Origin: an uncultured Methylomirabilota bacterium
Lineage (GTDB): Bacteria; Methylomirabilota; Methylomirabilia; Methylomirabilales; 2-02-FULL-66-22
Length of the DNA stretch: 64,000 bases
Assembly (NCBI GenBank): GCA_963845565.1
Contig: CAWJSJ010000002.1
Span: 352,001-416,000 of the forward strand
Direction: 5' to 3'
Position numbers and translations under genes: made by a program. Within the stretch, counting starts at the first letter, position 1. Every line of letters starts with the position of its first letter. Of this stretch, positions 1 through 64,000 are shown piece by piece. The notes below the pieces were generated by a model. It was not told the origin of the DNA, made no database searches, and saw nothing but the letters and a program-made list of their open reading frames with translations.

Positions 1-230
1 AGGGGGAGGGCCTGCACCACATCCAGTCGCGGATCGAGAACCACATCGAGCGAGGTGCTTGCCGCCTTCGCGGCGCGCGGGATCGGCGTCCTCATGGGCG
101 GGAAGTTCGGCGAGGGGGAGTTCTACTACCTCGACACCGAGCCGACCTGGGCGTCATCTACGAGATCTTCCAGCGGAAGAGCCGCCCCGCGCCCGACGCC
201 GTGTATCCCCCCGACGCCGTCACGGCGTGA
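1..230 (+). CDS. VOC/glyoxalase (methylmalonyl-CoA epimerase-like) protein, 3' part, with apparent frameshifts
   Basis: Joined frames read GEGLHHIQ...VLAAFAARGIGVLMGGKFGEGEFYYLDTEPT(L)GVIYEIF...TGA at 228-230; GEGLHH and YLDT..LGVIYE are typical VOC motifs; 5' end lies outside the window. Confidence 0.65.
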   Translation, partial: GEGLHHIQSRIENHIERGACRLRGARDRRPHGREVRRGGVLLPRHRADLGVIYEIFQRKSRPAPDAVYPPDAVTA

Positions 231-622
231 CAGGCGGGACCATCGACCGTCGACCACGGATCATACGCTGTTCCCGTCCATCGTCCATGGTCCATCGCCG
301 ACCCCGCATCGTGCGATCTGCAATCCGAAATCGGCCCTTTCTCTTCTGCGCCCTCGCGCCCCGGTCCCGGCCGTCCCACACGGTGCTTCTCCCTGCCCCT
401 GTTCCATAAGGACATGAGACCCACCGACAAGCCGCAGAAGTCGTCGCGACATGCCCGGGCACGTTCTTCAGAATGGATAGGGGCAAAACGCGAAGGGTGC
501 CTCGCTCTCCTGAAGCGACGGCATGTTTTGGCGGGGAACCACTTCGTCTCGGGTGGTGTCTGTCGGACGTGCGGGGCGACGCGAGAGCAGGCTGTCCATG
601 GCCCGAACGACGTACGGGCCGA

Positions 623-1703
623 TCAGCCCCGCTCGACGGCCGTGATGGCGGCCCGGATCCAGCCCAGCGCGTGCGCCATGCTCGCGTGCCACGGGGCGGC
701 GCATTCCAGGAGCGGGGTGTGGTCCGGAATGACCACGCCGCCGAAACCGTTCCGATGGAGAACCTGGAGCACCCGCAGCATGTCCGTGTCGCCGTCGTCG
801 ATGAACGCCTCGTGGTAGTGCGGGACTTTCCCCCGGACGTTCCGGAGGTGCACGTAGGCGATCCGCCCGGCCTGGCTGTATCGGTCCACCGCCTCGTAGA
901 CATCCGCCCCGACCATCTCCGACACCGTGCCCACGCAGAGCTCGATGGCATTCATCGGGCTCGGCGCCAGCTCATACACCCGCTGGTAGAAATCGGGGTG
1001 ATACACGAGGCGGGCCGCCCCGCGGAGCATCGGAAGCGGCGGGTCGTCCGGGTGGAGTGCCAGCTTCACGCCGGCCTCCTCGGCCACCGGCATCAGTTCT
1101 TGAAGGAAACCGGCGAAACGCCGCCAGATCTCCTCAGCGCTGACGGTCCCGACGGTTTCGGTCGGGTTGTCCGGCTCGAACCGCTCGAGGTCGTAGACCA
1201 TGTTCCACACCATCCCCGCGGGGATGGACGTCTGCTCTGGACTCTCGAAGCCGACCGAGCGCGCGCCGCCCCGGGCGAACGGCCCCTCGGTCCGGCCCCA
1301 CACCCCTGCAATGGAAAAGTTGTACCCCATCGTCCGGATGCCCGCCCGCCCCACATCGCGCACGATCCGCTTGAGGTGCGCCATCTGCTCCGCCCGGCGG
1401 GGTCCGTCCAGCAGTACATCGTACCAGTGGGCCGGCGCGAAGTTCTCCAGCGCCTCCAGCTCCAGCCCCTCGCTGTTGACCAGCGCCTTGAGGTCGCGGA
1501 GCCCCTCGGCAGTCCACATGGGGTCGGCGGCGTCCGAAACCCCGAAGCCGTACGCGGACTGGTCCGAGGTGATGATCTTGGACGCCCTCGCGCACGAAAT
1601 GTCCCGGCAGGTGGGCCACGATGTGCGTGACGCCTGCCTGTCGGGCGAAGCGCAGCGTCTCCGGATTGAGGAGCGCTCGATACAGTCCGAGGCCGAGTTT
1701 CAT
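623..1703 (-). CDS. uxuA: Mannonate dehydratase (UxuA family), one frameshift near 1580
   Basis: N-terminus MKLGLGLY...FARQAGVTH (ATG 1703) continues in ORF 623..1519 with YNF, LALHPDDPP, YVHLRNV, FIDDGDTDM, IPDHTP. Confidence 0.8.
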
Positions 1704-1837
1704 GGATATCTCCATCAGTGGCGGACAGACAGGCGACACCTGAGGCAACCGTCGCTACGGTGCGTCCGGTATCGATGCGGGTCCAGAGGCGCGGACGCGC
1801 GCTGACGGAAAACCCGAGCGGGGACGGGCGACGCAGT

Positions 1838-2104
1838 CTACGGCGTGCTCTCCTTGCACTTCCGGGCGGCCTCGCGAATCGTCTTGCCGGTGTTGGCGGG
1901 GTCCCCGAACGTCTTCTCCAGGCATTGCTGGAGCGTCCCGGGATCGACCCCCAGCTCCCGCGAGAGGATATTCGTCACCTGAATCTTCTGTTGGAACGGC
2001 GCCTGGATCCACGCACCGCCCCCGTCTCCTTCACTCAGAGCCCACGCCGACGCAGCGGCCAGGACGAGCCCGGCGATTAGCGCAACCATCACCCGCCTTG
2101 CCAT
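1838..2104 (-). CDS. Small secreted hypothetical protein (88 aa, two Cys)
   Basis: Signal peptide MARRVMVALIAGLVLAAASAWA; GGAGG-containing RBS upstream. Confidence 0.6.
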   Translation of the reverse strand: MARRVMVALIAGLVLAAASAWALSEGDGGGAWIQAPFQQKIQVTNILSRELGVDPGTLQQCLEKTFGDPANTGKTIREAARKCKESTP

Positions 2105-2311
2105 TTTTCTCTGCCTCCCCTCCCGACCGAATCGCCGACGACAGGACGCCCTTCAGCTCTCCATGGCCGCACTGCGGTCCTCGACCACAGGCGGGCTGCG
2201 GAATAGCCGAGAGGTATACGGTAATCGGCGCCCAGGAGAAGGTCAAGCGGACGATGGCGGGGGAGGGGTCTCGGCCGCGATATCGCGATCGGGGCCCTCC
2301 CCTGCACATCC

Positions 2312-3343
2312 TCAGTACGCGTTGTCGTGCAGAAAGTCCGCTGGGCGCACCGTACCCCGGAACTTCAGGTAGACCCAACTCTGATACCCGATGACCACGG
2401 GCACCATGATCAACGCCACTCCGAGCATGATCGAGAGGGTCAAGGGACTCGAGGAGGAATTGAACGCCGTCAGGCTGTACGACGGGTTCAGCGTCGACGG
2501 CATCAGGTTCGGAAAAAGACCGACCACCCCAAAGAGCGTGGCCGCCACGATCGCAAGGGCCGAGCCGCCCCAGGCGGTCCACCAGGCCGTGCGGGCCATC
2601 GCGGCGCGGGTCAGGATGAGGCCGATCACGGCCAAGAGCGGGATCGCGAAGAGGGCCGGATGGGCCAGATAGTTGTCGTAGAGCTTGGTCGAGAACCACG
2701 AGGCCACAAGGAACGCCGCCGCCGCCACGAACAGGGCCGGCCAGAGCCGGCGGGCCATGGCTGCCGCGCGGTCGTAGATGGCGCCCTCGGATCGCGTGGC
2801 GAGCCACAGGGCGCCGTGCACCGTGAAGAAGAGGACGAAGAGCGTGCCCCCCAGAAGTCCGTACGGGTTCAGCAGGTGGAAGAAACCGAATCCTCCCGCG
2901 AAGAGTCCCTGCTGATCGAGGGGCAATCCCCGGAAGATGTTGGCGAACGCGACGCCCAGCAGCAATGCCGGCAGGAAGCTGCCCACCGTCATGCAAACAT
3001 CCCACGTCGCCCGCCAAGCCGGCGCATCCTCCTTGCCCCGGAACTCGAACGCGATCCCGCGCAGGATCAGCGCAAACAGCAGGAGCATCAGCGGCGTGTA
3101 GAGCGTGCTGAACATAACGGCGTAGGTTTTTGGAAATGCCGCAAAAGTCACGCCGCCCGCCGAGATGAGCCACACCTGGTTCCCATCCCAGAACGGGCCC
3201 ATGGCGTTGTAGACGACGCGCTTCTCGTCGTCGGTCTTGGCGAGGAACGGCAGCAGGCTGCCCAGCCCCAGGTCGAAGCCGTCGAGCATGAAGTAGACGG
3301 CCCAGAGCACGCCCCAGAGAATGAACCAGATCGTCTCAAGCAT
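2312..3343 (-). CDS. cydB: Cytochrome bd quinol oxidase subunit II
   Basis: LDGFDLG, GPFWDGNQVWL, RGIAFEFR motifs; polytopic membrane protein; follows cydA. Confidence 0.95.
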   Translation of the reverse strand: MLETIWFILWGVLWAVYFMLDGFDLGLGSLLPFLAKTDDEKRVVYNAMGPFWDGNQVWLISAGGVTFAAFPKTYAVMFSTLYTPLMLLLFALILRGIAFEFRGKEDAPAWRATWDVCMTVGSFLPALLLGVAFANIFRGLPLDQQGLFAGGFGFFHLLNPYGLLGGTLFVLFFTVHGALWLATRSEGAIYDRAAAMARRLWPALFVAAAAFLVASWFSTKLYDNYLAHPALFAIPLLAVIGLILTRAAMARTAWWTAWGGSALAIVAATLFGVVGLFPNLMPSTLNPSYSLTAFNSSSSPLTLSIMLGVALIMVPVVIGYQSWVYLKFRGTVRPADFLHDNAY

Positions 3344-3359
3344 GTCTCCGCCCTCCGGC

Positions 3360-4673
3360 TCAACGGCCAGCGGGCTCGGGCCCGCGGCGCGCGTACTTGA
3401 AGAGAAGGTAGAAGTCGACGAAGCCCAACAGCCCGTACACCAGGACGAACCCGACCAGCGTCGTGGCAACCTGGACGTTGTCGATGGCGAGCGAGACGGC
3501 GTCCTTGGTGCGCATCAGGCCGTACACGATCCATGGCTGCCGTCCGATCTCGGCCAGCGTCCAGCCGAGCTCGTTCGCAATATAGGGAAGGGGGATCGAC
3601 CAGACGAGGGCGGTGAGAAGCCATGGCCTGCGAAGCGGATCGTGACGCCACCAAAAGGCCAGGAAAGAGAGCCCGATGAACAGCATCCCCAGCCCCACCA
3701 TGATTCGGAACGAGAGGAACGACGCCAGCACCGGCGGTCGGTCCTCGGGCGGGAAGTCCTTGAGGCCCTTGACGGTCGCGTTCATGTCGTAGTGGGCGAG
3801 AAAGCTCAGCATCCCGGGGACGGGCAACGCCTCGATGCTGTTTCGCGCATTCGCCTCGTCCGGCCACGCGATCAGGTGGATGGGCGCGCGCGCTACCGTC
3901 TCCCACTGGGCTTCCATGGCCGCCAGCTTGGTGGGCTGCATCTCGCCCAGGATCTCCGCGTTCATGTGCCCTTGCGCCAACTCGAACAGGGAGAAGATCA
4001 GGCTGAACGTCGCCGCCAGCCTGAGCGACTTGGTGAAGAATGCGACCTCCTGCTTGCGCAGGAGATGCCACGCGGAGACCCCCATCACGAAGAAGCCTGC
4101 CAGGATATAGGCGCCGCCCAGGGTGTGAACGAACTCGAGGATCGCGAACCGCTGCGTGATCACGGCGAAGAAGTCCGTCAATTCCGCCCGCCCGTTTCGG
4201 ATGGCGTATCCGACCGGGTGCTGCATCCACGCGTTGGCCACCAGGATCCAGAAGGCGGACAGGTTGGAGGCGATTGCCACCAGCCAGATGGCGGCGCAGT
4301 GCATCTTCGGGCTGAGCCGCTTCCACCCGAAGAACCAGACGGCGATAAACGTGGATTCCAGGAAGAATGCCACTGTGGCCTCGACGGCCAAAAGCGAGCC
4401 AAAGATGTCTCCAACGTATTCCGAGTAGCGGCTCCAGTTCGTGCCAAACTGGAATTCCAAGGTGATCCCGGTGACGACGCCGATGGCGAAGTTGATCAGG
4501 AAGAGCTTCCCCCAGAACTTGGCCATGCGCTTGTAGTCCTCGTCTCCGCTCCTCACATACTTGGTCTCCATGATCGCGACCAGGACCGACAGGCCGAGCG
4601 TCAGCGGAACAAAGAGGAAGTGGAAATACGTGGCTACGGCGAATTGGATCCGGGACAGGGTGAGTACATCCAT
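3360..4673 (-). CDS. cydA: Cytochrome bd quinol oxidase subunit I
   Basis: HFLFVPLT, GVVTGITLEFQFGTNW, QPTKLAAME, EIGRQPW. Confidence 0.96.
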   Translation of the reverse strand: MDVLTLSRIQFAVATYFHFLFVPLTLGLSVLVAIMETKYVRSGDEDYKRMAKFWGKLFLINFAIGVVTGITLEFQFGTNWSRYSEYVGDIFGSLLAVEATVAFFLESTFIAVWFFGWKRLSPKMHCAAIWLVAIASNLSAFWILVANAWMQHPVGYAIRNGRAELTDFFAVITQRFAILEFVHTLGGAYILAGFFVMGVSAWHLLRKQEVAFFTKSLRLAATFSLIFSLFELAQGHMNAEILGEMQPTKLAAMEAQWETVARAPIHLIAWPDEANARNSIEALPVPGMLSFLAHYDMNATVKGLKDFPPEDRPPVLASFLSFRIMVGLGMLFIGLSFLAFWWRHDPLRRPWLLTALVWSIPLPYIANELGWTLAEIGRQPWIVYGLMRTKDAVSLAIDNVQVATTLVGFVLVYGLLGFVDFYLLFKYARRGPEPAGR

Positions 4674-4991
4674 GCGGGCCTCCTCGCTTGGGCAGACAAG
4701 TCGCCGATCATCGTCATCCGGGTGATCCGCCCAATTCACCCAGGATGCTTGCCTGCGGAACAACCGGAAAACGCAACAGAATCGAACCTGCTAATTCGAA
4801 AGCACAATTTTCTAACCAGTGTAATGCGCTCAGGTTGGTCCTATATATGAAACCAGAACGCTCCTCGTCAACCCATCAGCCCAATTGGATAGCCCTACCG
4901 GACAATTGGGCGGATCTCACCGGAGAATCGATATGTCGGGGAAGGCGAACGGACCTGAGCCGTCTATTTGGAGAAGAGGGAGCAACGCGAA

Positions 4992-6178
4992 CTACAGGAG
5001 GTCTCTCAGGTGAGCCAAGGCTTCGTCGCGTCGTGCCAGCCGGGTCACCTTGCCCTGAAAAACGTGTCCGGAACCGCCGCCGCGGCCCTCGAGCAGTTCG
5101 GCCACCCTGCGACCGACCGTAGGGAGATCGATCTGGGCTCGCTCTCCGGCCGCGAGCAGAAATGCCCCCTGCTCGCCTTCTCCCACCGTGAGGAGGATCA
5201 TGCGATCCGGAGCGAGGCGGACGAACTCCCTGGCGACGCGTTGCAGAAACGGCAAGTCGCGGGTTGCCCAATGGGCGGCGGCGACCGTCTCCCGCCCGGC
5301 GGCGAGTGCCCGACCGGCGGCGGTCGCCAACTCTTCCTCAAGAACCTTCACCGTCCGCTGGGCGTCCTTGAGTTGATCCAACCTGGCTTGGACCCCCTGC
5401 ACTAGCTCCTCGTCAGCCGTTCCCAAGAGCTGCCGGAGCTTCGCCGCCCGCTCGTGTTGGATGCCGAGCAGCCTCCGCAGGCGCCCACCCGCGACGTAGA
5501 AGAGGCGCGTCCCGCCGCGCATGCCCTCGATGGCGAGCAGCTTCAGCGCCTCGACCTCGGCGGTGGACCGGACGTGCGTCCCGCCGCAGGTGTTGAGATC
5601 GAGTCCCGCGATCTCCACCAGCCGGATGTCCCCGGCGTGTCCCTCCGGAAGGCCGCGCGTCCGGACCGGGAGCGCTGCATACTCCTCCGCAGTGACGCGC
5701 CGCGCCGTCACGGGCCGGCAGGCGCGCACCTCGGCGGCGATCGCCTCTTCCAGTTCGGCGAGTTGCGCCGGGGCGATCTGTGCCGTGTCCAGCTCGATGT
5801 CAGCCAACCTGATCGCCCAGATGGAAGGCCGTCGTGTGCCACCCGAATCGCTGCTCGGCCACCGCGGTCAGCAGGTGCTGGCCTGTGTGTTGCTGCATGT
5901 GATCGAACCGGCGCGCCCAGTCCAGCTCGACTCGGACCCGGCCGGTCGGCGGGGGGCCCGCCAGGTAGTGGCGGACCTGCCCGCTCCACGGTCCGGACGT
6001 CCTCGACTCGCACTCCTCCGATCCCCCCGCGATCCGCCGGCTGTCCGCCCCCTTCCGGATACAGGATCGTGTCGGCCAGGACGACGAACGCGTGGCCGCG
6101 CTCGACGCCGGCGACGACGACCTCGGTCTCGAACGACTGCAGATACGGCTCACGCTCGTATGCGAGAATCAAGGTCAT
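4992..6178 (-). CDS. Alanyl-tRNA editing protein (AlaX-L type with DHHA1/C-Ala domain), frameshifts near 5990 and 5805
   Basis: TILYPEGGGQPADRG; HMQQHTGQH (HxxxH); CGGTH (CxxxH); C-terminal GRGGG; spread over three frames. Confidence 0.85.
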
Positions 6179-7164
6179 GGGGTCCTCGGCGTCTCGGCGC
6201 CCGACGCCTCGGGTCGTTCCCGGACGATCAGCGCTCGCACCGCCCCCACGATGCCCTGGGGCATCCAGACGATGAACGCCATCAGGGCCAGGCCGTAGAT
6301 CACCAGGCGGAGCGCCCCGGCCATGCGCAAGAGCTCAGGCAGGATCGTCAAGATCGCGGCGCCGACAATGGGCCCAGCGAGTGTCGTCATCCCGCCGAAG
6401 ATGACCATGACCAGGATGTTGATAGACTCGCCGATGGTGAAGGTCACCGGGCTGATAAAGAGAATATAGTGGGCGTAGAAGGCGCCGGCAATCCCGGCCA
6501 AGCCGCCGCCCAGGGTAAAGGCAAAGACCTTGTACCGCATGGTGTCGATCCCGACGGACTGCGCCAGCTCTTCGTTTTCCCGGATGGCGATGAGCGCCCG
6601 CCCGAGCCGCGAGCCCACGATTCGGTACACGAGAAACGCCACGCCCAGAACGAAGACCAGGACCAGGTAGTAATAGGCCACCCGGGACTCGAAGGCCGCC
6701 AGGGGTCCCAGAAATGCCGGCAGGCTGGGACGCGGGATCCCGGGAATCCCCATCGGCCCCTTGGTCAAGGGCACCCAGTTGTTCAGCACCACGGTCACCA
6801 GGACGCCGAAGAACGCGGTGGTGATGGCCAGGAAGTGTCCCGTCAGGCGCAGGACCAGCCTTCCCAGCGCATAGGAGAGGACGCCGGCCGTGAGGCCACC
6901 CACCCACATCGCGAACCAGAAGGAGAGTCCGAAATTGAGGCTGACCAAGGCCGAGGCGTACGCTCCGACGCCGTAGAACGCCGCGTGGCAGAGGGACACC
7001 TGGCCTGTGAATCCGATGATCACGCCGAGGGAGATGGCCAGCATGGCGTGGATCCCGGCCATGACGAAGATGTGGAGGTAGTAGTCCAACGAGAAGAGGG
7101 CAGGCAGGCACAGCAGCGCCGTCGCCACGCCGAGCCCCACGATCCAGCGGCCACCCCGACTCAT
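6175..7164 (-). CDS. livM: Branched-chain amino acid-type ABC permease (LivM family)
   Basis: GQVSLCHAAFYGVGAY, SRLGRALIAIRENE, GGMTTLAGPIVGA. Confidence 0.88.
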   Translation of the reverse strand: MSRGGRWIVGLGVATALLCLPALFSLDYYLHIFVMAGIHAMLAISLGVIIGFTGQVSLCHAAFYGVGAYASALVSLNFGLSFWFAMWVGGLTAGVLSYALGRLVLRLTGHFLAITTAFFGVLVTVVLNNWVPLTKGPMGIPGIPRPSLPAFLGPLAAFESRVAYYYLVLVFVLGVAFLVYRIVGSRLGRALIAIRENEELAQSVGIDTMRYKVFAFTLGGGLAGIAGAFYAHYILFISPVTFTIGESINILVMVIFGGMTTLAGPIVGAAILTILPELLRMAGALRLVIYGLALMAFIVWMPQGIVGAVRALIVRERPEASGAETPRTP

Positions 7165-8030
7165 GCCTTACGTCCTCCCATCAGACCTTCGGGCCGGAGC
7201 AGGAAAGCCAGGACCAGGAGCAGGAACGGGTAGGCGTCCTTGTAGGCGTAGGAGACGAAGCCGCCGCCCAGACTCTCCACGAGGCCGATGAAGAGGCTCG
7301 CGAAGACGATCCCCCCGATGTTACCCATACCGCCCAGGATCACCACGATGAAGGCCTTCAGGACGACCGTCCACCCCATGTCGGGCGACACTAGGAAAAT
7401 GGCGCCCACCATGGATCCGGCGGCCGAGGCCAGCATGCTGCCGATGGCGAACGTGACGGCGTAGATCCGGAACACCGGGATCCCGGCCATCTGCGCGGCG
7501 ATCCGGTCCTGCGCCACCGCCCGCATCGCCTTGCCGGTCTTGGTGTGCTGGATGAAGTAGGCGAGAAAACCGGCCAGCGCCGCGCCCGCCACCAGCGCCA
7601 GCAGCCGCTCGAGTGTCACGTGAAGCCCCAGGAAGCGCAGGTGCACCTGGGCAAACTCCGATTCGATCTTGCGGGGGTCCGCCGTGAACAGCAGCAGGGC
7701 CAGGTTGGTCAGAAAGGTGGACAGGCCGAAGGAGAGCAGCATCCCGTTGATCAGCGGCTTGCCCACGATGGGGCGGAACACCACCCGCTCCACCAAGACG
7801 CCGAAGGCAGCCATGAGTAGCATGGCGAGCACCACGGCCGGCAGGAACGGCACCCCCAAGCCCGTCATGACGAAGAGGGTGGCAAAGGCCCCCAGCATGT
7901 AAAACTCGCCGTGGGCGAAGTTGGTGACCTCCAGGATGCCAAAGATCAGGAAAAGCCCGAGCGCCACCAGCATGTACAGGCTGCCCAGGATGATCCCGTT
8001 CAGGGCCTGCTGAAAGAAGACCGTAATCAC
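7161..8030 (-). CDS. livH: Branched-chain amino acid-type ABC permease (LivH family)
   Basis: NFAHGEFYMLGA, TKTGKAMRAVAQD, RPEGLMG. Confidence 0.88.
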   Translation of the reverse strand: MITVFFQQALNGIILGSLYMLVALGLFLIFGILEVTNFAHGEFYMLGAFATLFVMTGLGVPFLPAVVLAMLLMAAFGVLVERVVFRPIVGKPLINGMLLSFGLSTFLTNLALLLFTADPRKIESEFAQVHLRFLGLHVTLERLLALVAGAALAGFLAYFIQHTKTGKAMRAVAQDRIAAQMAGIPVFRIYAVTFAIGSMLASAAGSMVGAIFLVSPDMGWTVVLKAFIVVILGGMGNIGGIVFASLFIGLVESLGGGFVSYAYKDAYPFLLLVLAFLLRPEGLMGGRKA

Positions 8031-8151
8031 AACCTGCGACTCCGCAATCCCACCTGTGTTGAGTTCCCATCGTCCGACAGGTTCCGACGTCAGCCAGAAC
8101 CTGTCGGACGTCTCGCATGTTTCGCAGGGTGCTGAGAGATCTACTCTCTCT

Positions 8152-8296
8152 CAGGCTGCTCAAAAAAGGTCCAGATGCAAGGCGGTTCGCCGGAGGCCGG
8201 GGTACCCAGCGCAGCTGGGTCCAGGCGTACTGAAGGTACGTCGCAGCGAGTGCCGAGGCGGACCAACGCCGCAGATGGGCCTTTTTCAGCAGCCTG
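8152..8296. repeat. Family-A MITE-like repeat, copy 1
   Basis: Terminal inverted repeats CAGGCTGCTCAAAAA / TTTTTCAGCAGCCTG; homologous to 12216, 32134 and 37648. Confidence 0.85.
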
Positions 8297-9472
8297 CTAG
8301 TCGACGGCCTTGACGGGGCCGGCTTCCACCACGAACTTCCCGTCTTTGACGCTGATGATGTACTCGTCGATGATCAGCTGGTTCGTCTTGTCGAAGAATG
8401 CCTTCCCCTGCGGCCCGGCGTACTGGGTCTGGGTCAGGGCGTCCCGGACGGCAGCCGGCTGCGTGGACTTGGCGCGGGAAATGGCCTGGGCGATCATATG
8501 GACGGCGTCGTAGCCCGCCTGGGCATACTTCTCCGGCACGCGCCCGTAGCGCGCCTTGAAGGCGGCGACGAACTTTTTGGCCGCGGGCGTCTCGATCGTG
8601 TCCACGAAGCGGCTGGCGCCGATCATGCCCTCGGCCCGCCCCTTGGTCAGCTCGATGAACTTGGAATTGAAGGTGCCGCTGGTCGGATCCATGAGGATCA
8701 TCTTCTTGTTGAGGGCCAGCTCGAAGAATTGGTTCACCACCCGCGACAGGTCCATGGTCTCGCCCAGCAGGCACAGGCCCTGCGTGTCCGTCGCCTGCAA
8801 TTTGGTCAAGATGGCGTAGTAGTCCGTCTCTCCCTGGTTGAAGTACTCCACCAGGCCGACGTCGCCGCCCAGCTCCTTGAGCTTCTTGGAGAAGGCGTCC
8901 ACCGAGCCGCGGCCGTAGTCCGTGTTCACGGCGATGAAGGCCCACTTTCGGACCTTCTTGTCCTTCACCGCGTACTTCGTGAAGGCGTTGGCGATCATCT
9001 CGGAGTTATCACACGCGCGGAAGACCCACTCGTTTCCCGACTGGGTGATCTTCGGGGCAAGAGAGATTGGCGTGACCAGGGGCACTCGCTCGCGCTTCGC
9101 GACTTCCATCGAGGCGAGAGTGCACGAGCTGGCAAAATCCCCGACCACGGCCGAGACCTTGTGGACTCCGACCAGCTTGGTCATGGCCGCCACCGACGTG
9201 GCGGGCAGTCCCGCGCTGTCCTCGACCACCAGGTCGATCTTCATCTTCCCGTCGATTCCGCCGCCCGCGTTGATCTCTTCGGCGGCGAGCTTGATCCCGT
9301 CGATGGTGAGGCCGCCGTCATAGGCCAAGGTCCCGCTCACGGGCATGAGCACGCCCAGCTTGACGGCCTCGCCCGCCAGCGCAGGGTCGGAGCCGACACC
9401 CAAGCCGACGGCCGTCGCCGCAACGAGCACGCCGGCCAGCACCCACCCGAACGTCCCCTTCCGATTTCGCAT
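8297..9472 (-). CDS. ABC substrate-binding protein (LivJ/K family)
   Basis: Signal peptide; EEINAGGGIDG, NTDYG, AQAGYDA; inside liv cluster. Confidence 0.9.
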   Translation of the reverse strand: MRNRKGTFGWVLAGVLVAATAVGLGVGSDPALAGEAVKLGVLMPVSGTLAYDGGLTIDGIKLAAEEINAGGGIDGKMKIDLVVEDSAGLPATSVAAMTKLVGVHKVSAVVGDFASSCTLASMEVAKRERVPLVTPISLAPKITQSGNEWVFRACDNSEMIANAFTKYAVKDKKVRKWAFIAVNTDYGRGSVDAFSKKLKELGGDVGLVEYFNQGETDYYAILTKLQATDTQGLCLLGETMDLSRVVNQFFELALNKKMILMDPTSGTFNSKFIELTKGRAEGMIGASRFVDTIETPAAKKFVAAFKARYGRVPEKYAQAGYDAVHMIAQAISRAKSTQPAAVRDALTQTQYAGPQGKAFFDKTNQLIIDEYIISVKDGKFVVEAGPVKAVD

Positions 9473-9505
9473 GATGACCCTCCTTCCTCCAGTTTCTGGA
9501 ACCGC

Positions 9506-10210
9506 TCAGATCCCCAGGTACGATTTCCGGACAGTGTCGTTACGGAGCAGGTCCCGCGCCGGTCCCGCCAGGGACACCCGCCCGACCTCAAGGACGTACC
9601 CGTAGTCCGCCATGTTCAATGCCATGAAGGCGTTCTGCTCCACGACCACGACGGTGGTCCCGGCGGCACGAATGCTCTTGATGATCTCGGACAGCCGCTC
9701 CACCACGATGGGGGCAAGCCCGAGGGACGGCTCGTCCAGCAGGAGGAGCTTCGGGCGGGCCATCAAGGCGCGCCCGATGGCGAGCATCTGCTGCTCCCCG
9801 CCGCTGAGGCTGCCGGCCTTCTGGGCCTGCCGCTCCGCCAGGATTGGGAAGTGAGTAAACGCCGCCTGGATGCGCCGACGGAGTTCTGTCGAGTCGGAGA
9901 CGGTATAGCCGCCCATCTCCAGGTTCTCCATGACGGTCATGTGCGGCCAGACCCGACGCCCCTCGGGGCAGGGGGCGATGCCCCGCTTCACGATCTCCCA
10001 CGAGGGAAGGCCGTCGATTCGCGTCCCCTCAAAGGTGATCTCGCCGGCCGTCGGCTTGAGGACGCCGGCGATGGAAAGCAGTAAGGTGGTCTTGCCTGCC
10101 CCGTTCGCCCCGATCAGGGTCACGATGCTGCCCGCCGGGACCTCGATGGAGACGCCGTGAAGCGCCTTGAGGCGACCGTAGGAAGTCTCCAGGCCTGTGA
10201 CCTTAAGCAT
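9506..10210 (-). CDS. livF: ABC ATP-binding protein (LivF family)
   Basis: GANGAGKTT, PEGRR, LSGGEQQM, LDEPSLGLAP. Confidence 0.92.
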   Translation of the reverse strand: MLKVTGLETSYGRLKALHGVSIEVPAGSIVTLIGANGAGKTTLLLSIAGVLKPTAGEITFEGTRIDGLPSWEIVKRGIAPCPEGRRVWPHMTVMENLEMGGYTVSDSTELRRRIQAAFTHFPILAERQAQKAGSLSGGEQQMLAIGRALMARPKLLLLDEPSLGLAPIVVERLSEIIKSIRAAGTTVVVVEQNAFMALNMADYGYVLEVGRVSLAGPARDLLRNDTVRKSYLGI

Positions 10211-10992
10211 GCGCACGGCGCTCCCTCGGCGAACCCGCGCCCGAGGTAGGCTTCGATGACCGTCCGGTCCCTGGACACGGCGTCGGGTGGCCCGTCGGCG
10301 ATCTTCTTTCCGTGGTTAAGCACGACCACGCGGTCGGAGATCCCCACCACAAGCCGCATATTGTGCTCGATCAGCAAGACCGTGATCCGCTTCTCGTCGC
10401 GGATCCGGCGGATCAACGCCATCAGTTCATTCGTCTCGGTGGGGTTGAGGCCGGATGCGGGCTCGTCGAGGAGCAGCAGCCGGGGCGACGCCGCCAGCGC
10501 CACCGCCACCTCCAGGATCCGTTGCTTGCCGTATGGAAGGTTCTTGCCGAGCTGGTGAGCCCAGGGCGTGAGGCCGGTGAAGGCCAGGATGTCGGCCGTC
10601 CGGCGGTCCACGTCCACCTGCTCGGCCTGGGCACGCCGGGTGTGGAGCAGGATGCTGGCGATGCCCGCGTTTCGTGTCAGGTGGAATCCCGTGGCGATCC
10701 CGTCGCGGACGGGAATCTCGGAGAAGATATTGGTCTTCTGAAAGGTCCGGACCAACCCCATGGCCGCGATCCGGTAGGGAGGAAGCCCGGCGATCTCCCG
10801 GCCCTGGTACCGGGCGGCCCCCGCGCTGGGTCTGAGAAAGCCGCTCACGAGGTTGAAAAACGTCGTCTTCCCCGCGCCGTTCGGCCCGATGAGGCTGAGG
10901 ATCTCCCCCTCGTCAACAAAGACATCCACCTGGTCTACGGCCTTGAGCCCGCCGAAGTGGATGGAGAGTGCTTGGGTTTCCAAGAGCCGCAC
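10120..10992 (-). CDS. livG: ABC ATP-binding protein (LivG family); true stop probably near 10204 with a 1-nt indel
   Basis: GPNGAGKTT, RTFQ, LPYG, LDEPASG, IEH, EAYLG; GTG at 10992 with GGAGG. Confidence 0.88.
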   Translation of the reverse strand: MRLLETQALSIHFGGLKAVDQVDVFVDEGEILSLIGPNGAGKTTFFNLVSGFLRPSAGAARYQGREIAGLPPYRIAAMGLVRTFQKTNIFSEIPVRDGIATGFHLTRNAGIASILLHTRRAQAEQVDVDRRTADILAFTGLTPWAHQLGKNLPYGKQRILEVAVALAASPRLLLLDEPASGLNPTETNELMALIRRIRDEKRITVLLIEHNMRLVVGISDRVVVLNHGKKIADGPPDAVSRDRTVIEAYLGRGFAEGAPCACLRSQAWRLPTVASRRFTASPSRSRRAAS

Positions 10993-11100
10993 GATTCGCC
11001 TCCCGGCCCGAGACAACCGCCCGCCGATCACGGATCGCGGGTCCCGACACGCAGGGTGGAAACACCGCGCCTCCGTACTTTTCAAGAACGGTCCGGGCCA

Positions 11101-11129
11101 GGTATAGTCAAAGCGATTCTCGGAGTCAA
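11101..11129 (-). promoter_or_regulatory. Putative sigma70 promoter of the liv operon
   Basis: TTGACT-N17-TATACC on the minus strand. Confidence 0.45.
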
Positions 11130-11194
11130 GGCGCCCGGTCGTCGTGTCTAGCGGGCATGACAACGTCGCACGCATCACAGTGGGAGGTCCGGCC

Positions 11195-11945
11195 ATGGAA
11201 CTCAGCGGGCAGGTGGCGATCGTCACGGGGGCGGGGCGGGGCATCGGCCGGGCGACGGCGCTGGCGCTGGCCCGGCGCGGCATCGTGGTTGTTCTGGTGT
11301 GCCCGCACGCGACCGGAGATCGATTCGGTGGCCAGCGAGGCAGAGGCGGTGGGAGCGACGGCCTTGCCGGTCGTCGCCGATCTCGGCCAAGAAGACGAGG
11401 TTGCCGGCATGGTGGACCGAACGCTCCAGGCGTATGGCCGCGTGGACATCCTGGTGAACAACGCCGGGATCGCGCTCCCGGAGCGGCCCGTGGTGGACAC
11501 CAGCCTTGCCGACTGGGAGCGGATCCTCCGGGTCAACCTGACCGGCCCCTTCCTGTGCGCGAGGGCCGTGCTGCCCATCATGATGCGCCAGCAGTCGGGC
11601 AAGATCATCAACGTCGCGTCCATCGGGGGGCGGATGGGGATCGCCGGCATCGCCGCCTACGGCGCAGCCAAGGCGGGGCTGCTCCACTTCACGGCCAGCC
11701 TCGCGGCGGAGGTGAAGCGGTTCGGGATCGACGTGAACGCCGTCTGCCCCAGCGGGACGGACACCCGGATGCTTCACGAGGCCGGTCGGGCAAAGGGGCG
11801 GACCAACCTGATCCGGCCCGAGGAGATCGCGAACGTGATCCTGTTTCTGGTCTCCCCCGAATCCTCGGCCATCACGGGAACGGCCATTGACGCCTACGGA
11901 ATGAGCAACCCCCTGTTCGGGCCCTTGCTGCCGGGCGGGAAGTGA
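11195..11945 (+). CDS. SDR family oxidoreductase, frameshift near 11295
   Basis: TGAGRGIG in one frame; NNAG and YGAAK in the next. Confidence 0.85.
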
Positions 11946-12215
11946 CGGCGGCGACGCCGCCGGTGATCTCGTTCTCCGGCGGGCCCTTCTGTCCCGTGCG
12001 CCTGATGCGGCGGGTCCGAATACTGAGGCGCGGCGAGACGAGGCGGGGATGAAGGAAAGATCAGGCGCTTCACGGCAGGCGTTCTTTATGAATGGAGAAG
12101 GACCATCGAATCCACCCCGGCAGAAACACTCACGCTCAGGCGGCCCCCGTCTTCTGGCAACCGGTGGCGGTCAATGGTCTATTTATCTTGCCCGAATACC
12201 CTACTCCGCGCTAAA

Positions 12216-12344
12216 CAGGCTGCTGAAAATGCCCATCTGCGTCGTTGGAGCGCTCGGGCACTCGTTGCGGCGTACCGGAAGTACGCCTCACTTGACCCTT
12301 TGCACTCCGCCTAGCATCTGGACCTGTCATTCTTTGACAACGGC
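12216..12344. repeat. Family-A repeat, copy 2 (reverse orientation), ending in a family-B terminus
   Basis: CAGGCTGCTGAAAATGCCCATCTGC...CGTAC..GTACGCC...GCATCTGGACC, then TTCTTTGACAACGGC|TTA. Confidence 0.75.
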
Positions 12345-12830
12345 TTACTTCGGTTTTTCTCCCAACGGGCCGACGGCAATCGTCACCTTGGTCGTCCCTG
12401 TCCAACTTTCAGTAATTCTGATGGTGGCAGTTTTCTCAGGTTTTGAGAAGCTGAGATGCGCTTCCTTTCCTTTGAAGGAGTTCACAAACGTCCACCCATC
12501 CTTTGCCATATTGTACACAAAGAAATCGATCAACGACGGAACGTCGAGGCGCCATTTTGAGAAGCGGAGAACGCCCGCTTTGAACTTCGCGGTTTCATAG
12601 AGCATCGATTCATCCGCATCATAATTCAATTCGCTCGGGACGCGGACATCATCAAGGTAAACCCTCCCCAGTTCCCCCCCTGCTGCACTTCCCCCTGCAG
12701 TTGGTCCCGTTACCGGTTGACCCGGTTGCTGCTCTGCGGTAGTCGTCGAACAGCCCATTCCCGCTAATCCGAAAAGCGCAACCCAGCACATCGCCATCAC
12801 CAACTTCTTCTGAACGATTTTGGCAAACAT
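12345..12830 (-). CDS. Hypothetical lipoprotein
   Basis: Lipobox-like LAGMG-C; GGAGG RBS; visibly AT-richer than neighbours. Confidence 0.75.
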   Translation of the reverse strand: MFAKIVQKKLVMAMCWVALFGLAGMGCSTTTAEQQPGQPVTGPTAGGSAAGGELGRVYLDDVRVPSELNYDADESMLYETAKFKAGVLRFSKWRLDVPSLIDFFVYNMAKDGWTFVNSFKGKEAHLSFSKPEKTATIRITESWTGTTKVTIAVGPLGEKPK

Positions 12831-13124
12831 GGGTTCCTCCTGTTCTGCGAGACAAGTTGAAGTTTTGTACCTTTCGGGCGAAAGAATAGCAAGAGGAAAA
12901 AGGGGCCCGTGTGAACGGAATATGGCGTGGCTCGCCCCGCGATCTGCACTCTTCCAACACGCTGCCTTACGAACCGAGCGGCACGGCGGGAGAGGATTGA
13001 CCCTGCATGTCCCGAGGCTCGTGGGGCTCTGGGTCCTCGGTCGGCTATCGAGCCGGCGTGGATCGGCGTACCTGGCGCCAGAACACACAGAACACCAGAG
13101 ATTCCAGCCGACAAACGGCGAGCG

Positions 13125-13468
13125 ATGATCTGGGGGCCGCACGCCCGGCGCGACCCGCCACGACTTCGTCGCCATCGGCTCCCTGACGCTGATGCCCACC
13201 GTGCTCAGCGTTCCGGTCGACAGCCCCTGGAAGAGCGTCGCCGACCTGGTGAAGGACGCCAAGGCCAAGCCGGGGTTCTACGCCTTCGGCTCCTCCGGCG
13301 TGCTCACACCGACCCACATCGGAGCCGAACAGTTCGCGCGGGCGTACGGGCGGTGAGGTTCGCTTCATGACCGGTCCGGAACTGGCCAGGTATTGGGACA
13401 AGGAATCCGAGGACAACATCCAGATCCTGAAGCAGCTCCAGAAGGAAGGCGTCAAGCCGGGCCAGTGA
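13125..13468 (+). pseudogene. Remnant of a Bug/TctC tripartite tricarboxylate transporter binding protein
   Basis: HDFVAIGSLTLMPTVLSVPVDSPWKSVADLVKDAKAKPGFYAFGSSG...H joined directly to C-terminal FMTGPELARYWDKE; no N-terminus. Confidence 0.7.
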
Positions 13469-13492
13469 GCCGCGGTCGGTGCGCAGCTCACG

Positions 13493-13530
13493 AAAAAGGC
13501 CCTCTGGCCGACTTGGCCGGAGGGCCTTCG
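13493..13530. terminator. Hairpin between convergent genes
   Basis: AAAAAGGCCCTCTGGCC-GACTT-GGCCGGAGGGCCTT; U-tract on the minus strand after the Ldh_2 gene. Confidence 0.65.
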
Positions 13531-13542
13531 TGTTCAGGAAAG

Positions 13543-14610
13543 TCAGTCCAGGCGATCCGCGAGCTTGAGCTCCGCGGCCAGCCCTTGCAGGCTCGCCACG
13601 ACGGCCGGGGCCAGCGGGACTCCATGCTCCAGGCGGTCGCGCATCCGATAGTATTCGATCTCGCCCGGCAACCAGATCCGGTCCACGGTCTCCATGCGCT
13701 TGGATTCCCGGATCTCTCGGATCGACCGATCCATCTCCTGCTTGAAGCTCTCGACGGACTGGAAATTGTCCACCCGCATCGCCAGGATCATGTGTCCGCT
13801 GTTGTTCCGGGCGCCGAGATCCTTGTTGAAGTCGACCACGTTGCGGCCGAAGGCCCCCCCGTTGAGCACGCCGGCCAGCATGCCGATGATCACGTTCAGG
13901 CCATACCCCTTGTAGCCCCCGATCGGCAAGAGGAACCCCTCGGAGGAGCGTTTGGGGTCGGTGAGGGGCTGTCCGTGCCGGTCGATCATCCAGCCGACCG
14001 GAATCGACTCCCCCTTCTGGGCCGCCAGCTTCACCTTGCCGTAGGAGGTCACCGTCGTTGCGATATCCAACACGACGGGCGGTTCCGTGCCGGCCGGAAC
14101 GGCGAAGGAGATAGGATTCGTGCCCAGGATCAGCTCGACCCCACCCCAGGGTGCCATGTGGTTCCCGTTCGCCACGGTCATGTACATGCCGATCATATCG
14201 TGCGCCAGCGGCATCGAGGAGTAGACGGCGCCGGCACCCGCGTGATTGCCGTTGCGCGTCCCGACCCATGCCAGGCCGGACTCCGCGGCCTTCTTGATCG
14301 CCAACTGGGTCGCGTAGGTCATCACCACGTGGCCCATGGCGTTGTCCCCGTCCACCAGCGCCGTCACCGCGTTCTCGCGGATGGTCCGCACCGTCGGACG
14401 CAGGTTGATCCCGTTGGCGCGAATCCGTTGGCTATAGTGGGGCAGGCGGAAGATGCCGTGGGTGTCCACGCCGCGCAGGTCTGCCTCCACCATGCGGGTC
14501 GCGCAGATCGCCGCATCCTGCTCCGTAAGCCCCAGCGCCACCAATGCGCTGGCGATGAAGGCCTCCAATCGCCGTACCGGAAATGTGCGTGCGGTTCCTT
14601 CGGATGCCAT
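13543..14610 (-). CDS. Ldh_2 family (malate/L-lactate/L-sulfolactate) dehydrogenase
   Basis: ADLRGVDTHG, NGNHAG, GTNPIS, GGYKGYGL, LPGE. Confidence 0.9.
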   Translation of the reverse strand: MASEGTARTFPVRRLEAFIASALVALGLTEQDAAICATRMVEADLRGVDTHGIFRLPHYSQRIRANGINLRPTVRTIRENAVTALVDGDNAMGHVVMTYATQLAIKKAAESGLAWVGTRNGNHAGAGAVYSSMPLAHDMIGMYMTVANGNHMAPWGGVELILGTNPISFAVPAGTEPPVVLDIATTVTSYGKVKLAAQKGESIPVGWMIDRHGQPLTDPKRSSEGFLLPIGGYKGYGLNVIIGMLAGVLNGGAFGRNVVDFNKDLGARNNSGHMILAMRVDNFQSVESFKQEMDRSIREIRESKRMETVDRIWLPGEIEYYRMRDRLEHGVPLAPAVVASLQGLAAELKLADRLD

Positions 14611-14692
14611 GCGATATCTCCCTTCGTCCCTGGAGTCGTGAGTGGGAAATGCGATCCCGCGGTGCGGCGTCCGGCGCCGACCCTCGGCGGCG

Positions 14693-15142
14693 CTACTTCC
14701 CGTGCTCGGATGCGATGCTGTGCGTCTCCCCGGTGGCGATGAGGGTGCGGGTTGCGCCGGGAGAGGCGTAGGTCCAGAAGATCCGGAGCGGCTGCGCGTC
14801 GGAGGTGTTCTTGAATCGGTGCGGCACACCGGCGGGGACCCAGGTCGTGTCGAACGTATTGACCGCGTGATCCGCCCCGTCCAGCTCCACTACCCCTTGC
14901 CCTTCGAGGACGATCACGCTCTCCTCACAGTTGTGCGCATGAAGCCCGATCGCCTTCCCCGGGGCAATGACGGTGATCCCGTTGAGCATCTGCTGGGAGC
15001 CGACCCGGGGAGAGACCAGCGGGATCGTCTTGTTGCCGCCGCCCCGGTCGGTCGCGGGCAGCTCGGCCGGGCGCAGGATGGTGAACCTCGCCGGGGGTTC
15101 GGGCCGACTGATCGGCTCAGGGGGAGCGGTTGACGCACTCAT
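14693..15142 (-). CDS. Cupin domain protein
   Basis: HAHNCEE and PAGVPHRF metal-binding motifs. Confidence 0.85.
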   Translation of the reverse strand: MSASTAPPEPISRPEPPARFTILRPAELPATDRGGGNKTIPLVSPRVGSQQMLNGITVIAPGKAIGLHAHNCEESVIVLEGQGVVELDGADHAVNTFDTTWVPAGVPHRFKNTSDAQPLRIFWTYASPGATRTLIATGETHSIASEHGK

Positions 15143-15377
15143 GCCGAGATCCTTTCGCGCGTTTTCATTGCGCTGGCGTGCAACAGAAAATGAGCGGAAT
15201 ACCACGATCGGGCTCTGCCTTTTCTATCACAGGCTCCGCTTCGCGCGCAACACTGCCCACCGAACCAATAGGGCCCCGAAAGGCAAGTGAAACCGGACGC
15301 ACCGTTTTCAACGTGTTGGAAGTCGGTCACCGGCCAATGCTTCGATCGGGAGAGATTTCTGCTTGCCGTCGGCGCGG

Positions 15378-15493
15378 GCCGATCAGGCCTGGCCGGCGTA
15401 GCTGAGGGCGGTGAGCACGTACACCTTGGCGGCTCGCACGAGGTCGGCGAAGGGGACCGGCCCCAGGTCGGCGTAGGCGCCCTGGCCACCGGG
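15378..15493 (-). repeat. Duplicated 3' end of the M20 peptidase gene (direct repeat of 20056-20171)
   Basis: 116 bp; first 65 bp identical, 5 mismatches in the remaining 51. Confidence 0.9.
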
Positions 15494-15535
15494 ACCGGGG
15501 GCGGCCCGCAATCCATCGCCGGTGGCCGTCGGGCT

Positions 15536-16684
15536 TCAGCGGGATGCCGGGATGACCCGCAGGATGCGCCCGTCGCTGTGGTCGGTCAACAGATACGGGT
15601 GCCCATCCGGCCCTTGCCGCACGTCTCGGATCCGCTCGCCCAGGTCGCCGAGGTAGCGCTCTTCCAGCGCCACGCGCCCGTCTGCCAGGCGCAGCCGGAC
15701 CAGGAGCCCCGGCCGGAGCGAGCCGATCAGGAGGCTGCCCTTCCAGGCGGGGATCGCATCGCCGGTGTAGAAGAGCAGACCGGACGGCGCGATCACCGGA
15801 TCCCAGTAGTAGAGCGGCTGCTCCATGCCCGGCTTGGCCGTCCCCTCGCCGATCTTCGGTCCCCAGTATTCCGCGCCGTAGGTGATGACGGGCCAGCCGT
15901 AGTTCTTGCCGACCTCGGGCCGGTTCAGCTCGTCGCCGCCGCGCGGCCCATGCTCCACGATCCAGAGCTGTCCGGTCTCCGGATGGAGCGTGGCGCCCTG
16001 GACGTTGCGATGGCCGTAGGACCAGATCTCGGGCTGGGCGCCGGCGCGGCCGACGAACGGGTTGTCGGCCGGTACCGTTCCGTCCGGATGGATGCGCACA
16101 ATCTTTCCCATCCCGACCACCAGGTCCTGCGCGCCGTTCCGGTAGGCGTACCGATCCCCCTGTGTGATGAACAGCGTGCCGTCCCGGCCGAAGACGAGCC
16201 GGGACCCGAAATGGTTCGTGCCCGAGACCTTCGGCCGCTGCCGGTAGATCACGCGGACGTTTTCGATCCCGCTGTCGCCGAGCCGGCCGCGCGCGACCGC
16301 GGTTCCGGCCGTGCCGCCATCGCCGGGCTCCGCGTAGCTCAGGTAGACGAGGCGGTTCTCGCCGAAGCGCGGGTCCAGGGCCACGTCGAGCAGGCCGCCT
16401 TGCCCGCGGGCCTGAACCGCCGGCACCCCGGCAAACGGTGCGGAGATCCCCCCATCCTTGCCCACCATCCGGAGCCGCCCGGGCCGCTCCGTGACCAGCA
16501 TGCGGCCATCCGGCAAGAACGCCAGCCCCCAGGGATGCTCGAGGCCGCGGGCCACGGTCTCCGCACGGACCACGCCGTCAATCGGCTTCGGCGTCGGCGA
16601 CCGCGGCGCTTGCGCTTCCACACCCCCGACCACACCAAGCAGCGCCCAGACGCCGACCACGATCCGTACCAGCCCGTGTGACAT
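15536..16684 (-). CDS. PQQ-dependent sugar dehydrogenase (GSDH/YliI family)
   Basis: Signal peptide; [49 protein letters not shown]. Confidence 0.92.
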
Positions 16685-16841
16685 CTTTGCCTCCTCCACG
16701 CCGTGCCTTGGCCTCGCTTCCCCGAGAGACCCCGCAAAGCATCGTAGGCCGCTAGCCGCGTCGAGGCAAGGGTCGGCACTCGGGAGACAGGAGGCAGCCC
16801 AGACAGATGCAGGAAGAATGCCGCGGATCGACGGTCCGCTA

Positions 16842-17165
16842 TTAAAGCAGACGCAGGCGGAGGAGGCGTTGGGCCAGGCGGTAGATGTCCTCGCGCGACC
16901 CTTCCGCGCGGCGACCAATTGCGACGACCAGGACCTCGACGTGGGCCTGGTGAACTCGGTAGACGATCCGAAAGCGCTGACCCGCGGCTCTTAGGCTGCG
17001 GTATCCCTTGAGCTCACCCAAGAGCGCCTTTCCTTGGAGTTCGGGATCCACTGCCAGTCCGTCGATACGATCGCGGACCCGCTCCCGCGTGCGGCGGTCC
17101 GTGATGGCAACGAGCATGGACCGTGCCGTGGGCGTCAGGACGAGCCGATACTGAGCGGGCGTCAC
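16842..17165 (-). CDS. RelE/ParE family toxin
   Basis: [16 protein letters not shown]...RFRIVY; GTGA overlap with the antitoxin stop. Confidence 0.85.
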
Positions 17166-17437
17166 AGGTGCAGATCCTGTTTCACTTTCTCCCACGGGAT
17201 GGTTTTTCCGGTCCGCACTTCTTTCAGACTCCGGTGCAGCGCCAGCATCAGCGTCTCATCCCCCAGGACCTCCAGCGTCTCCACCAGACTCTCGTAGAAA
17301 TCGTACGGCATGACTGTCAGGACGGGTTTGCCCCGCTTTGTCACGGTGACGGCTTCGGTCGCGGGCGGGCGGTTCAACTGCTCGGCCAGATCCAGGAGTT
17401 GCGATCGGGCCTCGGTGATGGTCAGTGTTTTCGCCAT
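17162..17437 (-). CDS. Phd/YefM family antitoxin
   Basis: LTITEAR..L, VTVTKRGKP, YESLVETLEVL. Confidence 0.88.
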   Translation of the reverse strand: MAKTLTITEARSQLLDLAEQLNRPPATEAVTVTKRGKPVLTVMPYDFYESLVETLEVLGDETLMLALHRSLKEVRTGKTIPWEKVKQDLHL

Positions 17438-17453
17438 CGCTGGGTCTCCTCTC

Positions 17454-17492
17454 TGTACAGTGCAATGTACAGTCCGCTGCCCATTTCGTCAA
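17454..17492 (-). promoter_or_regulatory. Toxin-antitoxin promoter and operator
   Basis: TTGACG-N17-TACATT; two TGTACA palindromes (17454, 17466) 12 bp apart, one overlapping the -10. Confidence 0.75.
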
Positions 17493-17504
17493 TTGGAAAC
17501 CCGC

Positions 17505-17656
17505 AATTCGGGGGACACCATACTCATTTCCGCTGTCGTGCCGCGGGTTCCGGCGTTGGATAATGGGTTGCGAGATGCCGGAGGACCGCCCGGGCAATGC
17601 GCTCCATGGCTTCAACCCGGGATCTACTCCTCAAATTCAATGGTGTCCCCAGAATT
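17505..17656 (-). mobile_element. Internally deleted REP-associated tyrosine transposase (RAYT-like) remnant
   Basis: Inverted ends AATTCGGGGGACACCAT / ATGGTGTCCCCAGAATT enclose MERIARAV + SGISQPIIQRRN, resembling a RAYT N-terminus. Confidence 0.6.
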
Positions 17657-17794
17657 CCGGGGGATAGAATCGGGGAGCGATCCCCGCAATGGGTCTTCGG
17701 CCGATCCATGTCGTCCCGAACGGCTTGCCGCATTTATTTCAGCGTTGCACGCCTGACTGTGCTGGTGCAATACATACCGTTGGCGACCGCCCCA

Positions 17795-17823
17795 TTGACA
17801 GAGGGGCCCCAATTGCTTACAGT
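17795..17823 (+). promoter_or_regulatory. Putative sigma70 promoter of HU
   Basis: TTGACA-N17-TACAGT. Confidence 0.6.
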
Positions 17824-17880
17824 GCCCCTGCACCCCGCTGGAGACGCGGGGATCATGTCCACTCACACACGGGAGGCGCT

Positions 17881-18180
17881 ATGGCCAAGGTGATGACGAA
17901 GACGCAGGTAGTCGCCCATCTGGCGGAGCAGGTCGAGTTGCCCAAGAAGACGGTGGCGTCCGTGCTCGAGGCCCTCGTGGCCCTCGCCACGAAAGAAGCC
18001 AAGGCGACCGGGCAGTTCGTGGTCCCCGGGCTGGGAAAGGCCGTGAAAGCCGCCCGCAAGGCGCGCATGGGCCGGAATCCGCAGACGGGGGCGGCCATCA
18101 AGATCCCGGCAAAGACCGTGGTGCGCTTCCGCTTGGCTAAGGCGTTCAAGGACGCCATCGTCCCGCCGAAGAAGAAGTAG
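17881..18180 (+). CDS. HU family DNA-binding protein
   Basis: MTKTQVV..LAE, GLG, RKARMGRNPQTG, IKIPAK. Confidence 0.93.
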   Translation: MAKVMTKTQVVAHLAEQVELPKKTVASVLEALVALATKEAKATGQFVVPGLGKAVKAARKARMGRNPQTGAAIKIPAKTVVRFRLAKAFKDAIVPPKKK

Positions 18181-18308
18181 CCATCGCACCCGCCAGGCTC
18201 GTCCATTGGTCACCCCACCCGCCGCGGGCCGCCCGCGGCGGGTGGGGTGATACGGGCCTCGTCGATTGCCCGCCGGACCGGCTGGCCTCGTACGAACGCC
18301 TCGGTTGA

Positions 18309-18479
18309 CAGTCGGGCAATTCGCCGATCCGCGCAAACAGAGTGACCGCGCTGACAGCCCGCATCACCGACGGGACGTATCAGGTGCCCGGTGCGGACAT
18401 CGCCGCGCGCATGTTGGCGGACGAGGCGGACGTCGTTTTCTCGGCGAGACCAAGGACAACAGCGCAAGAGGTTCGTTGA
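18309..18479 (+). pseudogene. FlgM-like (anti-sigma-28) C-terminal fragment
   Basis: Frame absent from the ORF track reads IRANRVTALTARITDGTYQVPGADIAARML; in-frame TGA at 18306. Confidence 0.5.
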
Positions 18480-18540
18480 TCGCGCGTCGTCGCTGCCCGG
18501 ATGCCCGGGCGGGCCTTGGAACACGTGAAAGGAGTGACGC

Positions 18541-18954
18541 ATGGCGGCACCGCTAGACTACCAGTTTGACCACATTCATGTGTTTTGTTCGAACGTCGAG
18601 GCCACCGAGCGCTGGTTCGTCGCGGGGCTCGGCGCCGAGCTTGTGGAGCGCCGAGCCGCGCGGGGAGCGCTCACCACCGAACTGCGGTTGGGTGGCACCC
18701 AGGTACTGATCCGGGGTGCCCGGGAGGGGGAGCAGCTGGTGCCGGCCGGCGTGCGTCACTTTGGCACGGACCACTTCGGCCTCCAGGTCGCCGATGTGGA
18801 TGCCACCGTCGCGGAGCTGCGACGGCGGGGGGTCACGATCGACGTCGAGCCCTGGGATTTCGGGCCGCACCTGCGGATCGCCTTCGTCAAGGGACCGGAT
18901 GACGTCCGGATCGAACTCCTTCAAACCAAAACAGCGCCGACCGCCACCGCGTAG
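18541..18954 (+). CDS. VOC/glyoxalase family protein
   Basis: FDHIH, DHFGLQV, AFVKGPDDVRIEL; GGAG RBS. Confidence 0.88.
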   Translation: MAAPLDYQFDHIHVFCSNVEATERWFVAGLGAELVERRAARGALTTELRLGGTQVLIRGAREGEQLVPAGVRHFGTDHFGLQVADVDATVAELRRRGVTIDVEPWDFGPHLRIAFVKGPDDVRIELLQTKTAPTATA

Positions 18955-19144
18955 GGAGGCGTGGCCACGCAGGCGCCGTGAGGGGTCGGGAGAGAACACT
19001 CCCGACGGAAAAGGCATCGGTCGAGCCGCGGGGCGAGGAGATTCGCTCCAGAAACCCAACGGTTGGGGGCGGTGAAACCGATCCCGGGGTGTGATACAGT
19101 CCCGACGTTCGGATGCCGCATTCCCACTTACACCGGAGGATGTC

Positions 19145-19894
19145 ATGGAACTACAAGGAGCCGTTGCCGTCGTCACCGGAGCCACGGGGGGCCTCGGGCA
19201 GCGGATCGCCCGGGCGTTAGCCGTCCAGGGGGCGCATGTCGCCGGGATCTACCAAACCTCACAGGCACAAGCCGAGGCGTTGGTCGCCGAATGGTCGGCC
19301 CTGGGGTCGCGCAGTGCGGCCTTTCAGGCCGATGTCACCGACGCGGCCTCGATCCAGCCGATGGTCGAGCGGATCCTGGCCGAGTTCGGCCGAATAGACA
19401 TTCTCGTCAACAACGCCGCCTACAACCAACTGGTGCCGTTCAAGGATCTGGACGGGCTGACGCTGGAGTTGTGGGAGCGCATCCTCCGGATCAATACCAC
19501 CGGCCCCTTCCTCTGCGTCAAGGCCGTGGCGCCGGTCATGCAGCGCCAGAAGCAGGGGCGGATCGTCAACGTGACCTCGGTCGCCGGGCTGGCCCCATCC
19601 GGGAGCAGCATCGCCTACGCCGTCTCCAAGGCGGCGCTCACCCACTTGACGCGCTGCCTGGCCGTGGCACTGGGCCCCGAGATCGCCGTCAACGCCGTGG
19701 CGCCCGGGCTGCTGCGCGGCACGAAAATGACGGCCCGGCTGTCGCCCGATTTCGTCGAGCGGGGGCTCAAGCAGTCCGCGCTGCAGAAGCTGGTGGAGCT
19801 GGACGACGTGGCCGACCAGGTCGTGACGTTTTGCCGGAGCGACAGCACGACCGGGCAGGTGATGGTGGTGGATGCGGGGCGGGTGTACCACTAG
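19145..19894 (+). CDS. SDR family oxidoreductase
   Basis: TGATGGLG, NNAA, YAVSK. Confidence 0.9.
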   Translation: MELQGAVAVVTGATGGLGQRIARALAVQGAHVAGIYQTSQAQAEALVAEWSALGSRSAAFQADVTDAASIQPMVERILAEFGRIDILVNNAAYNQLVPFKDLDGLTLELWERILRINTTGPFLCVKAVAPVMQRQKQGRIVNVTSVAGLAPSGSSIAYAVSKAALTHLTRCLAVALGPEIAVNAVAPGLLRGTKMTARLSPDFVERGLKQSALQKLVELDDVADQVVTFCRSDSTTGQVMVVDAGRVYH

Positions 19895-20060
19895 ACGGGG
19901 ACGACACGGACCTGGCCTCTGCAAGGCATGCGGCCGTTTCGTGAGGAACGCCAATTATTGCGCGGACGTCGGCTGGATTCCCGTGGCGGTTGCCCACCGC
20001 CACGGCACGAAAGAGAGGGGCGGTATTCCATGGGTTTGGTGGTGCGGACGGGTGAGCCGA

Positions 20061-21221
20061 TCAGGCCTGGCCGGCGTAGCTGAGGGCGGTGAGCACGTAC
20101 ACCTTGGCGGCTCGCACGAGTTCGGCGATGGGGACCGACTCCAGGTCGGCGTGGGCGCCCTGGCCACCGGGGCCGTGGTAGATCGCGGGAACCCTTCCTT
20201 CCTTGATGAAGATGGCGGCGTCACCAACCATCCGGCTGCCCACGAGGGGGAGCTCGCGTCCGGTCACCTCGGTGTACGCACGGCGCAGGGCGACGACCAG
20301 CGGCTCGTCCTCCGCCACGCGGAACCCGTCCCGCACCGGGATGAGATTCAACGCCACCTGCGCTCCGGTCTCCCGCTCGACCTGTGTGGCCATAGCCTGG
20401 AGCTCTGCCAGAACGTTGGCGTATGAATTCTCGGGTCCGTAGCGCCGCGTCCCGACCAGTCGGCAGGCGTTGGTCCACCGATTGAAGAAGTCTCCGCCCT
20501 GCAGGATGCCGACGAAGAACGATTCGTGGCCGACGTAGGGGATCTTGACGTGTGCGAGCTGGTTGTGCCGCGCCTGCATCAGATTCACCAGGCGGACGGC
20601 GGCCAGGATCGGGTGCGGCGTGTCGGGCGGCGTCAGCAGCTCGTGACTGGACTCGCCGGGTCTTGTGATCGTGAAATCGAACGCGGCCTGACCGAGCCCC
20701 ACGACGGGCAGCGTGTCGGACGCCAGCTCCGTGATGATCACGGCGTCGCCTTTGATTCCCCGGCGGACTAGGTCCGACAGGTCCTCGCCATGCCCATCCG
20801 GCGCCTCGTGCAGGCCGTGCGCGACCAGGAGGAGGTCGCCCTTGAGCCGCACACCCGATTCCACGATGACGTGCGCCGCCTCGGCCATGGCGGCCAGGCC
20901 GCCCTTCATGTCGGCGCTGCCCCGCCCGTAGATCCGCCCGTCCTTGACGTACGGGGCCGGATGATCCACCGGCACCGTGTCCAGGTGGCCGTTGAATTCC
21001 AATGTCGGCCCCGCGCCGGCGCCCCGCAGGCGCGCCACCACGCACGGATCATTCGGGAAGTCCCGGAGCACCTCCACCGCTAAACCGATCCCCTCCAGGT
21101 GCCGCGCGTACGCCGCCGCAACTTCCCGCGTGTCCCCCGTGTAGGACCGGATCCGGACCAGGTCCAGCGTCGCCTGCTGAAGCCGTTCCGCGTCAACACG
21201 CCCGAGCAGATCTTCCCACAT
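20061..21221 (-). CDS. M20 family metallopeptidase/deacetylase (ArgE/DapE-like)
   Basis: FNGHLDTVP, GRGSADMKGG, GAHAD. Confidence 0.88.
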   Translation of the reverse strand: MWEDLLGRVDAERLQQATLDLVRIRSYTGDTREVAAAYARHLEGIGLAVEVLRDFPNDPCVVARLRGAGAGPTLEFNGHLDTVPVDHPAPYVKDGRIYGRGSADMKGGLAAMAEAAHVIVESGVRLKGDLLLVAHGLHEAPDGHGEDLSDLVRRGIKGDAVIITELASDTLPVVGLGQAAFDFTITRPGESSHELLTPPDTPHPILAAVRLVNLMQARHNQLAHVKIPYVGHESFFVGILQGGDFFNRWTNACRLVGTRRYGPENSYANVLAELQAMATQVERETGAQVALNLIPVRDGFRVAEDEPLVVALRRAYTEVTGRELPLVGSRMVGDAAIFIKEGRVPAIYHGPGGQGAHADLESVPIAELVRAAKVYVLTALSYAGQA

Positions 21222-21383
21222 ATGGTACCCTCTCGCCCGCTTCTCGACAGCGGAATCCGTCAGCGACGGCGGCCGGATCCCTTGCGGTCGGATCTCTCTG
21301 TCGCCGTCTCCGCCGTTCTGTTCGCTGCCAGCTGCCCGCTGCTCTTCGCTGTCCCTGTCGCTATCCCTGTCGTCTCGCGCGCG

Positions 21384-22265
21384 TCACCACCGGGACTTGA
21401 GCAGCGCCTCCACGTCCGCGGGGCTTCCTCGCCACGGCCCAGGCTGTTCTTGCTTGAGCGTCGTGACCGCGCCCGCCCAGCGGCAGGCCTCCTCGGGCGA
21501 GCTGCCCAGGCGCTTGGCCACGTAGGTGCCGAAGCAGGTATCGCCGCGCCCCGTCCGTCCGCTGAGGTTCCGCGGCGTGAACGGCGCCTGGTAGATCTTG
21601 CCCTCCGAGTACACGGTCACGCCCGATGACTGGGTGAGGACGATCTCGCGCGGCCCGCAGGCCGCGAGCGTCTGCGCCGCCTTGACGAGGTCGGTCTCGC
21701 CGGTGAGCAGCTCGGCCTCGGCTCGGTCCACCTTGAGGTAGGTGATGTGCGCGAGCCCCTCGTGCATGTCGGGCCACTGCTTGAAGACCAGCTCGTTCCC
21801 TTCGCGGACCCGCACGAAACCCTGCACGTCCATCCCGACGGGACCGCGCGCCGCGATCTGCTTGAGGAGCGCGAGATCCACCTCCCCCGCGATCAGGGGC
21901 ACGATCAGCGTGACCTTGGCCGGGACGTGCGGGATATCCTGGGCCCGGAACGCGCCGGCAAACGCCAGCGGCCGGCAGATCCGCCGCTCCATGTCGGCCG
22001 AATTGTAGATGTTCTCGATCCCAGTGGTGGCCGGGGCCGGCGTGGCGAAGATCTCGACCCCCTCATCCCGCAGCTCATCCAGCCGCGGGAAATCTTCCGG
22101 GTGCAGCCGGGTCGCGACGGCCACGCGGGCGCCCAGCCGGCGCACGGCCACGCCGCCGTAGAACACCGCCCCTCCGGAGGCAGACTCGCCCTTCCCGTCT
22201 ACCACCAGCCGGTCCTTGGCGAAATGCCCGATCATCAAGATGTCGAAGTCCGTCCGTGTTGCCAT
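21384..22265 (-). CDS. PfkB family carbohydrate kinase
   Basis: GGAVFYGG, DVQG, RTGRGDT anion-hole motif (3' part of ORF 21384..23975). Confidence 0.82.
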   Translation of the reverse strand: MATRTDFDILMIGHFAKDRLVVDGKGESASGGAVFYGGVAVRRLGARVAVATRLHPEDFPRLDELRDEGVEIFATPAPATTGIENIYNSADMERRICRPLAFAGAFRAQDIPHVPAKVTLIVPLIAGEVDLALLKQIAARGPVGMDVQGFVRVREGNELVFKQWPDMHEGLAHITYLKVDRAEAELLTGETDLVKAAQTLAACGPREIVLTQSSGVTVYSEGKIYQAPFTPRNLSGRTGRGDTCFGTYVAKRLGSSPEEACRWAGAVTTLKQEQPGPWRGSPADVEALLKSRW

Positions 22266-22306
22266 CGGTCCATGACCTCCTGCGGGAGATGACGGGTTGC
22301 GCCGTC

Positions 22307-23131
22307 TCAGCGGTGCAGCTCCTCCGTCGGTGTCGTGATCGCTGTGTAGGCATCCGGCCGTCGATCCCGCGCCAGGAGGAACCGCCGGCGCGCCTGGATG
22401 ACGGCCTCTTGATCGATGTCCGCGCTGATGATCTGCTCGTCGGTTCCGCTGGCCTGCACCAGGATCTTCCCGAGCGGGTCGATGATCATACTCTTGCCCG
22501 ACATCACCCAGTCTCCCTCCTGCCCCACGTGATTGCAGGCGGCCAGATACACGCCGTTCTCCAGCGCTCGTGTGGTCAGGAAATTCTCCCACGGATCGGC
22601 CACCGGGGTGGCATACGGCGCGATGACCAGCTCCGCACCGTGGAGCATCAGGCAGCGGCAGGACTCCGGGAACAGGTTGTCGTAGCAGATGGAGATGCCC
22701 ACCGTCCACTCGCCGACCGGGAACACCGGAAAGGACGAACCGCCCCGGAAGTAGATCTTCTCCAGGCTGAGATGCGCCGCCGGGTGCACCTTCCGGTACT
22801 TGCCGACGATCCGACCCTCCGGGTTGATCAGCATCGCCGTGTCGTAGTGGAAGCCGGGGCGGGCCACCTCGAAGATCGTCGAGACGATGTGGATCCCGTG
22901 CTCTCGCGCCTTCGCCTTCATCCGGGTCTGGGTGTACCCATCCTCGGTCTCGGCGTAGTCCAGGTAGCGATAGTCCCGGAACTGCGGAAAGTACTCGACG
23001 TTGAAGAACTCCGGCAGGACGACGATATCGGGGCGTCGACGGGCCGCCTCGTCGATGAGGGCGCAGGCCCGCTCGACGTTCTCGTCCCGGGACGCCGTCC
23101 GGCTGTGCATCTGGATCAGGTCGAGCCGCAT
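22307..23131 (-). CDS. Carbon-nitrogen hydrolase (nitrilase/amidase) family
   Basis: E-K-C triad: LPEF, YRKVH, ICYD. Confidence 0.9.
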   Translation of the reverse strand: MRLDLIQMHSRTASRDENVERACALIDEAARRRPDIVVLPEFFNVEYFPQFRDYRYLDYAETEDGYTQTRMKAKAREHGIHIVSTIFEVARPGFHYDTAMLINPEGRIVGKYRKVHPAAHLSLEKIYFRGGSSFPVFPVGEWTVGISICYDNLFPESCRCLMLHGAELVIAPYATPVADPWENFLTTRALENGVYLAACNHVGQEGDWVMSGKSMIIDPLGKILVQASGTDEQIISADIDQEAVIQARRRFLLARDRRPDAYTAITTPTEELHR

Positions 23132-23167
23132 GATCGCGCTCCTCTCGCGGGGCCGGAGGGTCACGCC

Positions 23168-23902
23168 CTACCGAACGGTGGGCAGCGTGTCCTGCCCTTT
23201 CCATGCCACATCGATGGCGGCGCCGTTGATGGCGGCCGAGTCGTCGCAGGACAGGTACAGAATGATCTCGGCCACCTCGTCCGGCTGAGTGAGCGTCCGC
23301 GGGTCCTCGTTCGGGTAGTTCCGTGCCCGGAGCGGCGTCGCCACCGGGCCGGGGCAGATGGCGTTCACCCGGATCCCCTGCGACTTCAGCTCCAGCGCCA
23401 GGGACGAGGTGAAGCCGATCACCGCGTGCTTGGAGGCCGCATACGCGGCCCGCATGGCGCTGCCTTCCTTGCCCAACCGCGACGCAACGTTGACGATGGT
23501 GCCGGACCGGCGCTGCAGGAAATGCGGAAGAAGCGCCCGGGTCAACAGGAACATACCGCGGACATTGACCCCGAAGTTGAGATCCCAGCTCTCGGTGGGG
23601 AGCGTCGCCACCGCACCGTGGATCGCGACACCGGCAGAGTGCACGAGGACGTCCACCCGGCCCATCGCGTCGAGCGCCGCCTTCGCCAGCGCGGCGACCT
23701 GGGCCTCGTCGCACAGATCGGCCGGCACCGGGAGGGCCGCGCGACCCAGGGCGCGCACCTCGACTGCCACCGCCTCGATCTCTTCCCGAACCTCCGACGC
23801 GAGAACCAGGTTCGCCCCCTCCCGCGCAAACCGGAGAGCCGTGGCGCGCCCGATGCCCCGCCCCGCCCCGGTGATCAGGGCAATCTTCCCTTTCAGCCTC
23901 AT
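23168..23902 (-). CDS. SDR family oxidoreductase
   Basis: TGAGRGIG, YAASK, ICPG. Confidence 0.9.
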   Translation of the reverse strand: MRLKGKIALITGAGRGIGRATALRFAREGANLVLASEVREEIEAVAVEVRALGRAALPVPADLCDEAQVAALAKAALDAMGRVDVLVHSAGVAIHGAVATLPTESWDLNFGVNVRGMFLLTRALLPHFLQRRSGTIVNVASRLGKEGSAMRAAYAASKHAVIGFTSSLALELKSQGIRVNAICPGPVATPLRARNYPNEDPRTLTQPDEVAEIILYLSCDDSAAINGAAIDVAWKGQDTLPTVR

Positions 23903-23965
23903 GAGGGACCCCACCTCCCGACAGCATGGTGCGCGACAGGCCGGCCGGACCCGGCGGGCGGGACG

Positions 23966-23994
23966 GTTCTACCACCTTGGAAAGGGACGGTCAA
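23966..23994 (-). promoter_or_regulatory. Putative sigma70 promoter of the SDR-nitrilase-pfkB unit
   Basis: TTGACC-N17-TAGAAC with TG extension. Confidence 0.45.
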
Positions 23995-24023
23995 GGAGCG
24001 GCCAGGGTGAGCGGGGCAACCCG

Positions 24024-24788
24024 TTATGCGCGCAACTCCTTGATGGCGGCGGCGCCTCCGGCCATCATCAGGCCGAAATCGTAGTTGTACATCAAGAGGC
24101 GCATCCCCCGGTCCCGCCAGGCTTTCAGCATGTCCAGGTCGCCTACGTGGGTGCCCGAGGGGAGTCCGCGCCTCTTGGCAGCGTCGGCCACCCGCTGGAT
24201 GTACTCCGTCACCTGTGGGTGCGCGATGTCCATCGTGCCGAGCGACACGGAAAGGTCCGCCGGCCCCATCAGCGCCGCATCCACGCCGGGGACCGCCAGG
24301 ATGGCATCGATGTCCTCGACCGCCTCACGGGTCTCGATCTGGACGATCACCATGGTCTCCGCGTTGGCCCAGGTACCGTATTCGCCGATGGTCATCCCGC
24401 GGTAGTCGGTGTTGGTCCGCGCGTTCATCATTCCCCTTTCGCCCATGGGCGGATACTTCGCGGCCGCCACGATCTGCTCCACCTGGGCGCGCGTCTTGAT
24501 GCGAGGCACCATCACGCCCAGCGCGCCCGCGTCCAACGTCCGCGCGATGAAGGGGTACGAGAAATCCGGCACGCGGACCAGCGGGGTGATGCCCTCCAGC
24601 CGCGCCATCTGCATCATGTCGGAGACGGTTTCGAGGCTGTACGAGCCGTGCTCCGTATCCAGGATGAAGTAATCGAAGCCTGCAACGGCCAGCGCCCGCG
24701 CGATGGCGGGCGTGCGGGTGTCGCAGATCATCGTGCCGATCGCGGTGCCGCCCGATTGCAGCAGCCGCTTGAGCTTGTTCTCGATCAT
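24024..24788 (-). CDS. HpcH/HpaI aldolase family
   Basis: DTEH, LVRVP, LDAGA, QIET, GPADL. Confidence 0.9.
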   Translation of the reverse strand: MIENKLKRLLQSGGTAIGTMICDTRTPAIARALAVAGFDYFILDTEHGSYSLETVSDMMQMARLEGITPLVRVPDFSYPFIARTLDAGALGVMVPRIKTRAQVEQIVAAAKYPPMGERGMMNARTNTDYRGMTIGEYGTWANAETMVIVQIETREAVEDIDAILAVPGVDAALMGPADLSVSLGTMDIAHPQVTEYIQRVADAAKRRGLPSGTHVGDLDMLKAWRDRGMRLLMYNYDFGLMMAGGAAAIKELRA

Positions 24789-25155
24789 GGACGTGTTCCT
24801 CTCTGTGTGTGGCGGCGCGCGTGACCGGTGCGATTCTTCGCCTCGCACGCGGACGACGCCGTGGGTCGGGCCGTCGAACGGCGGGAATCCCGATGGTGCC
24901 GAGGGCATTATAGGCTGGCGCTTCGCGCTGGCCAAGCCGCGCGCCGACATTGGTCCCAAGAACAGGACAGCCGGCACGAAACGGTTGCAGAAACCGGGAG
25001 AAGCCAGTAGCCTGGGTGTACTCCAGCTTTCACAAGCAGGGGATCGGCGGGTCTCCGCGGCGAAGAGGCGGGTCTTTTCGCCGCGTCGTTGTGTCACGTC
25101 CCGTCAGACTCGTGGCAAGGCTCGGCACGCGGACGATTAGACAGGGGAGGCAGGC

Positions 25156-26316
25156 ATGCGCGTCGCGAAGCGGCTGGACCAGTTCAAGGCCTACTTGGGC
25201 ACGGAAATGAACGTGCGTCTCACCCGAATGCGCGAGGAAGGGCGGGACGTCATTAATCTGGGACTCGGAGATCCGGACGTCACACCGCCACCGCACCTCT
25301 TGGGCGCGCTTCGGGATGCGGTGAGTTCTCCGGACAATCACCACTATCCGAGCTTCTATTCGAACAGGCCGCTCAAGGAAGCGATCGCCGGCTGGTACCA
25401 GCGGCGGTTCGGGGTCACGGTGGACCCGGCCACGGAGGTGATTCCGCTCCTGGGGTCCAGTGAGGGCCTGTTTGTCATTCATCTCTGCCTCCTGGATCCG
25501 GGCGATACGGCGCTGGTCCCCGATCCGTCCTATCCGTCCTACGCGGCGGGGGTCAAGATCGCCGGTGGGCAGGTCGAGGCGGTGCCCCTGCTCCGGAAAA
25601 ACGGCTTCCTCCCCGACCTGGCATCGATTCCGTCCGACCTCGCCAAGCGGGCGAAGATGATCTGGGTGAACTATCCGAACAACCCGACCGCCGCCGTGGC
25701 GACGCCGGAGTTCTACCGGGCGCTGGTCGAGTGGGCCCGGGTGCACGAGGTGATCGTCGTTCACGATAATCCGTACTCGGAGGTGGCCTTCGACGGCTAC
25801 CAGGCCCCCAGCTTCCTTCAGTTCCCCGGGGCCAAAGAGGTGGGGGTGGAGTTTCACTCCCTCTCCAAGAGTTACAACTGCTGCGGGTGGCGCACCGGCA
25901 TGCTGGTGGGAAACAAGGACGTGGTCGCCGGCATGGCGAAGGTCAAGTCCCACTCCGACCGGGGCATGTATTACCCGCTGCAAGCCGCCTCCACGGCAGC
26001 CCTGAACGGGCCCGTGGATTTCATGGCCACGCGCAACGGGACCTTCAAGGAGCGGCGGGATGTCGTCGTGCAGGGCCTGCGGGCGGTCGGCCTGGACGTG
26101 GACCTACCCAAGGCCACTTTCTACGTCTGGGCCCCCGTCCCGGAGGGGTTCACCTCGCAGGACTTCTGCTTCAAGGTCCTGGACGCCATCAACGTCTGGA
26201 TGATTCCGGGCTCCATGTATGGAGCGCACGGCGAGGGATACTTCCGGATTGCGCTGACGCATCCGGCCGCCCGACTTGCTGAAGCAATGAAGAGACTGAA
26301 AGAGTTTATGGGCTGA
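25156..26316 (+). CDS. Class I/II PLP aminotransferase (LL-DAP aminotransferase-like)
   Basis: LGLGDPD, NYPNNPT, DNPYSE, SLSKSY...GWR. Confidence 0.88.
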   Translation: MRVAKRLDQFKAYLGTEMNVRLTRMREEGRDVINLGLGDPDVTPPPHLLGALRDAVSSPDNHHYPSFYSNRPLKEAIAGWYQRRFGVTVDPATEVIPLLGSSEGLFVIHLCLLDPGDTALVPDPSYPSYAAGVKIAGGQVEAVPLLRKNGFLPDLASIPSDLAKRAKMIWVNYPNNPTAAVATPEFYRALVEWARVHEVIVVHDNPYSEVAFDGYQAPSFLQFPGAKEVGVEFHSLSKSYNCCGWRTGMLVGNKDVVAGMAKVKSHSDRGMYYPLQAASTAALNGPVDFMATRNGTFKERRDVVVQGLRAVGLDVDLPKATFYVWAPVPEGFTSQDFCFKVLDAINVWMIPGSMYGAHGEGYFRIALTHPAARLAEAMKRLKEFMG

Positions 26317-26375
26317 GGACGCCTCGCGGGGAGGCGGCGGGTCTTCACGGTACGCTCATCGAGCGGGAGGGAAAA

Positions 26376-26783
26376 ATGGTTCAGATCGATGTCACATATC
26401 AGGGCGGGCTTCGCTGCCAGGCGGTGCATGGGCCGAGCGGGATGAAACTCGTGACCGATGCACCAGTGGACAACCACGGGAAGGGCGAGAGCTTCTCTCC
26501 CACCGACCTGGTCGCGACGGCGCTGGGCGCCTGCATCCCCACCATCATGGGGATCGTGGCGGAGCGGGAGAAGATCGACTTCACCGGTATGCGGATCACG
26601 GTCCAGAAGGAGATGTCGGCCGAGCCGCCCCGGCGGATCGCCCGGCTCGCCACCCGGATCGTGATGCCCAAGGGGCTGACCGACCAGCAGAAGATCAAGC
26701 TGGAGAAGGCCGCGCTCACCTGCCCCGTCCATCAGACACTGCACGGCAACGTCGAGCTGCCGATCGAGTTCGTGTACCCGTAG
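26376..26783 (+). CDS. OsmC family protein
   Basis: TDAPVDNHGKG, SPTDL, GAC, CPVH. Confidence 0.9.
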   Translation: MVQIDVTYQGGLRCQAVHGPSGMKLVTDAPVDNHGKGESFSPTDLVATALGACIPTIMGIVAEREKIDFTGMRITVQKEMSAEPPRRIARLATRIVMPKGLTDQQKIKLEKAALTCPVHQTLHGNVELPIEFVYP

Positions 26784-26796
26784 GACGTCCCAAATA

Positions 26797-26839
26797 CGCC
26801 CTGCTGCGCCTCCGGTTCGCGCCGAGGCGCAGCAGGGCG
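26797..26839. terminator. 16-bp perfect-stem hairpin between convergent genes
   Basis: CGCCCTGCTGCGCCTC-N11-GAGGCGCAGCAGGGCG; no clear U-tract. Confidence 0.5.
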
Positions 26840-27075
26840 CCAATCATCCTTCCGGCCACACCGCTCAGTTCATTCGAGTCGCCCTGCCGCGGAAGAGTTT
26901 TTTGACCGCAGACGCGACCAGGGGGGGCGTTTCCCGCCAAGCTACTGAAACCCCGGGAGTTGCGCGCGATGTCCGATACGGCCAGGACATGCCCCTCGTA
27001 TGAATATGAAGACGAATCGACGCGGCTGCTCGCCTCGAGGCCTCATCGGGGCCGGCGAGCTGTTCGACGGCCCGC

Positions 27076-29049
27076 TTAGCGGTAGATGTCCCCCTCCCGA
27101 AACGCCGCCCAGGCGGTCTCGAACCAGGTATCTGTCGTAGGCAGTGCGCGTCGCGGAATCCAGGTGCTCGTCACCGTCCCGTCGGGCGTCGCCACGGTTT
27201 CCAGGACCCGCTCGCGAAAACCGGGACTGGGCGGCGCGAATCTCCACTCCGGACCGAGCCTGTCGTGGGTTGGTGTTCCGCCGGCGTCCAGGACCATGGA
27301 GGAGCCGCGACTCCCCGCCCCGCTCTTCACGGCAAACTGGATAGCCTCCAGATACACCAGATGGGCAAAGCAAAGCTGCCGGGTGGTCCAGGCCTCCCGG
27401 CGCTCCGCGGGGGTCGCCTGGCAGCCGGAGGATTCCAAGCGCTGCCATTGCGCGCGTGCCTCGGCCACGGCCTGGCCGATATCTGCCGCCGATCGGATGT
27501 GTGCCCCCGCACGCGTCATCCGGCGCTGCAACTCTTCGCGCTCCTCGCGCCAGCTCCGCCGGGCGCGGCGTAGCGCACTCCACCGCAGCGCGGTCCTGGC
27601 GGCGGCTTCCGCCGCCCGCGCGAATGCCTCGGCATCGAGACTCTTGGCCGCGTACCGCCGGGCGATGTACTCCGCGGCGCGGAAGCCGCCCACCTGTCCG
27701 GAGTTCAGCGCGGACCCGCCTGGGCGATAGATCCCGTGCGACCCGTTCACCTCGCCTACCGGGAAGAGGTGGCGGAGGTTCGCGGATTCCCACCAGTGGT
27801 TGGCCGCCAGACCCCCGTTGTTGTGCTGGGCGCAGACGGCAATCTCCAGCGGTTCCCGGGCGAGGTCGATGCCGTGCTCCCGATACAGGGCGATGGCGGC
27901 CGGATTCATGGCCTCCAGCCGGGCGAACGGCGTCCCGTGGAGCGCGTGCGATTTGGTCAGGTACGTGCGCGCCTCTTCACTGAGGCCCGAGACCGAGAAG
28001 CCGACCGGGTTCTCGCGGTAGTCGAGGAAGACCCGCCTTCCCTTGATCACGGTCTCGATGTACACCAGGATGTCGACCAGCGACGATCCGCCGGCGATCT
28101 TCCGGGAATCGAAGGGCCACTGATAACCCTTCAGGAACACCATGGAATGCATCGCCCCAGGAGAGGAGAAGTACTCACCCAGAAACTCGCGGGGGTCACT
28201 TGCGCCGTCCGCCGCGGTGCTCAAGAAGCGGGGCACGACCTGCATGTACGTCCCCGAGACGTTCCAGCGGAACCCGATCGATGCCAGCCCGTACTGGGAT
28301 TCCGGCAGATTCTGCGCGTGGGCACCGGCCAGCAATGCGACCCCGACCCCGCCGGAGTGCACCTCCGGATAGACGCTGGTCCGGTACAATCCGCCGGGGC
28401 CGCCGGTGGCGTACACCACGTTCTCCGCCTCGTACGCCTCCATGCGCCCGCGCAGGTCGAGCGCCAGCGCCCCCGCCGCCCGGCGCGTACCGGCTTCGTC
28501 CACGGTGACCAGCGCGATGGCGACTCGGCCCTCATGCACCGGGATGTCGAGACGCCGCACCTCGCGGATCAACGCGCGACACATCTCGCGGGAGGTGTAG
28601 GGCCCGATGGACGTGGCCCGCTGCCGAGGGTCGTGATCCGTCTTGTACCCCACGAACTGCCCATAGGCGTCGGTGGGGAACGGAACTCCCAGGGTGACCA
28701 GATGCAGGAACGCGCGGGCGGACAGGCTGGCCTCGACCAGGGCCAAATCACCGTGCATGCTGCCCCCGGAAAAGTAGGTCTCCGCCATGGTGCGCGGGGA
28801 GTCCACGTCGTCGCCGCACATGGCCAACTTGTAGTAGGTCTGCTTGTCGCTCCCGGTGTTGATCGAGGTCCCCTTGTCGAGCCCCTCGGTCAGGATCAGG
28901 ACGTCTTCGATCCCCTGGCGACGCAGTTGCACGGCGGCGTTGAGACCGGCGGCCCCGCTGCCGATCACCAGCGTGTGGACGCGAAACCGGGGTAGGGTCT
29001 TGGTGCCCCCACCAGCATCCGCCGACACCGCTAGCGTTGTTCTTTCCAT
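27076..29049 (-). CDS. FAD-binding oxidoreductase (SdhA/FrdA/NadB superfamily, stand-alone)
   Basis: VIGSGAAG, ATGG, QHNNGG, PVGE..G.HG..RPGGSAL. Confidence 0.8.
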   Translation of the reverse strand: MERTTLAVSADAGGGTKTLPRFRVHTLVIGSGAAGLNAAVQLRRQGIEDVLILTEGLDKGTSINTGSDKQTYYKLAMCGDDVDSPRTMAETYFSGGSMHGDLALVEASLSARAFLHLVTLGVPFPTDAYGQFVGYKTDHDPRQRATSIGPYTSREMCRALIREVRRLDIPVHEGRVAIALVTVDEAGTRRAAGALALDLRGRMEAYEAENVVYATGGPGGLYRTSVYPEVHSGGVGVALLAGAHAQNLPESQYGLASIGFRWNVSGTYMQVVPRFLSTAADGASDPREFLGEYFSSPGAMHSMVFLKGYQWPFDSRKIAGGSSLVDILVYIETVIKGRRVFLDYRENPVGFSVSGLSEEARTYLTKSHALHGTPFARLEAMNPAAIALYREHGIDLAREPLEIAVCAQHNNGGLAANHWWESANLRHLFPVGEVNGSHGIYRPGGSALNSGQVGGFRAAEYIARRYAAKSLDAEAFARAAEAAARTALRWSALRRARRSWREEREELQRRMTRAGAHIRSAADIGQAVAEARAQWQRLESSGCQATPAERREAWTTRQLCFAHLVYLEAIQFAVKSGAGSRGSSMVLDAGGTPTHDRLGPEWRFAPPSPGFRERVLETVATPDGTVTSTWIPRRALPTTDTWFETAWAAFREGDIYR

Positions 29050-29300
29050 CGCGCACATCCTTCTGGGGACCACCTGGGTCGCTGGGCCAAGACCGGTAAC
29101 CGGAGCGGACGCCGCACCCCCGCAGGGCGCCGAGGCGCCGCGAGGTCCTCAAGGGCCAGGGAAGAATCGCGCACATCGGAGCGGCTGTCAAGGGTGCGTC
29201 CGGATATTGAATGGATCTCGGAGCCTTCCGGCCGCAAGTATCCCTTGACTTCGATCACGGAAATCGCATATGTACATGGCATTCAAACCGAGGTAGAAAC

Positions 29301-29729
29301 GTGATCTCGAAAACCGGTACGCATGCCTTGACCGCCCTCGCCGCGCTGGCTAAACTCGCAAACGGGAACTACGCCGGGACCGGTGACGTCGCGCGCGCCA
29401 TCGGCGCCCCGCGCAATTATCTGGGGAAGCTTCTGAAAGCGCTGAGCGACCAGGGACTGGTCGAATCCCAGAAGGGCAAGGGCGGCGGCTTTCGACTGGC
29501 GCGGGACCCCACCACCATCACGCTCCTGGACGTCATGGAGCCCGTCGGGCGCGTCAACCGCTGGACCGGGTGTTTTTTGGGGCAGGTGCGCTGCTCGGAC
29601 GATGTCCCCTGCTCGGTGCACGCGCGCTGGAGCGTGACGCGCGAGGCCTATTTTCATTTCCTCAAGAGCACAACCGTGGCCGATCTGGTCACGCAGGTTA
29701 TTCCGAACTCCTATCCCCTAGAGCCGTAA
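29301..29729 (+). CDS. Rrf2 family transcriptional regulator with Fe-S ligand motif
   Basis: YLGKLL, SQKGKGGGF, C-X6-C-X5-C-X2-H. Confidence 0.9.
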   Translation: MISKTGTHALTALAALAKLANGNYAGTGDVARAIGAPRNYLGKLLKALSDQGLVESQKGKGGGFRLARDPTTITLLDVMEPVGRVNRWTGCFLGQVRCSDDVPCSVHARWSVTREAYFHFLKSTTVADLVTQVIPNSYPLEP

Positions 29730-29812
29730 CCGATCCAGGAGAGGATCTGGTTTTCCAACCCATTAAACACGATACCGGCATGCGCTTACAGTATTTCAAA
29801 GGAGGGGCGCCC

Positions 29813-32091
29813 ATGGGAATTCGTGGACTTCGGAACGGGGCGATCGTCACCTTCTTCGTCAGCATGGCCATCCTCCTCGTGGGGGGCTACTTCGCCGTGG
29901 ACAAGGTGCCCCCTGTCCCCGCCAAGGTCGTCAGCGGTCAAACGGCGGTGACCGATCAGGCGACCATCATGCGCGGCCAGGACACATACCAGCGGTACGG
30001 TCTGATGGACCACGGCAGCGTCTGGGGCCATGGCTCGCTTCGCGGGATGGACTTCGCGGCCCACACCCTTCACATGGTCGGTCAGCATATGCGGGATTTC
30101 ACGGCAGCCGGCGGGCAGCCTCAGGCTGGCGCATATGCGGGTTTGCCCGACGCCAAGAAGCGGGAGACGGACGCGACCGTCATCCATGAGATGCGGACCA
30201 ACCGGTACAGCGACGGCTCCAAGACCCTGGAACTTACCCCCGCCCAGGCTTATGGCCTGGAGCAAATCCGCGCGTACTGGGAAAAGGAGTTCGCCCAGGG
30301 CGACACCCATTACGGCTTCCTTCCGAACACGGTGCCCACCGCCCAGGAGCGGAAGGACATCGCCGATTTCTTCTTCTGGACGGCCTGGGCGGCCGGCACG
30401 CCGCGGCCCGGCCTGAGCTACACGCTACACGAACAACTGGCCGCCGGACCGCTCCGTGGGCAACACCGCCTCCACCGAGGCGCTCGCTCTGGAGCATCGG
30501 CGTCGATCCTCGCCCTGCTCGCGGTGCTGGGCATCGTGGTCTACGTCGTCCACCGCTACGGCTTCTTCTACGGCGAGGCCAAGGCCGTCGAGGCGGCGTA
30601 CAGGCTGCTGGAGGCGCCGGTCACGCCCAGCCAGCGGTCAGCGCAAAGTTCTTCCTGGTGGCCGGGCTGCTGTTCCTCGTGCAGATCTTCAACGGCGGCC
30701 TGCTGGCCCACTACACCGTGCATCCCGGGCACCTTCTACATCAAGTTCATCGGCGAGATCTATCCGTACAGCTGGGCCAAGACCTGGCACCTGCAGTTGG
30801 CGATTCTCTGGATCGCCGTGTCGTGGATGGGCACGGCCATCTACCTGGCCCCGCTGGTCGCCGGCCGCGAGCCGAAGGGGCAGCGGCTGCTGGTGAACAT
30901 CCTCTTCGTCGCGGCGGTCGCGGTCACCGTCGGGCAGCCTGCTGGGCGAGGTGCTGGGCATCAAGGGCTACCTGGGCGACGCCTGGTTCTGGCTGGGCCA
31001 TCAGGGCTGGGAGTATCTGGAGCTGGGCCGGCTCTGGCAGATCCTGCTGTTCGGCGGGCTGATCTTCTGGCTGGTGGTGGTCTATCGCGCTATCGGGCCC
31101 GTGCTGAAGGTCGGCGCCGGCGAAACCGAGGAGGCCGCCGATCGGCGGGCGCTCGTCACGTTCTACGTCTTCAGCGCCATCTTCGTCGTCGCTTTCTTCG
31201 GCTTCGGCCTGTTCTACGGCCGCGGCACGCACCTGACCATCGCCGACTACTGGCGCTGGTTCGTGGTGCACATCTGGGTGGAGAGCATCTTCGAGTTCTT
31301 CGGCGTGGCCGTGATCTCGCTGTTCCTGGTGACGCTGGGGCTGGTGACGGCCAAGTCGGCGCTTGCGCGTGGCGTACCTCACGGCCATCCTGGTCTTCAT
31401 CAGCGGCATCCCGGGCACGGCGCACCACTACTTCTGGTACGGCGGCCCGAGCTTCTGGCTGGCCATCGGCGGCGTGTTCAGCTCGCTGGAGCCGATCCCG
31501 CTGATCCTGCTGGTGGTGCGGGCGTGGATGGAGTACCGGTCGATCCGCGCCGAGGGGCAGGAGTTCCCCTACCGCTGGCCGCTGTACTTCCTGATCGCCA
31601 GCAGCGTGTGGAACTTCGTCGGGGCCGGCGATGTTCGGCTTCCTCATCAACCTGCCGATCATCAACTACTACGAGCACGCCACGTACCTGACCAGCAACC
31701 ACGGCCACACGGCCCTGTTCGGCGTGTACGGGATGCTGGCCATCGCGCTGATCCTCTTCTCGTGGCGCGGCCTGGTGCGAGAACCGGTACTGGAACGACG
31801 CGTCTGCTGAAGCTCAGCTTCTGGGGCCTGAACGGCGGGCTGTTCCTGATGTTCCTCACCGGCCTGCTTGCCGATCGGCCTGCTGCCAGGTCTGGTACAG
31901 CTACGACGATGGGCTTCTGGTTCGCCCGCAGCGCCGCATTCTACGAGCTGCCCGTGATCCAGGCCCTGGGCACGTGGCGGATCGTGCCCGACACGATCAT
32001 CATCGTCCTGGGCGCGTTCCCGCTGCTGTACTTCCTGATCAAGACGTTCCCACGATTGCGGCAGGTGGGATCGCTGGGCGGGAAAAGGTAA
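29813..32091 (+). CDS. norZ: Quinol-dependent nitric oxide reductase (qNOR), several frameshifts in 30420-31900
   Basis: GSVWGHG, FFFWTAW, WHLQ, GWEYLELG, WRWFVVHIWVE, GTAHHYFW, FSSLEPIPL, NYYEH, HGHTALFGVYG, WRIVPD. Confidence 0.88.
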
Positions 32092-32133
32092 AGGACTCCC
32101 GAGCTTCTCAGGCGCCAAGGGCCCATTTTCGCG

Positions 32134-32279
32134 CAGGTTGCTCAAAAAGGCCCAGATGCAAGGCGGTTGGCCGAAGGCCGAGCGAGGCGTACTGGAGGTA
32201 CGCCGCAGCGAGTGCCGAGGCCGGCGGGGTACCCATCCAAAGGATGGGTCCTCGCAGGTGGGCCTTTTTCAGCAGCCTG
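32134..32279. repeat. Family-A MITE-like repeat, copy 3
   Basis: CAGGTTGCTCAAAAAGGCCCAGATGC...GGGCCTTTTTCAGCAGCCTG. Confidence 0.85.
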
Positions 32280-33717
32280 TCAAAACTGGTGGCCGATCTC
32301 CATATAGAAGAGACTCCCCTCGTTTCCCATTCCATATTCGAAGCTGATGATTGTGGCGAGATTCCACGCGATTCGAAGGCCCAGCCCGCCGGCGGCCTTC
32401 CAGTCATTCAGGCTGAACTGTCCGACCTTGTCGAACACTCGGCCCGCATCCACAAACGGCACCAGCATGGGCTTGAAGTGCTGGCCCAGTACGCTGAAAT
32501 CCAGGAGGCTCCACCGGAGCTCGAGACTCCCGTGCATCGCCACGTTGCCCACGAATCGGTTCCCGTAATACCCGCGGAGTGTCCGCCAGCCGCCCAACCC
32601 CTCCTTGCGTTCATTCTCCGGAGTCGCCAGGCTGGGGATGGCGAAGAACGGCGTGTCCCCAAAGTGGGCCGAGTAGACGGCGTTTCCCGCCAGCACGAGC
32701 CGCGCGAGACTCGGAAGCAGCGGGTAATATCCTTGGAGCCCAACCGTCACGTGGCCGAAAGCCGAATCCGCCCCAAGCCAACGCGTGGTTCCTTGGAATA
32801 GCACCTGGCCGAGGACGCCCGAGGTCGGGTCGGGCTCGTAGTCCCGCGTATCGTAGGTGAGCCCCACGCGAAGCAGATTCAACCACCCCCCATCAAAGCC
32901 CTGAATCGTGCCGTTCTGGTAGTCTGCCCTGAGCTTCGTCTCCTGATTGGTCGGCCCCGTCCACGACCGCACCGGTGTAATCCCGCACATTCACGCGGGA
33001 GATCTGGAAGCCCAACAGCGGCCGCAGCAGTCCGCCCAGGTAGTCTCGCTCCACGTTGACGACAAATGCGAACTGCCGCCGATCGTAGTAGTTGTAACGC
33101 GCCCAGGTCTTGCCTCCGCGGTTTTCCTGCAACGCGTCGAAGTAGTCGTTGGCTCGTGCGTACGTCACCCCCGGCGTCCCGGGGAAGCTCAACGGGCCGA
33201 GCGTCCCCACGCCGACGCCGAAGTAATTCTCGAATTCGTACACGAAATATGCCCCGGAGGCTCGTACCCGCCACGCCGAGTCGTCGATGTAGGGTTGATC
33301 GTATTCGAGGAGGTATTCCTGGCGACCCTTGGTGCCGAAGGCGAGCGTGGCGTTGATCTTCTTCCGGTAGGGGGCGTACCAGAAGAATGGACTGTCTTTG
33401 GAGCCGTTATCGTACCACTGGACGGATCCGCCGTACACCACACCGCTCTCCGGCGTCACGCCGATCAGCGGCAACCCGGTGAAATACGCCCCCTCGCGCT
33501 TGTCCTTCAACAGAAGCTCGGGGATCGGCCGCCTGTTGCGCATGACCTCCGGCGGCGACGGGATGGTGGCGACCGACGGCTCCGGGCGCTCTGCAGCCGC
33601 GTCATCTCCCGCGGCAAGGCACGATGATGGATCGCCGGCGAGCCACAGGAGCACCGCCACGAGCAGGCGGCCCCACCTCGCGTCCTGCCGCAGAGCGCGG
33701 TGCCGGAGGCAGCGCAC
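32280..33717 (-). CDS. Omp85/BamA-TamA family beta-barrel protein, frameshift near 32960; start approximate
   Basis: YDTRD, LGGWRTLRGY, FVDAGRV, GLGLRI, terminal GHQF. Confidence 0.75.
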
Positions 33718-33857
33718 GGCTCGACCTTTCGGAGAAGGGTGAATGGATGCGACGGTCGTTCGAACCTGCGGAAGATCGCGCGGCGCGCGAGCGATTGTCA
33801 AGGGCAATTCGCCCGAAGCGGAGTTCATCCTGCGCGGAACGCGCTCGGAGGCAACGC

Positions 33858-34358
33858 TCAGACGTCGGGCGGGTCGGGCCGGCGTCGCGTTCGATGCCAC
33901 GCCTCGTGGATCAGCCCCGCGGCAAGCGAGACCGCGGCGCGGGCGCGTCCTCGGAGGCGCATTCCTGCCCCCTCCAGTCGTTGCATCCGGCCTTCCCGTA
34001 CCCGCGCCACGACACGTCCCACCAGTTCATCGGCGGGTACCGGCGGATCGAGCCGGGAGGCGCCATCCCCCTTGGTGAGCAGGCGCCAGCCCTGTCGCGA
34101 CGGCCAACGACCAACGAATCGATGAATGACCGGGCCGGCCGTATTCACTCGGACCACGACGTCCCCCACCCGCATCTCCGCCGCCGTCATCGGGACCAGC
34201 CGCACTCGATCGCCGTCGCGCAGCCAGGGGCGCATGCTGATCCCCCGCACGGGAATCTCGACCGGTTTCCCCTCGGCGGTCAAATCGCGGAGCAGGATCG
34301 CCAGGAGGGCGGGGCGGAATTCCTCCGGCGCGGCCAGGGGAGACGTCACGCTTTCCAC
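33858..34358 (-). CDS. S24/S26 family (SipW-like) peptidase without a clear TM anchor
   Basis: GISMRP, GDVV, IHR, TKGD. Confidence 0.75.
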   Translation of the reverse strand: MESVTSPLAAPEEFRPALLAILLRDLTAEGKPVEIPVRGISMRPWLRDGDRVRLVPMTAAEMRVGDVVVRVNTAGPVIHRFVGRWPSRQGWRLLTKGDGASRLDPPVPADELVGRVVARVREGRMQRLEGAGMRLRGRARAAVSLAAGLIHEAWHRTRRRPDPPDV

Positions 34359-35004
34359 TTTCGGAAGAACAGCGCCTGGCGCTTGATGTCTTCCGTCTTC
34401 GCGGTGAGGGCCCGGAGCCGCTCCTCGGAGAGCGGCGTGAAATCCCGTGCGATCCGCACGTTCTCTTCCAGGTGGGCCACCGTGTCGCAGCCGACGATCA
34501 CCGTGCTGACGGGGAGTGACAGAACGTACTGCATTGCCTCTTTCATCGTGAGCGTGCCGCTGCGGGTCGCGCGCTCGAACTCGCGCTGCGTCTCCGGCGG
34601 GGGTGGTGTCCAGCCGGACAGGGTGCGACCGCGCGCCGGGATCTTCATCCCGATGATCCCCAGCTCTTGCTCCAGCGCCAGTCGAGGTAATGCACTCTCA
34701 GGTCAATCGCGCGGTTCACGATGGCGAACACCTGGTCTTCCATGTTGGGTTTCTCGATGGTCGCCTGCCCGCCCAAGCCGAAGATCCCGACCCGGTGTCC
34801 CGTCTTGCCGAGATTCCGCGTCGGCATCGCCGCAAACGTCCGCTCGTTGAAGGGCACGCCCGATGGCGCCTTCGGGACATCCGCCTCGCCACGGGACACC
34901 TGGTACCCCACCGTCACCCCAACCGCGCCCGCCACGGCGGTCTCGAACTCGCGGCGGCTCGCACCCTGTTTCTCAGTGCCACTGGTCGGTTCTTGCTCCC
35001 TCAT
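34346..35004 (-). pseudogene. Tat-signal aldo/keto reductase with central deletion
   Basis: SRREF; MPTRNLGKTG...AIDLRVHYLD jumps out of frame to LGIIGMK...VIVGCD...LEEN. Confidence 0.7.
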
Positions 35005-35348
35005 GCCCCCCCTCCCTCTATTGCGCGGATCGCACGCACACCCCGTGGTGTCCCTATACCGGAGACCGACTGGCGTGTCAAGGCCGGGGCGATCCGCCCG
35101 GCGTGTGGTCGCAACCGTGAAGAGGTTCACGACGGGGGACAACGTGCGTGGCGGACGGCTTCGACGCGGTCGGTAACGTCTCCGAGGCGAGAGCGCCTTG
35201 CGCGGACGGCGTTAGGGTGGCACGATCACGATGGTCCGACGTGTGCCGCGGCCTCGACTCCGCCTGACCGCGCCTCGGGCGGTCCCGGCTACCAGCGGGG
35301 TGCCGGCGCGTCGCTTCTGACTGAACACTTCAGCAAAGGGAGAGGAGC

Positions 35349-35930
35349 ATGGCATTCACACTGCGCATTGGCGACAAGGCCCCGGATTTCGAGCTGCCGG
35401 CCACCGACGGGAAGAGCTACGGCTTGGCGGATTTCGCCGGGGCGAAGGCGCTGGTGGTCTTCTTCACCTGCAACCACTGCCCGTTCGTCCTGGGATCGGA
35501 CGAAGTGACGCGTGCCACCGCCGATCGCTACAAGGGCAAGGGCGTGGCGTTCATCGGGATCAACTCCAACAGCGAGATCACCCATCCGAACGACGACTTC
35601 GCCCATATGGTGGAACGGATGAAGACCCAACGCTTTCCGTGGGTGTATGCGCGCGACAAGTCCCAGGCCGTGGCGCAGGCCTACGGGGCGCTCCGGACCC
35701 CGCACTTCTACGTGTTCGATCAGAACCGTCGGCTCGTCTACACGGGCCGAGGCGTGGACAACCCGCGCAACTCGGCCCAGAGCACCGTCAACGATCTCGA
35801 ACGGGCGCTGGACGACCTGCTGGCGGGGCGGCCGGTCCGGACGCCGCTGACCAACCCCATCGGCTGCAACGTGAAGTGGGAGGGCAAAGACGCCCACTGG
35901 ATGCCGGCGGAGGCATGCGATCTGGTCTGA
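35349..35930 (+). CDS. Thioredoxin/AhpC-TSA-like protein
   Basis: APDFEL, CNHCPF, TPHFY, IGCNVKW. Confidence 0.9.
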
Positions 35931-35963
35931 CGAGAACGTCAGGAGAAAGGCGGCGGAAAAGCG

Positions 35964-36758
35964 CTACTTCTCTTCTCCGTGGCTCTCCCCGCCGGCCCAT
36001 GCCGGGCCCTGGATGAAGGCACCGCCGTCCACGGTGAGGACGGTGCCGGCGACGTAGGCGGCCTCGTCCGAGGCCAGAAAGGCCGCGGCGTTGCCGATGT
36101 CCTCGGGGCTGCCCAACCGACCAAGCGGCAGCTTCTTGCCCTCCCGATACAGCGCCTCGTCCGGATACCAGGTGCGCTCGCCGGGCGTGTCGGTCCAGCC
36201 GGGCTCGATCAGGTTCACGCGGATCCCCTGCCACATCAGTTCGTTGGCGGCGGACAGGACCAGCATGTGCCCGCCCGCCTTGGCGGTGTTGTAATCGATC
36301 GCCCCCTTGAAGGGCAGCCGGGCGTGAGGCGAGGAGATGTAGATGATGGAGCCTTTGGCCTGCCGCGCGACCATCTGACGAGCCACCACCTGGAGGACAT
36401 GAAACACCCCCACGATGCCGACGTCGATCGCCCGCCGCAGGTCTTCTTCCTTGGTTTCCAGAAGGTTCTGGCGCACGCTGGTCACGGCGTTGGCCACCAA
36501 GATATCGATCGCTCCCAGGCCGGCAGTGCACTCGCCAACCATCCGCTCGACGGCGCTCCGATCGCTGACATCCGCCTGCACCGGAAGCGCCCGACGGCCC
36601 ATGGCCCGAACGGAACCGGCCACCTCGGCACCAGCGGAAGCGGAACTCCGATAGTTGACGCAGACATCGGCGCCGGCCTTGGCCAGGGCCAGGGCCACAC
36701 CCCGACCGATACCCCGGGCGGCGCCGGTCACCAGGGCCACCTTTCCGGACAGCGACAT
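35964..36758 (-). CDS. SDR family oxidoreductase
   Basis: TGAARGIG, YNTAK, PGWTDT. Confidence 0.9.
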   Translation of the reverse strand: MSLSGKVALVTGAARGIGRGVALALAKAGADVCVNYRSSASAGAEVAGSVRAMGRRALPVQADVSDRSAVERMVGECTAGLGAIDILVANAVTSVRQNLLETKEEDLRRAIDVGIVGVFHVLQVVARQMVARQAKGSIIYISSPHARLPFKGAIDYNTAKAGGHMLVLSAANELMWQGIRVNLIEPGWTDTPGERTWYPDEALYREGKKLPLGRLGSPEDIGNAAAFLASDEAAYVAGTVLTVDGGAFIQGPAWAGGESHGEEK

Positions 36759-36762
36759 GACG

Positions 36763-37581
36763 TTAGCCTCCTCCGCGACAGGGGTGGTAGATGAAGCGCT
36801 CACCGCGCGCCATGTAATGGCATGGCTGCTCGGGATGGAAACGCGCCAGGTATTCGAAGAGGTGGCCGGGGTTCTCCGCGTTCCCGGCGAAGAGGTCCCA
36901 GTGGGCCGGGATCAGGAGCTTCACGCCGGCCGCGGCGGCCAAGTCTGCGGCTTCACGGACGCCGAGATTCCCGATGATGTCCCGCTTGGTGCGGAAATAG
37001 TCCAGCCCGTTGATCGGTGCCAGCAGCACGTCCACCTGTCGTTCACGGAGCCGCTCGATCAAGCCGTCGTACATCACCGTGTCGCCGGTGTGGCAGAGCG
37101 TGATCCCGTCCAGTCGGACGATGTAGCCCTGGAAGCGGTGGCCGCCCTCCGCATCCACGAGCCGGTCGTGGGCCGCCGGGATGGGCCAGATCTCCACGTC
37201 CTTGATCCGAAACGGCTTGTCGGCCCGGCTGCCCACCACCCGCGCGGACGGCACCGCCTCCGTTGCCTGTGGGACGCACACCTCCGGCACCACGACAACC
37301 GCGGCGGGCGAGGCTTCGGCGAGCGGCTTTAGCGTCCAGGGGTCGAGGTGATCGATGTGGTCGTGCGTGCAGAAGACGAGATCCAGACCGCGCAGCTCCG
37401 CCGGTTGCACGAACGGCGGATACGATCGGTTCACGTTCCCCGGATAATCCGACAGATACAGATCGAACCCGAGGGTGCGCCCCTGCCCCTTGACCACGAA
37501 ACTGAGCTGGCCGAGCCACCAGATGGCCACCGCGCCCGACGGAACGACGGTGGAGCGAATCTCCGCGGCGATGTCGCGCAC
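36763..37581 (-). CDS. MBL-fold hydrolase (UlaG-like)
   Basis: WWLGQ, THDHIDH, AAH, HTGDT, IPAHWD. Confidence 0.88.
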   Translation of the reverse strand: MRDIAAEIRSTVVPSGAVAIWWLGQLSFVVKGQGRTLGFDLYLSDYPGNVNRSYPPFVQPAELRGLDLVFCTHDHIDHLDPWTLKPLAEASPAAVVVVPEVCVPQATEAVPSARVVGSRADKPFRIKDVEIWPIPAAHDRLVDAEGGHRFQGYIVRLDGITLCHTGDTVMYDGLIERLRERQVDVLLAPINGLDYFRTKRDIIGNLGVREAADLAAAAGVKLLIPAHWDLFAGNAENPGHLFEYLARFHPEQPCHYMARGERFIYHPCRGGG

Positions 37582-37647
37582 AGGAAAACCTCCAGAAAGG
37601 ACCCGTCCTCAGGAAACCAACAGGTCAGCGAAAAACCTGTCCTCAAC

Positions 37648-37772
37648 CAGGCCGCTCAAAACGGGCCAGCTGCAAGGCGGCACGCCGCAGCCCGAGCGAG
37701 GCGTACTGGAGGTACGTCGCAGCGAGTGGCGAGGCGGGCCAACGCAGCAGATGCGCCGTTTTCAGCGGCCTG
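37648..37772. repeat. Family-A MITE-like repeat, copy 4
   Basis: CAGGCCGCTCAAAACGG...CCGTTTTCAGCGGCCTG; contains the stop codon of the adjacent oxidoreductase. Confidence 0.8.
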
Positions 37773-39846
37773 TCGGCCGCATCCACACCGCCGTATCATG
37801 AAACGCCCCGCCGCCATAGGGCGGAATCGGATCGTCGCCGACCAGCGTGTTGATCCCGACCCCGCCCGCGAAGTCGCCACTAGGCCAGATGCCTTCCACG
37901 ACGACCGTCCCCGGCAGCAAGCCGTCGAAGCGGCGCGCGTGAACGATCACGGCTCCGCGGGCATTGCCGATTTCGACGGGGCCTCCGTCCACGACTCCCA
38001 GCCGATCGGCATCGTCGGGATGGATCAGCGCCGTCGGCCGCTTTTCGCGCGCCCGCGACCCGGGCGTCTCGGTGAACGAGGTGTTGAGGAATCGTCGGGC
38101 CGGCGAGGTCACCAGGCGGAACGGCCGGTCGTCCGTCGCCGCGTCAATGATGTCCCACTGGTCAGGCAGCCGCGGCATGCGCTGCCAGTCCGATCCGGCG
38201 GTCGACCAGTCGGGCGCAAAGTGGAACTTCTTGTCAGGCGTACCGAATCCGTCCAGGAAGTGGGCCTCCCGGAACGGCAGCGCCGCATCCTCCCAGTGAC
38301 GTTCCAGGACGGTCTTGGCGTCCGGCCAACCGGAGGTACGAAGCGTCCAGTCGATCAGTTCCATCGCGCTCATCTCGAAGCCGGGATGCCGCGCCCCCAG
38401 CCGACGCGCCAGGCCCTGCAGGACCTCGTGATTCGACCGACACTCGCCGGGCGGCTCGACCAGCTTCGGCCCGACCTGTATGTGGCTGTGCCCTCCAGCC
38501 TGATACAGGTCGTCGTGCTCCAGGAACATCGTCGCCGGCAGCACCACGTCGGCGTACCGGGCCGTCTCGGTCAGGAACTGCTCGTGCACGACTGTGAACA
38601 GGTCCTCCCGCGCCAAGCCCTGGCGCACCCGGCTGGAGTCCGGCGCCACCACGGCCGGGTTGGTGTTCTGGATCAGCATGGCGGCAACCGGCGGCCCTCC
38701 CTTGAGCGCCCGCGCATCCCCCGCCAGGGCGGCCCCGATGAGACACATGTCGATCTCGCGAGTGCTCTTGTCCAGGGCGTCCAGCCCCTCGATCATGGTC
38801 TTGTTCCAGTGGTACGCGGACCGGTTGCTCCAGAAGGCGCCCCCGGCCTCGTGTTGCCATGCCCCCGTGACCGCCGGGAGGCAGGTGACCGCGTGCATCG
38901 CCGCGGCGCCGTTCCGCGACCGCGTGAATCCGTACCCGACTCGGATGTAGGCTCGCTGGGTAGTGTTGTAGAGCGTCGCGAAGGCTTCGATTTCTTCGAC
39001 CGAGAGTCCGGTGATCGCCGCCGCCCAGGCCGGGCCGCGAGCCGCGAGGTGGGCCTCCAGGTCGGCGGGAAGGTCGGTATAGCGCCCCAGGTACGCGCGG
39101 TCGGCGTGTCCGTCCCGGAACGCGCAATGCATCACCGCGCACGCCAGCGCGGCATCCGTCCCGGGCCGGAGGCACAGGAAACGATCGGCGACCGCCGCCG
39201 TGGGGCTTCGGTAGCAGTCCACCACCACCAGCGCGGCGCCGCGCTCCTGCCGCGCCCGCGTGACGTGCGTCATCACGTTGACCTGGGTGGACACCGGATT
39301 GCCGCCCCACACCACGATCAGGTCGGCCTTCGCCATCTCGCGCGGGTCGGGGCCGACGAACCGGCCGGTGCCGGCGATCCAGCCCGCCTCGGCGGACCCG
39401 GTGCAGATCGTCTTCTTCTGGCGGGAGTACCGCATGACGTGGCGCAACCGGTTGATGCCGTCGCGCATCACCAGGCCCATCGTCCCGGCGTAATAGTACG
39501 GCCACACGGCTTCGGATCCGTATTGGGCCGTCACCGCCCGAAACCGGCCGGCGATGCGATCCAGGGCCTCGTCCCAGTCGATGGCACGGAACTGCCCGGC
39601 GCCCTTCGGCCCGGTGCGAAGCAGCGGCTGCGTGAGCCGATCCGGGTGATGGATCCGCTCGGCGTACCGACCGACCTTCTCGCAGATCACGCCGGCGGTG
39701 TAGCTGTTCGCCTTGGCGCCGTGTAGCCGGCCGATGCGGCGGCCGTCCAGCACCTCGACCTCGAGGGCGCAAGTGGACGGGCAATCGTGCGGGCAGGCGG
39801 AGTGGCGGATGGCGGAAGCGCCGGTGGATGCTGTCCCGAACACCAT
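37762..39846 (-). CDS. Molybdopterin oxidoreductase family protein
   Basis: CPHDCPSTC...C Fe-S motif; WGGNP, ETARYADVVLPA, IHPDDA. Confidence 0.9.
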   Translation of the reverse strand: MVFGTASTGASAIRHSACPHDCPSTCALEVEVLDGRRIGRLHGAKANSYTAGVICEKVGRYAERIHHPDRLTQPLLRTGPKGAGQFRAIDWDEALDRIAGRFRAVTAQYGSEAVWPYYYAGTMGLVMRDGINRLRHVMRYSRQKKTICTGSAEAGWIAGTGRFVGPDPREMAKADLIVVWGGNPVSTQVNVMTHVTRARQERGAALVVVDCYRSPTAAVADRFLCLRPGTDAALACAVMHCAFRDGHADRAYLGRYTDLPADLEAHLAARGPAWAAAITGLSVEEIEAFATLYNTTQRAYIRVGYGFTRSRNGAAAMHAVTCLPAVTGAWQHEAGGAFWSNRSAYHWNKTMIEGLDALDKSTREIDMCLIGAALAGDARALKGGPPVAAMLIQNTNPAVVAPDSSRVRQGLAREDLFTVVHEQFLTETARYADVVLPATMFLEHDDLYQAGGHSHIQVGPKLVEPPGECRSNHEVLQGLARRLGARHPGFEMSAMELIDWTLRTSGWPDAKTVLERHWEDAALPFREAHFLDGFGTPDKKFHFAPDWSTAGSDWQRMPRLPDQWDIIDAATDDRPFRLVTSPARRFLNTSFTETPGSRAREKRPTALIHPDDADRLGVVDGGPVEIGNARGAVIVHARRFDGLLPGTVVVEGIWPSGDFAGGVGINTLVGDDPIPPYGGGAFHDTAVWMRPTGR

Positions 39847-39937
39847 GTTGCTTTCCTCTCTATTCTATCCGCGGACGCTGCGCCAAGTGCGGCGCAAGTG
39901 CCAGCGGGATAATGGCCCCTCGACGGTACAGGCCGCC

Positions 39938-40043
39938 TTAGGAGCCGTTACGAAATAACTTGGCCATTTTTCTGTAATTTCGTTACGGCTCCTTATGCCG
40001 TCCTTGAATTTCGCCGGTCAAGGCATGCTTTGACGACGGCTCA
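39938..40043. repeat. Family-B repeat, copy 1
   Basis: TTA-GGAGCCGTTACGAAAT...ATTTCGTTACGGCTCC-TTA-TGCCGT...GACGACGGC-TCA. Confidence 0.88.
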
Positions 40044-41489
40044 GGTGACCAGCGGCAGGCGCACGGTGAACGTGCTGCCGACGCCGAGCGTGCTCTCCAC
40101 CTGGATCGTCCCCTGGTGGGCCTCGGCGATGGTTTTGGCGATGCACAACCCCAGGCCCGTCCCGCCCGCCTCGCGCGACCGCGCGCCGTCCACCCGGTAG
40201 AACCGATCGAAGATTCGCGGCAGCGCCTCGGGTGGGACACCGACGCCCGTGTCCCGGACCGAGATCTCCGCGAACTCCTCCGGGGACACGCCCGCCGCCG
40301 GCACGCCGTCCTCTTCGCGCTTGGCGGCCCGAAGGGCCAGGTCCACGCGCCCCCCCGACGGCGTGTACTTCACGGCGTTATCGACCAGATTGAGCAAGAG
40401 CTGTCTGAGTCGCTGCTCGTCCCCCTGCACGATCAGGGGCTCCACGCTCTGGATGCCGACCTGTACCCCCCGGGCCTGCCCTAGCACCATGCCCTGCCTG
40501 GCGGCGTCCTCCAACAGCCGATCCAACTCCACCGGGCCCCGCTCCCAGCGCAGCGCCCCCGCATCCGACCGGGACAGCATCAGCAGGTCATCCACCAGCC
40601 GCGCCATCCGCCCCACCTCTTCCAGGGCGCTTACCAGGACGCGCTGGTACTCAGCCGGCTCGCGCGCACTGCGCAGGGCGACCTCGATCTCGCCCTTCAG
40701 GATCGTGAGCGGGGTCCGCAGCTCGTGCGACGCATCCGCGGAGAAGCGGCGCACCTGGGCGAAACCGGCCTCCAGGCGGGCCAGCATCTCATTCAGCGTT
40801 CGGGCGAGCCGCCCGAGCTCGTCGTTTGTCTCGGCTCCCTCCAGGCGTTCGGCCAGGCGTTCGGCTTCGATGCGCCGGGCGGCCTGCGTCATCTGATCCA
40901 CGGGCCGGAGCACCCGCCGCGCCAGGAGCCATCCGCCGCCGCCCGCCAAGAGCAGTCCCAGGGGGGTCAGTGTGGCGAGGGCCCAGAGGAAATGCCGCCG
41001 CTCTCGAACGAGCCCCTCCAGCGACATGCCCACCTGGAGCACGTTGACGATCTGCCCCCGCAACACGATGGGAAAGGTGAAGACCCGCAGCGGGTACCCG
41101 CCGTCGTTCGGCAGCGTCTCGAACGTCCCGTACCCTTCCGTCGCGTTCTTCAGGGCCTTGGGGCTGATGGCAACCGGAGGGTTCTGGAGTCGGGGCAGGC
41201 GGGGGTCCACCTCGCCGCGGGGATCCAGGAACTGGTAGAAGCGGTCTGCAAAGTTCGACCCGAAGTATCGGCGCAGCAGCTCGTTCATGTCCGGCGGCAC
41301 GAATTCGGTGGCGGTCTGCGCTGCGGCCTGCGCGGCGGCCCTGGCGACGCGCTCCAGTGTGCCGTCCGCATCGTTCCACAGCCCGCGCATCAAGAGCCCG
41401 TAGGCCACCGTGCCCAAGACGAGCACCGTCGCGGCCAGGATCCCGGTGTACCAGAGCGTCATCCGCGCCCGGATCGAGAGTCGCCTCAT
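40041..41489 (-). CDS. HAMP sensor histidine kinase (CusS/CzcS-like)
   Basis: Two TM segments; ASHELRTPL, NLVDNAVKY, DTGVG, GTGLGL. Confidence 0.92.
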   Translation of the reverse strand: MRRLSIRARMTLWYTGILAATVLVLGTVAYGLLMRGLWNDADGTLERVARAAAQAAAQTATEFVPPDMNELLRRYFGSNFADRFYQFLDPRGEVDPRLPRLQNPPVAISPKALKNATEGYGTFETLPNDGGYPLRVFTFPIVLRGQIVNVLQVGMSLEGLVRERRHFLWALATLTPLGLLLAGGGGWLLARRVLRPVDQMTQAARRIEAERLAERLEGAETNDELGRLARTLNEMLARLEAGFAQVRRFSADASHELRTPLTILKGEIEVALRSAREPAEYQRVLVSALEEVGRMARLVDDLLMLSRSDAGALRWERGPVELDRLLEDAARQGMVLGQARGVQVGIQSVEPLIVQGDEQRLRQLLLNLVDNAVKYTPSGGRVDLALRAAKREEDGVPAAGVSPEEFAEISVRDTGVGVPPEALPRIFDRFYRVDGARSREAGGTGLGLCIAKTIAEAHQGTIQVESTLGVGSTFTVRLPLVT

Positions 41490-42184
41490 CTCGACTCTCG
41501 GCTCTCTGGTCTCGGCTCGGCTTGCAACACATAGCCGGTGCCGCGTACCGTGTGGAGCAGCTTCGGCTCTCGGCCCGCGTCGACCTTCTTCCGCAGGTAG
41601 TTCACGTACACGTCGATCACGTTGGTCCCGGAGTCGAAATCGTAATCCCAGACGTGCTCGGCGATCATCGTCCGGGTGAGGACCCGGCCGGGATTGCGCA
41701 GGAAATACTCCAGGAGGGCGAACTCGCGGTTGGTAAGGGTAATGGGCTCGCCGCCGCGGGCGACCGAGTGCGTCGCGGGGTCCAGAACCAAATCGGCGAT
41801 CTGGAGCTTCGGCGTGCGTGCATCGGCCCGCCGCCGCAGGAGGGCCCGGACGCGCGCGAGCAGCTCCGCGAATGCGAAAGGCTTGGTCAGATAATCGTCT
41901 GCCCCGGCGTCCAGCCCCTGCACCTTGTCCTCCACGGTGTCTCGCGCGGTCAGGAGCAGCACCGGCGTGGTCAACTTCTCCTGCCGCAGCTCTCGCAACA
42001 CCTGGAATCCCGGCTTCTTCGGCAGCATGACGTCCAGGATGATCAGGTCGTGGAGCCGGTCCAGACCCATAAAGAGGCCGGCCTCGCCGTCGGGGGCCAC
42101 GTCCACCGCGTAGCCCTCCTCCTCCAATCCTTTATGGATGAAGCTGGCGACTTTCTTGTCGTCCTCCACCAGGAGAATCCGCAT
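41486..42184 (-). CDS. OmpR-family response regulator (CusR-like)
   Basis: ILLVEDD, LDVMLP, GADDYLTKPF, VRGTGY. Confidence 0.93.
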   Translation of the reverse strand: MRILLVEDDKKVASFIHKGLEEEGYAVDVAPDGEAGLFMGLDRLHDLIILDVMLPKKPGFQVLRELRQEKLTTPVLLLTARDTVEDKVQGLDAGADDYLTKPFAFAELLARVRALLRRRADARTPKLQIADLVLDPATHSVARGGEPITLTNREFALLEYFLRNPGRVLTRTMIAEHVWDYDFDSGTNVIDVYVNYLRKKVDAGREPKLLHTVRGTGYVLQAEPRPESRESR

Positions 42185-42219
42185 GACACCCCCCACGTGA
42201 CGCACGCGACGCGCGGCGT

Positions 42220-42618
42220 CTATGCTCGGCTCTCGGGTCTCGGGTCTCGGGTCTTTCGTCTCGCCGCCGCATCGTGGCTGGCGGTCACCACGGTGTGAAT
42301 GCCGCCCCGGACGTAGAAATCGCCGGCCACGGTCATATGCCGCGGTCGGGTCGCGCTGACCAGATCGTCCAGGATGGCGTTGGTCACCGCCTCATGGAAG
42401 TGGCCCTCGTTTCGGAACGACCACAGGTACAGCTTCAACGACTTCAGCTCCACGCAGAGCCGGTCGGGTACGTAGCGGATGCGGAGTGTGGCGAAGTCCG
42501 GTTGGCCGGTCATCGGGCACAGGCACGTGAACTCCGCGCACTCGAAGCTGATCTCGTAATCCCGCCCTGGGTTGGGGTTGGGAAAGGTCTCCAGGCGCTT
42601 GGCAGGTTTCGTTGGCAC
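42220..42618 (-). CDS. queF: preQ0 reductase (7-cyano-7-deazaguanine reductase)
   Basis: [29 protein letters not shown]. Confidence 0.95.
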
Positions 42619-42628
42619 ATCGGTCTCC

Positions 42629-42733
42629 TTAGGAGCCGTTACGAAATAGGTTGGCCATTGTTTGAGATTTCGTTACGGCTCCTTATGCCGTTCCCGGAAT
42701 TTTTCCGGTCAATTATTCTATGACAACGGCTTA
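42629..42733. repeat. Family-B repeat, copy 2, TTA on both sides
   Basis: CTCC|TTA|GGAGCC...GACAACGGC|TTA|GCGG. Confidence 0.9.
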
Positions 42734-43198
42734 GCGGCGCCGGCTCCGCCAGCCGTCCACTCCCCAGTAATCCCCCGCGGCGCCGATCAAGACGACCAGC
42801 AGGAGGATGATGAAGTCCTTGTCGTGGGCCGCGGCGGGATTGGCCCAGCCCTTGGCGAACAGATAGTTTCCGACCATAAAGATCCCGACGCTGGCAGAGC
42901 ACCGGGTCATCGCGCCCAGGATCAGCGCGGCGCCCGCCAGCGTCTCGCCCAGCGAAGTCAGGACGGCGAAGAGGTGCTCGTGAGGGATGACCACTGTGGC
43001 GAGCCACTCCTTGTACCAGGCATGCGGGGTCCCCTCGGCGAACCGCTGGAGCTGTGGAAGCAGCACCCCGCCCTGCAGGAAACCCCGCTGGATCTTCGCG
43101 ATCCCCGTCATCACCAGCCAATAGCCGACGTAGAGGCGCGCCACCACCAGGGCAATCCCGGGCATGTGCGCGGCCCACCCACTCGCGAGACGAGACAT
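42731..43198 (-). CDS. DoxX family membrane protein
   Basis: RLYVG...GIAK, GETLAG..LILG, WGVD. Confidence 0.8.
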   Translation of the reverse strand: MSRLASGWAAHMPGIALVVARLYVGYWLVMTGIAKIQRGFLQGGVLLPQLQRFAEGTPHAWYKEWLATVVIPHEHLFAVLTSLGETLAGAALILGAMTRCSASVGIFMVGNYLFAKGWANPAAAHDKDFIILLLVVLIGAAGDYWGVDGWRSRRR

Positions 43199-43474
43199 GG
43201 CACCCCCCTCCTACCAGGGGCGAGGATCGCTCAGCACCCGCGTGATCTCATCCTTGGTGTGGAGCGATGGTGGATGCACGGGGCCCCTCGGGGTCTTGCG
43301 ATTTGCACGCCTGGAGGCAAGGATACACCGGGTATGCCTCAACGGCAACCCGCCGGTTGCTCTCGCTCCGTCGCCAGGGCGCGAAGGCGATTGCCTGGAA
43401 ACCCGGTTTTGTCGTATGATGAGGCGTTGTCGCCGTCGGTTTCCCGCGCGGGATGCCGGCGCCGACCCCCCTCC

Positions 43475-43531
43475 GGCCGCAAGATCGGCCGCAAGATCGT
43501 GCTTGACGCCGGCGTGGAGAGGCAATACCTT
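43475..43531 (+). promoter_or_regulatory. Sigma70-like promoter with an upstream tandem 12-mer
   Basis: GGCCGCAAGATC x2, then TTGACG-N17-TACCTT. Confidence 0.5.
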
Positions 43532-43637
43532 CGTGTCCGTTTCGCCGGGCGATCCCGGCATCAACTCGCACAGGGGCAGCTCGCGGTGGGAAGCAGGCCG
43601 CCTGCGTGCACGGCGGCCGACGGGCCGAGGAGTGATC

Positions 43638-44531
43638 ATGAAGATCAGTTGTTGTTGGCTGTTCGCGATTTCCAAGTACGGCTACCCGCCAAGCCTTCCC
43701 AACACCCATCGAGCGCTCGCAGAGATTGCCGCCCTTGGGTTCACGAGCGTCGAACTCGAAGGGGTGGGCGAAGAGAACCTCCGCGCCGTGTCCGAGGCGC
43801 GCCAGGATCTCAAGGCGCGCTGCGACGGCCTGGGACTCAAGGTCGTGAATTTCTGTCCGGTTCTCCCGGACTTGGTCCATCCGGAGAAGGCCCGGCGGAT
43901 CCAGGCCCTGGACCTCTTCAAGCTGGGGGTCGAGACGGCAAACTTCTTCGGCTGCGAGATGGTGCAGACGATCAGCTCCACCCCGCCCCTGGCGTTTGTG
44001 GGCGACGCGCCCTACAAGGATGCCCTGGCCTACGGTCAGCGGTATCAGGTGAAGGTGGACCCGGCCTTTAGCTGGGATTCCCTGTGGGGTTGGCTCACCG
44101 ACAGCATGGGGGCCTGTGCCGACGAGGCCGATCGGGCCGGGCTCAGACTGTGCCTGGAGCCGCGCGTCGGGGAGATCATCAGCAACACCGACGGGCTTCT
44201 GCGCCTCATGGAGGCGGTGGACTCGGACAACTTCGGCGCCGTGCTGGATACCGGCCACCTGAATGCCCAGAAAGAGATTCTGCCGCTCAGCGTCGAGAAG
44301 CTGGGGAGCCGGATCTACTACGTCCATGCCTCGGACAACGACGGCCAGACCAACCAGCACCTCGCGCCCGGCCGAGGCACCGTGGACTGGGACGGCGTCT
44401 TCGCGGCCCTCAAGAAGCACGGCTTCTCCGGGCATGTGGCCGTGGACGTGGGCAACGTCCCCGACGTGGACGCCCAGTACAAAGAATCCAAGGCGTTCCT
44501 CGAGAGCCTGGCGTCGCGCCTGGGTCTTTAG
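43638..44531 (+). CDS. Sugar phosphate isomerase/epimerase (AP endonuclease 2 TIM barrel)
   Basis: LEP, LDTGH, VHASDN, HLAPGRG.VDW. Confidence 0.88.
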   Translation: MKISCCWLFAISKYGYPPSLPNTHRALAEIAALGFTSVELEGVGEENLRAVSEARQDLKARCDGLGLKVVNFCPVLPDLVHPEKARRIQALDLFKLGVETANFFGCEMVQTISSTPPLAFVGDAPYKDALAYGQRYQVKVDPAFSWDSLWGWLTDSMGACADEADRAGLRLCLEPRVGEIISNTDGLLRLMEAVDSDNFGAVLDTGHLNAQKEILPLSVEKLGSRIYYVHASDNDGQTNQHLAPGRGTVDWDGVFAALKKHGFSGHVAVDVGNVPDVDAQYKESKAFLESLASRLGL

Positions 44532-44745
44532 CCGGCCGCCGATGTGACGACCTGGCCATCCGGCAATCGGGCACCCGCCCGATTGCCGGATGGCCTTCTG
44601 ACATCTCGCACCCCTTCTTCGCTCTCCACACTCGGCTCTTGGCTCTCGGCTCTCTTCGCTCGTTCCCCCTTGCGCACTCCGTCTTGCCCTGCTAGCGTTC
44701 CCGTCGTATCCGGTGCCGATCTCGACCCATGCTTGAGGGGGTGCC

Positions 44746-44997
44746 GTGCCGTTTGCTTTTTACGAACGCCTGACGCGACACCAGCAGCGAGTGTATCGGC
44801 AAAGCGACGGTGTGGCCCACGTCGCTCTCCCGCGCGCGTCTGACCTTCGCCCTGTGACGGACACCCTCCACCTGGAGTACGATCTGCTGGGTCTCGCCGA
44901 CTCTTTTCACACCGAGGGCTTCTACCAGCGCGAGTCGAGCCTTGTGCGGCAACTCCTCTCGCCGGTGCCGGACAGGACGGCGCGCCCCGATGCCTGA
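44746..44997 (+). pseudogene. Probably internally deleted conserved hypothetical protein
   Basis: MPFAFYERL...VYRQSD N-terminus abuts HLEYDLL..DSFHTEGFYQRESSL C-terminus; recalled homologues are longer (not verified). Confidence 0.45.
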
Positions 44998-45475
44998 TGC
45001 GGATCGGCGCGAGCGCGCCATCGAGTTGTGGCAGCAGGCCTACGCCTGCCAGATGCGGAAGGAACTGGACGAGGCGGTCGAGTTGTACCAGGAGTCCCTC
45101 GCCCTCTTCCCGACGGCGGAAGCGCATACCTTCCTGGGGTGGACGTACAGCTTCCAGGGGCGGCTGGACGAGGCGATTGCCGAGTGCCGCAAGGCGATCG
45201 CCCTGGATCCCGACTTCGGCAATCCCTACAACGATATCGGGGTGTATCTGATCGAGCGGGGGGACCTGCAGGGGGCCATCCCGTGGCTGGAGCGGGCCAA
45301 ACGCGCGCCACGCTACGAGCCGCGGCACTTCCCGTATCTGAATCTGGGCCGAATCTACCTTCGGCAGGCGCAGTGGCCCGAGGCGCTGCGCGAACTGGAA
45401 GCCGCAGCGCGCCTCGCGCCCGGCGATCCGGGGACGCGCAAGATGCTCCACGAGCTTCGCGCGCGTTTTAACTGA
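44990..45475 (+). CDS. Tetratricopeptide repeat protein
   Basis: AEAHTFLG..Y...GRLDEAI..C.KAI.LDP; NLGRIY. Confidence 0.88.
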   Translation: MPDADRRERAIELWQQAYACQMRKELDEAVELYQESLALFPTAEAHTFLGWTYSFQGRLDEAIAECRKAIALDPDFGNPYNDIGVYLIERGDLQGAIPWLERAKRAPRYEPRHFPYLNLGRIYLRQAQWPEALRELEAAARLAPGDPGTRKMLHELRARFN

Positions 45476-45619
45476 CCGCGGCTTCGGCCGCGGGGCAATT
45501 CGGCAACTAGGCGATTTGGCCATTCGGCACGTGGGCCCCCAATTGCCAGTCGCCAGTCGCCCAGTTGCCCAGTTGCCGATTCACCAAGTTCCCCGATCGC
45601 CTACTCACGGAGACCCCCG

Positions 45620-48600
45620 ATGACCGCGTCCACGGACCCCTCCCGTCAAACCAACCGACTGATCCACGAGACCAGTCCGTATCTTCTCCAGCACGCCCAC
45701 AACCCGGTGGACTGGTATCCCTGGGGTGCGGAGGCGCTGGCGCGAGCCAAGGCCGAGAACAGACCGATTTTGCTCAGCATCGGCTATTCGGCGTGCCATT
45801 GGTGCCACGTGATGGAGCGCGAATCATTCGAGGATGAGGCCGTCGCATCCCTCATGAACCGGCACTTCGTGAACATCAAGGTGGACCGCGAAGAGCGTCC
45901 CGACCTGGACGACATTTACATGGCCGCCACGCTGGCGCTGAACCACGGACAGGGCGGCTGGCCCATGACGGTGTTCCTCACCCCGGATCAGCGGCCGTTC
46001 TTCGCGGGGACCTACTTCCCCCCGCGGGACGGATTCGGGCGGCCCGGCTTCTCGACCCTCCTCACCCAGATCGCCGATCTGTGGGATCGGCGGCGGCCCG
46101 ACCTCGTCCTGCAGGCGGAGACGCTCACCGCGCACCTCCGCGAGCGGGCCGTGTCCGTCCCGGGTGGAAACGTCGGCGAGGCGGAGATACGTGCCGCCGT
46201 GCAGGAACTGGCCGCCGGGTTCGACCCGACCTACGGGGGATTCGGGCCCGCGCCCAAGTTCCCCCCGGCCGCGCAGATCTCGCTTCTCCTCCGACACCAC
46301 CGGCGGACCGGTGACGCTGCCGCCCTGGCCATGGCGACCAAGACCCTGGATGGCATGGCCCAGGGCGGGATGTATGACCAGATCGGCGGCGGCTTTGCCC
46401 GCTACTCCACGGATGAGCGGTGGCTGGTCCCCCACTTCGAGAAGATGCTGTACGACAACGCCCTGCTCGCGAAGACCTTCCTGGAGGGCTACCAGGTCAC
46501 GGGGGGCGCCTTCTATGCCCGGATCGCCCGCGAGATCCTGGAGTACATCCTGCGGGAGATGGTCGGCCCCGAGGGCGGGTTCTATTCGGCGACCGATGCC
46601 GACTCGGAGGGCGAGGAGGGCAAGTTCTTTGTCTGGACGCCGGCCGAGGTGGAGGCGGTCCTGGGCCCCGAAGAGGGCGGCCGGCTCTGCGCCTTTTTCG
46701 ACATCACCGACGAAGGCAACTGGGAGGGCAAGAGCATCCCGCATACGCCGCGCTCCGTGGAGCGTGTCGCCGCCCGTCTCGGGGTCGCCGTGGAGGCATT
46801 CCGAAAGAGCCTGGAGGACGGCCGGGCTCGGCTGTACGAGGCCCGCCGACAGCGGGTTCCGCCCGGGTTGGACGACAAGGTCCTCACGGCCTGGAACGGG
46901 ATGATGCTGGGGGCGATGGCGGAGGGCGCGCGGGTCCTCGGTGAGTCCCGCTATCTGGCGGCCGCCGCGCGCGCGGCGGATTTTCTGTTGGCCGTACTGC
47001 GGCGGCCCGACGGCCGGCTGCTCCGGACCTATCGCGCGGGGAAGGCCCACCTGGAAGCGTATCTCGAAGACTATGCCTTCCTGGCCGAAGGCCTTGTGGA
47101 CCTGTACGAGGCGGGCGGCGACAGTCGCTACCTCCGGGACGCCACGGGCCTTGCCGAGCGAATCCTGGCGGACTTCGGGGATCGGGCGGGCGGTTTCTTC
47201 GATACAGCGCAGGACCACGAGGCGCTCATCGTCCGGCACAAGGACGGCGCCGACGGCGCCGTCCCCAGCGCCAACGCCGTGGCCGCCTCGGTGCTCGCCC
47301 GGCTGTCCTGCCACCTGGACCGAGCCGACTTCCGGGAAGCCGCCGTCGGCGCCATCCAGGCCTACGGCCGGCCCATCGGCCAGCACCCGCGGGCCTTCTG
47401 CCGGAGTCTGGCGGTCGTGGACTTTCTCTTGGAGGGTCCGGTCGAGGTGGCCCTCGTCGGGGCGCCCGGTGCGGTGGGATTCGAGGCGCTCCGCGGCGCT
47501 CTCGCCCGACAGTTTCTTCCCAACCGGATCATCGCGCACCACGACCCTGCCGGTACGCCGACACCCGACTTGCCGCTGCTGCGCGGGAAGAGCCTCGTCG
47601 ATGGGAAGGCGGCGCTCTACATCTGCCGGAACTTCGCCTGCCAGACGCCGGTGACGGATCCCGCGAACCTGGCTCCGGCGCTGGATGCTCGGACGGGCGC
47701 GGCGCCCGACCAGGCGCGGGCCGGCATCGCGGCGCGGCTGGCGGGGCGGGCCACTGCCGAACGCACGGCGGCGCGCGCGGCTCGGTTCGTCGCCGCAGGT
47801 CTCGTGCAGGGCTACGGCCCCCTCGGGAGCACCGGCCTCGCCGTCAGCCGCCTCGGTTTCGGCTGCTACCGCGTGGACGACGAGACGCCCGACCATCGCG
47901 CCGCCTTGATCCAGGCCCTCCTCGATGGCTGCAACCTCATCGACACCTCGACGAACTATATGGACGGGGAGAGCGAGCGGCTGGTGGGCTCGGTCTTCGC
48001 CGAGCTCTCCCGCGACGGCCGCGTCGCCCGGGAGGAAGTGGTGGTCGTCTCCAAGATCGGCTACGTCCAGGGCCAGAACCTCGCCCTGGCCAAGGAGCGC
48101 GAGGCGGCAGGCACCCCGTTTCCGGAAATGGTCAAGTACCTGGACGGCTGCTGGCACTGCATCCATCCGGAGTTCTTGCAGGATCAACTCGCCCGCTCGC
48201 TGGAGCGCCTGCAACTCGACAGTCTGGATGTCTGCCTGCTCCATAATCCGGAGTATTTCTTTTCGGACGCGAAGCACCGGCGGACGGGGCGGACCGACGC
48301 GTTGCGCGACGAGTTCTACCGCCGTCTCCGCGATGCCTTTGCCTTCTTCGAAACCCAGGTGGCCGCGGGGCGGATCGGCTGGTACGGTGTCTCCTCCAAC
48401 ACGGCGGGGATCCGACCGGAGGATCCGGAAGCCACCTCGCTCTCACGGATGCTGGAGGCCGCCGTGGCGGCGGGCGGCCCGGATCACCATTTCCGGGTCG
48501 TGCAGGCGCCCTTGAACCTCTTCGAATCCGGCCCGGTCCGTCAGCCGAACACCGGCCCGGAGGCGAGCCGCACGCTCTCGGCGTTGGCGGCCGAGGTGGG

Positions 48601-49276
48601 GATCGCAGTGCTCACGAACCGCCCCCTCAACGCCTACGCCGGGCAGACGCTGATTCGCCTGGCCGACGTCCCGGAGATCGAAGAGATGGGAGCCGCAGCG
48701 CCTGACGAGGCGCTGGCGCAGGTGGCCGCCCTGGAGGAAGAGTTTCGCGCCACCATCGGTTCGCGCTTGCGCGTGCCCGACGGCGGGGCCTCGCCCAACG
48801 ATTGGTTCCGCTGGGCGGATCAGCTCCGCGCCATGACCGGGCAGCTCCAGGGGCTGGACCACTGGCAGCAGGTCGAAGAACACATGATCTCGCCGGCGGT
48901 CGGCCAGCTCGTCCAGATGCTGGACCAGTCCTTGAGCGGACCGATCCAGGAAACCTGGCGGTCCTGGCTGGAGCGGTACCTCCCGGCGCTCGACCTCCTG
49001 CTCCAGGCCTTCCGCGCCCGGGCGGCTCGGCAGAGCCAGGCGATGAGCAACCGCGTGACCGCCGGGCTGAACCCGCTCCTCCCGCTCGCTCGGCGGGGCG
49101 AGTCCTTGTCCCGGAAATCGCTCTGGGTCCTGGCCAGCACCCCGGGCGTGAGCACGGTCCTCCTGGGCATGCGGCATCCCGACTACGTGTCGGACGGCAT
49201 GGAGATCCTGAAGTGGGCGCCGCTGGGGGATTCCCGAAAGATCTATGACGCGATGGCTGAGGTCCGCGCGGGCTGA
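45620..49276 (+). CDS. YyaL/SPATA20 (DUF255) protein fused to an aldo/keto reductase domain
   Basis: [36 protein letters not shown]; then LGFGCYR, IDTSTNY, VSKIG, LLHNPE. Confidence 0.9.
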
Positions 49277-49393
49277 GTCCGCCCGCAGGATGGGCGCGGG
49301 AGCCGTTCCCGCGTTCCATCGGGCGCCCGAGCCGTTCCGGGCGCCCTGAGCCTGACCGGCGCCGTCCGGTCATCACCAAGGAGGGGGAACAGC

Positions 49394-50236
49394 ATGGCAA
49401 AGAAGGCGTTGCTCGTTGGCATCAACCGGTACAGGATCCCCGGCGCTGATCTGCGCGGCTGCGTTAACGACGTGAAGAACCTGCGGACCGTTCTCACCAC
49501 ATACTGCGGCTTCGCCGGAAAGGACATCAAGACCCTCACGGATTACGCTGCCACCACCAAGGCGATGCGGGACGCCATCGCGGCACTGGTGAAGGGCGCC
49601 AAGAAGGGGGACGTCCTGCTCTTGCACTACTCCGGCCACGGCGCCAACGTCCCCGACAAGAACGGCGACGAGGCCGACCGGCGTGACGAGATCCTCTGCC
49701 CCACCGACCTCGACTGGAAGGACCCGCTTCTCGACGATTGGCTGCGCACAACGTTTGACCGGTTGCCGGCCGGCGTGAACTTCACGGTCATCATGGACTG
49801 TTGCCACTCGGGCACCAACACCCGTGCCATCCTGCCCCCGGACGCGCCGGTCATCCCCCGCTACCTGCCAAACCCGTGGGATTTGATGGCCACGGAATCC
49901 GGCCGGAATCTCAGGGGCAAGGTGAAGGGGAGTCTGCGCCGGTCCACGCCCGCGCGCCGGAAGAAGGACATCGTAGCCGTGAACATCCCGGAGGTGCTCG
50001 TCACGGGCTGCCGCGACACGCAGACCTCGGCCGACGCGGAGATCGGCGGCTCGTTCAACGGCGCCCTCACCTACAACCTGGTCGCCGCGATCAAGGCGGC
50101 CCGCGGCAAACTCACGTATCGCGAACTCCACGCCGGCACCGTGAAACGCCTCAAGAAGGGCGGGTTCTCGCAGGTCCCCCAGCTTGAAGGCCGCGCTCCG
50201 AATCTTGATCGTCCCTTCCTGTCGCCCCTGGCGTGA
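49394..50236 (+). CDS. Metacaspase (peptidase C14, stand-alone)
   Basis: KALLVGIN, LRGCVND, HYSGHG, MDCCHSG, GALT, QVPQL. Confidence 0.93.
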   Translation: MAKKALLVGINRYRIPGADLRGCVNDVKNLRTVLTTYCGFAGKDIKTLTDYAATTKAMRDAIAALVKGAKKGDVLLLHYSGHGANVPDKNGDEADRRDEILCPTDLDWKDPLLDDWLRTTFDRLPAGVNFTVIMDCCHSGTNTRAILPPDAPVIPRYLPNPWDLMATESGRNLRGKVKGSLRRSTPARRKKDIVAVNIPEVLVTGCRDTQTSADAEIGGSFNGALTYNLVAAIKAARGKLTYRELHAGTVKRLKKGGFSQVPQLEGRAPNLDRPFLSPLA

Positions 50237-50344
50237 CGCGATCCGGCCCCCGGACGGCAGCCCGTCCGGGGGCGCCCCTGCAGGACGCCGCTCCTGGGCG
50301 TCGCATCCACGTGGCTCCGGCCACGTCTCCGCGGGAGGGCCGCC

Positions 50345-53300
50345 ATGCCGCGCATCAAGAAACCATGGACCTGTCTGTTCTACCTCTGTGGGGACAACTA
50401 CCTGGCGTCGTGCGTTGAGGACGACTTTCGGGAAATCTGTGCGGCGGGCGCCTCGCCGGACACGCATATCGCTCTCCAGCTCGACCGACCCACCGGGGCG
50501 GCCCGTTATCTGTTCCCCGAGCGGGGACAACGGCGGGCGCCGGCGCCCGACCGCACGCTGGGCAACGTCAACACCGGCGACCCGAACGCCGCCATCGACT
50601 TCCTTACCTGGGGGATGCGTGAGTGTCCGTCCACCCGCCTGGCGGTGATCCTGTCCGGTCCCGGCCTTCCCACCATGCCCGCGGAGGGCGGGGGCGCAGA
50701 CCCAACCCAGCAGGAGCTGTTCACCCTCTTCCCCGATGAGACCTCCAAGGACGCCCTGAACGCAGCCGAGCTGCGCCATCTCTTCCAGGAATCCCTTCGG
50801 CGCGCCCGGCGGAAGCGGGTGGACGTCGTCGGCCTGGATTCTTGCTCCCACGCCTTCTTGGAGGTGGCCTACCAGCTCGAAGGCCTGGCCGACGTCCTGG
50901 TGGCGTCGCAGACCTTCCTTCCCGGCGAGGGGTGGCCGTACCAGCGCCTCTTGAATGCCTGGCGGCGGCGGCATCCCACCGACGCCGAGAGCCTGGCGCG
51001 GCTCCTGGTCTCCGAAACGATCGCCGCCTACCGGCAGCAAAAGGCTCCGCCACGGATCGCCCTCTCGGCCATCAACCTGCGGGCACTGGACCAGGTGGCC
51101 CGCTCCCTGGATACCCTCACGCTGGGGATGATGCAGTGTCTGGGCGACAAGGCGGTCCTCGGCGCGCTGCAGGACACGCGCCGGCAGTCCCAGGGGATCG
51201 AGCAGCCCCACAACGTGGACCTGATCGAGATCCTCACGCTGGCCGAGCGGATGCTCCGCCGCCGGCACGCCAGGGCCTCCAACGCCTTCGGCGAGAAGGC
51301 ACGGGCGGCCGCCCTGGCGGACCTCATTACCCGGACGCTCGCGGTGATCCGGGGCGAGGGGGGCGGCCCGCCGCTCGTCCTGGCCAACGAATCGCTGACA
51401 GAACAGCCACTTCATGGGGTCTCGATCCATTTCGCCAAGAACCTGGCCGGGTCGAACTACCTCGACCTTCGGTTCGCGCGCAAGGTCCACTGGGCCGCGC
51501 TCCTCGGCGGGATGAATCTGATCGAGGATCACCCCCGGGCCCTGTGGCGGCTGGTGAGCGCCCTCATGGCGGACACCGGCGGCGCCACCCGACAGGAGTT
51601 GATCGGCCTGATGCTGGGGCCGGATTCCGTCATGGAGAGCCTGAAGACGCAGTTTCGTGCCCTGGAGTCCCCGCCCTGCTTCACCCTCTCCCTGGAGCGG
51701 CGCGACGATCTGGTCCAGGCCGAGGCCGCACCCGCACGCGTGGAGGCCCAACGCCTGTACCGGCTGCGCCTGGAAGGAACAGACGCCGGCGCGACCGTTG
51801 CCGAGAGCACCTGCCGCGTGAACCAGCGCACCTTTGACACGGTCCTCTCCCGGCTGGAACGCGTCCTGAACGACCCCACCGCCGACGCGGAGGCCCTCCC
51901 GCAGATCGTGTCCCTCGGACGAACCCTCTGGGAAGACCTCATGTCCGATGTGGGGGCGCGGCTCCATACCGCCGCGGCCCCGGTACCCTTGTGCGAGGCC
52001 GGGGAGTCCGACGAGGCGGCGGGAGATCACAGCGCGCCGCACCTTCGCCTCCAGATCGCGGCGGAACTGATGCGCCACCCGTGGGAGCTGTTGCATGACG
52101 GGGAGGAGCTGCTCGGGCTCCGCTACGCCCTGGGCCGCCAGGTGTTCATGAACGCACCGACCCTGCGGCAGGCGCGGCGTCGGACGGCGCCGGCGATTCG
52201 CGTCCTGGTCATCGGCGACCCCGCCTTTTCCCCCGCCTTCCTGGATGACCTCCGCCGCCAGAAGCGGCCGGTCCCCCCACAGCTCCCCGCGGCGCGCGCC
52301 GAGGCCCAGCGAGTCGTCCAAGAGTTCGAGCGACTGCGGGATGAATTGGCCGGCCTCCCGCCGCTGCAGGTCGAGGCGGTGGTGGGCGAAGCCCTCAGCG
52401 TGACCGAGATGCGCGAGCGGTTACGCGACGGCTATCACATCATCCACTTCGCCGGCCACGGCGTCTTCCGGAGGGGCGACCCCGAGACGAGCGCCTGGCT
52501 GCTCTCCGACGGGGAGCTCTGGGCGCGAGAGATCCGGAACACCTTGGCAGGACTGGAGGAGCCGCCCTGGCTCATCTTCGCCAACGCCTGCGAGGCCGGG
52601 ATGGACGCCGGGACGCCGGCCAGCCGCTACCAGGGGGACGTCTTCGGCCTGGCCACCGCCTGCATCAACCAGGGCGTGGCGGCGTATATCGCTCCACTCT
52701 GGCCGGTGCAGGATGTCTTGGCGGCCGACCTCGCCGCCGAGTTCTACCGGGAGCTGGTCTTGTATCGCACCAGCGTCGGGGAGGCGTTGCGCCGGGCGAA
52801 GGTCCGTGCTCGCGGGGGCAAGAGTGGCGGAGATGCTCGGCAGCTCACCTGGGCCAGTTTCGTCCTCTACGGGGATCCGACCCAGCAGCTGCTGCGAAGC
52901 CTGTGGTCGGGGTCCGCCCAGCCGGCCAAGCCGACACAGGCGGCGCCCGCCTCCCGGACCTCGGAAGAGCAGGTCCGGGCATTGGTGGCGGGCCCGGGGA
53001 TGCGGAGCCTGCGGACCGATGGGACGCGCGGTGCGCCCGGCCTCCCGGCGGGCGAGGTGGCTCTGCAGTTGGTCGAAAAGAACGGGGTGCGCTTCTGGCA
53101 GGCCCTCTCGGGCGACGAGGTGCGCCCGCTCGGGATCGGGGCCAAGCTATCCGACGGGGCAGCCGCAGGAGACCGCGGTCTCCTGGATGTCCTTCGCGTC
53201 GTGGGAACCTGGGCCGTGGGAACGGTCACCGGAAGAACGCAGAGCCTGATCACCGCCCTGGCCCGACAGTACGATCAGGACACCGTCCCCGAGCAGCGTC

Positions 53301-54256
53301 TCCTCCGGATCGGCTCCGACCGCAAGGGCGCGCCGCTCGGACCCCCGCCGTGGTCGTGGCTCCAGGGCGCCGCGCAGCCGGGCCAGACGGATCGAGTCCT
53401 GCTCTTCATCCACGGCACCTTCAGCCAGACCAGCGTCCCGGTGGCCGACTTCTCGCCGGGATTCCTGGCCTGGGCCGGCCGCACCTACCGCGCCGTCCTT
53501 GGTTTCGACCACTGGACGTTGTCGCTCGCCCCGGAGGACAACGCCACGCTCCTCTGGAACCTTCTCGATCCCGCCCTGCGCGCCGGGCATCGCCTGGACA
53601 TCATCACCCACAGCCGGGGCGGCCTGGTGGCCCGCGCCTTCGTGGAGCTGCTGGACCATGGCGAGGCGGTCCGCCGCGTGATCTTCGTCGGCACGCCCAA
53701 TGCGGGCACCAATCTGGCCAACCCGAAGAGCTGGGGCGCGGCGGCGGACATCCTCATCAATCTTGCCCCCATCAGCGCCCCGTTCGCCAAGCTGAGCGGC
53801 CTCTTGGCGCGGCTTCTCATCACCAAGGCCGAGGGCCGCATCCCCGGCCTCCAGGCGCAGAACCCCAGCGCCGTGGGGCCCGACGACTTCCTCGGTCGCA
53901 TCCAGGGGCCGACGACACTGCCCCAGGGAGTGAGCTACGGCGCCGTCGCCGCCAGCTTCGAGCCCGAGCCGGGCGGCTTCGACCCCAAGCATCTTCTGGC
54001 GCAGGCGGGCGACGCGGGCGCGGATGCGTTCTACGGGCACCCCAACGACCTGGTTGTGGACACGGGCAGCGTCTGGTCCGTGGACGCCGAGCCGGATTAC
54101 ACCCTGGACACCGCCAGCCGGGTGGTCCAGCGCGTCCTGCTCTTCAACCCCGAGGGCCGGGGGGTGGGCCAGGTGGTCCGGAAACGCGGCGTCCACCACA
54201 ACAATCTCTTCGCCATGCCCGAAACCATGGCCTTCCTGCAGGCCGAGCTGGCATGA
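50345..54256 (+). CDS. Clostripain-like (C11) + CHAT + alpha/beta-hydrolase (lipase-like) fusion, 1303 aa
   Basis: C11: WT..FYLCGDN, NTGDP, LDSC...LEVAYQL...ADVLVASQ...GWPY; CHAT: PWELL, HFAGHG, FANAC, FVLYGDP; hydrolase: FIHGTFS, THSRGG, GTPNAGT, NDLVV, HHN. Confidence 0.85.
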   Translation: MPRIKKPWTCLFYLCGDNYLASCVEDDFREICAAGASPDTHIALQLDRPTGAARYLFPERGQRRAPAPDRTLGNVNTGDPNAAIDFLTWGMRECPSTRLAVILSGPGLPTMPAEGGGADPTQQELFTLFPDETSKDALNAAELRHLFQESLRRARRKRVDVVGLDSCSHAFLEVAYQLEGLADVLVASQTFLPGEGWPYQRLLNAWRRRHPTDAESLARLLVSETIAAYRQQKAPPRIALSAINLRALDQVARSLDTLTLGMMQCLGDKAVLGALQDTRRQSQGIEQPHNVDLIEILTLAERMLRRRHARASNAFGEKARAAALADLITRTLAVIRGEGGGPPLVLANESLTEQPLHGVSIHFAKNLAGSNYLDLRFARKVHWAALLGGMNLIEDHPRALWRLVSALMADTGGATRQELIGLMLGPDSVMESLKTQFRALESPPCFTLSLERRDDLVQAEAAPARVEAQRLYRLRLEGTDAGATVAESTCRVNQRTFDTVLSRLERVLNDPTADAEALPQIVSLGRTLWEDLMSDVGARLHTAAAPVPLCEAGESDEAAGDHSAPHLRLQIAAELMRHPWELLHDGEELLGLRYALGRQVFMNAPTLRQARRRTAPAIRVLVIGDPAFSPAFLDDLRRQKRPVPPQLPAARAEAQRVVQEFERLRDELAGLPPLQVEAVVGEALSVTEMRERLRDGYHIIHFAGHGVFRRGDPETSAWLLSDGELWAREIRNTLAGLEEPPWLIFANACEAGMDAGTPASRYQGDVFGLATACINQGVAAYIAPLWPVQDVLAADLAAEFYRELVLYRTSVGEALRRAKVRARGGKSGGDARQLTWASFVLYGDPTQQLLRSLWSGSAQPAKPTQAAPASRTSEEQVRALVAGPGMRSLRTDGTRGAPGLPAGEVALQLVEKNGVRFWQALSGDEVRPLGIGAKLSDGAAAGDRGLLDVLRVVGTWAVGTVTGRTQSLITALARQYDQDTVPEQRLLRIGSDRKGAPLGPPPWSWLQGAAQPGQTDRVLLFIHGTFSQTSVPVADFSPGFLAWAGRTYRAVLGFDHWTLSLAPEDNATLLWNLLDPALRAGHRLDIITHSRGGLVARAFVELLDHGEAVRRVIFVGTPNAGTNLANPKSWGAAADILINLAPISAPFAKLSGLLARLLITKAEGRIPGLQAQNPSAVGPDDFLGRIQGPTTLPQGVSYGAVAASFEPEPGGFDPKHLLAQAGDAGADAFYGHPNDLVVDTGSVWSVDAEPDYTLDTASRVVQRVLLFNPEGRGVGQVVRKRGVHHNNLFAMPETMAFLQAELA

Positions 54257-54265
54257 GGCCTCGAA

Positions 54266-55393
54266 TCAGGTGCGCGTCGGCGTGATCCCCGTGACCTTCC
54301 CGGTCACCTCGTACCGGGCGAGCGCCGGCGGGTCGAAGACAATCCCATGGCCCGGGCGGGCGGGAGGCCCGATCTCGCCCTTGACGACCCGGATCGGCTC
54401 GGCCAGGACGCCGAGGTCGGTGAGCGACCCGCCCTGAAGATCCTCCAGGATCAACCCGTTCGGGACGGCGCAGAGCGCGTGGACCGAGAGCTCCATCATG
54501 AAGTGGGGCGCCACCGGCAGGTTGAAGCTCTCCGCCAGCTTCGCGATCTTGAGCCATTCCGTGAACCCGCCCACCCGCGGGACGTCCGCCTGGACCACGT
54601 CCACCGCCCCCGCCCGGATGTAATCGGCGAACTCGTACCGGGTGTAGAGCGTCTCGCCCACGGCGACCGGCACGCCCGCTTCCTGTCGGACGTGCGCGTG
54701 GCCGGCTCGATCGTCGGCGAGCAGCGGCTCCTCGATCCAGCAGGGATCGAAGGGTTTCAGCAGGCCCACCCGCCGGACCGCGTCGGCCGCCGTCCACTTC
54801 TGGTTGGCGTCCAGCATCAGCCGGACACCGGGCCCGATCAGTCGGCGCACCGCGGCGACCCGCGCCACGTCCTCGTGCGGATCGTCCCGACCCACCTTCA
54901 TCTTCACGGCGCGGTAGCCCTGCGCCAGGAACCCTCGCATCTGGTCGAGCAACGGCTCGCCGTCGAGGTGGGCGTTGATGCCGCTCCCGTAGGCGGGGAT
55001 GCGATCCCGGAACCCGCCGAGCAGCCGGGACAATGGCACCCCGGCCTTCTGGGCGAGGATGTCCCAGAGGGCGATGTCGATCGTCGCCAGGGCGAAGCGC
55101 GTCATGCCGCCCGAGCCGAGCGCGTGCAGCTCCCACCAGCAGCGCGTCCAGATCCGCTCCAAGTCCACGGGGTCGGCCCCGAGGACGAGCGGGGCGAGAT
55201 AGGTGCCGACGAGTTCCCGGACGGCCGTCCCGCCGATGCCGAGCGTGTATGCAAAACCTGTCCCCGTGATCCCGGCGTCGGTGGTGACGGTGGTCACGAC
55301 GAATTCCCAGTGCGAGATGCGCTGGATCGAATCCTGGATCTGCACGGTCGGCGGGATGCGGTAGAGTCGAGCCTCGATCCCCGTGATACGCAT
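54266..55393 (-). CDS. Mandelate racemase/muconate lactonizing enzyme family
   Basis: IDIALWD, KMKVG, DAN, EEP, GE, APH, PGHG. Confidence 0.92.
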   Translation of the reverse strand: MRITGIEARLYRIPPTVQIQDSIQRISHWEFVVTTVTTDAGITGTGFAYTLGIGGTAVRELVGTYLAPLVLGADPVDLERIWTRCWWELHALGSGGMTRFALATIDIALWDILAQKAGVPLSRLLGGFRDRIPAYGSGINAHLDGEPLLDQMRGFLAQGYRAVKMKVGRDDPHEDVARVAAVRRLIGPGVRLMLDANQKWTAADAVRRVGLLKPFDPCWIEEPLLADDRAGHAHVRQEAGVPVAVGETLYTRYEFADYIRAGAVDVVQADVPRVGGFTEWLKIAKLAESFNLPVAPHFMMELSVHALCAVPNGLILEDLQGGSLTDLGVLAEPIRVVKGEIGPPARPGHGIVFDPPALARYEVTGKVTGITPTRT

Positions 55394-55765
55394 GGACGGG
55401 CCTCCTTGTCGGGTAGGGTGGTCGCGGTGCCTGACGGGCGACAGGCGCCAGACTATGGGCGGGCCTCGGTCCTGTCAAGATGCATCACCCCGTGGCGGCT
55501 CCCACGTTTTCCACTGCGTCTCGCCTTGGCTCCTCGCACCCCCGTTTCCGGGTCGCGGAGCGCTGCGAACGTCCTTGACAGGCACCCCAGCGGTGGTAGG
55601 CTCACGGGCATTCGCCGGACACCGTGAAGCGCCGCGGGTCGGGTCGCAGGGCCAGCGCCAGGAATGGTCTCACGGGCCGCCATTCTCCCCGCCCTCACGA
55701 TGTGGACGGCCCTTCTGACCCTCGCCACCGCGGGCGACCGCCGTGCCCGCCCAACCGGAGGAGAC

Positions 55766-56734
55766 ATGATGGAGACTCAAGAGATCAAGCTCAAGGACCT
55801 CGACCCGCGGGCGTTCATCATGGTGCAGGTTGAATGCATCCGGGCCGCGGTGGGCGGAGGGACCGCCGTGGTGGCCCTCTCCGGCGGCGTGGATTCCTCG
55901 GTGGTGACGATGCTCGCCCATCGGGCGCTCGGCTCGCGCCTCACGGCCTACTTCATCGAGAATGGGATCATGCGGGCCGGTGAACCTCAAACCATTGTGG
56001 CGGCCTTCAAGCGGCTCGGCGTCCGCGTGCAACTGGTGGACGCCAAGGCGCAGTTCTTCAAGGCCCTGAAGGGGATCACCGACCCGGAGGCGAAGCGCGA
56101 GGCCATCACCCAGACCTTCTACAAGACGGTCTTCGGCCCGCTGGTCAAAAAGAGCGGAGCGAAACATCTCCTCCAGGGGACGATCTACACCGACGTGGAG
56201 GAGACCATGGCCGGCATCAAGCGACAGCACAACGTCCTGGCTCAACTCGGAATCGATACCAAGAAAGTGTACGGCTACCAGGTGTTGGAACCCGTCATCG
56301 AGCTTCGCAAGACGGGTGTCCGCGCGGTCGGAAAAGCCTTGGGTCTGCCCAAGGCGATCTACCATCGTCCGCCCTTCCCCGGCCCGGCCCTCGCCGCCCG
56401 GGTGATCGGCGAGGTCACCCCCGAGCGGATTGCCACGGTCCGCGCGGCCACCGCGATCGTCGAGGACGAACTGCGGCGCTCCGGCGCCTTCCAGTGCCTG
56501 GCGATCCTCCATGAGGACCGGGTGACCGGGATCCGCCGGGGCAAGCGGGAATTCGGCCACCAGATCGAGGTCCGCTGCTGGGAGAGCACCGACGCGGTCA
56601 TCGCCACCCCGACACCGCTTACCTGGCCCAAGTTGCAGAAGCTGGCACAACGCCTCACCGCCGAAGTCGACGGGGTCGTCTCGGTGACCTATAACATTGC
56701 ATCCAAACCGCCCTCCACGATCGAGGCCGTGTAG
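55766..56734 (+). CDS. GMP synthase ATP-pyrophosphatase subunit (B-type, no glutaminase domain)
   Basis: ALSGGVDSS, DPEAKR, QGTIYTD, PFPGPALAARV, KPPSTIE. Confidence 0.85.
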   Translation: MMETQEIKLKDLDPRAFIMVQVECIRAAVGGGTAVVALSGGVDSSVVTMLAHRALGSRLTAYFIENGIMRAGEPQTIVAAFKRLGVRVQLVDAKAQFFKALKGITDPEAKREAITQTFYKTVFGPLVKKSGAKHLLQGTIYTDVEETMAGIKRQHNVLAQLGIDTKKVYGYQVLEPVIELRKTGVRAVGKALGLPKAIYHRPPFPGPALAARVIGEVTPERIATVRAATAIVEDELRRSGAFQCLAILHEDRVTGIRRGKREFGHQIEVRCWESTDAVIATPTPLTWPKLQKLAQRLTAEVDGVVSVTYNIASKPPSTIEAV

Positions 56735-56801
56735 CACAGCGCAGCCGCCGGCCAGGAACGCCAGACCGATCCCGGTAACGGGTCAGACGGGGGAACACGC
56801 G

Positions 56802-57977
56802 ATGCCAAACAGCGGGGAGAAGCCGTTCGAGTTCCGGGTGCCAGGGACGATCCACGTCGGCGTCGGGAGCCATGAGCGAGTGGCGGCCGAGGCGGCGCGG
56901 GTCGGCGCGGGCAATGTCCTGGTCGTCACCGACGCCAACGTGCGCGCCACGCCGACGGCGGGGAAGGTGATCGAGCAGTTGTCCCAGGCCGGTTTATTGC
57001 GAGGCGTGTTCAGCGACATCCCGGGCGAGCCGACGACCACCGAGGTGGAGCAGGGCCTGAGCCTTCTCCGGAAGGCCCGGGCGGACACTGTGGTGGCCGT
57101 CGGGGGTGGGAGCGTGATCGACACCGCCAAGGCCGTCGCCGTCATGGCCACCAACGACGGCGTCATTGCGGATTATCTGGGCGCGGGCAAGGTCAAGAAG
57201 CCCAAGCTTCCCCTGGTGGTCGTCAACACGACCGCGGGGACGGGAAGCGAGGTGACGCGTTTTGCGATCATCACCGACCCCGCGACCAGCGTCAAGATGC
57301 TCATCGCCGACCCCCATCTGATCCCCGAGGTGGCGATCGACGATCCGCTCCTCACCGTCACCTGCCCGCCGCTCGTGACGGCCTCCACCGGCCTGGATGC
57401 CCTGACCCACGCCATCGAGGCGTACATCTCGGTGCGGGCCACCGCCCTCTCGGACGTCTTGGCCCTCTCGGCGATCAAGCAGATCGGCCAATCCATTCGC
57501 GCGGCGTTCAAGAACGGGAAGGACCTCGCCGCCCGAATTCCCATGCACATCGCCTCGCTGGAGGCCGGGATGGCCTTCTCCAACGCCTCGGTCGCCCTGG
57601 TCCACGGGATGGCGCGGCCGATCGGCGCCTACTTCCACGCGGCCCACGGCATCTCGAATGCCGTGCTCCTCCCGCACGTCATGGCCTGGAGCATGTCGGA
57701 GGCACGGGGACGTTTCGCCGACATCGCGCGTGCTCTTGGCGTGGACACGGCCGGCCTCACCGAGAAACAGGCCGCGGAGCGCGCGGTGGCCGAGGTGCGC
57801 TCCCTCTGCCAGGACCTCCAGATCCCCGGCCTCACGGGGCTCGGCATCGACCCCGACAAGCTGATGGCCCTCGCCCCCACGATGGCCAAGGACGCCCTCG
57901 CCAGCGGCAGCCCCGGGAACAATCCCCGCCTCCCCACGGTGGAGGAGATCGTGGAGCTGTACCGGAAGGCGCTGTAG
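56802..57977 (+). CDS. Iron-containing alcohol dehydrogenase
   Basis: GGGSVID, TTAGTGSE, DALTHAIE, VHGM, HG. Confidence 0.93.
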   Translation: MPNSGEKPFEFRVPGTIHVGVGSHERVAAEAARVGAGNVLVVTDANVRATPTAGKVIEQLSQAGLLRGVFSDIPGEPTTTEVEQGLSLLRKARADTVVAVGGGSVIDTAKAVAVMATNDGVIADYLGAGKVKKPKLPLVVVNTTAGTGSEVTRFAIITDPATSVKMLIADPHLIPEVAIDDPLLTVTCPPLVTASTGLDALTHAIEAYISVRATALSDVLALSAIKQIGQSIRAAFKNGKDLAARIPMHIASLEAGMAFSNASVALVHGMARPIGAYFHAAHGISNAVLLPHVMAWSMSEARGRFADIARALGVDTAGLTEKQAAERAVAEVRSLCQDLQIPGLTGLGIDPDKLMALAPTMAKDALASGSPGNNPRLPTVEEIVELYRKAL

Positions 57978-58039
57978 AGACGAAGATTCGCTCGGTGTCG
58001 TTCAACGGGACCCCCCCGCGCGCTTCGAGAGTGATGCCC

Positions 58040-61000
58040 ATGACGGACTGGGACCAGGCCGATGCCCGACTCACGGCGCTCCTCCGCGCCAATCAGGCGG
58101 TCGGGTCCTCGCTGGACCTGACGCGCGTTCTGGAGGCGATCGTCCAGCAGGCCGCCGCGATTTCCGCCGCGCCCATCGTCCGACTGTTCCTCCTGGAGGG
58201 AGAGTCTCAACTCCTTCGCGGCCGGGTGAGCGTGGGCTTCCCGCTGGACGTGGACGGGGGCCTGGCCATTCCGGTGGGCCGCAGCCTCTCCGGGCAGGTG
58301 GCGATCACCGGGGAGCCGCTGGCGGTCGCCGATACGCGGGACGACCCGCGCACCTTTTACCCAGCCCATATCGACCCCTACGGCGTTGTCTCCTACCTGG
58401 GGCTGCCGGTGAAGCGCCCGGGCCGGCTCTTCGGCGTCCTGGTCTTCAATACGCCCGCTCCGCGGAGCTATGCGTCGGACGAGATCGCCTACCTGCGCGC
58501 CTTCGCCGACCAGGCCGCCATCGCCCTGGAGAACGCCCAGCTCTACGACGCGGCCCAGCGCGAGCTGGCCGACCGGGCACGGGTCGAGGCGGCCTTGCAG
58601 CGGTTTCGCCTGGTGGCCGACGAGGCGCGCGACATCATGCTCTTCGTGGGCAAAGACGAGCGGATCGTCGACGCGAACCGGGCCGCCGTGGCGGCCTACG
58701 GCTATGCCCGGGAGCACTTGCTGACCCTCACCATCCACGATCTCCGGGCGCCCGAGACTCACGCCCTGACCGCCGCCCAGCTGGCCCAGGCGAGAGCCGA
58801 GGGCCTCCTCTTCGAAACCGTGCACCGCCGCCGGGACGGCAGCACCTTCCCGGTGGAGGTGAGCTCCCGCGGCTCGAGCGTGGGCGGGGAGCTCGTGCTC
58901 CTGAGCGTCATCCGGGACATCACGGCCCGCAAGCAGGCGGAGGCCGTTCTCGGCCAGCGGAACCGCCATCTCGAGGCGGTCCGGGCCGTGAGCGAGGAGA
59001 TTACCCGCGAGCTCGACCTCACGCCGCTCCTGCAGCTCATCATTGCGCGGGCCACCCACCTCGTCGGCGCTGCCGCGGAACGGTCTTACTGTGGAGAAGC
59101 GGAGCAGGCCTCGTCGTCCCCGGTGCCTGGCACGGGATGGGGAGTGGCGCCGGGACATGCGCTCCGGCCTAGGGGAGGGGATCGTGGGGAAATCGCCGCA
59201 GACGGCCAGGGTCATCGCCAACGATTACCCAACGCGGCCCTTCGCCATGCTGGCACTCTCGCGCGAATGCAGATCACCGCTGCCATCGGAGAACCGCTCT
59301 TGTACCGGGACCGGCTCATCGGCGTCCTCACGGTCGAGTCAGAGGGAACTCGGGCAGCAGTTTCACCTCGCAGGACCAGGAGCTCCTCCGCCTCTTCGCC
59401 ACGCAGGCCGCGATTGCCATCGAAAACGCGAGGCTCCACGAGGCCGCCGTGCGGCGGGGGGCCGAACTGGAGACGCTCCTCGCCGCGACGCGCTCCGTCA
59501 TGTCCGGCCTGGATCTCCAGACAATCCTGGACCGGATTGTGGCCGAGGCGCACCGCATCTCCGGGGCCCCGCACGTCAAGATCTTGTTGCTCGACCGGCC
59601 CGCCGGCGTCCTCCGCGTCGGCGCGGCCCGCGGGACGGCGCACCGCCCGGGTGAGACGCTCTCCCTCGACCGGGGACTCTCCGCCCACGTGGTCCGATCC
59701 GGCGAGCCCCTGTACGTCGCGCAGTGTGCCGAGGACCCGCGGAACCTCAAGGCCGCACGGGACCGCTCCCTCGGCATGCAGGCTTATCTTGGCTTGCCCA
59801 TCACGCGCGGGACCGAGATCCTGGGGGTGCTCACCTTTAACACCACGACCCCCAAAGCGTTCAGCCCGGCCGAGTTGGCCTACCTCACCTCGTTTGCCGC
59901 TCAGGCGGCCATCGCCATCGAGAACGCCCGCCTCTTCGCGGAGCTGCACGATTCGTACGCGCGCCTGCAGGCGGCCCAGGCGGAGCTCGTCCGCTCCGAG
60001 AAGCTCCGCGGGCTCGGCCAGATGGCGGCGGGGATCGCGCACGATCTGAATAACGTGTTGGCGGCGATCCTGGGTCAGGTGGAGCTGGTCAAGTTGGGCG
60101 ACGTGCCCCTCGACCTCCAGGAGAATCTTCGCACCCTGGAGACCGCTGCCGCCGATGGGGCCCAGGTCGTCCGCCGGCTCCAGGACTTCGCCCGCCAGCG
60201 GGCCAGCTCGCCGCTGGTCGCGCTCGCGCTGCCTCCCGTGGTCCAGGAGGCCCTGGACATCACGGCGCCCCGTTGGAAGGACGACGTCCAGCGCCGGGGC
60301 CACACTATCCAGATCCGCGTTGCCCTGGGCGGGCTGCCGCCGATCTTGGGCCACGCGCCCGAGATCCGCGAGGCGCTCACGAACGTGATCTTCAATGCCG
60401 TGGATGCGATGCCCGAGGGCGGGGCGTTGACCGTCACCGGCACGGCGACCGCGGACGAGGTGTGCCTGCATGTGGCGGACACCGGGGTCGGGATGCCGGA
60501 GGCAGTCCGCCAGAAGGTCTTCGAACCCTTCTTCACCACCAAGGGGGTCAAAGGTACCGGGCTCGGCCTCTCCGTGGTCTACGGGATCATGGAGCGCCAC
60601 GGCGGGCGCGTCACGGTGGCCTCCCGGCCCGGGGAGGGGACCACGATCACCCTGCAGTTTCAGGCGGCGTCCACCACCCCCCCAGGGACGGCCCCGGATC
60701 GCCCGCCCGTCCACCGGCCGGCCCGGCGCATCCTGCTGATAGACGATGAGGCGGCAGTGCGCCATACGATGGCTGCCCTCCTGCGGGCCGGCGGACAGAC
60801 CGTCCAGGTGGCGGAGAGCGGACCCGCCGGGCTCGCGTACCTGGCCGACGCGCTGCCAGACCTCGTGCTGACCGACCTGGGGATGCCGGAGATGTCCGGG
60901 GTGGAGCTCGCCCGACGCGTGAAGGCCGCCCACCCGCGGCTGCCCGTGGTGCTCCTGACGGGCTGGGGGGATACGCCAACGCTGTCGGCGGATGACCGCT

Positions 61001-61098
61001 CAGCCATCGACCGGGTGCTCGGGAAGCCCGTCCGCATGGCGGAGCTCCTCCGGGTGGTGGCCGAGCTGACTGGGACCGAAGAAACAGGAAGCCCCTGA
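58040..61098 (+). CDS. GAF-PAS-GAF-GAF hybrid histidine kinase with receiver, frameshifts near 59080-59350
   Basis: Repeated QAAIA(L/I)EN; PAS RRDGSTFPVEV...RDIT; AHDLNN, NAVDA, FFTTK, TDLGMP. Confidence 0.85.
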
Positions 61099-61123
61099 GC
61101 GCGGCAGATGTGCTTGGCAGTGG

Positions 61124-61228
61124 TTAGGAGCCGTTACGAAATTACTGGTCCATTTTTTTCAATTTCGTTACGGCTCCTTATGCCGTTCCCGAATTTCTCC
61201 GGTCAAGTTATTCTTTAACAACGGCTTA
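61124..61228. repeat. Family-B repeat, copy 3
   Basis: TTA-GGAGCCGTTACGAAAT...AACAACGGC-TTA. Confidence 0.88.
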
Positions 61229-61510
61229 GCGTCGGGGTTGCGGACTCTCTGATCACTCAATCAAGTTAAGGGCGTCACCTAATACGACCCGCCACCGAAT
61301 TGCACGACCGTTGTCTCGTTGCTCGCCGTCGGGGACACGCTCATCCTCCCACCTGTCGCCTGTATCCTCGCAGAGAGTCCGGCTTAGGAGATTCTCATCC
61401 CACTTTCATGGCCCTCTCATCCCCGCACAGTACAGTGCGGGCCAGAGAGTGACGGGCCCCGGACCCGAACACATCTCGCAACCCAACAACTCTTTTCAGG
61501 AGGAACGACA

Positions 61511-61873
61511 ATGAAGACGTTCACATCGCTCATGGCCGGCCTGGCTGCCGTTGCGGTCTTCGCGGGCTCGAGCTTTGCCCAGACCCCGAAGCCGGCGACG
61601 CCGCAGGCAACCCCGGCGCCCGCTCCGGCTGCGCAGGCCCCGGCCAAGCCCGCCGCGGCGAAGGACATCACTGGCGAGTTTGTCTCCATCGACAAGACCG
61701 CCAAGATCGTCATCGTGAAGCACGTCGTGGACCAGAAGGCCTCCCAGATGACGCTTAGCGTGGACGAGGCGATGCTCACCACGCTGGGCCAACTCAAGGC
61801 GGGTGACAAGATCAAGATCACCTACGAAGAGATGGGCGGGAAGTTCATCGCCAAGACGATCGCCAAAGCTTAG
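61511..61873 (+). CDS. Small secreted beta-rich (OB-fold-like) protein with Pro/Ala linker
   Basis: Signal peptide; ITGEFVSID, LKAGDKIKITY; AGGAGG RBS. Confidence 0.8.
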   Translation: MKTFTSLMAGLAAVAVFAGSSFAQTPKPATPQATPAPAPAAQAPAKPAAAKDITGEFVSIDKTAKIVIVKHVVDQKASQMTLSVDEAMLTTLGQLKAGDKIKITYEEMGGKFIAKTIAKA

Positions 61874-61976
61874 GAGCCGTTACGAAATAGCTTGGCCTTC
61901 TTTTGTGATTTCGTTACGGCTCCTTATGCCGTTTCGGGAATTTCTCGGGTCAAGTTATTTTTTTGACAACGGCTGA
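61870..61976. repeat. Family-B repeat, copy 4
   Basis: TTA-GGAGCC...GACAACGGC-TGA; left end overlaps the TAG stop of 61511..61873. Confidence 0.88.
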
Positions 61977-62152
61977 GCACCATCGGTTTGCTCCGCAGGG
62001 CGCCCGGGGTCCGGGCCCCGAGTGCCCTGCGGAACCTCCCTTGCCCCCGCGGGGCGGCCAGCCAGGGGAGGGAGCAGGTCTCCCGCCGCACGGTTCCTGC
62101 CGGAGTGCTCAGCAAGATCGGGAGGCCTCTTCGCATGCGAAAGGAGGACCGC

Positions 62153-62254
62153 ATGTCGTGGTTGTGGGTGGTGTCCCTGGTTGTTGCGGTGGTGCTCGGT
62201 GCGAATCTCGGCATCTTCTTGATGGCACTGATTCAAGTGAGCGACCGAAGCTAG
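62153..62254 (+). CDS. Small single-TM membrane protein (33 aa)
   Basis: AAGGAGG RBS; MSWLWVVSLVVAVVLGANLGIFLMALIQVSDRS. Confidence 0.55.
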   Translation: MSWLWVVSLVVAVVLGANLGIFLMALIQVSDRS

Positions 62255-62294
62255 CCGAAGACCCGAGTGCAATCCGATCGCAAGGAGAGCATTA

Positions 62295-64000
62295 ATGAAC
62301 TGCGCCCCTGGTGTATCGTCGCTCCAACCACCCCCCCCACAACGAGTCTCCCTCACCACACTTTGGGCGCTTCTCCGCCCCTACTGGTTCTCCGAGGAAC
62401 GCTGGGGGGCGCGGGGCCTGCTGGCCCTGGTCGTTGGCCTCAACCTCGCCGGCGTCTTCCTGTCGGTGCTGCTCGCGCTCTGGAATCGGCAGTTCTTTGA
62501 TGCGCTCCAAGGGAAGGACTATTCCGCATTCCTCGCCCTGCTGGTTCGGTTCGGCGGGCTGGCGGCTCTCTACATCCTGGCAGCGGTCTTCGCGCTCTAC
62601 CTCAACCAGCTGCTGCAGATTCGCTGGCGGCGCTGGCTCACCGGACAGTACTGCCGTGACTGGCTCACCGATCGGTCCTACTACCTGCTGCAGCTCGGCC
62701 AGTCGGGCGTCGAGAACCCGGAGCAGCGCATCCAGGACGACATCGGGATCGTCGCCAACCTCAGCCTGGATCTTTTGACCGGCCTGATCAACGCCGTCGC
62801 CACCCTCGGGTCGTTCCTGCTGATGCTGTGGACCCTGTCCGGAGCGCTCCGCCTGCACGTTGCGGGCTATGACCTGGCGATCCCCGGCTATATGGTGTGG
62901 GTGGCCATCCTGTATGCGGCCCTGGGGACGCTTGCCACCCACTTCGTCGGCCGATCGCTGATCGGGATCAACTTCGACCTGCAGCGCTACGACGCCGAGT
63001 TCCGCTTTCGCATGATCCGCATCCGTGAGAACGCCGAGAGCGTCGCGCTCTATGGCGGGGAATCGGATGAGCAGGAACACTTGAAGGCGTCGTTCGGCCA
63101 CATCTGGCGAACCTGGTGGCGCTTGATGAAGGCGCAGAAGCGGCTGACCTTCTTCACGGCCGGATACGGCCAGCTGGCGGTGATCTTCCCGATCCTCGTT
63201 GCAGCGCCGCGCTATTTCTCGGGCGCGATCTCCCTCGGCGGGCTGACGCAGACCTCTCTTGCCTTTGGGCGCGTCCAGTCGTCGCTGAGCTGGTTTGTCG
63301 ACGCGTACCCCCGTATCGCCCAGTGGACGGCGAGCGTCAACCGCCTGATCGGGTTCGGCGAGGCACTGGCCCGCGCCAAAGCGCTTCCGACCTCCGCGGC
63401 GGCGATCCGGATGCGCCCGTCCCCGGTTCCCGATCTGGTCGTCGACGGTCTGAATCTTCGCCTACCCGATGGTCGGAGCATCCTCGACGATGCATCCTTA
63501 CAGATAGACGCCGGGGATCGTGTGTTGGTCAGCGGCCCCTCGGGCTCCGGCAAGAGCACGCTGTTCCGGGCGCTCGCCGGAATCTGGCCGTACGGCGCCG
63601 GGACAGTGGCGTTCCCGGAAGGCCGGCGGGTGTTGTTTCTGCCGCAGCGGCCCTACCTGCCGATCGCTCCCTTGCGCGAGGCGCTCAGCTATCCGGATCG
63701 GCCGGAAGGGCACACCGACGCCGAGCTTCGGCAGGCGCTCATCGACTCCCGGTTGCCGCACCTGCTCGATCGTCTGGACGAGCAGGCCAATTGGTCGCTC
63801 GAACTGTCGGGCGGTGAACAGCAGCGGATCGGCTTCGCGCGGGTCTTCCTGTATCGGCCCGACTGGCTCTTCCTGGACGAGGCCACGTCGGCGCTGGACG
63901 AGGACACCGAGCAGGCGCTCTACGCGCTGGTCCGGAATCGGTTTCCCGGCATCACCCTGATCTCGATTGCCCACCGGGAGGCTGTGGCGAAATACCACCG
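62295..64000 (+). CDS. YddA/ABCD-like fused ABC permease-ATPase, runs off the window end
   Basis: Frame absent from the ORF track: LRPYWFSEERW, WNRQFFDAL, NPEQRIQDD, GPSGSGKST, LPQRPY, LSGGEQQR, LDEATSALD. Confidence 0.9.
   Translation, partial: MNCAPGVSSLQPPPPQRVSLTTLWALLRPYWFSEERWGARGLLALVVGLNLAGVFLSVLLALWNRQFFDALQGKDYSAFLALLVRFGGLAALYILAAVFALYLNQLLQIRWRRWLTGQYCRDWLTDRSYYLLQLGQSGVENPEQRIQDDIGIVANLSLDLLTGLINAVATLGSFLLMLWTLSGALRLHVAGYDLAIPGYMVWVAILYAALGTLATHFVGRSLIGINFDLQRYDAEFRFRMIRIRENAESVALYGGESDEQEHLKASFGHIWRTWWRLMKAQKRLTFFTAGYGQLAVIFPILVAAPRYFSGAISLGGLTQTSLAFGRVQSSLSWFVDAYPRIAQWTASVNRLIGFGEALARAKALPTSAAAIRMRPSPVPDLVVDGLNLRLPDGRSILDDASLQIDAGDRVLVSGPSGSGKSTLFRALAGIWPYGAGTVAFPEGRRVLFLPQRPYLPIAPLREALSYPDRPEGHTDAELRQALIDSRLPHLLDRLDEQANWSLELSGGEQQRIGFARVFLYRPDWLFLDEATSALDEDTEQALYALVRNRFPGITLISIAHREAVAKYH

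Follow-up and report, generated by a model that had tools for sequence, protein, structure and literature searches.

Two neighbouring genes of an uncultured Methylomirabilota bacterium, found in a stretch of 64,000 nucleotides (the window), encode a small metacaspase-like C14 protease and a large protein in which a C11 (clostripain)-fold domain, a CHAT caspase-like protease and a lipase-like hydrolase are fused. Together they look like an unnamed form of the bacterial systems in which a protease switches on a killer enzyme, and we give about an even chance to the pair being a compact, cytoplasmic, two-gene death or defence module that is gated by proteolysis. In the best reading of the data, the module would combine two published logics, i.e. 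the activation of a C14 caspase by a CHAT protease and the cutting of a hydrolase zymogen by a caspase at two Arg|Gly bonds. If this is true, a whole cascade of initiator, executioner and effector would be contained in a single polypeptide and one further small gene, with neither a nucleotide signal nor an NTPase sensor.

The two genes are co-oriented and 108 bp apart, as a preliminary description of the locus had stated, and their features are collected in Table 1. The large protein comprises 1303 aa (50345-54256, + strand), and GC3 is 0.87-0.88 in both ORFs, which is of the coding type. In the spacer, the hairpin lies directly 3' of the C14 stop and the GGAGGG 5' of the large-protein ATG. 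The hairpin is also present in two relatives (L001 and locus L085 of genome G015), its fold z-score being only -1.26, and a consensus scan yielded neither promoter nor terminator. Pfam matched no NTPase, TPR, SAVED or repeat domain in the large protein, in agreement with the earlier view of a module devoid of NTPase or TPR sensor. That the architecture is without a name was also upheld in Pfam, PADLOC and the literature found: no PADLOC model matches the large protein, a literature search on DUF7379 found no paper, and a C11-CHAT fusion is not described in the titles, abstract beginnings and passages found on conflict systems with CHAT, clostripain or metacaspase proteins.

Table 1. Features of the two-gene locus (nucleotide positions are those of the window).
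Feature	Position	Strand	Basis
Metacaspase-like C14 protease, 280 aa	49394-50236	+	Peptidase_C14 PF00656 3e-31 (Pfam)
C14 catalytic dyad	His82 codon 49637, Cys137 codon 49802	+	Alignment of C14 proteins
C14 basic p20-p10 linker	Residues about 144-190	+	
Spacer, 108 bp	50237-50344	+	12-bp GC hairpin and GGAGGG ribosome-binding site
C11 (clostripain)-fold pseudo-protease, residues 1 to about 440	50345-51664	+	Pfam PF03415 and Foldseek
CHAT caspase-like protease, residues 524-844	51914-52876	+	PF12770 3e-39 (Pfam)
CHAT dyad	His705 codon 52457, Cys749 codon 52589	+	Alignment
Pro-region between CHAT and lipase core, residues 855-980	52907-53284	+	AF2 model
Candidate cleavage site 1, Arg895|Gly896	53027-53032	+	RG conservation and low-pLDDT loop
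Candidate cleavage site 2, Arg944|Gly945	53174-53179	+	RG conservation and low-pLDDT loop
Lipase-like alpha/beta-hydrolase (DUF7379), residues about 981-1303	53285-54256, stop included	+	PF24096
Hydrolase triad	Ser1090 codon 53612, Asp1235 codon 54047, His1284/1285 codons 54194, 54197	+	Alignment

The product of the first gene, the only C14 gene of its genome, consists of PF00656 as sole domain and carries no sensor. Its closest solved structures are metacaspases (AtMC4, 6w8s, 3.6e-33; Yca1; TbMCA2; GSU0716), the alignments to the first three spanning both the p20 and the p10 parts, and the PADLOC 'caspase' model, which belongs to the gasdermin system, matches it at 1e-21. The His82-Cys137 dyad is invariant among the 16 aligned C14 proteins, as is an acidic motif, DE..P.D, which we take to form part of the S1 pocket. 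Judging from its family and from bacterial PF00656 precedents, the enzyme would cut after Arg or Lys. The PF00656 caspase of type IV Thoeris, an executioner, is reported in the available parts of Rousset et al. (bioRxiv 2024.10.24.620036) to be strictly Arg-specific at P1; this system has the PF00656 protease in common with ours, and the TIR partner and nucleotide signal described for it are absent here.

The CHAT domain is likewise encoded once in the genome, and its His705 and Cys749 are conserved in all of 121 sequences, so that both dyads are intact, as first described, and the catalytic codons previously given for Cys137, Cys749 and Ser1090 are correct. Foldseek matches of this part include Csx29 (TPR-CHAT; 8eex, 7.8e-13), separase and SAVED-CHAT (8tl0). 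Csx29, from the type III-E Craspase, is the best match among CHAT structures, and the TPR, Cas7-11 and Csx30 of that system are all absent here.

Concerning the N-terminal domain, Pfam recognises Peptidase_C11 (PF03415) at residues 13-268 (3e-23), and Foldseek aligns residues 1 to about 420 with C11 proteases (6n9j, E 2.7e-16, TM 0.72 on target; clostripain 9cip, 4e-15). The whole C11 fold is thus held in common with clostripain-type peptidases, C-terminal helical part included; whereas these are secreted, the domain described here is cytoplasmic and fused. In the alignment to 6n9j, the position of the catalytic His is taken by Pro106 (codon 50660), and only one of 109 relatives has a His there. 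By its sequence, the domain is a pseudo-protease and not a third active protease. Since the catalytic His is missing, only two of the clan-CD domains can be proteases: the three folds claimed at the outset (C14, C11 and CHAT) were recovered, while the protease capacity holds for C14 and CHAT and fails for C11.

At the C-terminus, residues 1019-1174 match DUF7379 (PF24096, 3e-35), with weaker Pfam matches to Palm_thioest and PGAP1 alpha/beta-hydrolases. An AF2 model that includes this part (pLDDT 83, pTM 0.86, core pLDDT >90) has a fold that resembles lipases and phospholipases. Residues about 981-1303 align best with BlEst2 (6wpy; VIA/Foldseek, Z 19.8, rmsd 3.5, 237 residues aligned), a Streptomyces lipase (Z 19.2) and Legionella PlaB (Z 18.5), and more weakly with CALB (Z about 16.7) and Tle4 (Z 15.7). 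These alignments begin at model residue about 127-162, that is, protein residue about 981-1016. The triad occupies canonical places (the HSRGG elbow after a strand, Asp1235 and His1285) and is well conserved among 111 relatives, with Ser1090 in 98, Asp1235 in 107 and the 'HH' at 1284-1285 in 105. Pfam, predicted fold and triad conservation hence bear out the C-terminal hydrolase with a Ser-Asp-His triad that had been proposed.

Ahead of the lipase core, the modelled pro-region runs through a short helix and a strand, site 1, a beta module of 49 residues, site 2, and again a strand and a helix. Both sites lie in loops with pLDDT<50 (model residues 39-42 and 87-92), which are two of only four such short segments in the model and the only low-confidence loops before the core. 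Their Arg-Gly dipeptides, 49 residues apart, are the sole two within residues 855-1010 and correspond to the conserved pair of RG columns: RG is found within +-8 residues of site 1 in 84 of 111 relatives, most of the others keeping the Arg, and at site 2 in 102. RG recurrence peaks there at 0.83 and 0.94, respectively, the only further peaks being those of the SRGG elbow and of one variable insert. The site 1 RG is missing in 10 of the 13 relatives that lack the nucleophile Ser vs 17 of the 98 that have it, these sequences not being independent of each other. Counting against a gated module, three loci (L008, L017 and L037) have an adjacent C14, yet a Ser-less hydrolase; both RG sites are absent in the last two, and site 2 in the first. 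From conservation and model, the hydrolase does look like the proteolytically licensed effector first suggested, two conserved Arg|Gly loops flanking a removable piece. A complex prediction from the alignment of C14 and that of pro-region plus hydrolase scored 0.00 and speaks neither way.

This layout recalls a published module. According to the available passages of Evans et al. (bioRxiv 2025.11.14.688446), LcCaspase cleaves its partner LcHydrolase at two bonds that lie 44 residues from each other, R73|G and R117|G, whereby an inhibitory fragment is removed. As far as those passages describe it, both systems place a caspase-like Cys protease gene beside a lipase-like alpha/beta-hydrolase, both have two conserved Arg|Gly sites (spaced 44 residues there and 49 here), and in both cutting would remove a small middle piece. 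It should be noted that the likeness of DUF7379 to LcHydrolase is drawn here from layout and described sites. From the same passages, LcHydrolase stands alone whereas the hydrolase is fused to the CHAT protein here; unlike in that module, the core of our hydrolase is complete after site 2 (359 aa); and the Lc protease carries a sensor (beta-transducin repeats, STAND), while the adjacent C14 has neither.

The second precedent is the SAVED-CHAT of type III-B CRISPR/CBASS, which cleaves and activates a PF00656 protease, PCaspase, as reported in the parts seen of Steens et al. (bioRxiv 10.1101/2023.06.23.546230). On that account, a CHAT and a PF00656 protease share one cluster, as they do here, and the CHAT, which is specific, activates a C14 that is promiscuous. 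Compared with the components described there, our locus is without SAVED, cyclase, CRISPR, sigma factor, kinase or inhibitor gene, and has a dead C11 N-terminus and a fused lipase-like effector instead; the neighbouring genes include no source of cyclic oligonucleotides (type III CRISPR, CD-NTase). The logic of the module thus has its precedents, since it matches this CHAT-to-PCaspase cascade together with the caspase/hydrolase zymogen, as far as the two preprints are available. Regarding bacterial gasdermin systems, whose proteases usually carry TPR, LRR, WD40 or NACHT in the portions available of Johnson et al. (bioRxiv 2021.06.07.447441), the link is the PADLOC match of C14 and the true bGSDM beside it in two related loci (see below), and at our locus the hydrolase fills the effector position. 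The gasdermin model PDLC02986 matched nothing in the window or in the genome (98.7% complete), the control also being without a match.

By comparison with these systems, a scheme can be proposed in which the large protein is an autoinhibited initiator plus effector. The C11-fold pseudo-protease and the helical region that follows it may form the regulatory or input part, the CHAT domain would be a live and specific protease, and the lipase-like hydrolase would follow a pro-region in which two Arg-Gly loops are exposed. A signal would free the CHAT domain, which would then process the C14 zymogen in the way SAVED-CHAT acts on PCaspase. The active C14 would in turn cut Arg895|Gly896 and Arg944|Gly945 and so take out the 49-residue inhibitory piece, and the freed lipase or phospholipase would damage the membrane; C14 may also degrade other cell proteins. 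If the scheme is true, DUF7379 gains a function, and the C11-fold domain exemplifies a bacterial pseudo-protease put to regulatory use.

The comparative data connect the two genes. The family of the large protein comprises 132 clusters, with all three domains present in 97 of the 120 clusters listed, and sequence record titles place it commonly in Planctomycetota, Verrucomicrobiota, Acidobacteriota, Chloroflexota and Methylomirabilis-like bacteria, groups whose defence systems are poorly charted. Among 37 family loci with enough flank, 17, from several phyla, have a C14 gene directly adjoining (16 upstream and co-oriented, one downstream). C14 is the only neighbour family common across loci, which backs the functional link assumed at first. 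On the family tree, adjacent loci do not form one group but are spread out, with 8 changes over the 30 labelled rows, and the arrangement is also present in a genome of the same order (G048), whose C14 is 69% and whose large protein is 45-50% identical to ours.

The hydrolase, on the other hand, is a part that can be exchanged: the closest relative lacks it, others have DUF900 in its place or encode it as a separate gene, and in some sister loci a gasdermin is found instead. In that relative (L001, 79% identity), C14 and C11-CHAT are present and the whole genome is devoid of such a hydrolase, so that, contrary to what had been assumed, this output is not indispensable. The idea that such 870-aa relatives are frameshifted fusions was rejected, the L001 gene truly ending after CHAT and being followed by a PP-loop gene. 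DUF900 replaces DUF7379 in L038 and P0106, and in L042 and L044 a separate PGAP1/DUF7379-like hydrolase lies directly upstream of C14. In L049 a type-A C14 is followed by a protein X and this by a DUF7379 protein that stands alone and has an RG at each of the two aligned sites. In L054 and L048 a bacterial gasdermin (PADLOC bGSDM 2e-67 and 2e-62; PDB 7n51, 1.7e-32), with an R|G close to its C-terminus, lies beside a C14 of the same type, again together with a C11-CHAT gene. The stand-alone hydrolases of related loci matched no PADLOC model. The effector slot would accordingly vary among relatives, from no hydrolase to a DUF900 hydrolase, a separate hydrolase or a gasdermin beside a C14 of the same type. 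If the model is true, one evolving family with visible effector swapping would link three recent bacterial immune logics, in which a caspase is activated by a CHAT, opens a hydrolase zymogen at R|G, or switches on a gasdermin. Protein X (346-352 aa) adjoins C14 and effector in Vicinamibacterales loci, with no match in Pfam, PADLOC or the ESM Atlas.

Family loci that have no C14 next to them keep the RG sites equally well, and one such genome (G003) yielded no C14 at all, so that cleavage may be due to CHAT acting in cis or to some other protease. CHAT and hydrolase might then be self-contained, with CHAT cutting the R|G loops in cis or between copies, and C14 a parallel or downstream executioner, promiscuous like PCaspase, that does not license the lipase. 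L001, which keeps C14 and C11-CHAT without hydrolase, points the same way, as it implies a role of C14's own, and CHAT activating PCaspase is the published precedent (in the parts seen of bioRxiv 10.1101/2023.06.23.546230). However, the Runella CHAT protease cleaves after Leu, a point that tells against the main scheme too, an Arg at P1 suits PF00656 enzymes, and type-A C14 adjoins RG-bearing effectors in L049 (stand-alone hydrolase) and L054 (gasdermin); hence we hold this arrangement to be unlikely, at something like one chance in five.

A more elaborate form of the cascade, which we likewise regard as improbable though worth stating, is self-contained and sensor-less with four tiers: the C11 pseudo-protease as input or decoy, CHAT as initiator, the free metacaspase as executioner, and a tethered pro-enzyme as effector, in a slot for lipase-like hydrolases or gasdermin. 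The dead C11, bearing an Arg pocket, would hold the R|G loops or C14 in the manner of FLIP until a signal or protease derived from an invader displaces it. Were this true, displacement of C11 would set off programmed death of bacteria in a way of a new kind.

Returning to the two-gene death or defence module, its surroundings bear on whether it is one at all. The pair might instead be resident and serve in regulation or remodelling, as in stress, development or lipid turnover, with a constitutive hydrolase and structural RG loops. The neighbours in the window are metabolic or regulatory genes, most related loci have a housekeeping context too, and no defence genes or defence island were seen near the pair or in most of these loci. 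Synteny around the pair is shared with a close relative, and an upstream DUF255-AKR gene is retained in all five genomes searched; this gene and small TPR genes were dropped as parts of the system, being syntenic only in close relatives. An 'RGLL' at site 2 recurs in distant DUF7379 proteins that stand alone and carry DUF7362 at their N-terminus, so that site 2 could be structural. CHAT and C14 proteins are numerous in the host phyla, possibly with a role in development. Against a resident role stand the patchy presence within the genus (matches in 3 of 20 congeners and in 6 of 61 related genomes, own included, which is an accessory-gene pattern), the gasdermin in sister loci, the swapping or loss of the hydrolase domain, the disorder and conservation of the cut-site-like loops, and N-termini that, by eye, show no obvious signal peptide in either protein. 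Downstream synteny is wholly different in the four congener genomes covered, so that no clean two-gene empty site can be demonstrated in congeners. We therefore rate a resident role as rather improbable, at about one chance in seven.

Finally, a cascade of three active clan-CD proteases, with the C11-like domain as the input protease, has in its favour the C11 fold with its Pfam match and the Cys167 retained in the large protein (codon 50843), and is to be dismissed almost entirely on the Pro in place of the catalytic His, a His that nearly all relatives lack too, and on a Cys position that is not kept family-wide (Cys in 59, Gly in 46). A distant member of the family, of 2032 aa (L022/P0117), has an N-terminal beta-propeller match.

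As the preliminary description stated, two neighbouring co-oriented ORFs lie 108 bp apart, and the catalytic codons it named are correct. Both ORFs have a coding-type GC3 of 0.87-0.88. HMM and structure prediction (Pfam, AlphaFold2, fold comparison) recover C14 in the first product and a C11 fold, CHAT and a lipase-like hydrolase in the second, the large protein, which also shows additional weak alpha/beta-hydrolase matches in Pfam.

Coordinates of the gene pair, the domains of the large protein and related features (L numbers, loci of related genomes; X, an unnamed protein family)
Feature	Location	Strand	Size or match
C14 ORF	window 49394-50236	+	280 aa; Pfam Peptidase_C14 3e-31
Large ORF	window 50345-54256	+	1303 aa; Peptidase_C11 + CHAT + DUF7379
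Peptidase_C11	large protein residues 13-268		Pfam 3e-23
CHAT	large protein residues 524-844		Pfam 3e-39
DUF7379	large protein residues 1019-1174		Pfam 3e-35
Hairpin	window 50245-50275		12 bp, GC-rich
DUF255-AKR fusion	window 45620-49276	+	1218 aa
Bacterial gasdermin	L054:3400-4215	-	PADLOC bGSDM, PDB 7n51
Bacterial gasdermin	L048:2660-3808	+	PADLOC bGSDM, PDB 7n51
X	L054:2354-3394	-	
X	L049:3112-4170	-	
X	L046:21-881	+	
X	L044:2411-3394	+	
Extended family member	L022:4021-10119	+	2032 aa; P0117

The large protein was modelled confidently with AlphaFold2 in two parts, from alignments made for this analysis, i.e. residues 1-860 (mean pLDDT 83, pTM 0.60) and 855-1303 (mean pLDDT 83, pTM 0.86). 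In fold comparison residues 1 to ~420 build a complete C11 fold (6n9j, E 2.7e-16, TM 0.72 on target; clostripain 9cip is also among the matches), the CHAT fold is nearest to Csx29, separase, DdvA and SAVED-CHAT, and residue ~981 to the C terminus forms a lipase/phospholipase-like core, which matches BlEst2 (Z 19.8, rmsd 3.5, 237 aligned), a Streptomyces lipase (Z 19.2), Legionella PlaB (Z 18.5), CALB (Z ~16.7) and Tle4 (Z 15.7).

Concerning the three clan-CD proteases proposed earlier, two retain their dyads, H82/C137 being invariant in 16/16 aligned C14 proteins and H705/C749 of CHAT present in 121/121 proteins of the large-protein family, whereas the C11-like domain has Pro106 at the catalytic His position (alignment to the solved C11 enzyme 6n9j). 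Across the family (n=109) this column holds Pro 45, Leu 36, others 27 and His 1, and the Cys column holds Cys 59 and Gly 46, so that the domain is a dead pseudo-protease. The locus thus encodes two potential proteases and one pseudo-protease. The proposed hydrolase triad holds up, with Ser1090 in 98, Asp1235 in 107 and His-His 1284-1285 in 105 of 111 relatives, at canonical positions in the model, where the elbow follows a strand and the His precedes the last helices. It should be noted that R759 ('RYQGD') is fairly conserved in a low-confidence loop, residues 750-760, directly after the CHAT catalytic Cys; caspases receive their activating cut at this place.

Among relatives the hydrolase, the putative effector, is exchangeable. 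L001 (= L086, congener G010), the nearest relative found in a genome among the matches listed, shares the upstream DUF255-AKR gene with the window and has a large protein 79% and a C14 87% identical, but its large gene stops right after CHAT, with a PP-loop gene as the next ORF, and DUF7379 was not found anywhere in its MAG. This short form, ~860-890 aa, also occurs in four further protein clusters, and a DUF900 hydrolase replaces DUF7379 in L038 and cluster P0106. Two Vicinamibacterales loci (L042, L044) carry a separate PGAP1/DUF7379-like hydrolase gene immediately upstream of C14, and the opposite strand of L049 carries a 65% identical C14 of the window's subtype, X (352 aa) and an unfused DUF7379 hydrolase (PF24096 3e-44). 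C14 has a gasdermin neighbour in L054 and also in L048, there on the same strand (PADLOC bGSDM 1.9e-67 and 2.2e-62; PDB 7n51 1.7e-32). With a hydrolase or gasdermin beside C14 across these loci, this C14 type is thus found repeatedly near a death effector and a C11-CHAT protein. The window's own genome gave no gasdermin match, in a search whose control also matched nowhere.

Both gasdermin loci, L054 and L048, further contain a C11-CHAT gene and C14 genes of two subtypes. X, of 286-352 aa and with no match in Pfam, PADLOC or Atlas, recurs in Vicinamibacterales loci next to C14 and to a gasdermin or hydrolase effector.

Among 8000 candidates scored, 132 relatives of the large protein reach E<=1e-3; PF03415, PF12770 and PF24096 occur together in 97/120 matches listed, and source names include Methylomirabilis, Verrucomicrobia, Vicinamibacterales, Blastocatellia, Deltaproteobacteria and Rhodopirellula. 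In species-representative genomes a scan confirmed 562 stretches, and the best 80 entered the locus analysis; leaving out CHAT-only matches (L055-L080), six without the N-terminal part (L029, L034, L036, L043, L047, L050) and 11 with upstream DNA too short or the N terminus cut (L002, L004, L006, L015, L021, L023, L024, L027, L032, L033, L039), 37 loci remained. The census of these loci, from the best 80 of 562, upholds C14 linkage: the gene lies directly beside the large gene in 17/37, upstream and co-oriented in 16 (tblastn, jackhmmer, Pfam confirmation) and downstream in one. In the 20 others the flanking genes are unrelated, mostly housekeeping, and all-against-all clustering of flanking ORFs gave no second family common to distant loci, the remaining clusters being shadow ORFs or local synteny. 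On a maximum-likelihood tree (quick IQ-TREE, N-terminal 860 residues, 33 rows) C14 adjacency changes 8 times among 30 labelled rows; as at least 6 changes are forced by well-supported branches, it is spread over nearly all clades and not one clade's quirk, which means that the partnership is old or recurrent, yet not obligatory. In four of five genomes searched with no C14 next to the family member, C14 genes lie elsewhere, and none was found in the fifth, G003. Only one C14 and one CHAT gene occur in the window's own genome (98.7% complete), and both belong to this pair.

The pro-region between CHAT and the lipase-like core, 126 residues, contains R895-G896 (site 1) and R944-G945 (site 2) as its sole RG dipeptides, and its linker is variable apart from both. 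Site 2 is RG in 102/111 relatives; for site 1, 84/111 show RG within ±8 residues, and in most others the Arg is kept, with Ser, Ala or Arg as the next residue. RG recurrence over the C-terminal module peaks at ~895 (0.83) and ~944 (0.94), with further peaks only in the variable insert around 925 (0.48) and in SRGG, the structural elbow. Two of the four short segments with pLDDT <50 in the 855-1303 model coincide exactly with the sites (model residues 39-42 and 87-92, protein residues 893-896 and 941-946), and the 49 residues in between are predicted to form a small module of three strands and a helix. Alignment and model together indicate that the RG loops are conserved and exposed. RG stands at both aligned sites also in the L049 stand-alone hydrolase, and both gasdermins have R-G near the C terminus. 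RG at site 1 is absent in 10/13 relatives without the nucleophile Ser vs 17/98 with it, a hint and not a statistic because the sequences are related. Stand-alone DUF7379 hydrolases with DUF7362 (+ DUF7363; clusters P0161, P0187, P0226, P0218) are a separate, widespread architecture, and some DUF7362-bearing ones keep 'RGLL' at the site 2 position.

The solved structures most similar to the window's C14 are metacaspases, which are Arg/Lys-specific. Given the observed architecture, C14 linkage, effector swapping and conserved RG loops, we see an even chance that the pair is a proteolysis-gated death or defence module. The pseudo-C11 and helical N terminus would regulate CHAT, CHAT would activate the sensor-less C14, and C14, presumably Arg-specific, would cleave both R-G loops and free the lipase-like effector; each of the cuts, as well as the trigger, the lipid substrate and the role in defence, is putative. 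C14 may also be an executioner itself, which would account for relatives without hydrolase.

Precedents exist. Evans et al. (bioRxiv 2025.11.14.688446) describe a caspase-like protease that cuts an adjacent alpha/beta-hydrolase zymogen at R73-G and R117-G, where removal of a 4.7-kDa inhibitory piece leads to cell death and the cut motif is conserved in 161 homologues, and Rousset et al. (bioRxiv 2024.10.24.620036) report strict Arg specificity for a bacterial PF00656 caspase. In a type III-B CRISPR/CBASS cascade, SAVED-CHAT activates the PF00656 protease PCaspase by cleavage (Steens et al., bioRxiv 10.1101/2023.06.23.546230). Proteases beside bacterial gasdermins include C14 (n=15) and CHAT (n=23), some loci having more than one (Johnson et al., bioRxiv 2021.06.07.447441). 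The main rival, rather unlikely, is that CHAT itself cleaves the RG loops, which are retained in loci, and one genome, without C14; the Runella CHAT cleaves after Leu (Johnson et al., bioRxiv 2021.06.07.447441). A housekeeping role instead of defence, favoured by the metabolic neighbourhood, is improbable given the patchy presence (6/61 related genomes including the window's own, 3/20 congeners) and the sister loci with gasdermin.

The cascade logic is already known; what is new is that a pseudo-protease N terminus, a CHAT initiator with its effector fused on and a free metacaspase lacking a sensor are combined, and that lipase and gasdermin interchange. As first noted, the C11-CHAT-DUF7379 architecture has no system name that we found in Pfam, PADLOC or the literature, and preprint supplements may list it.

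The extended family member (L022, cluster P0117) has a beta-propeller-like extension before the C11-like domain and is possibly a sensor-bearing form. In congener G015 (L085/L090/L091) the large-gene orthologue, 94% identical, is broken near residues 90 and 390 and spread over three frames, owing either to its being a pseudogene or to indels in the assembly. The DUF255 thioredoxin-like/six-hairpin and aldo-keto reductase fusion has 69-79% identity in five congeners, with DNA downstream varying throughout. The hairpin directly 3' of the C14 stop codon, also present in L001 and the G015 locus, is without a U tract (fold z-score only -1.26) and may affect how much read-through reaches the large gene.
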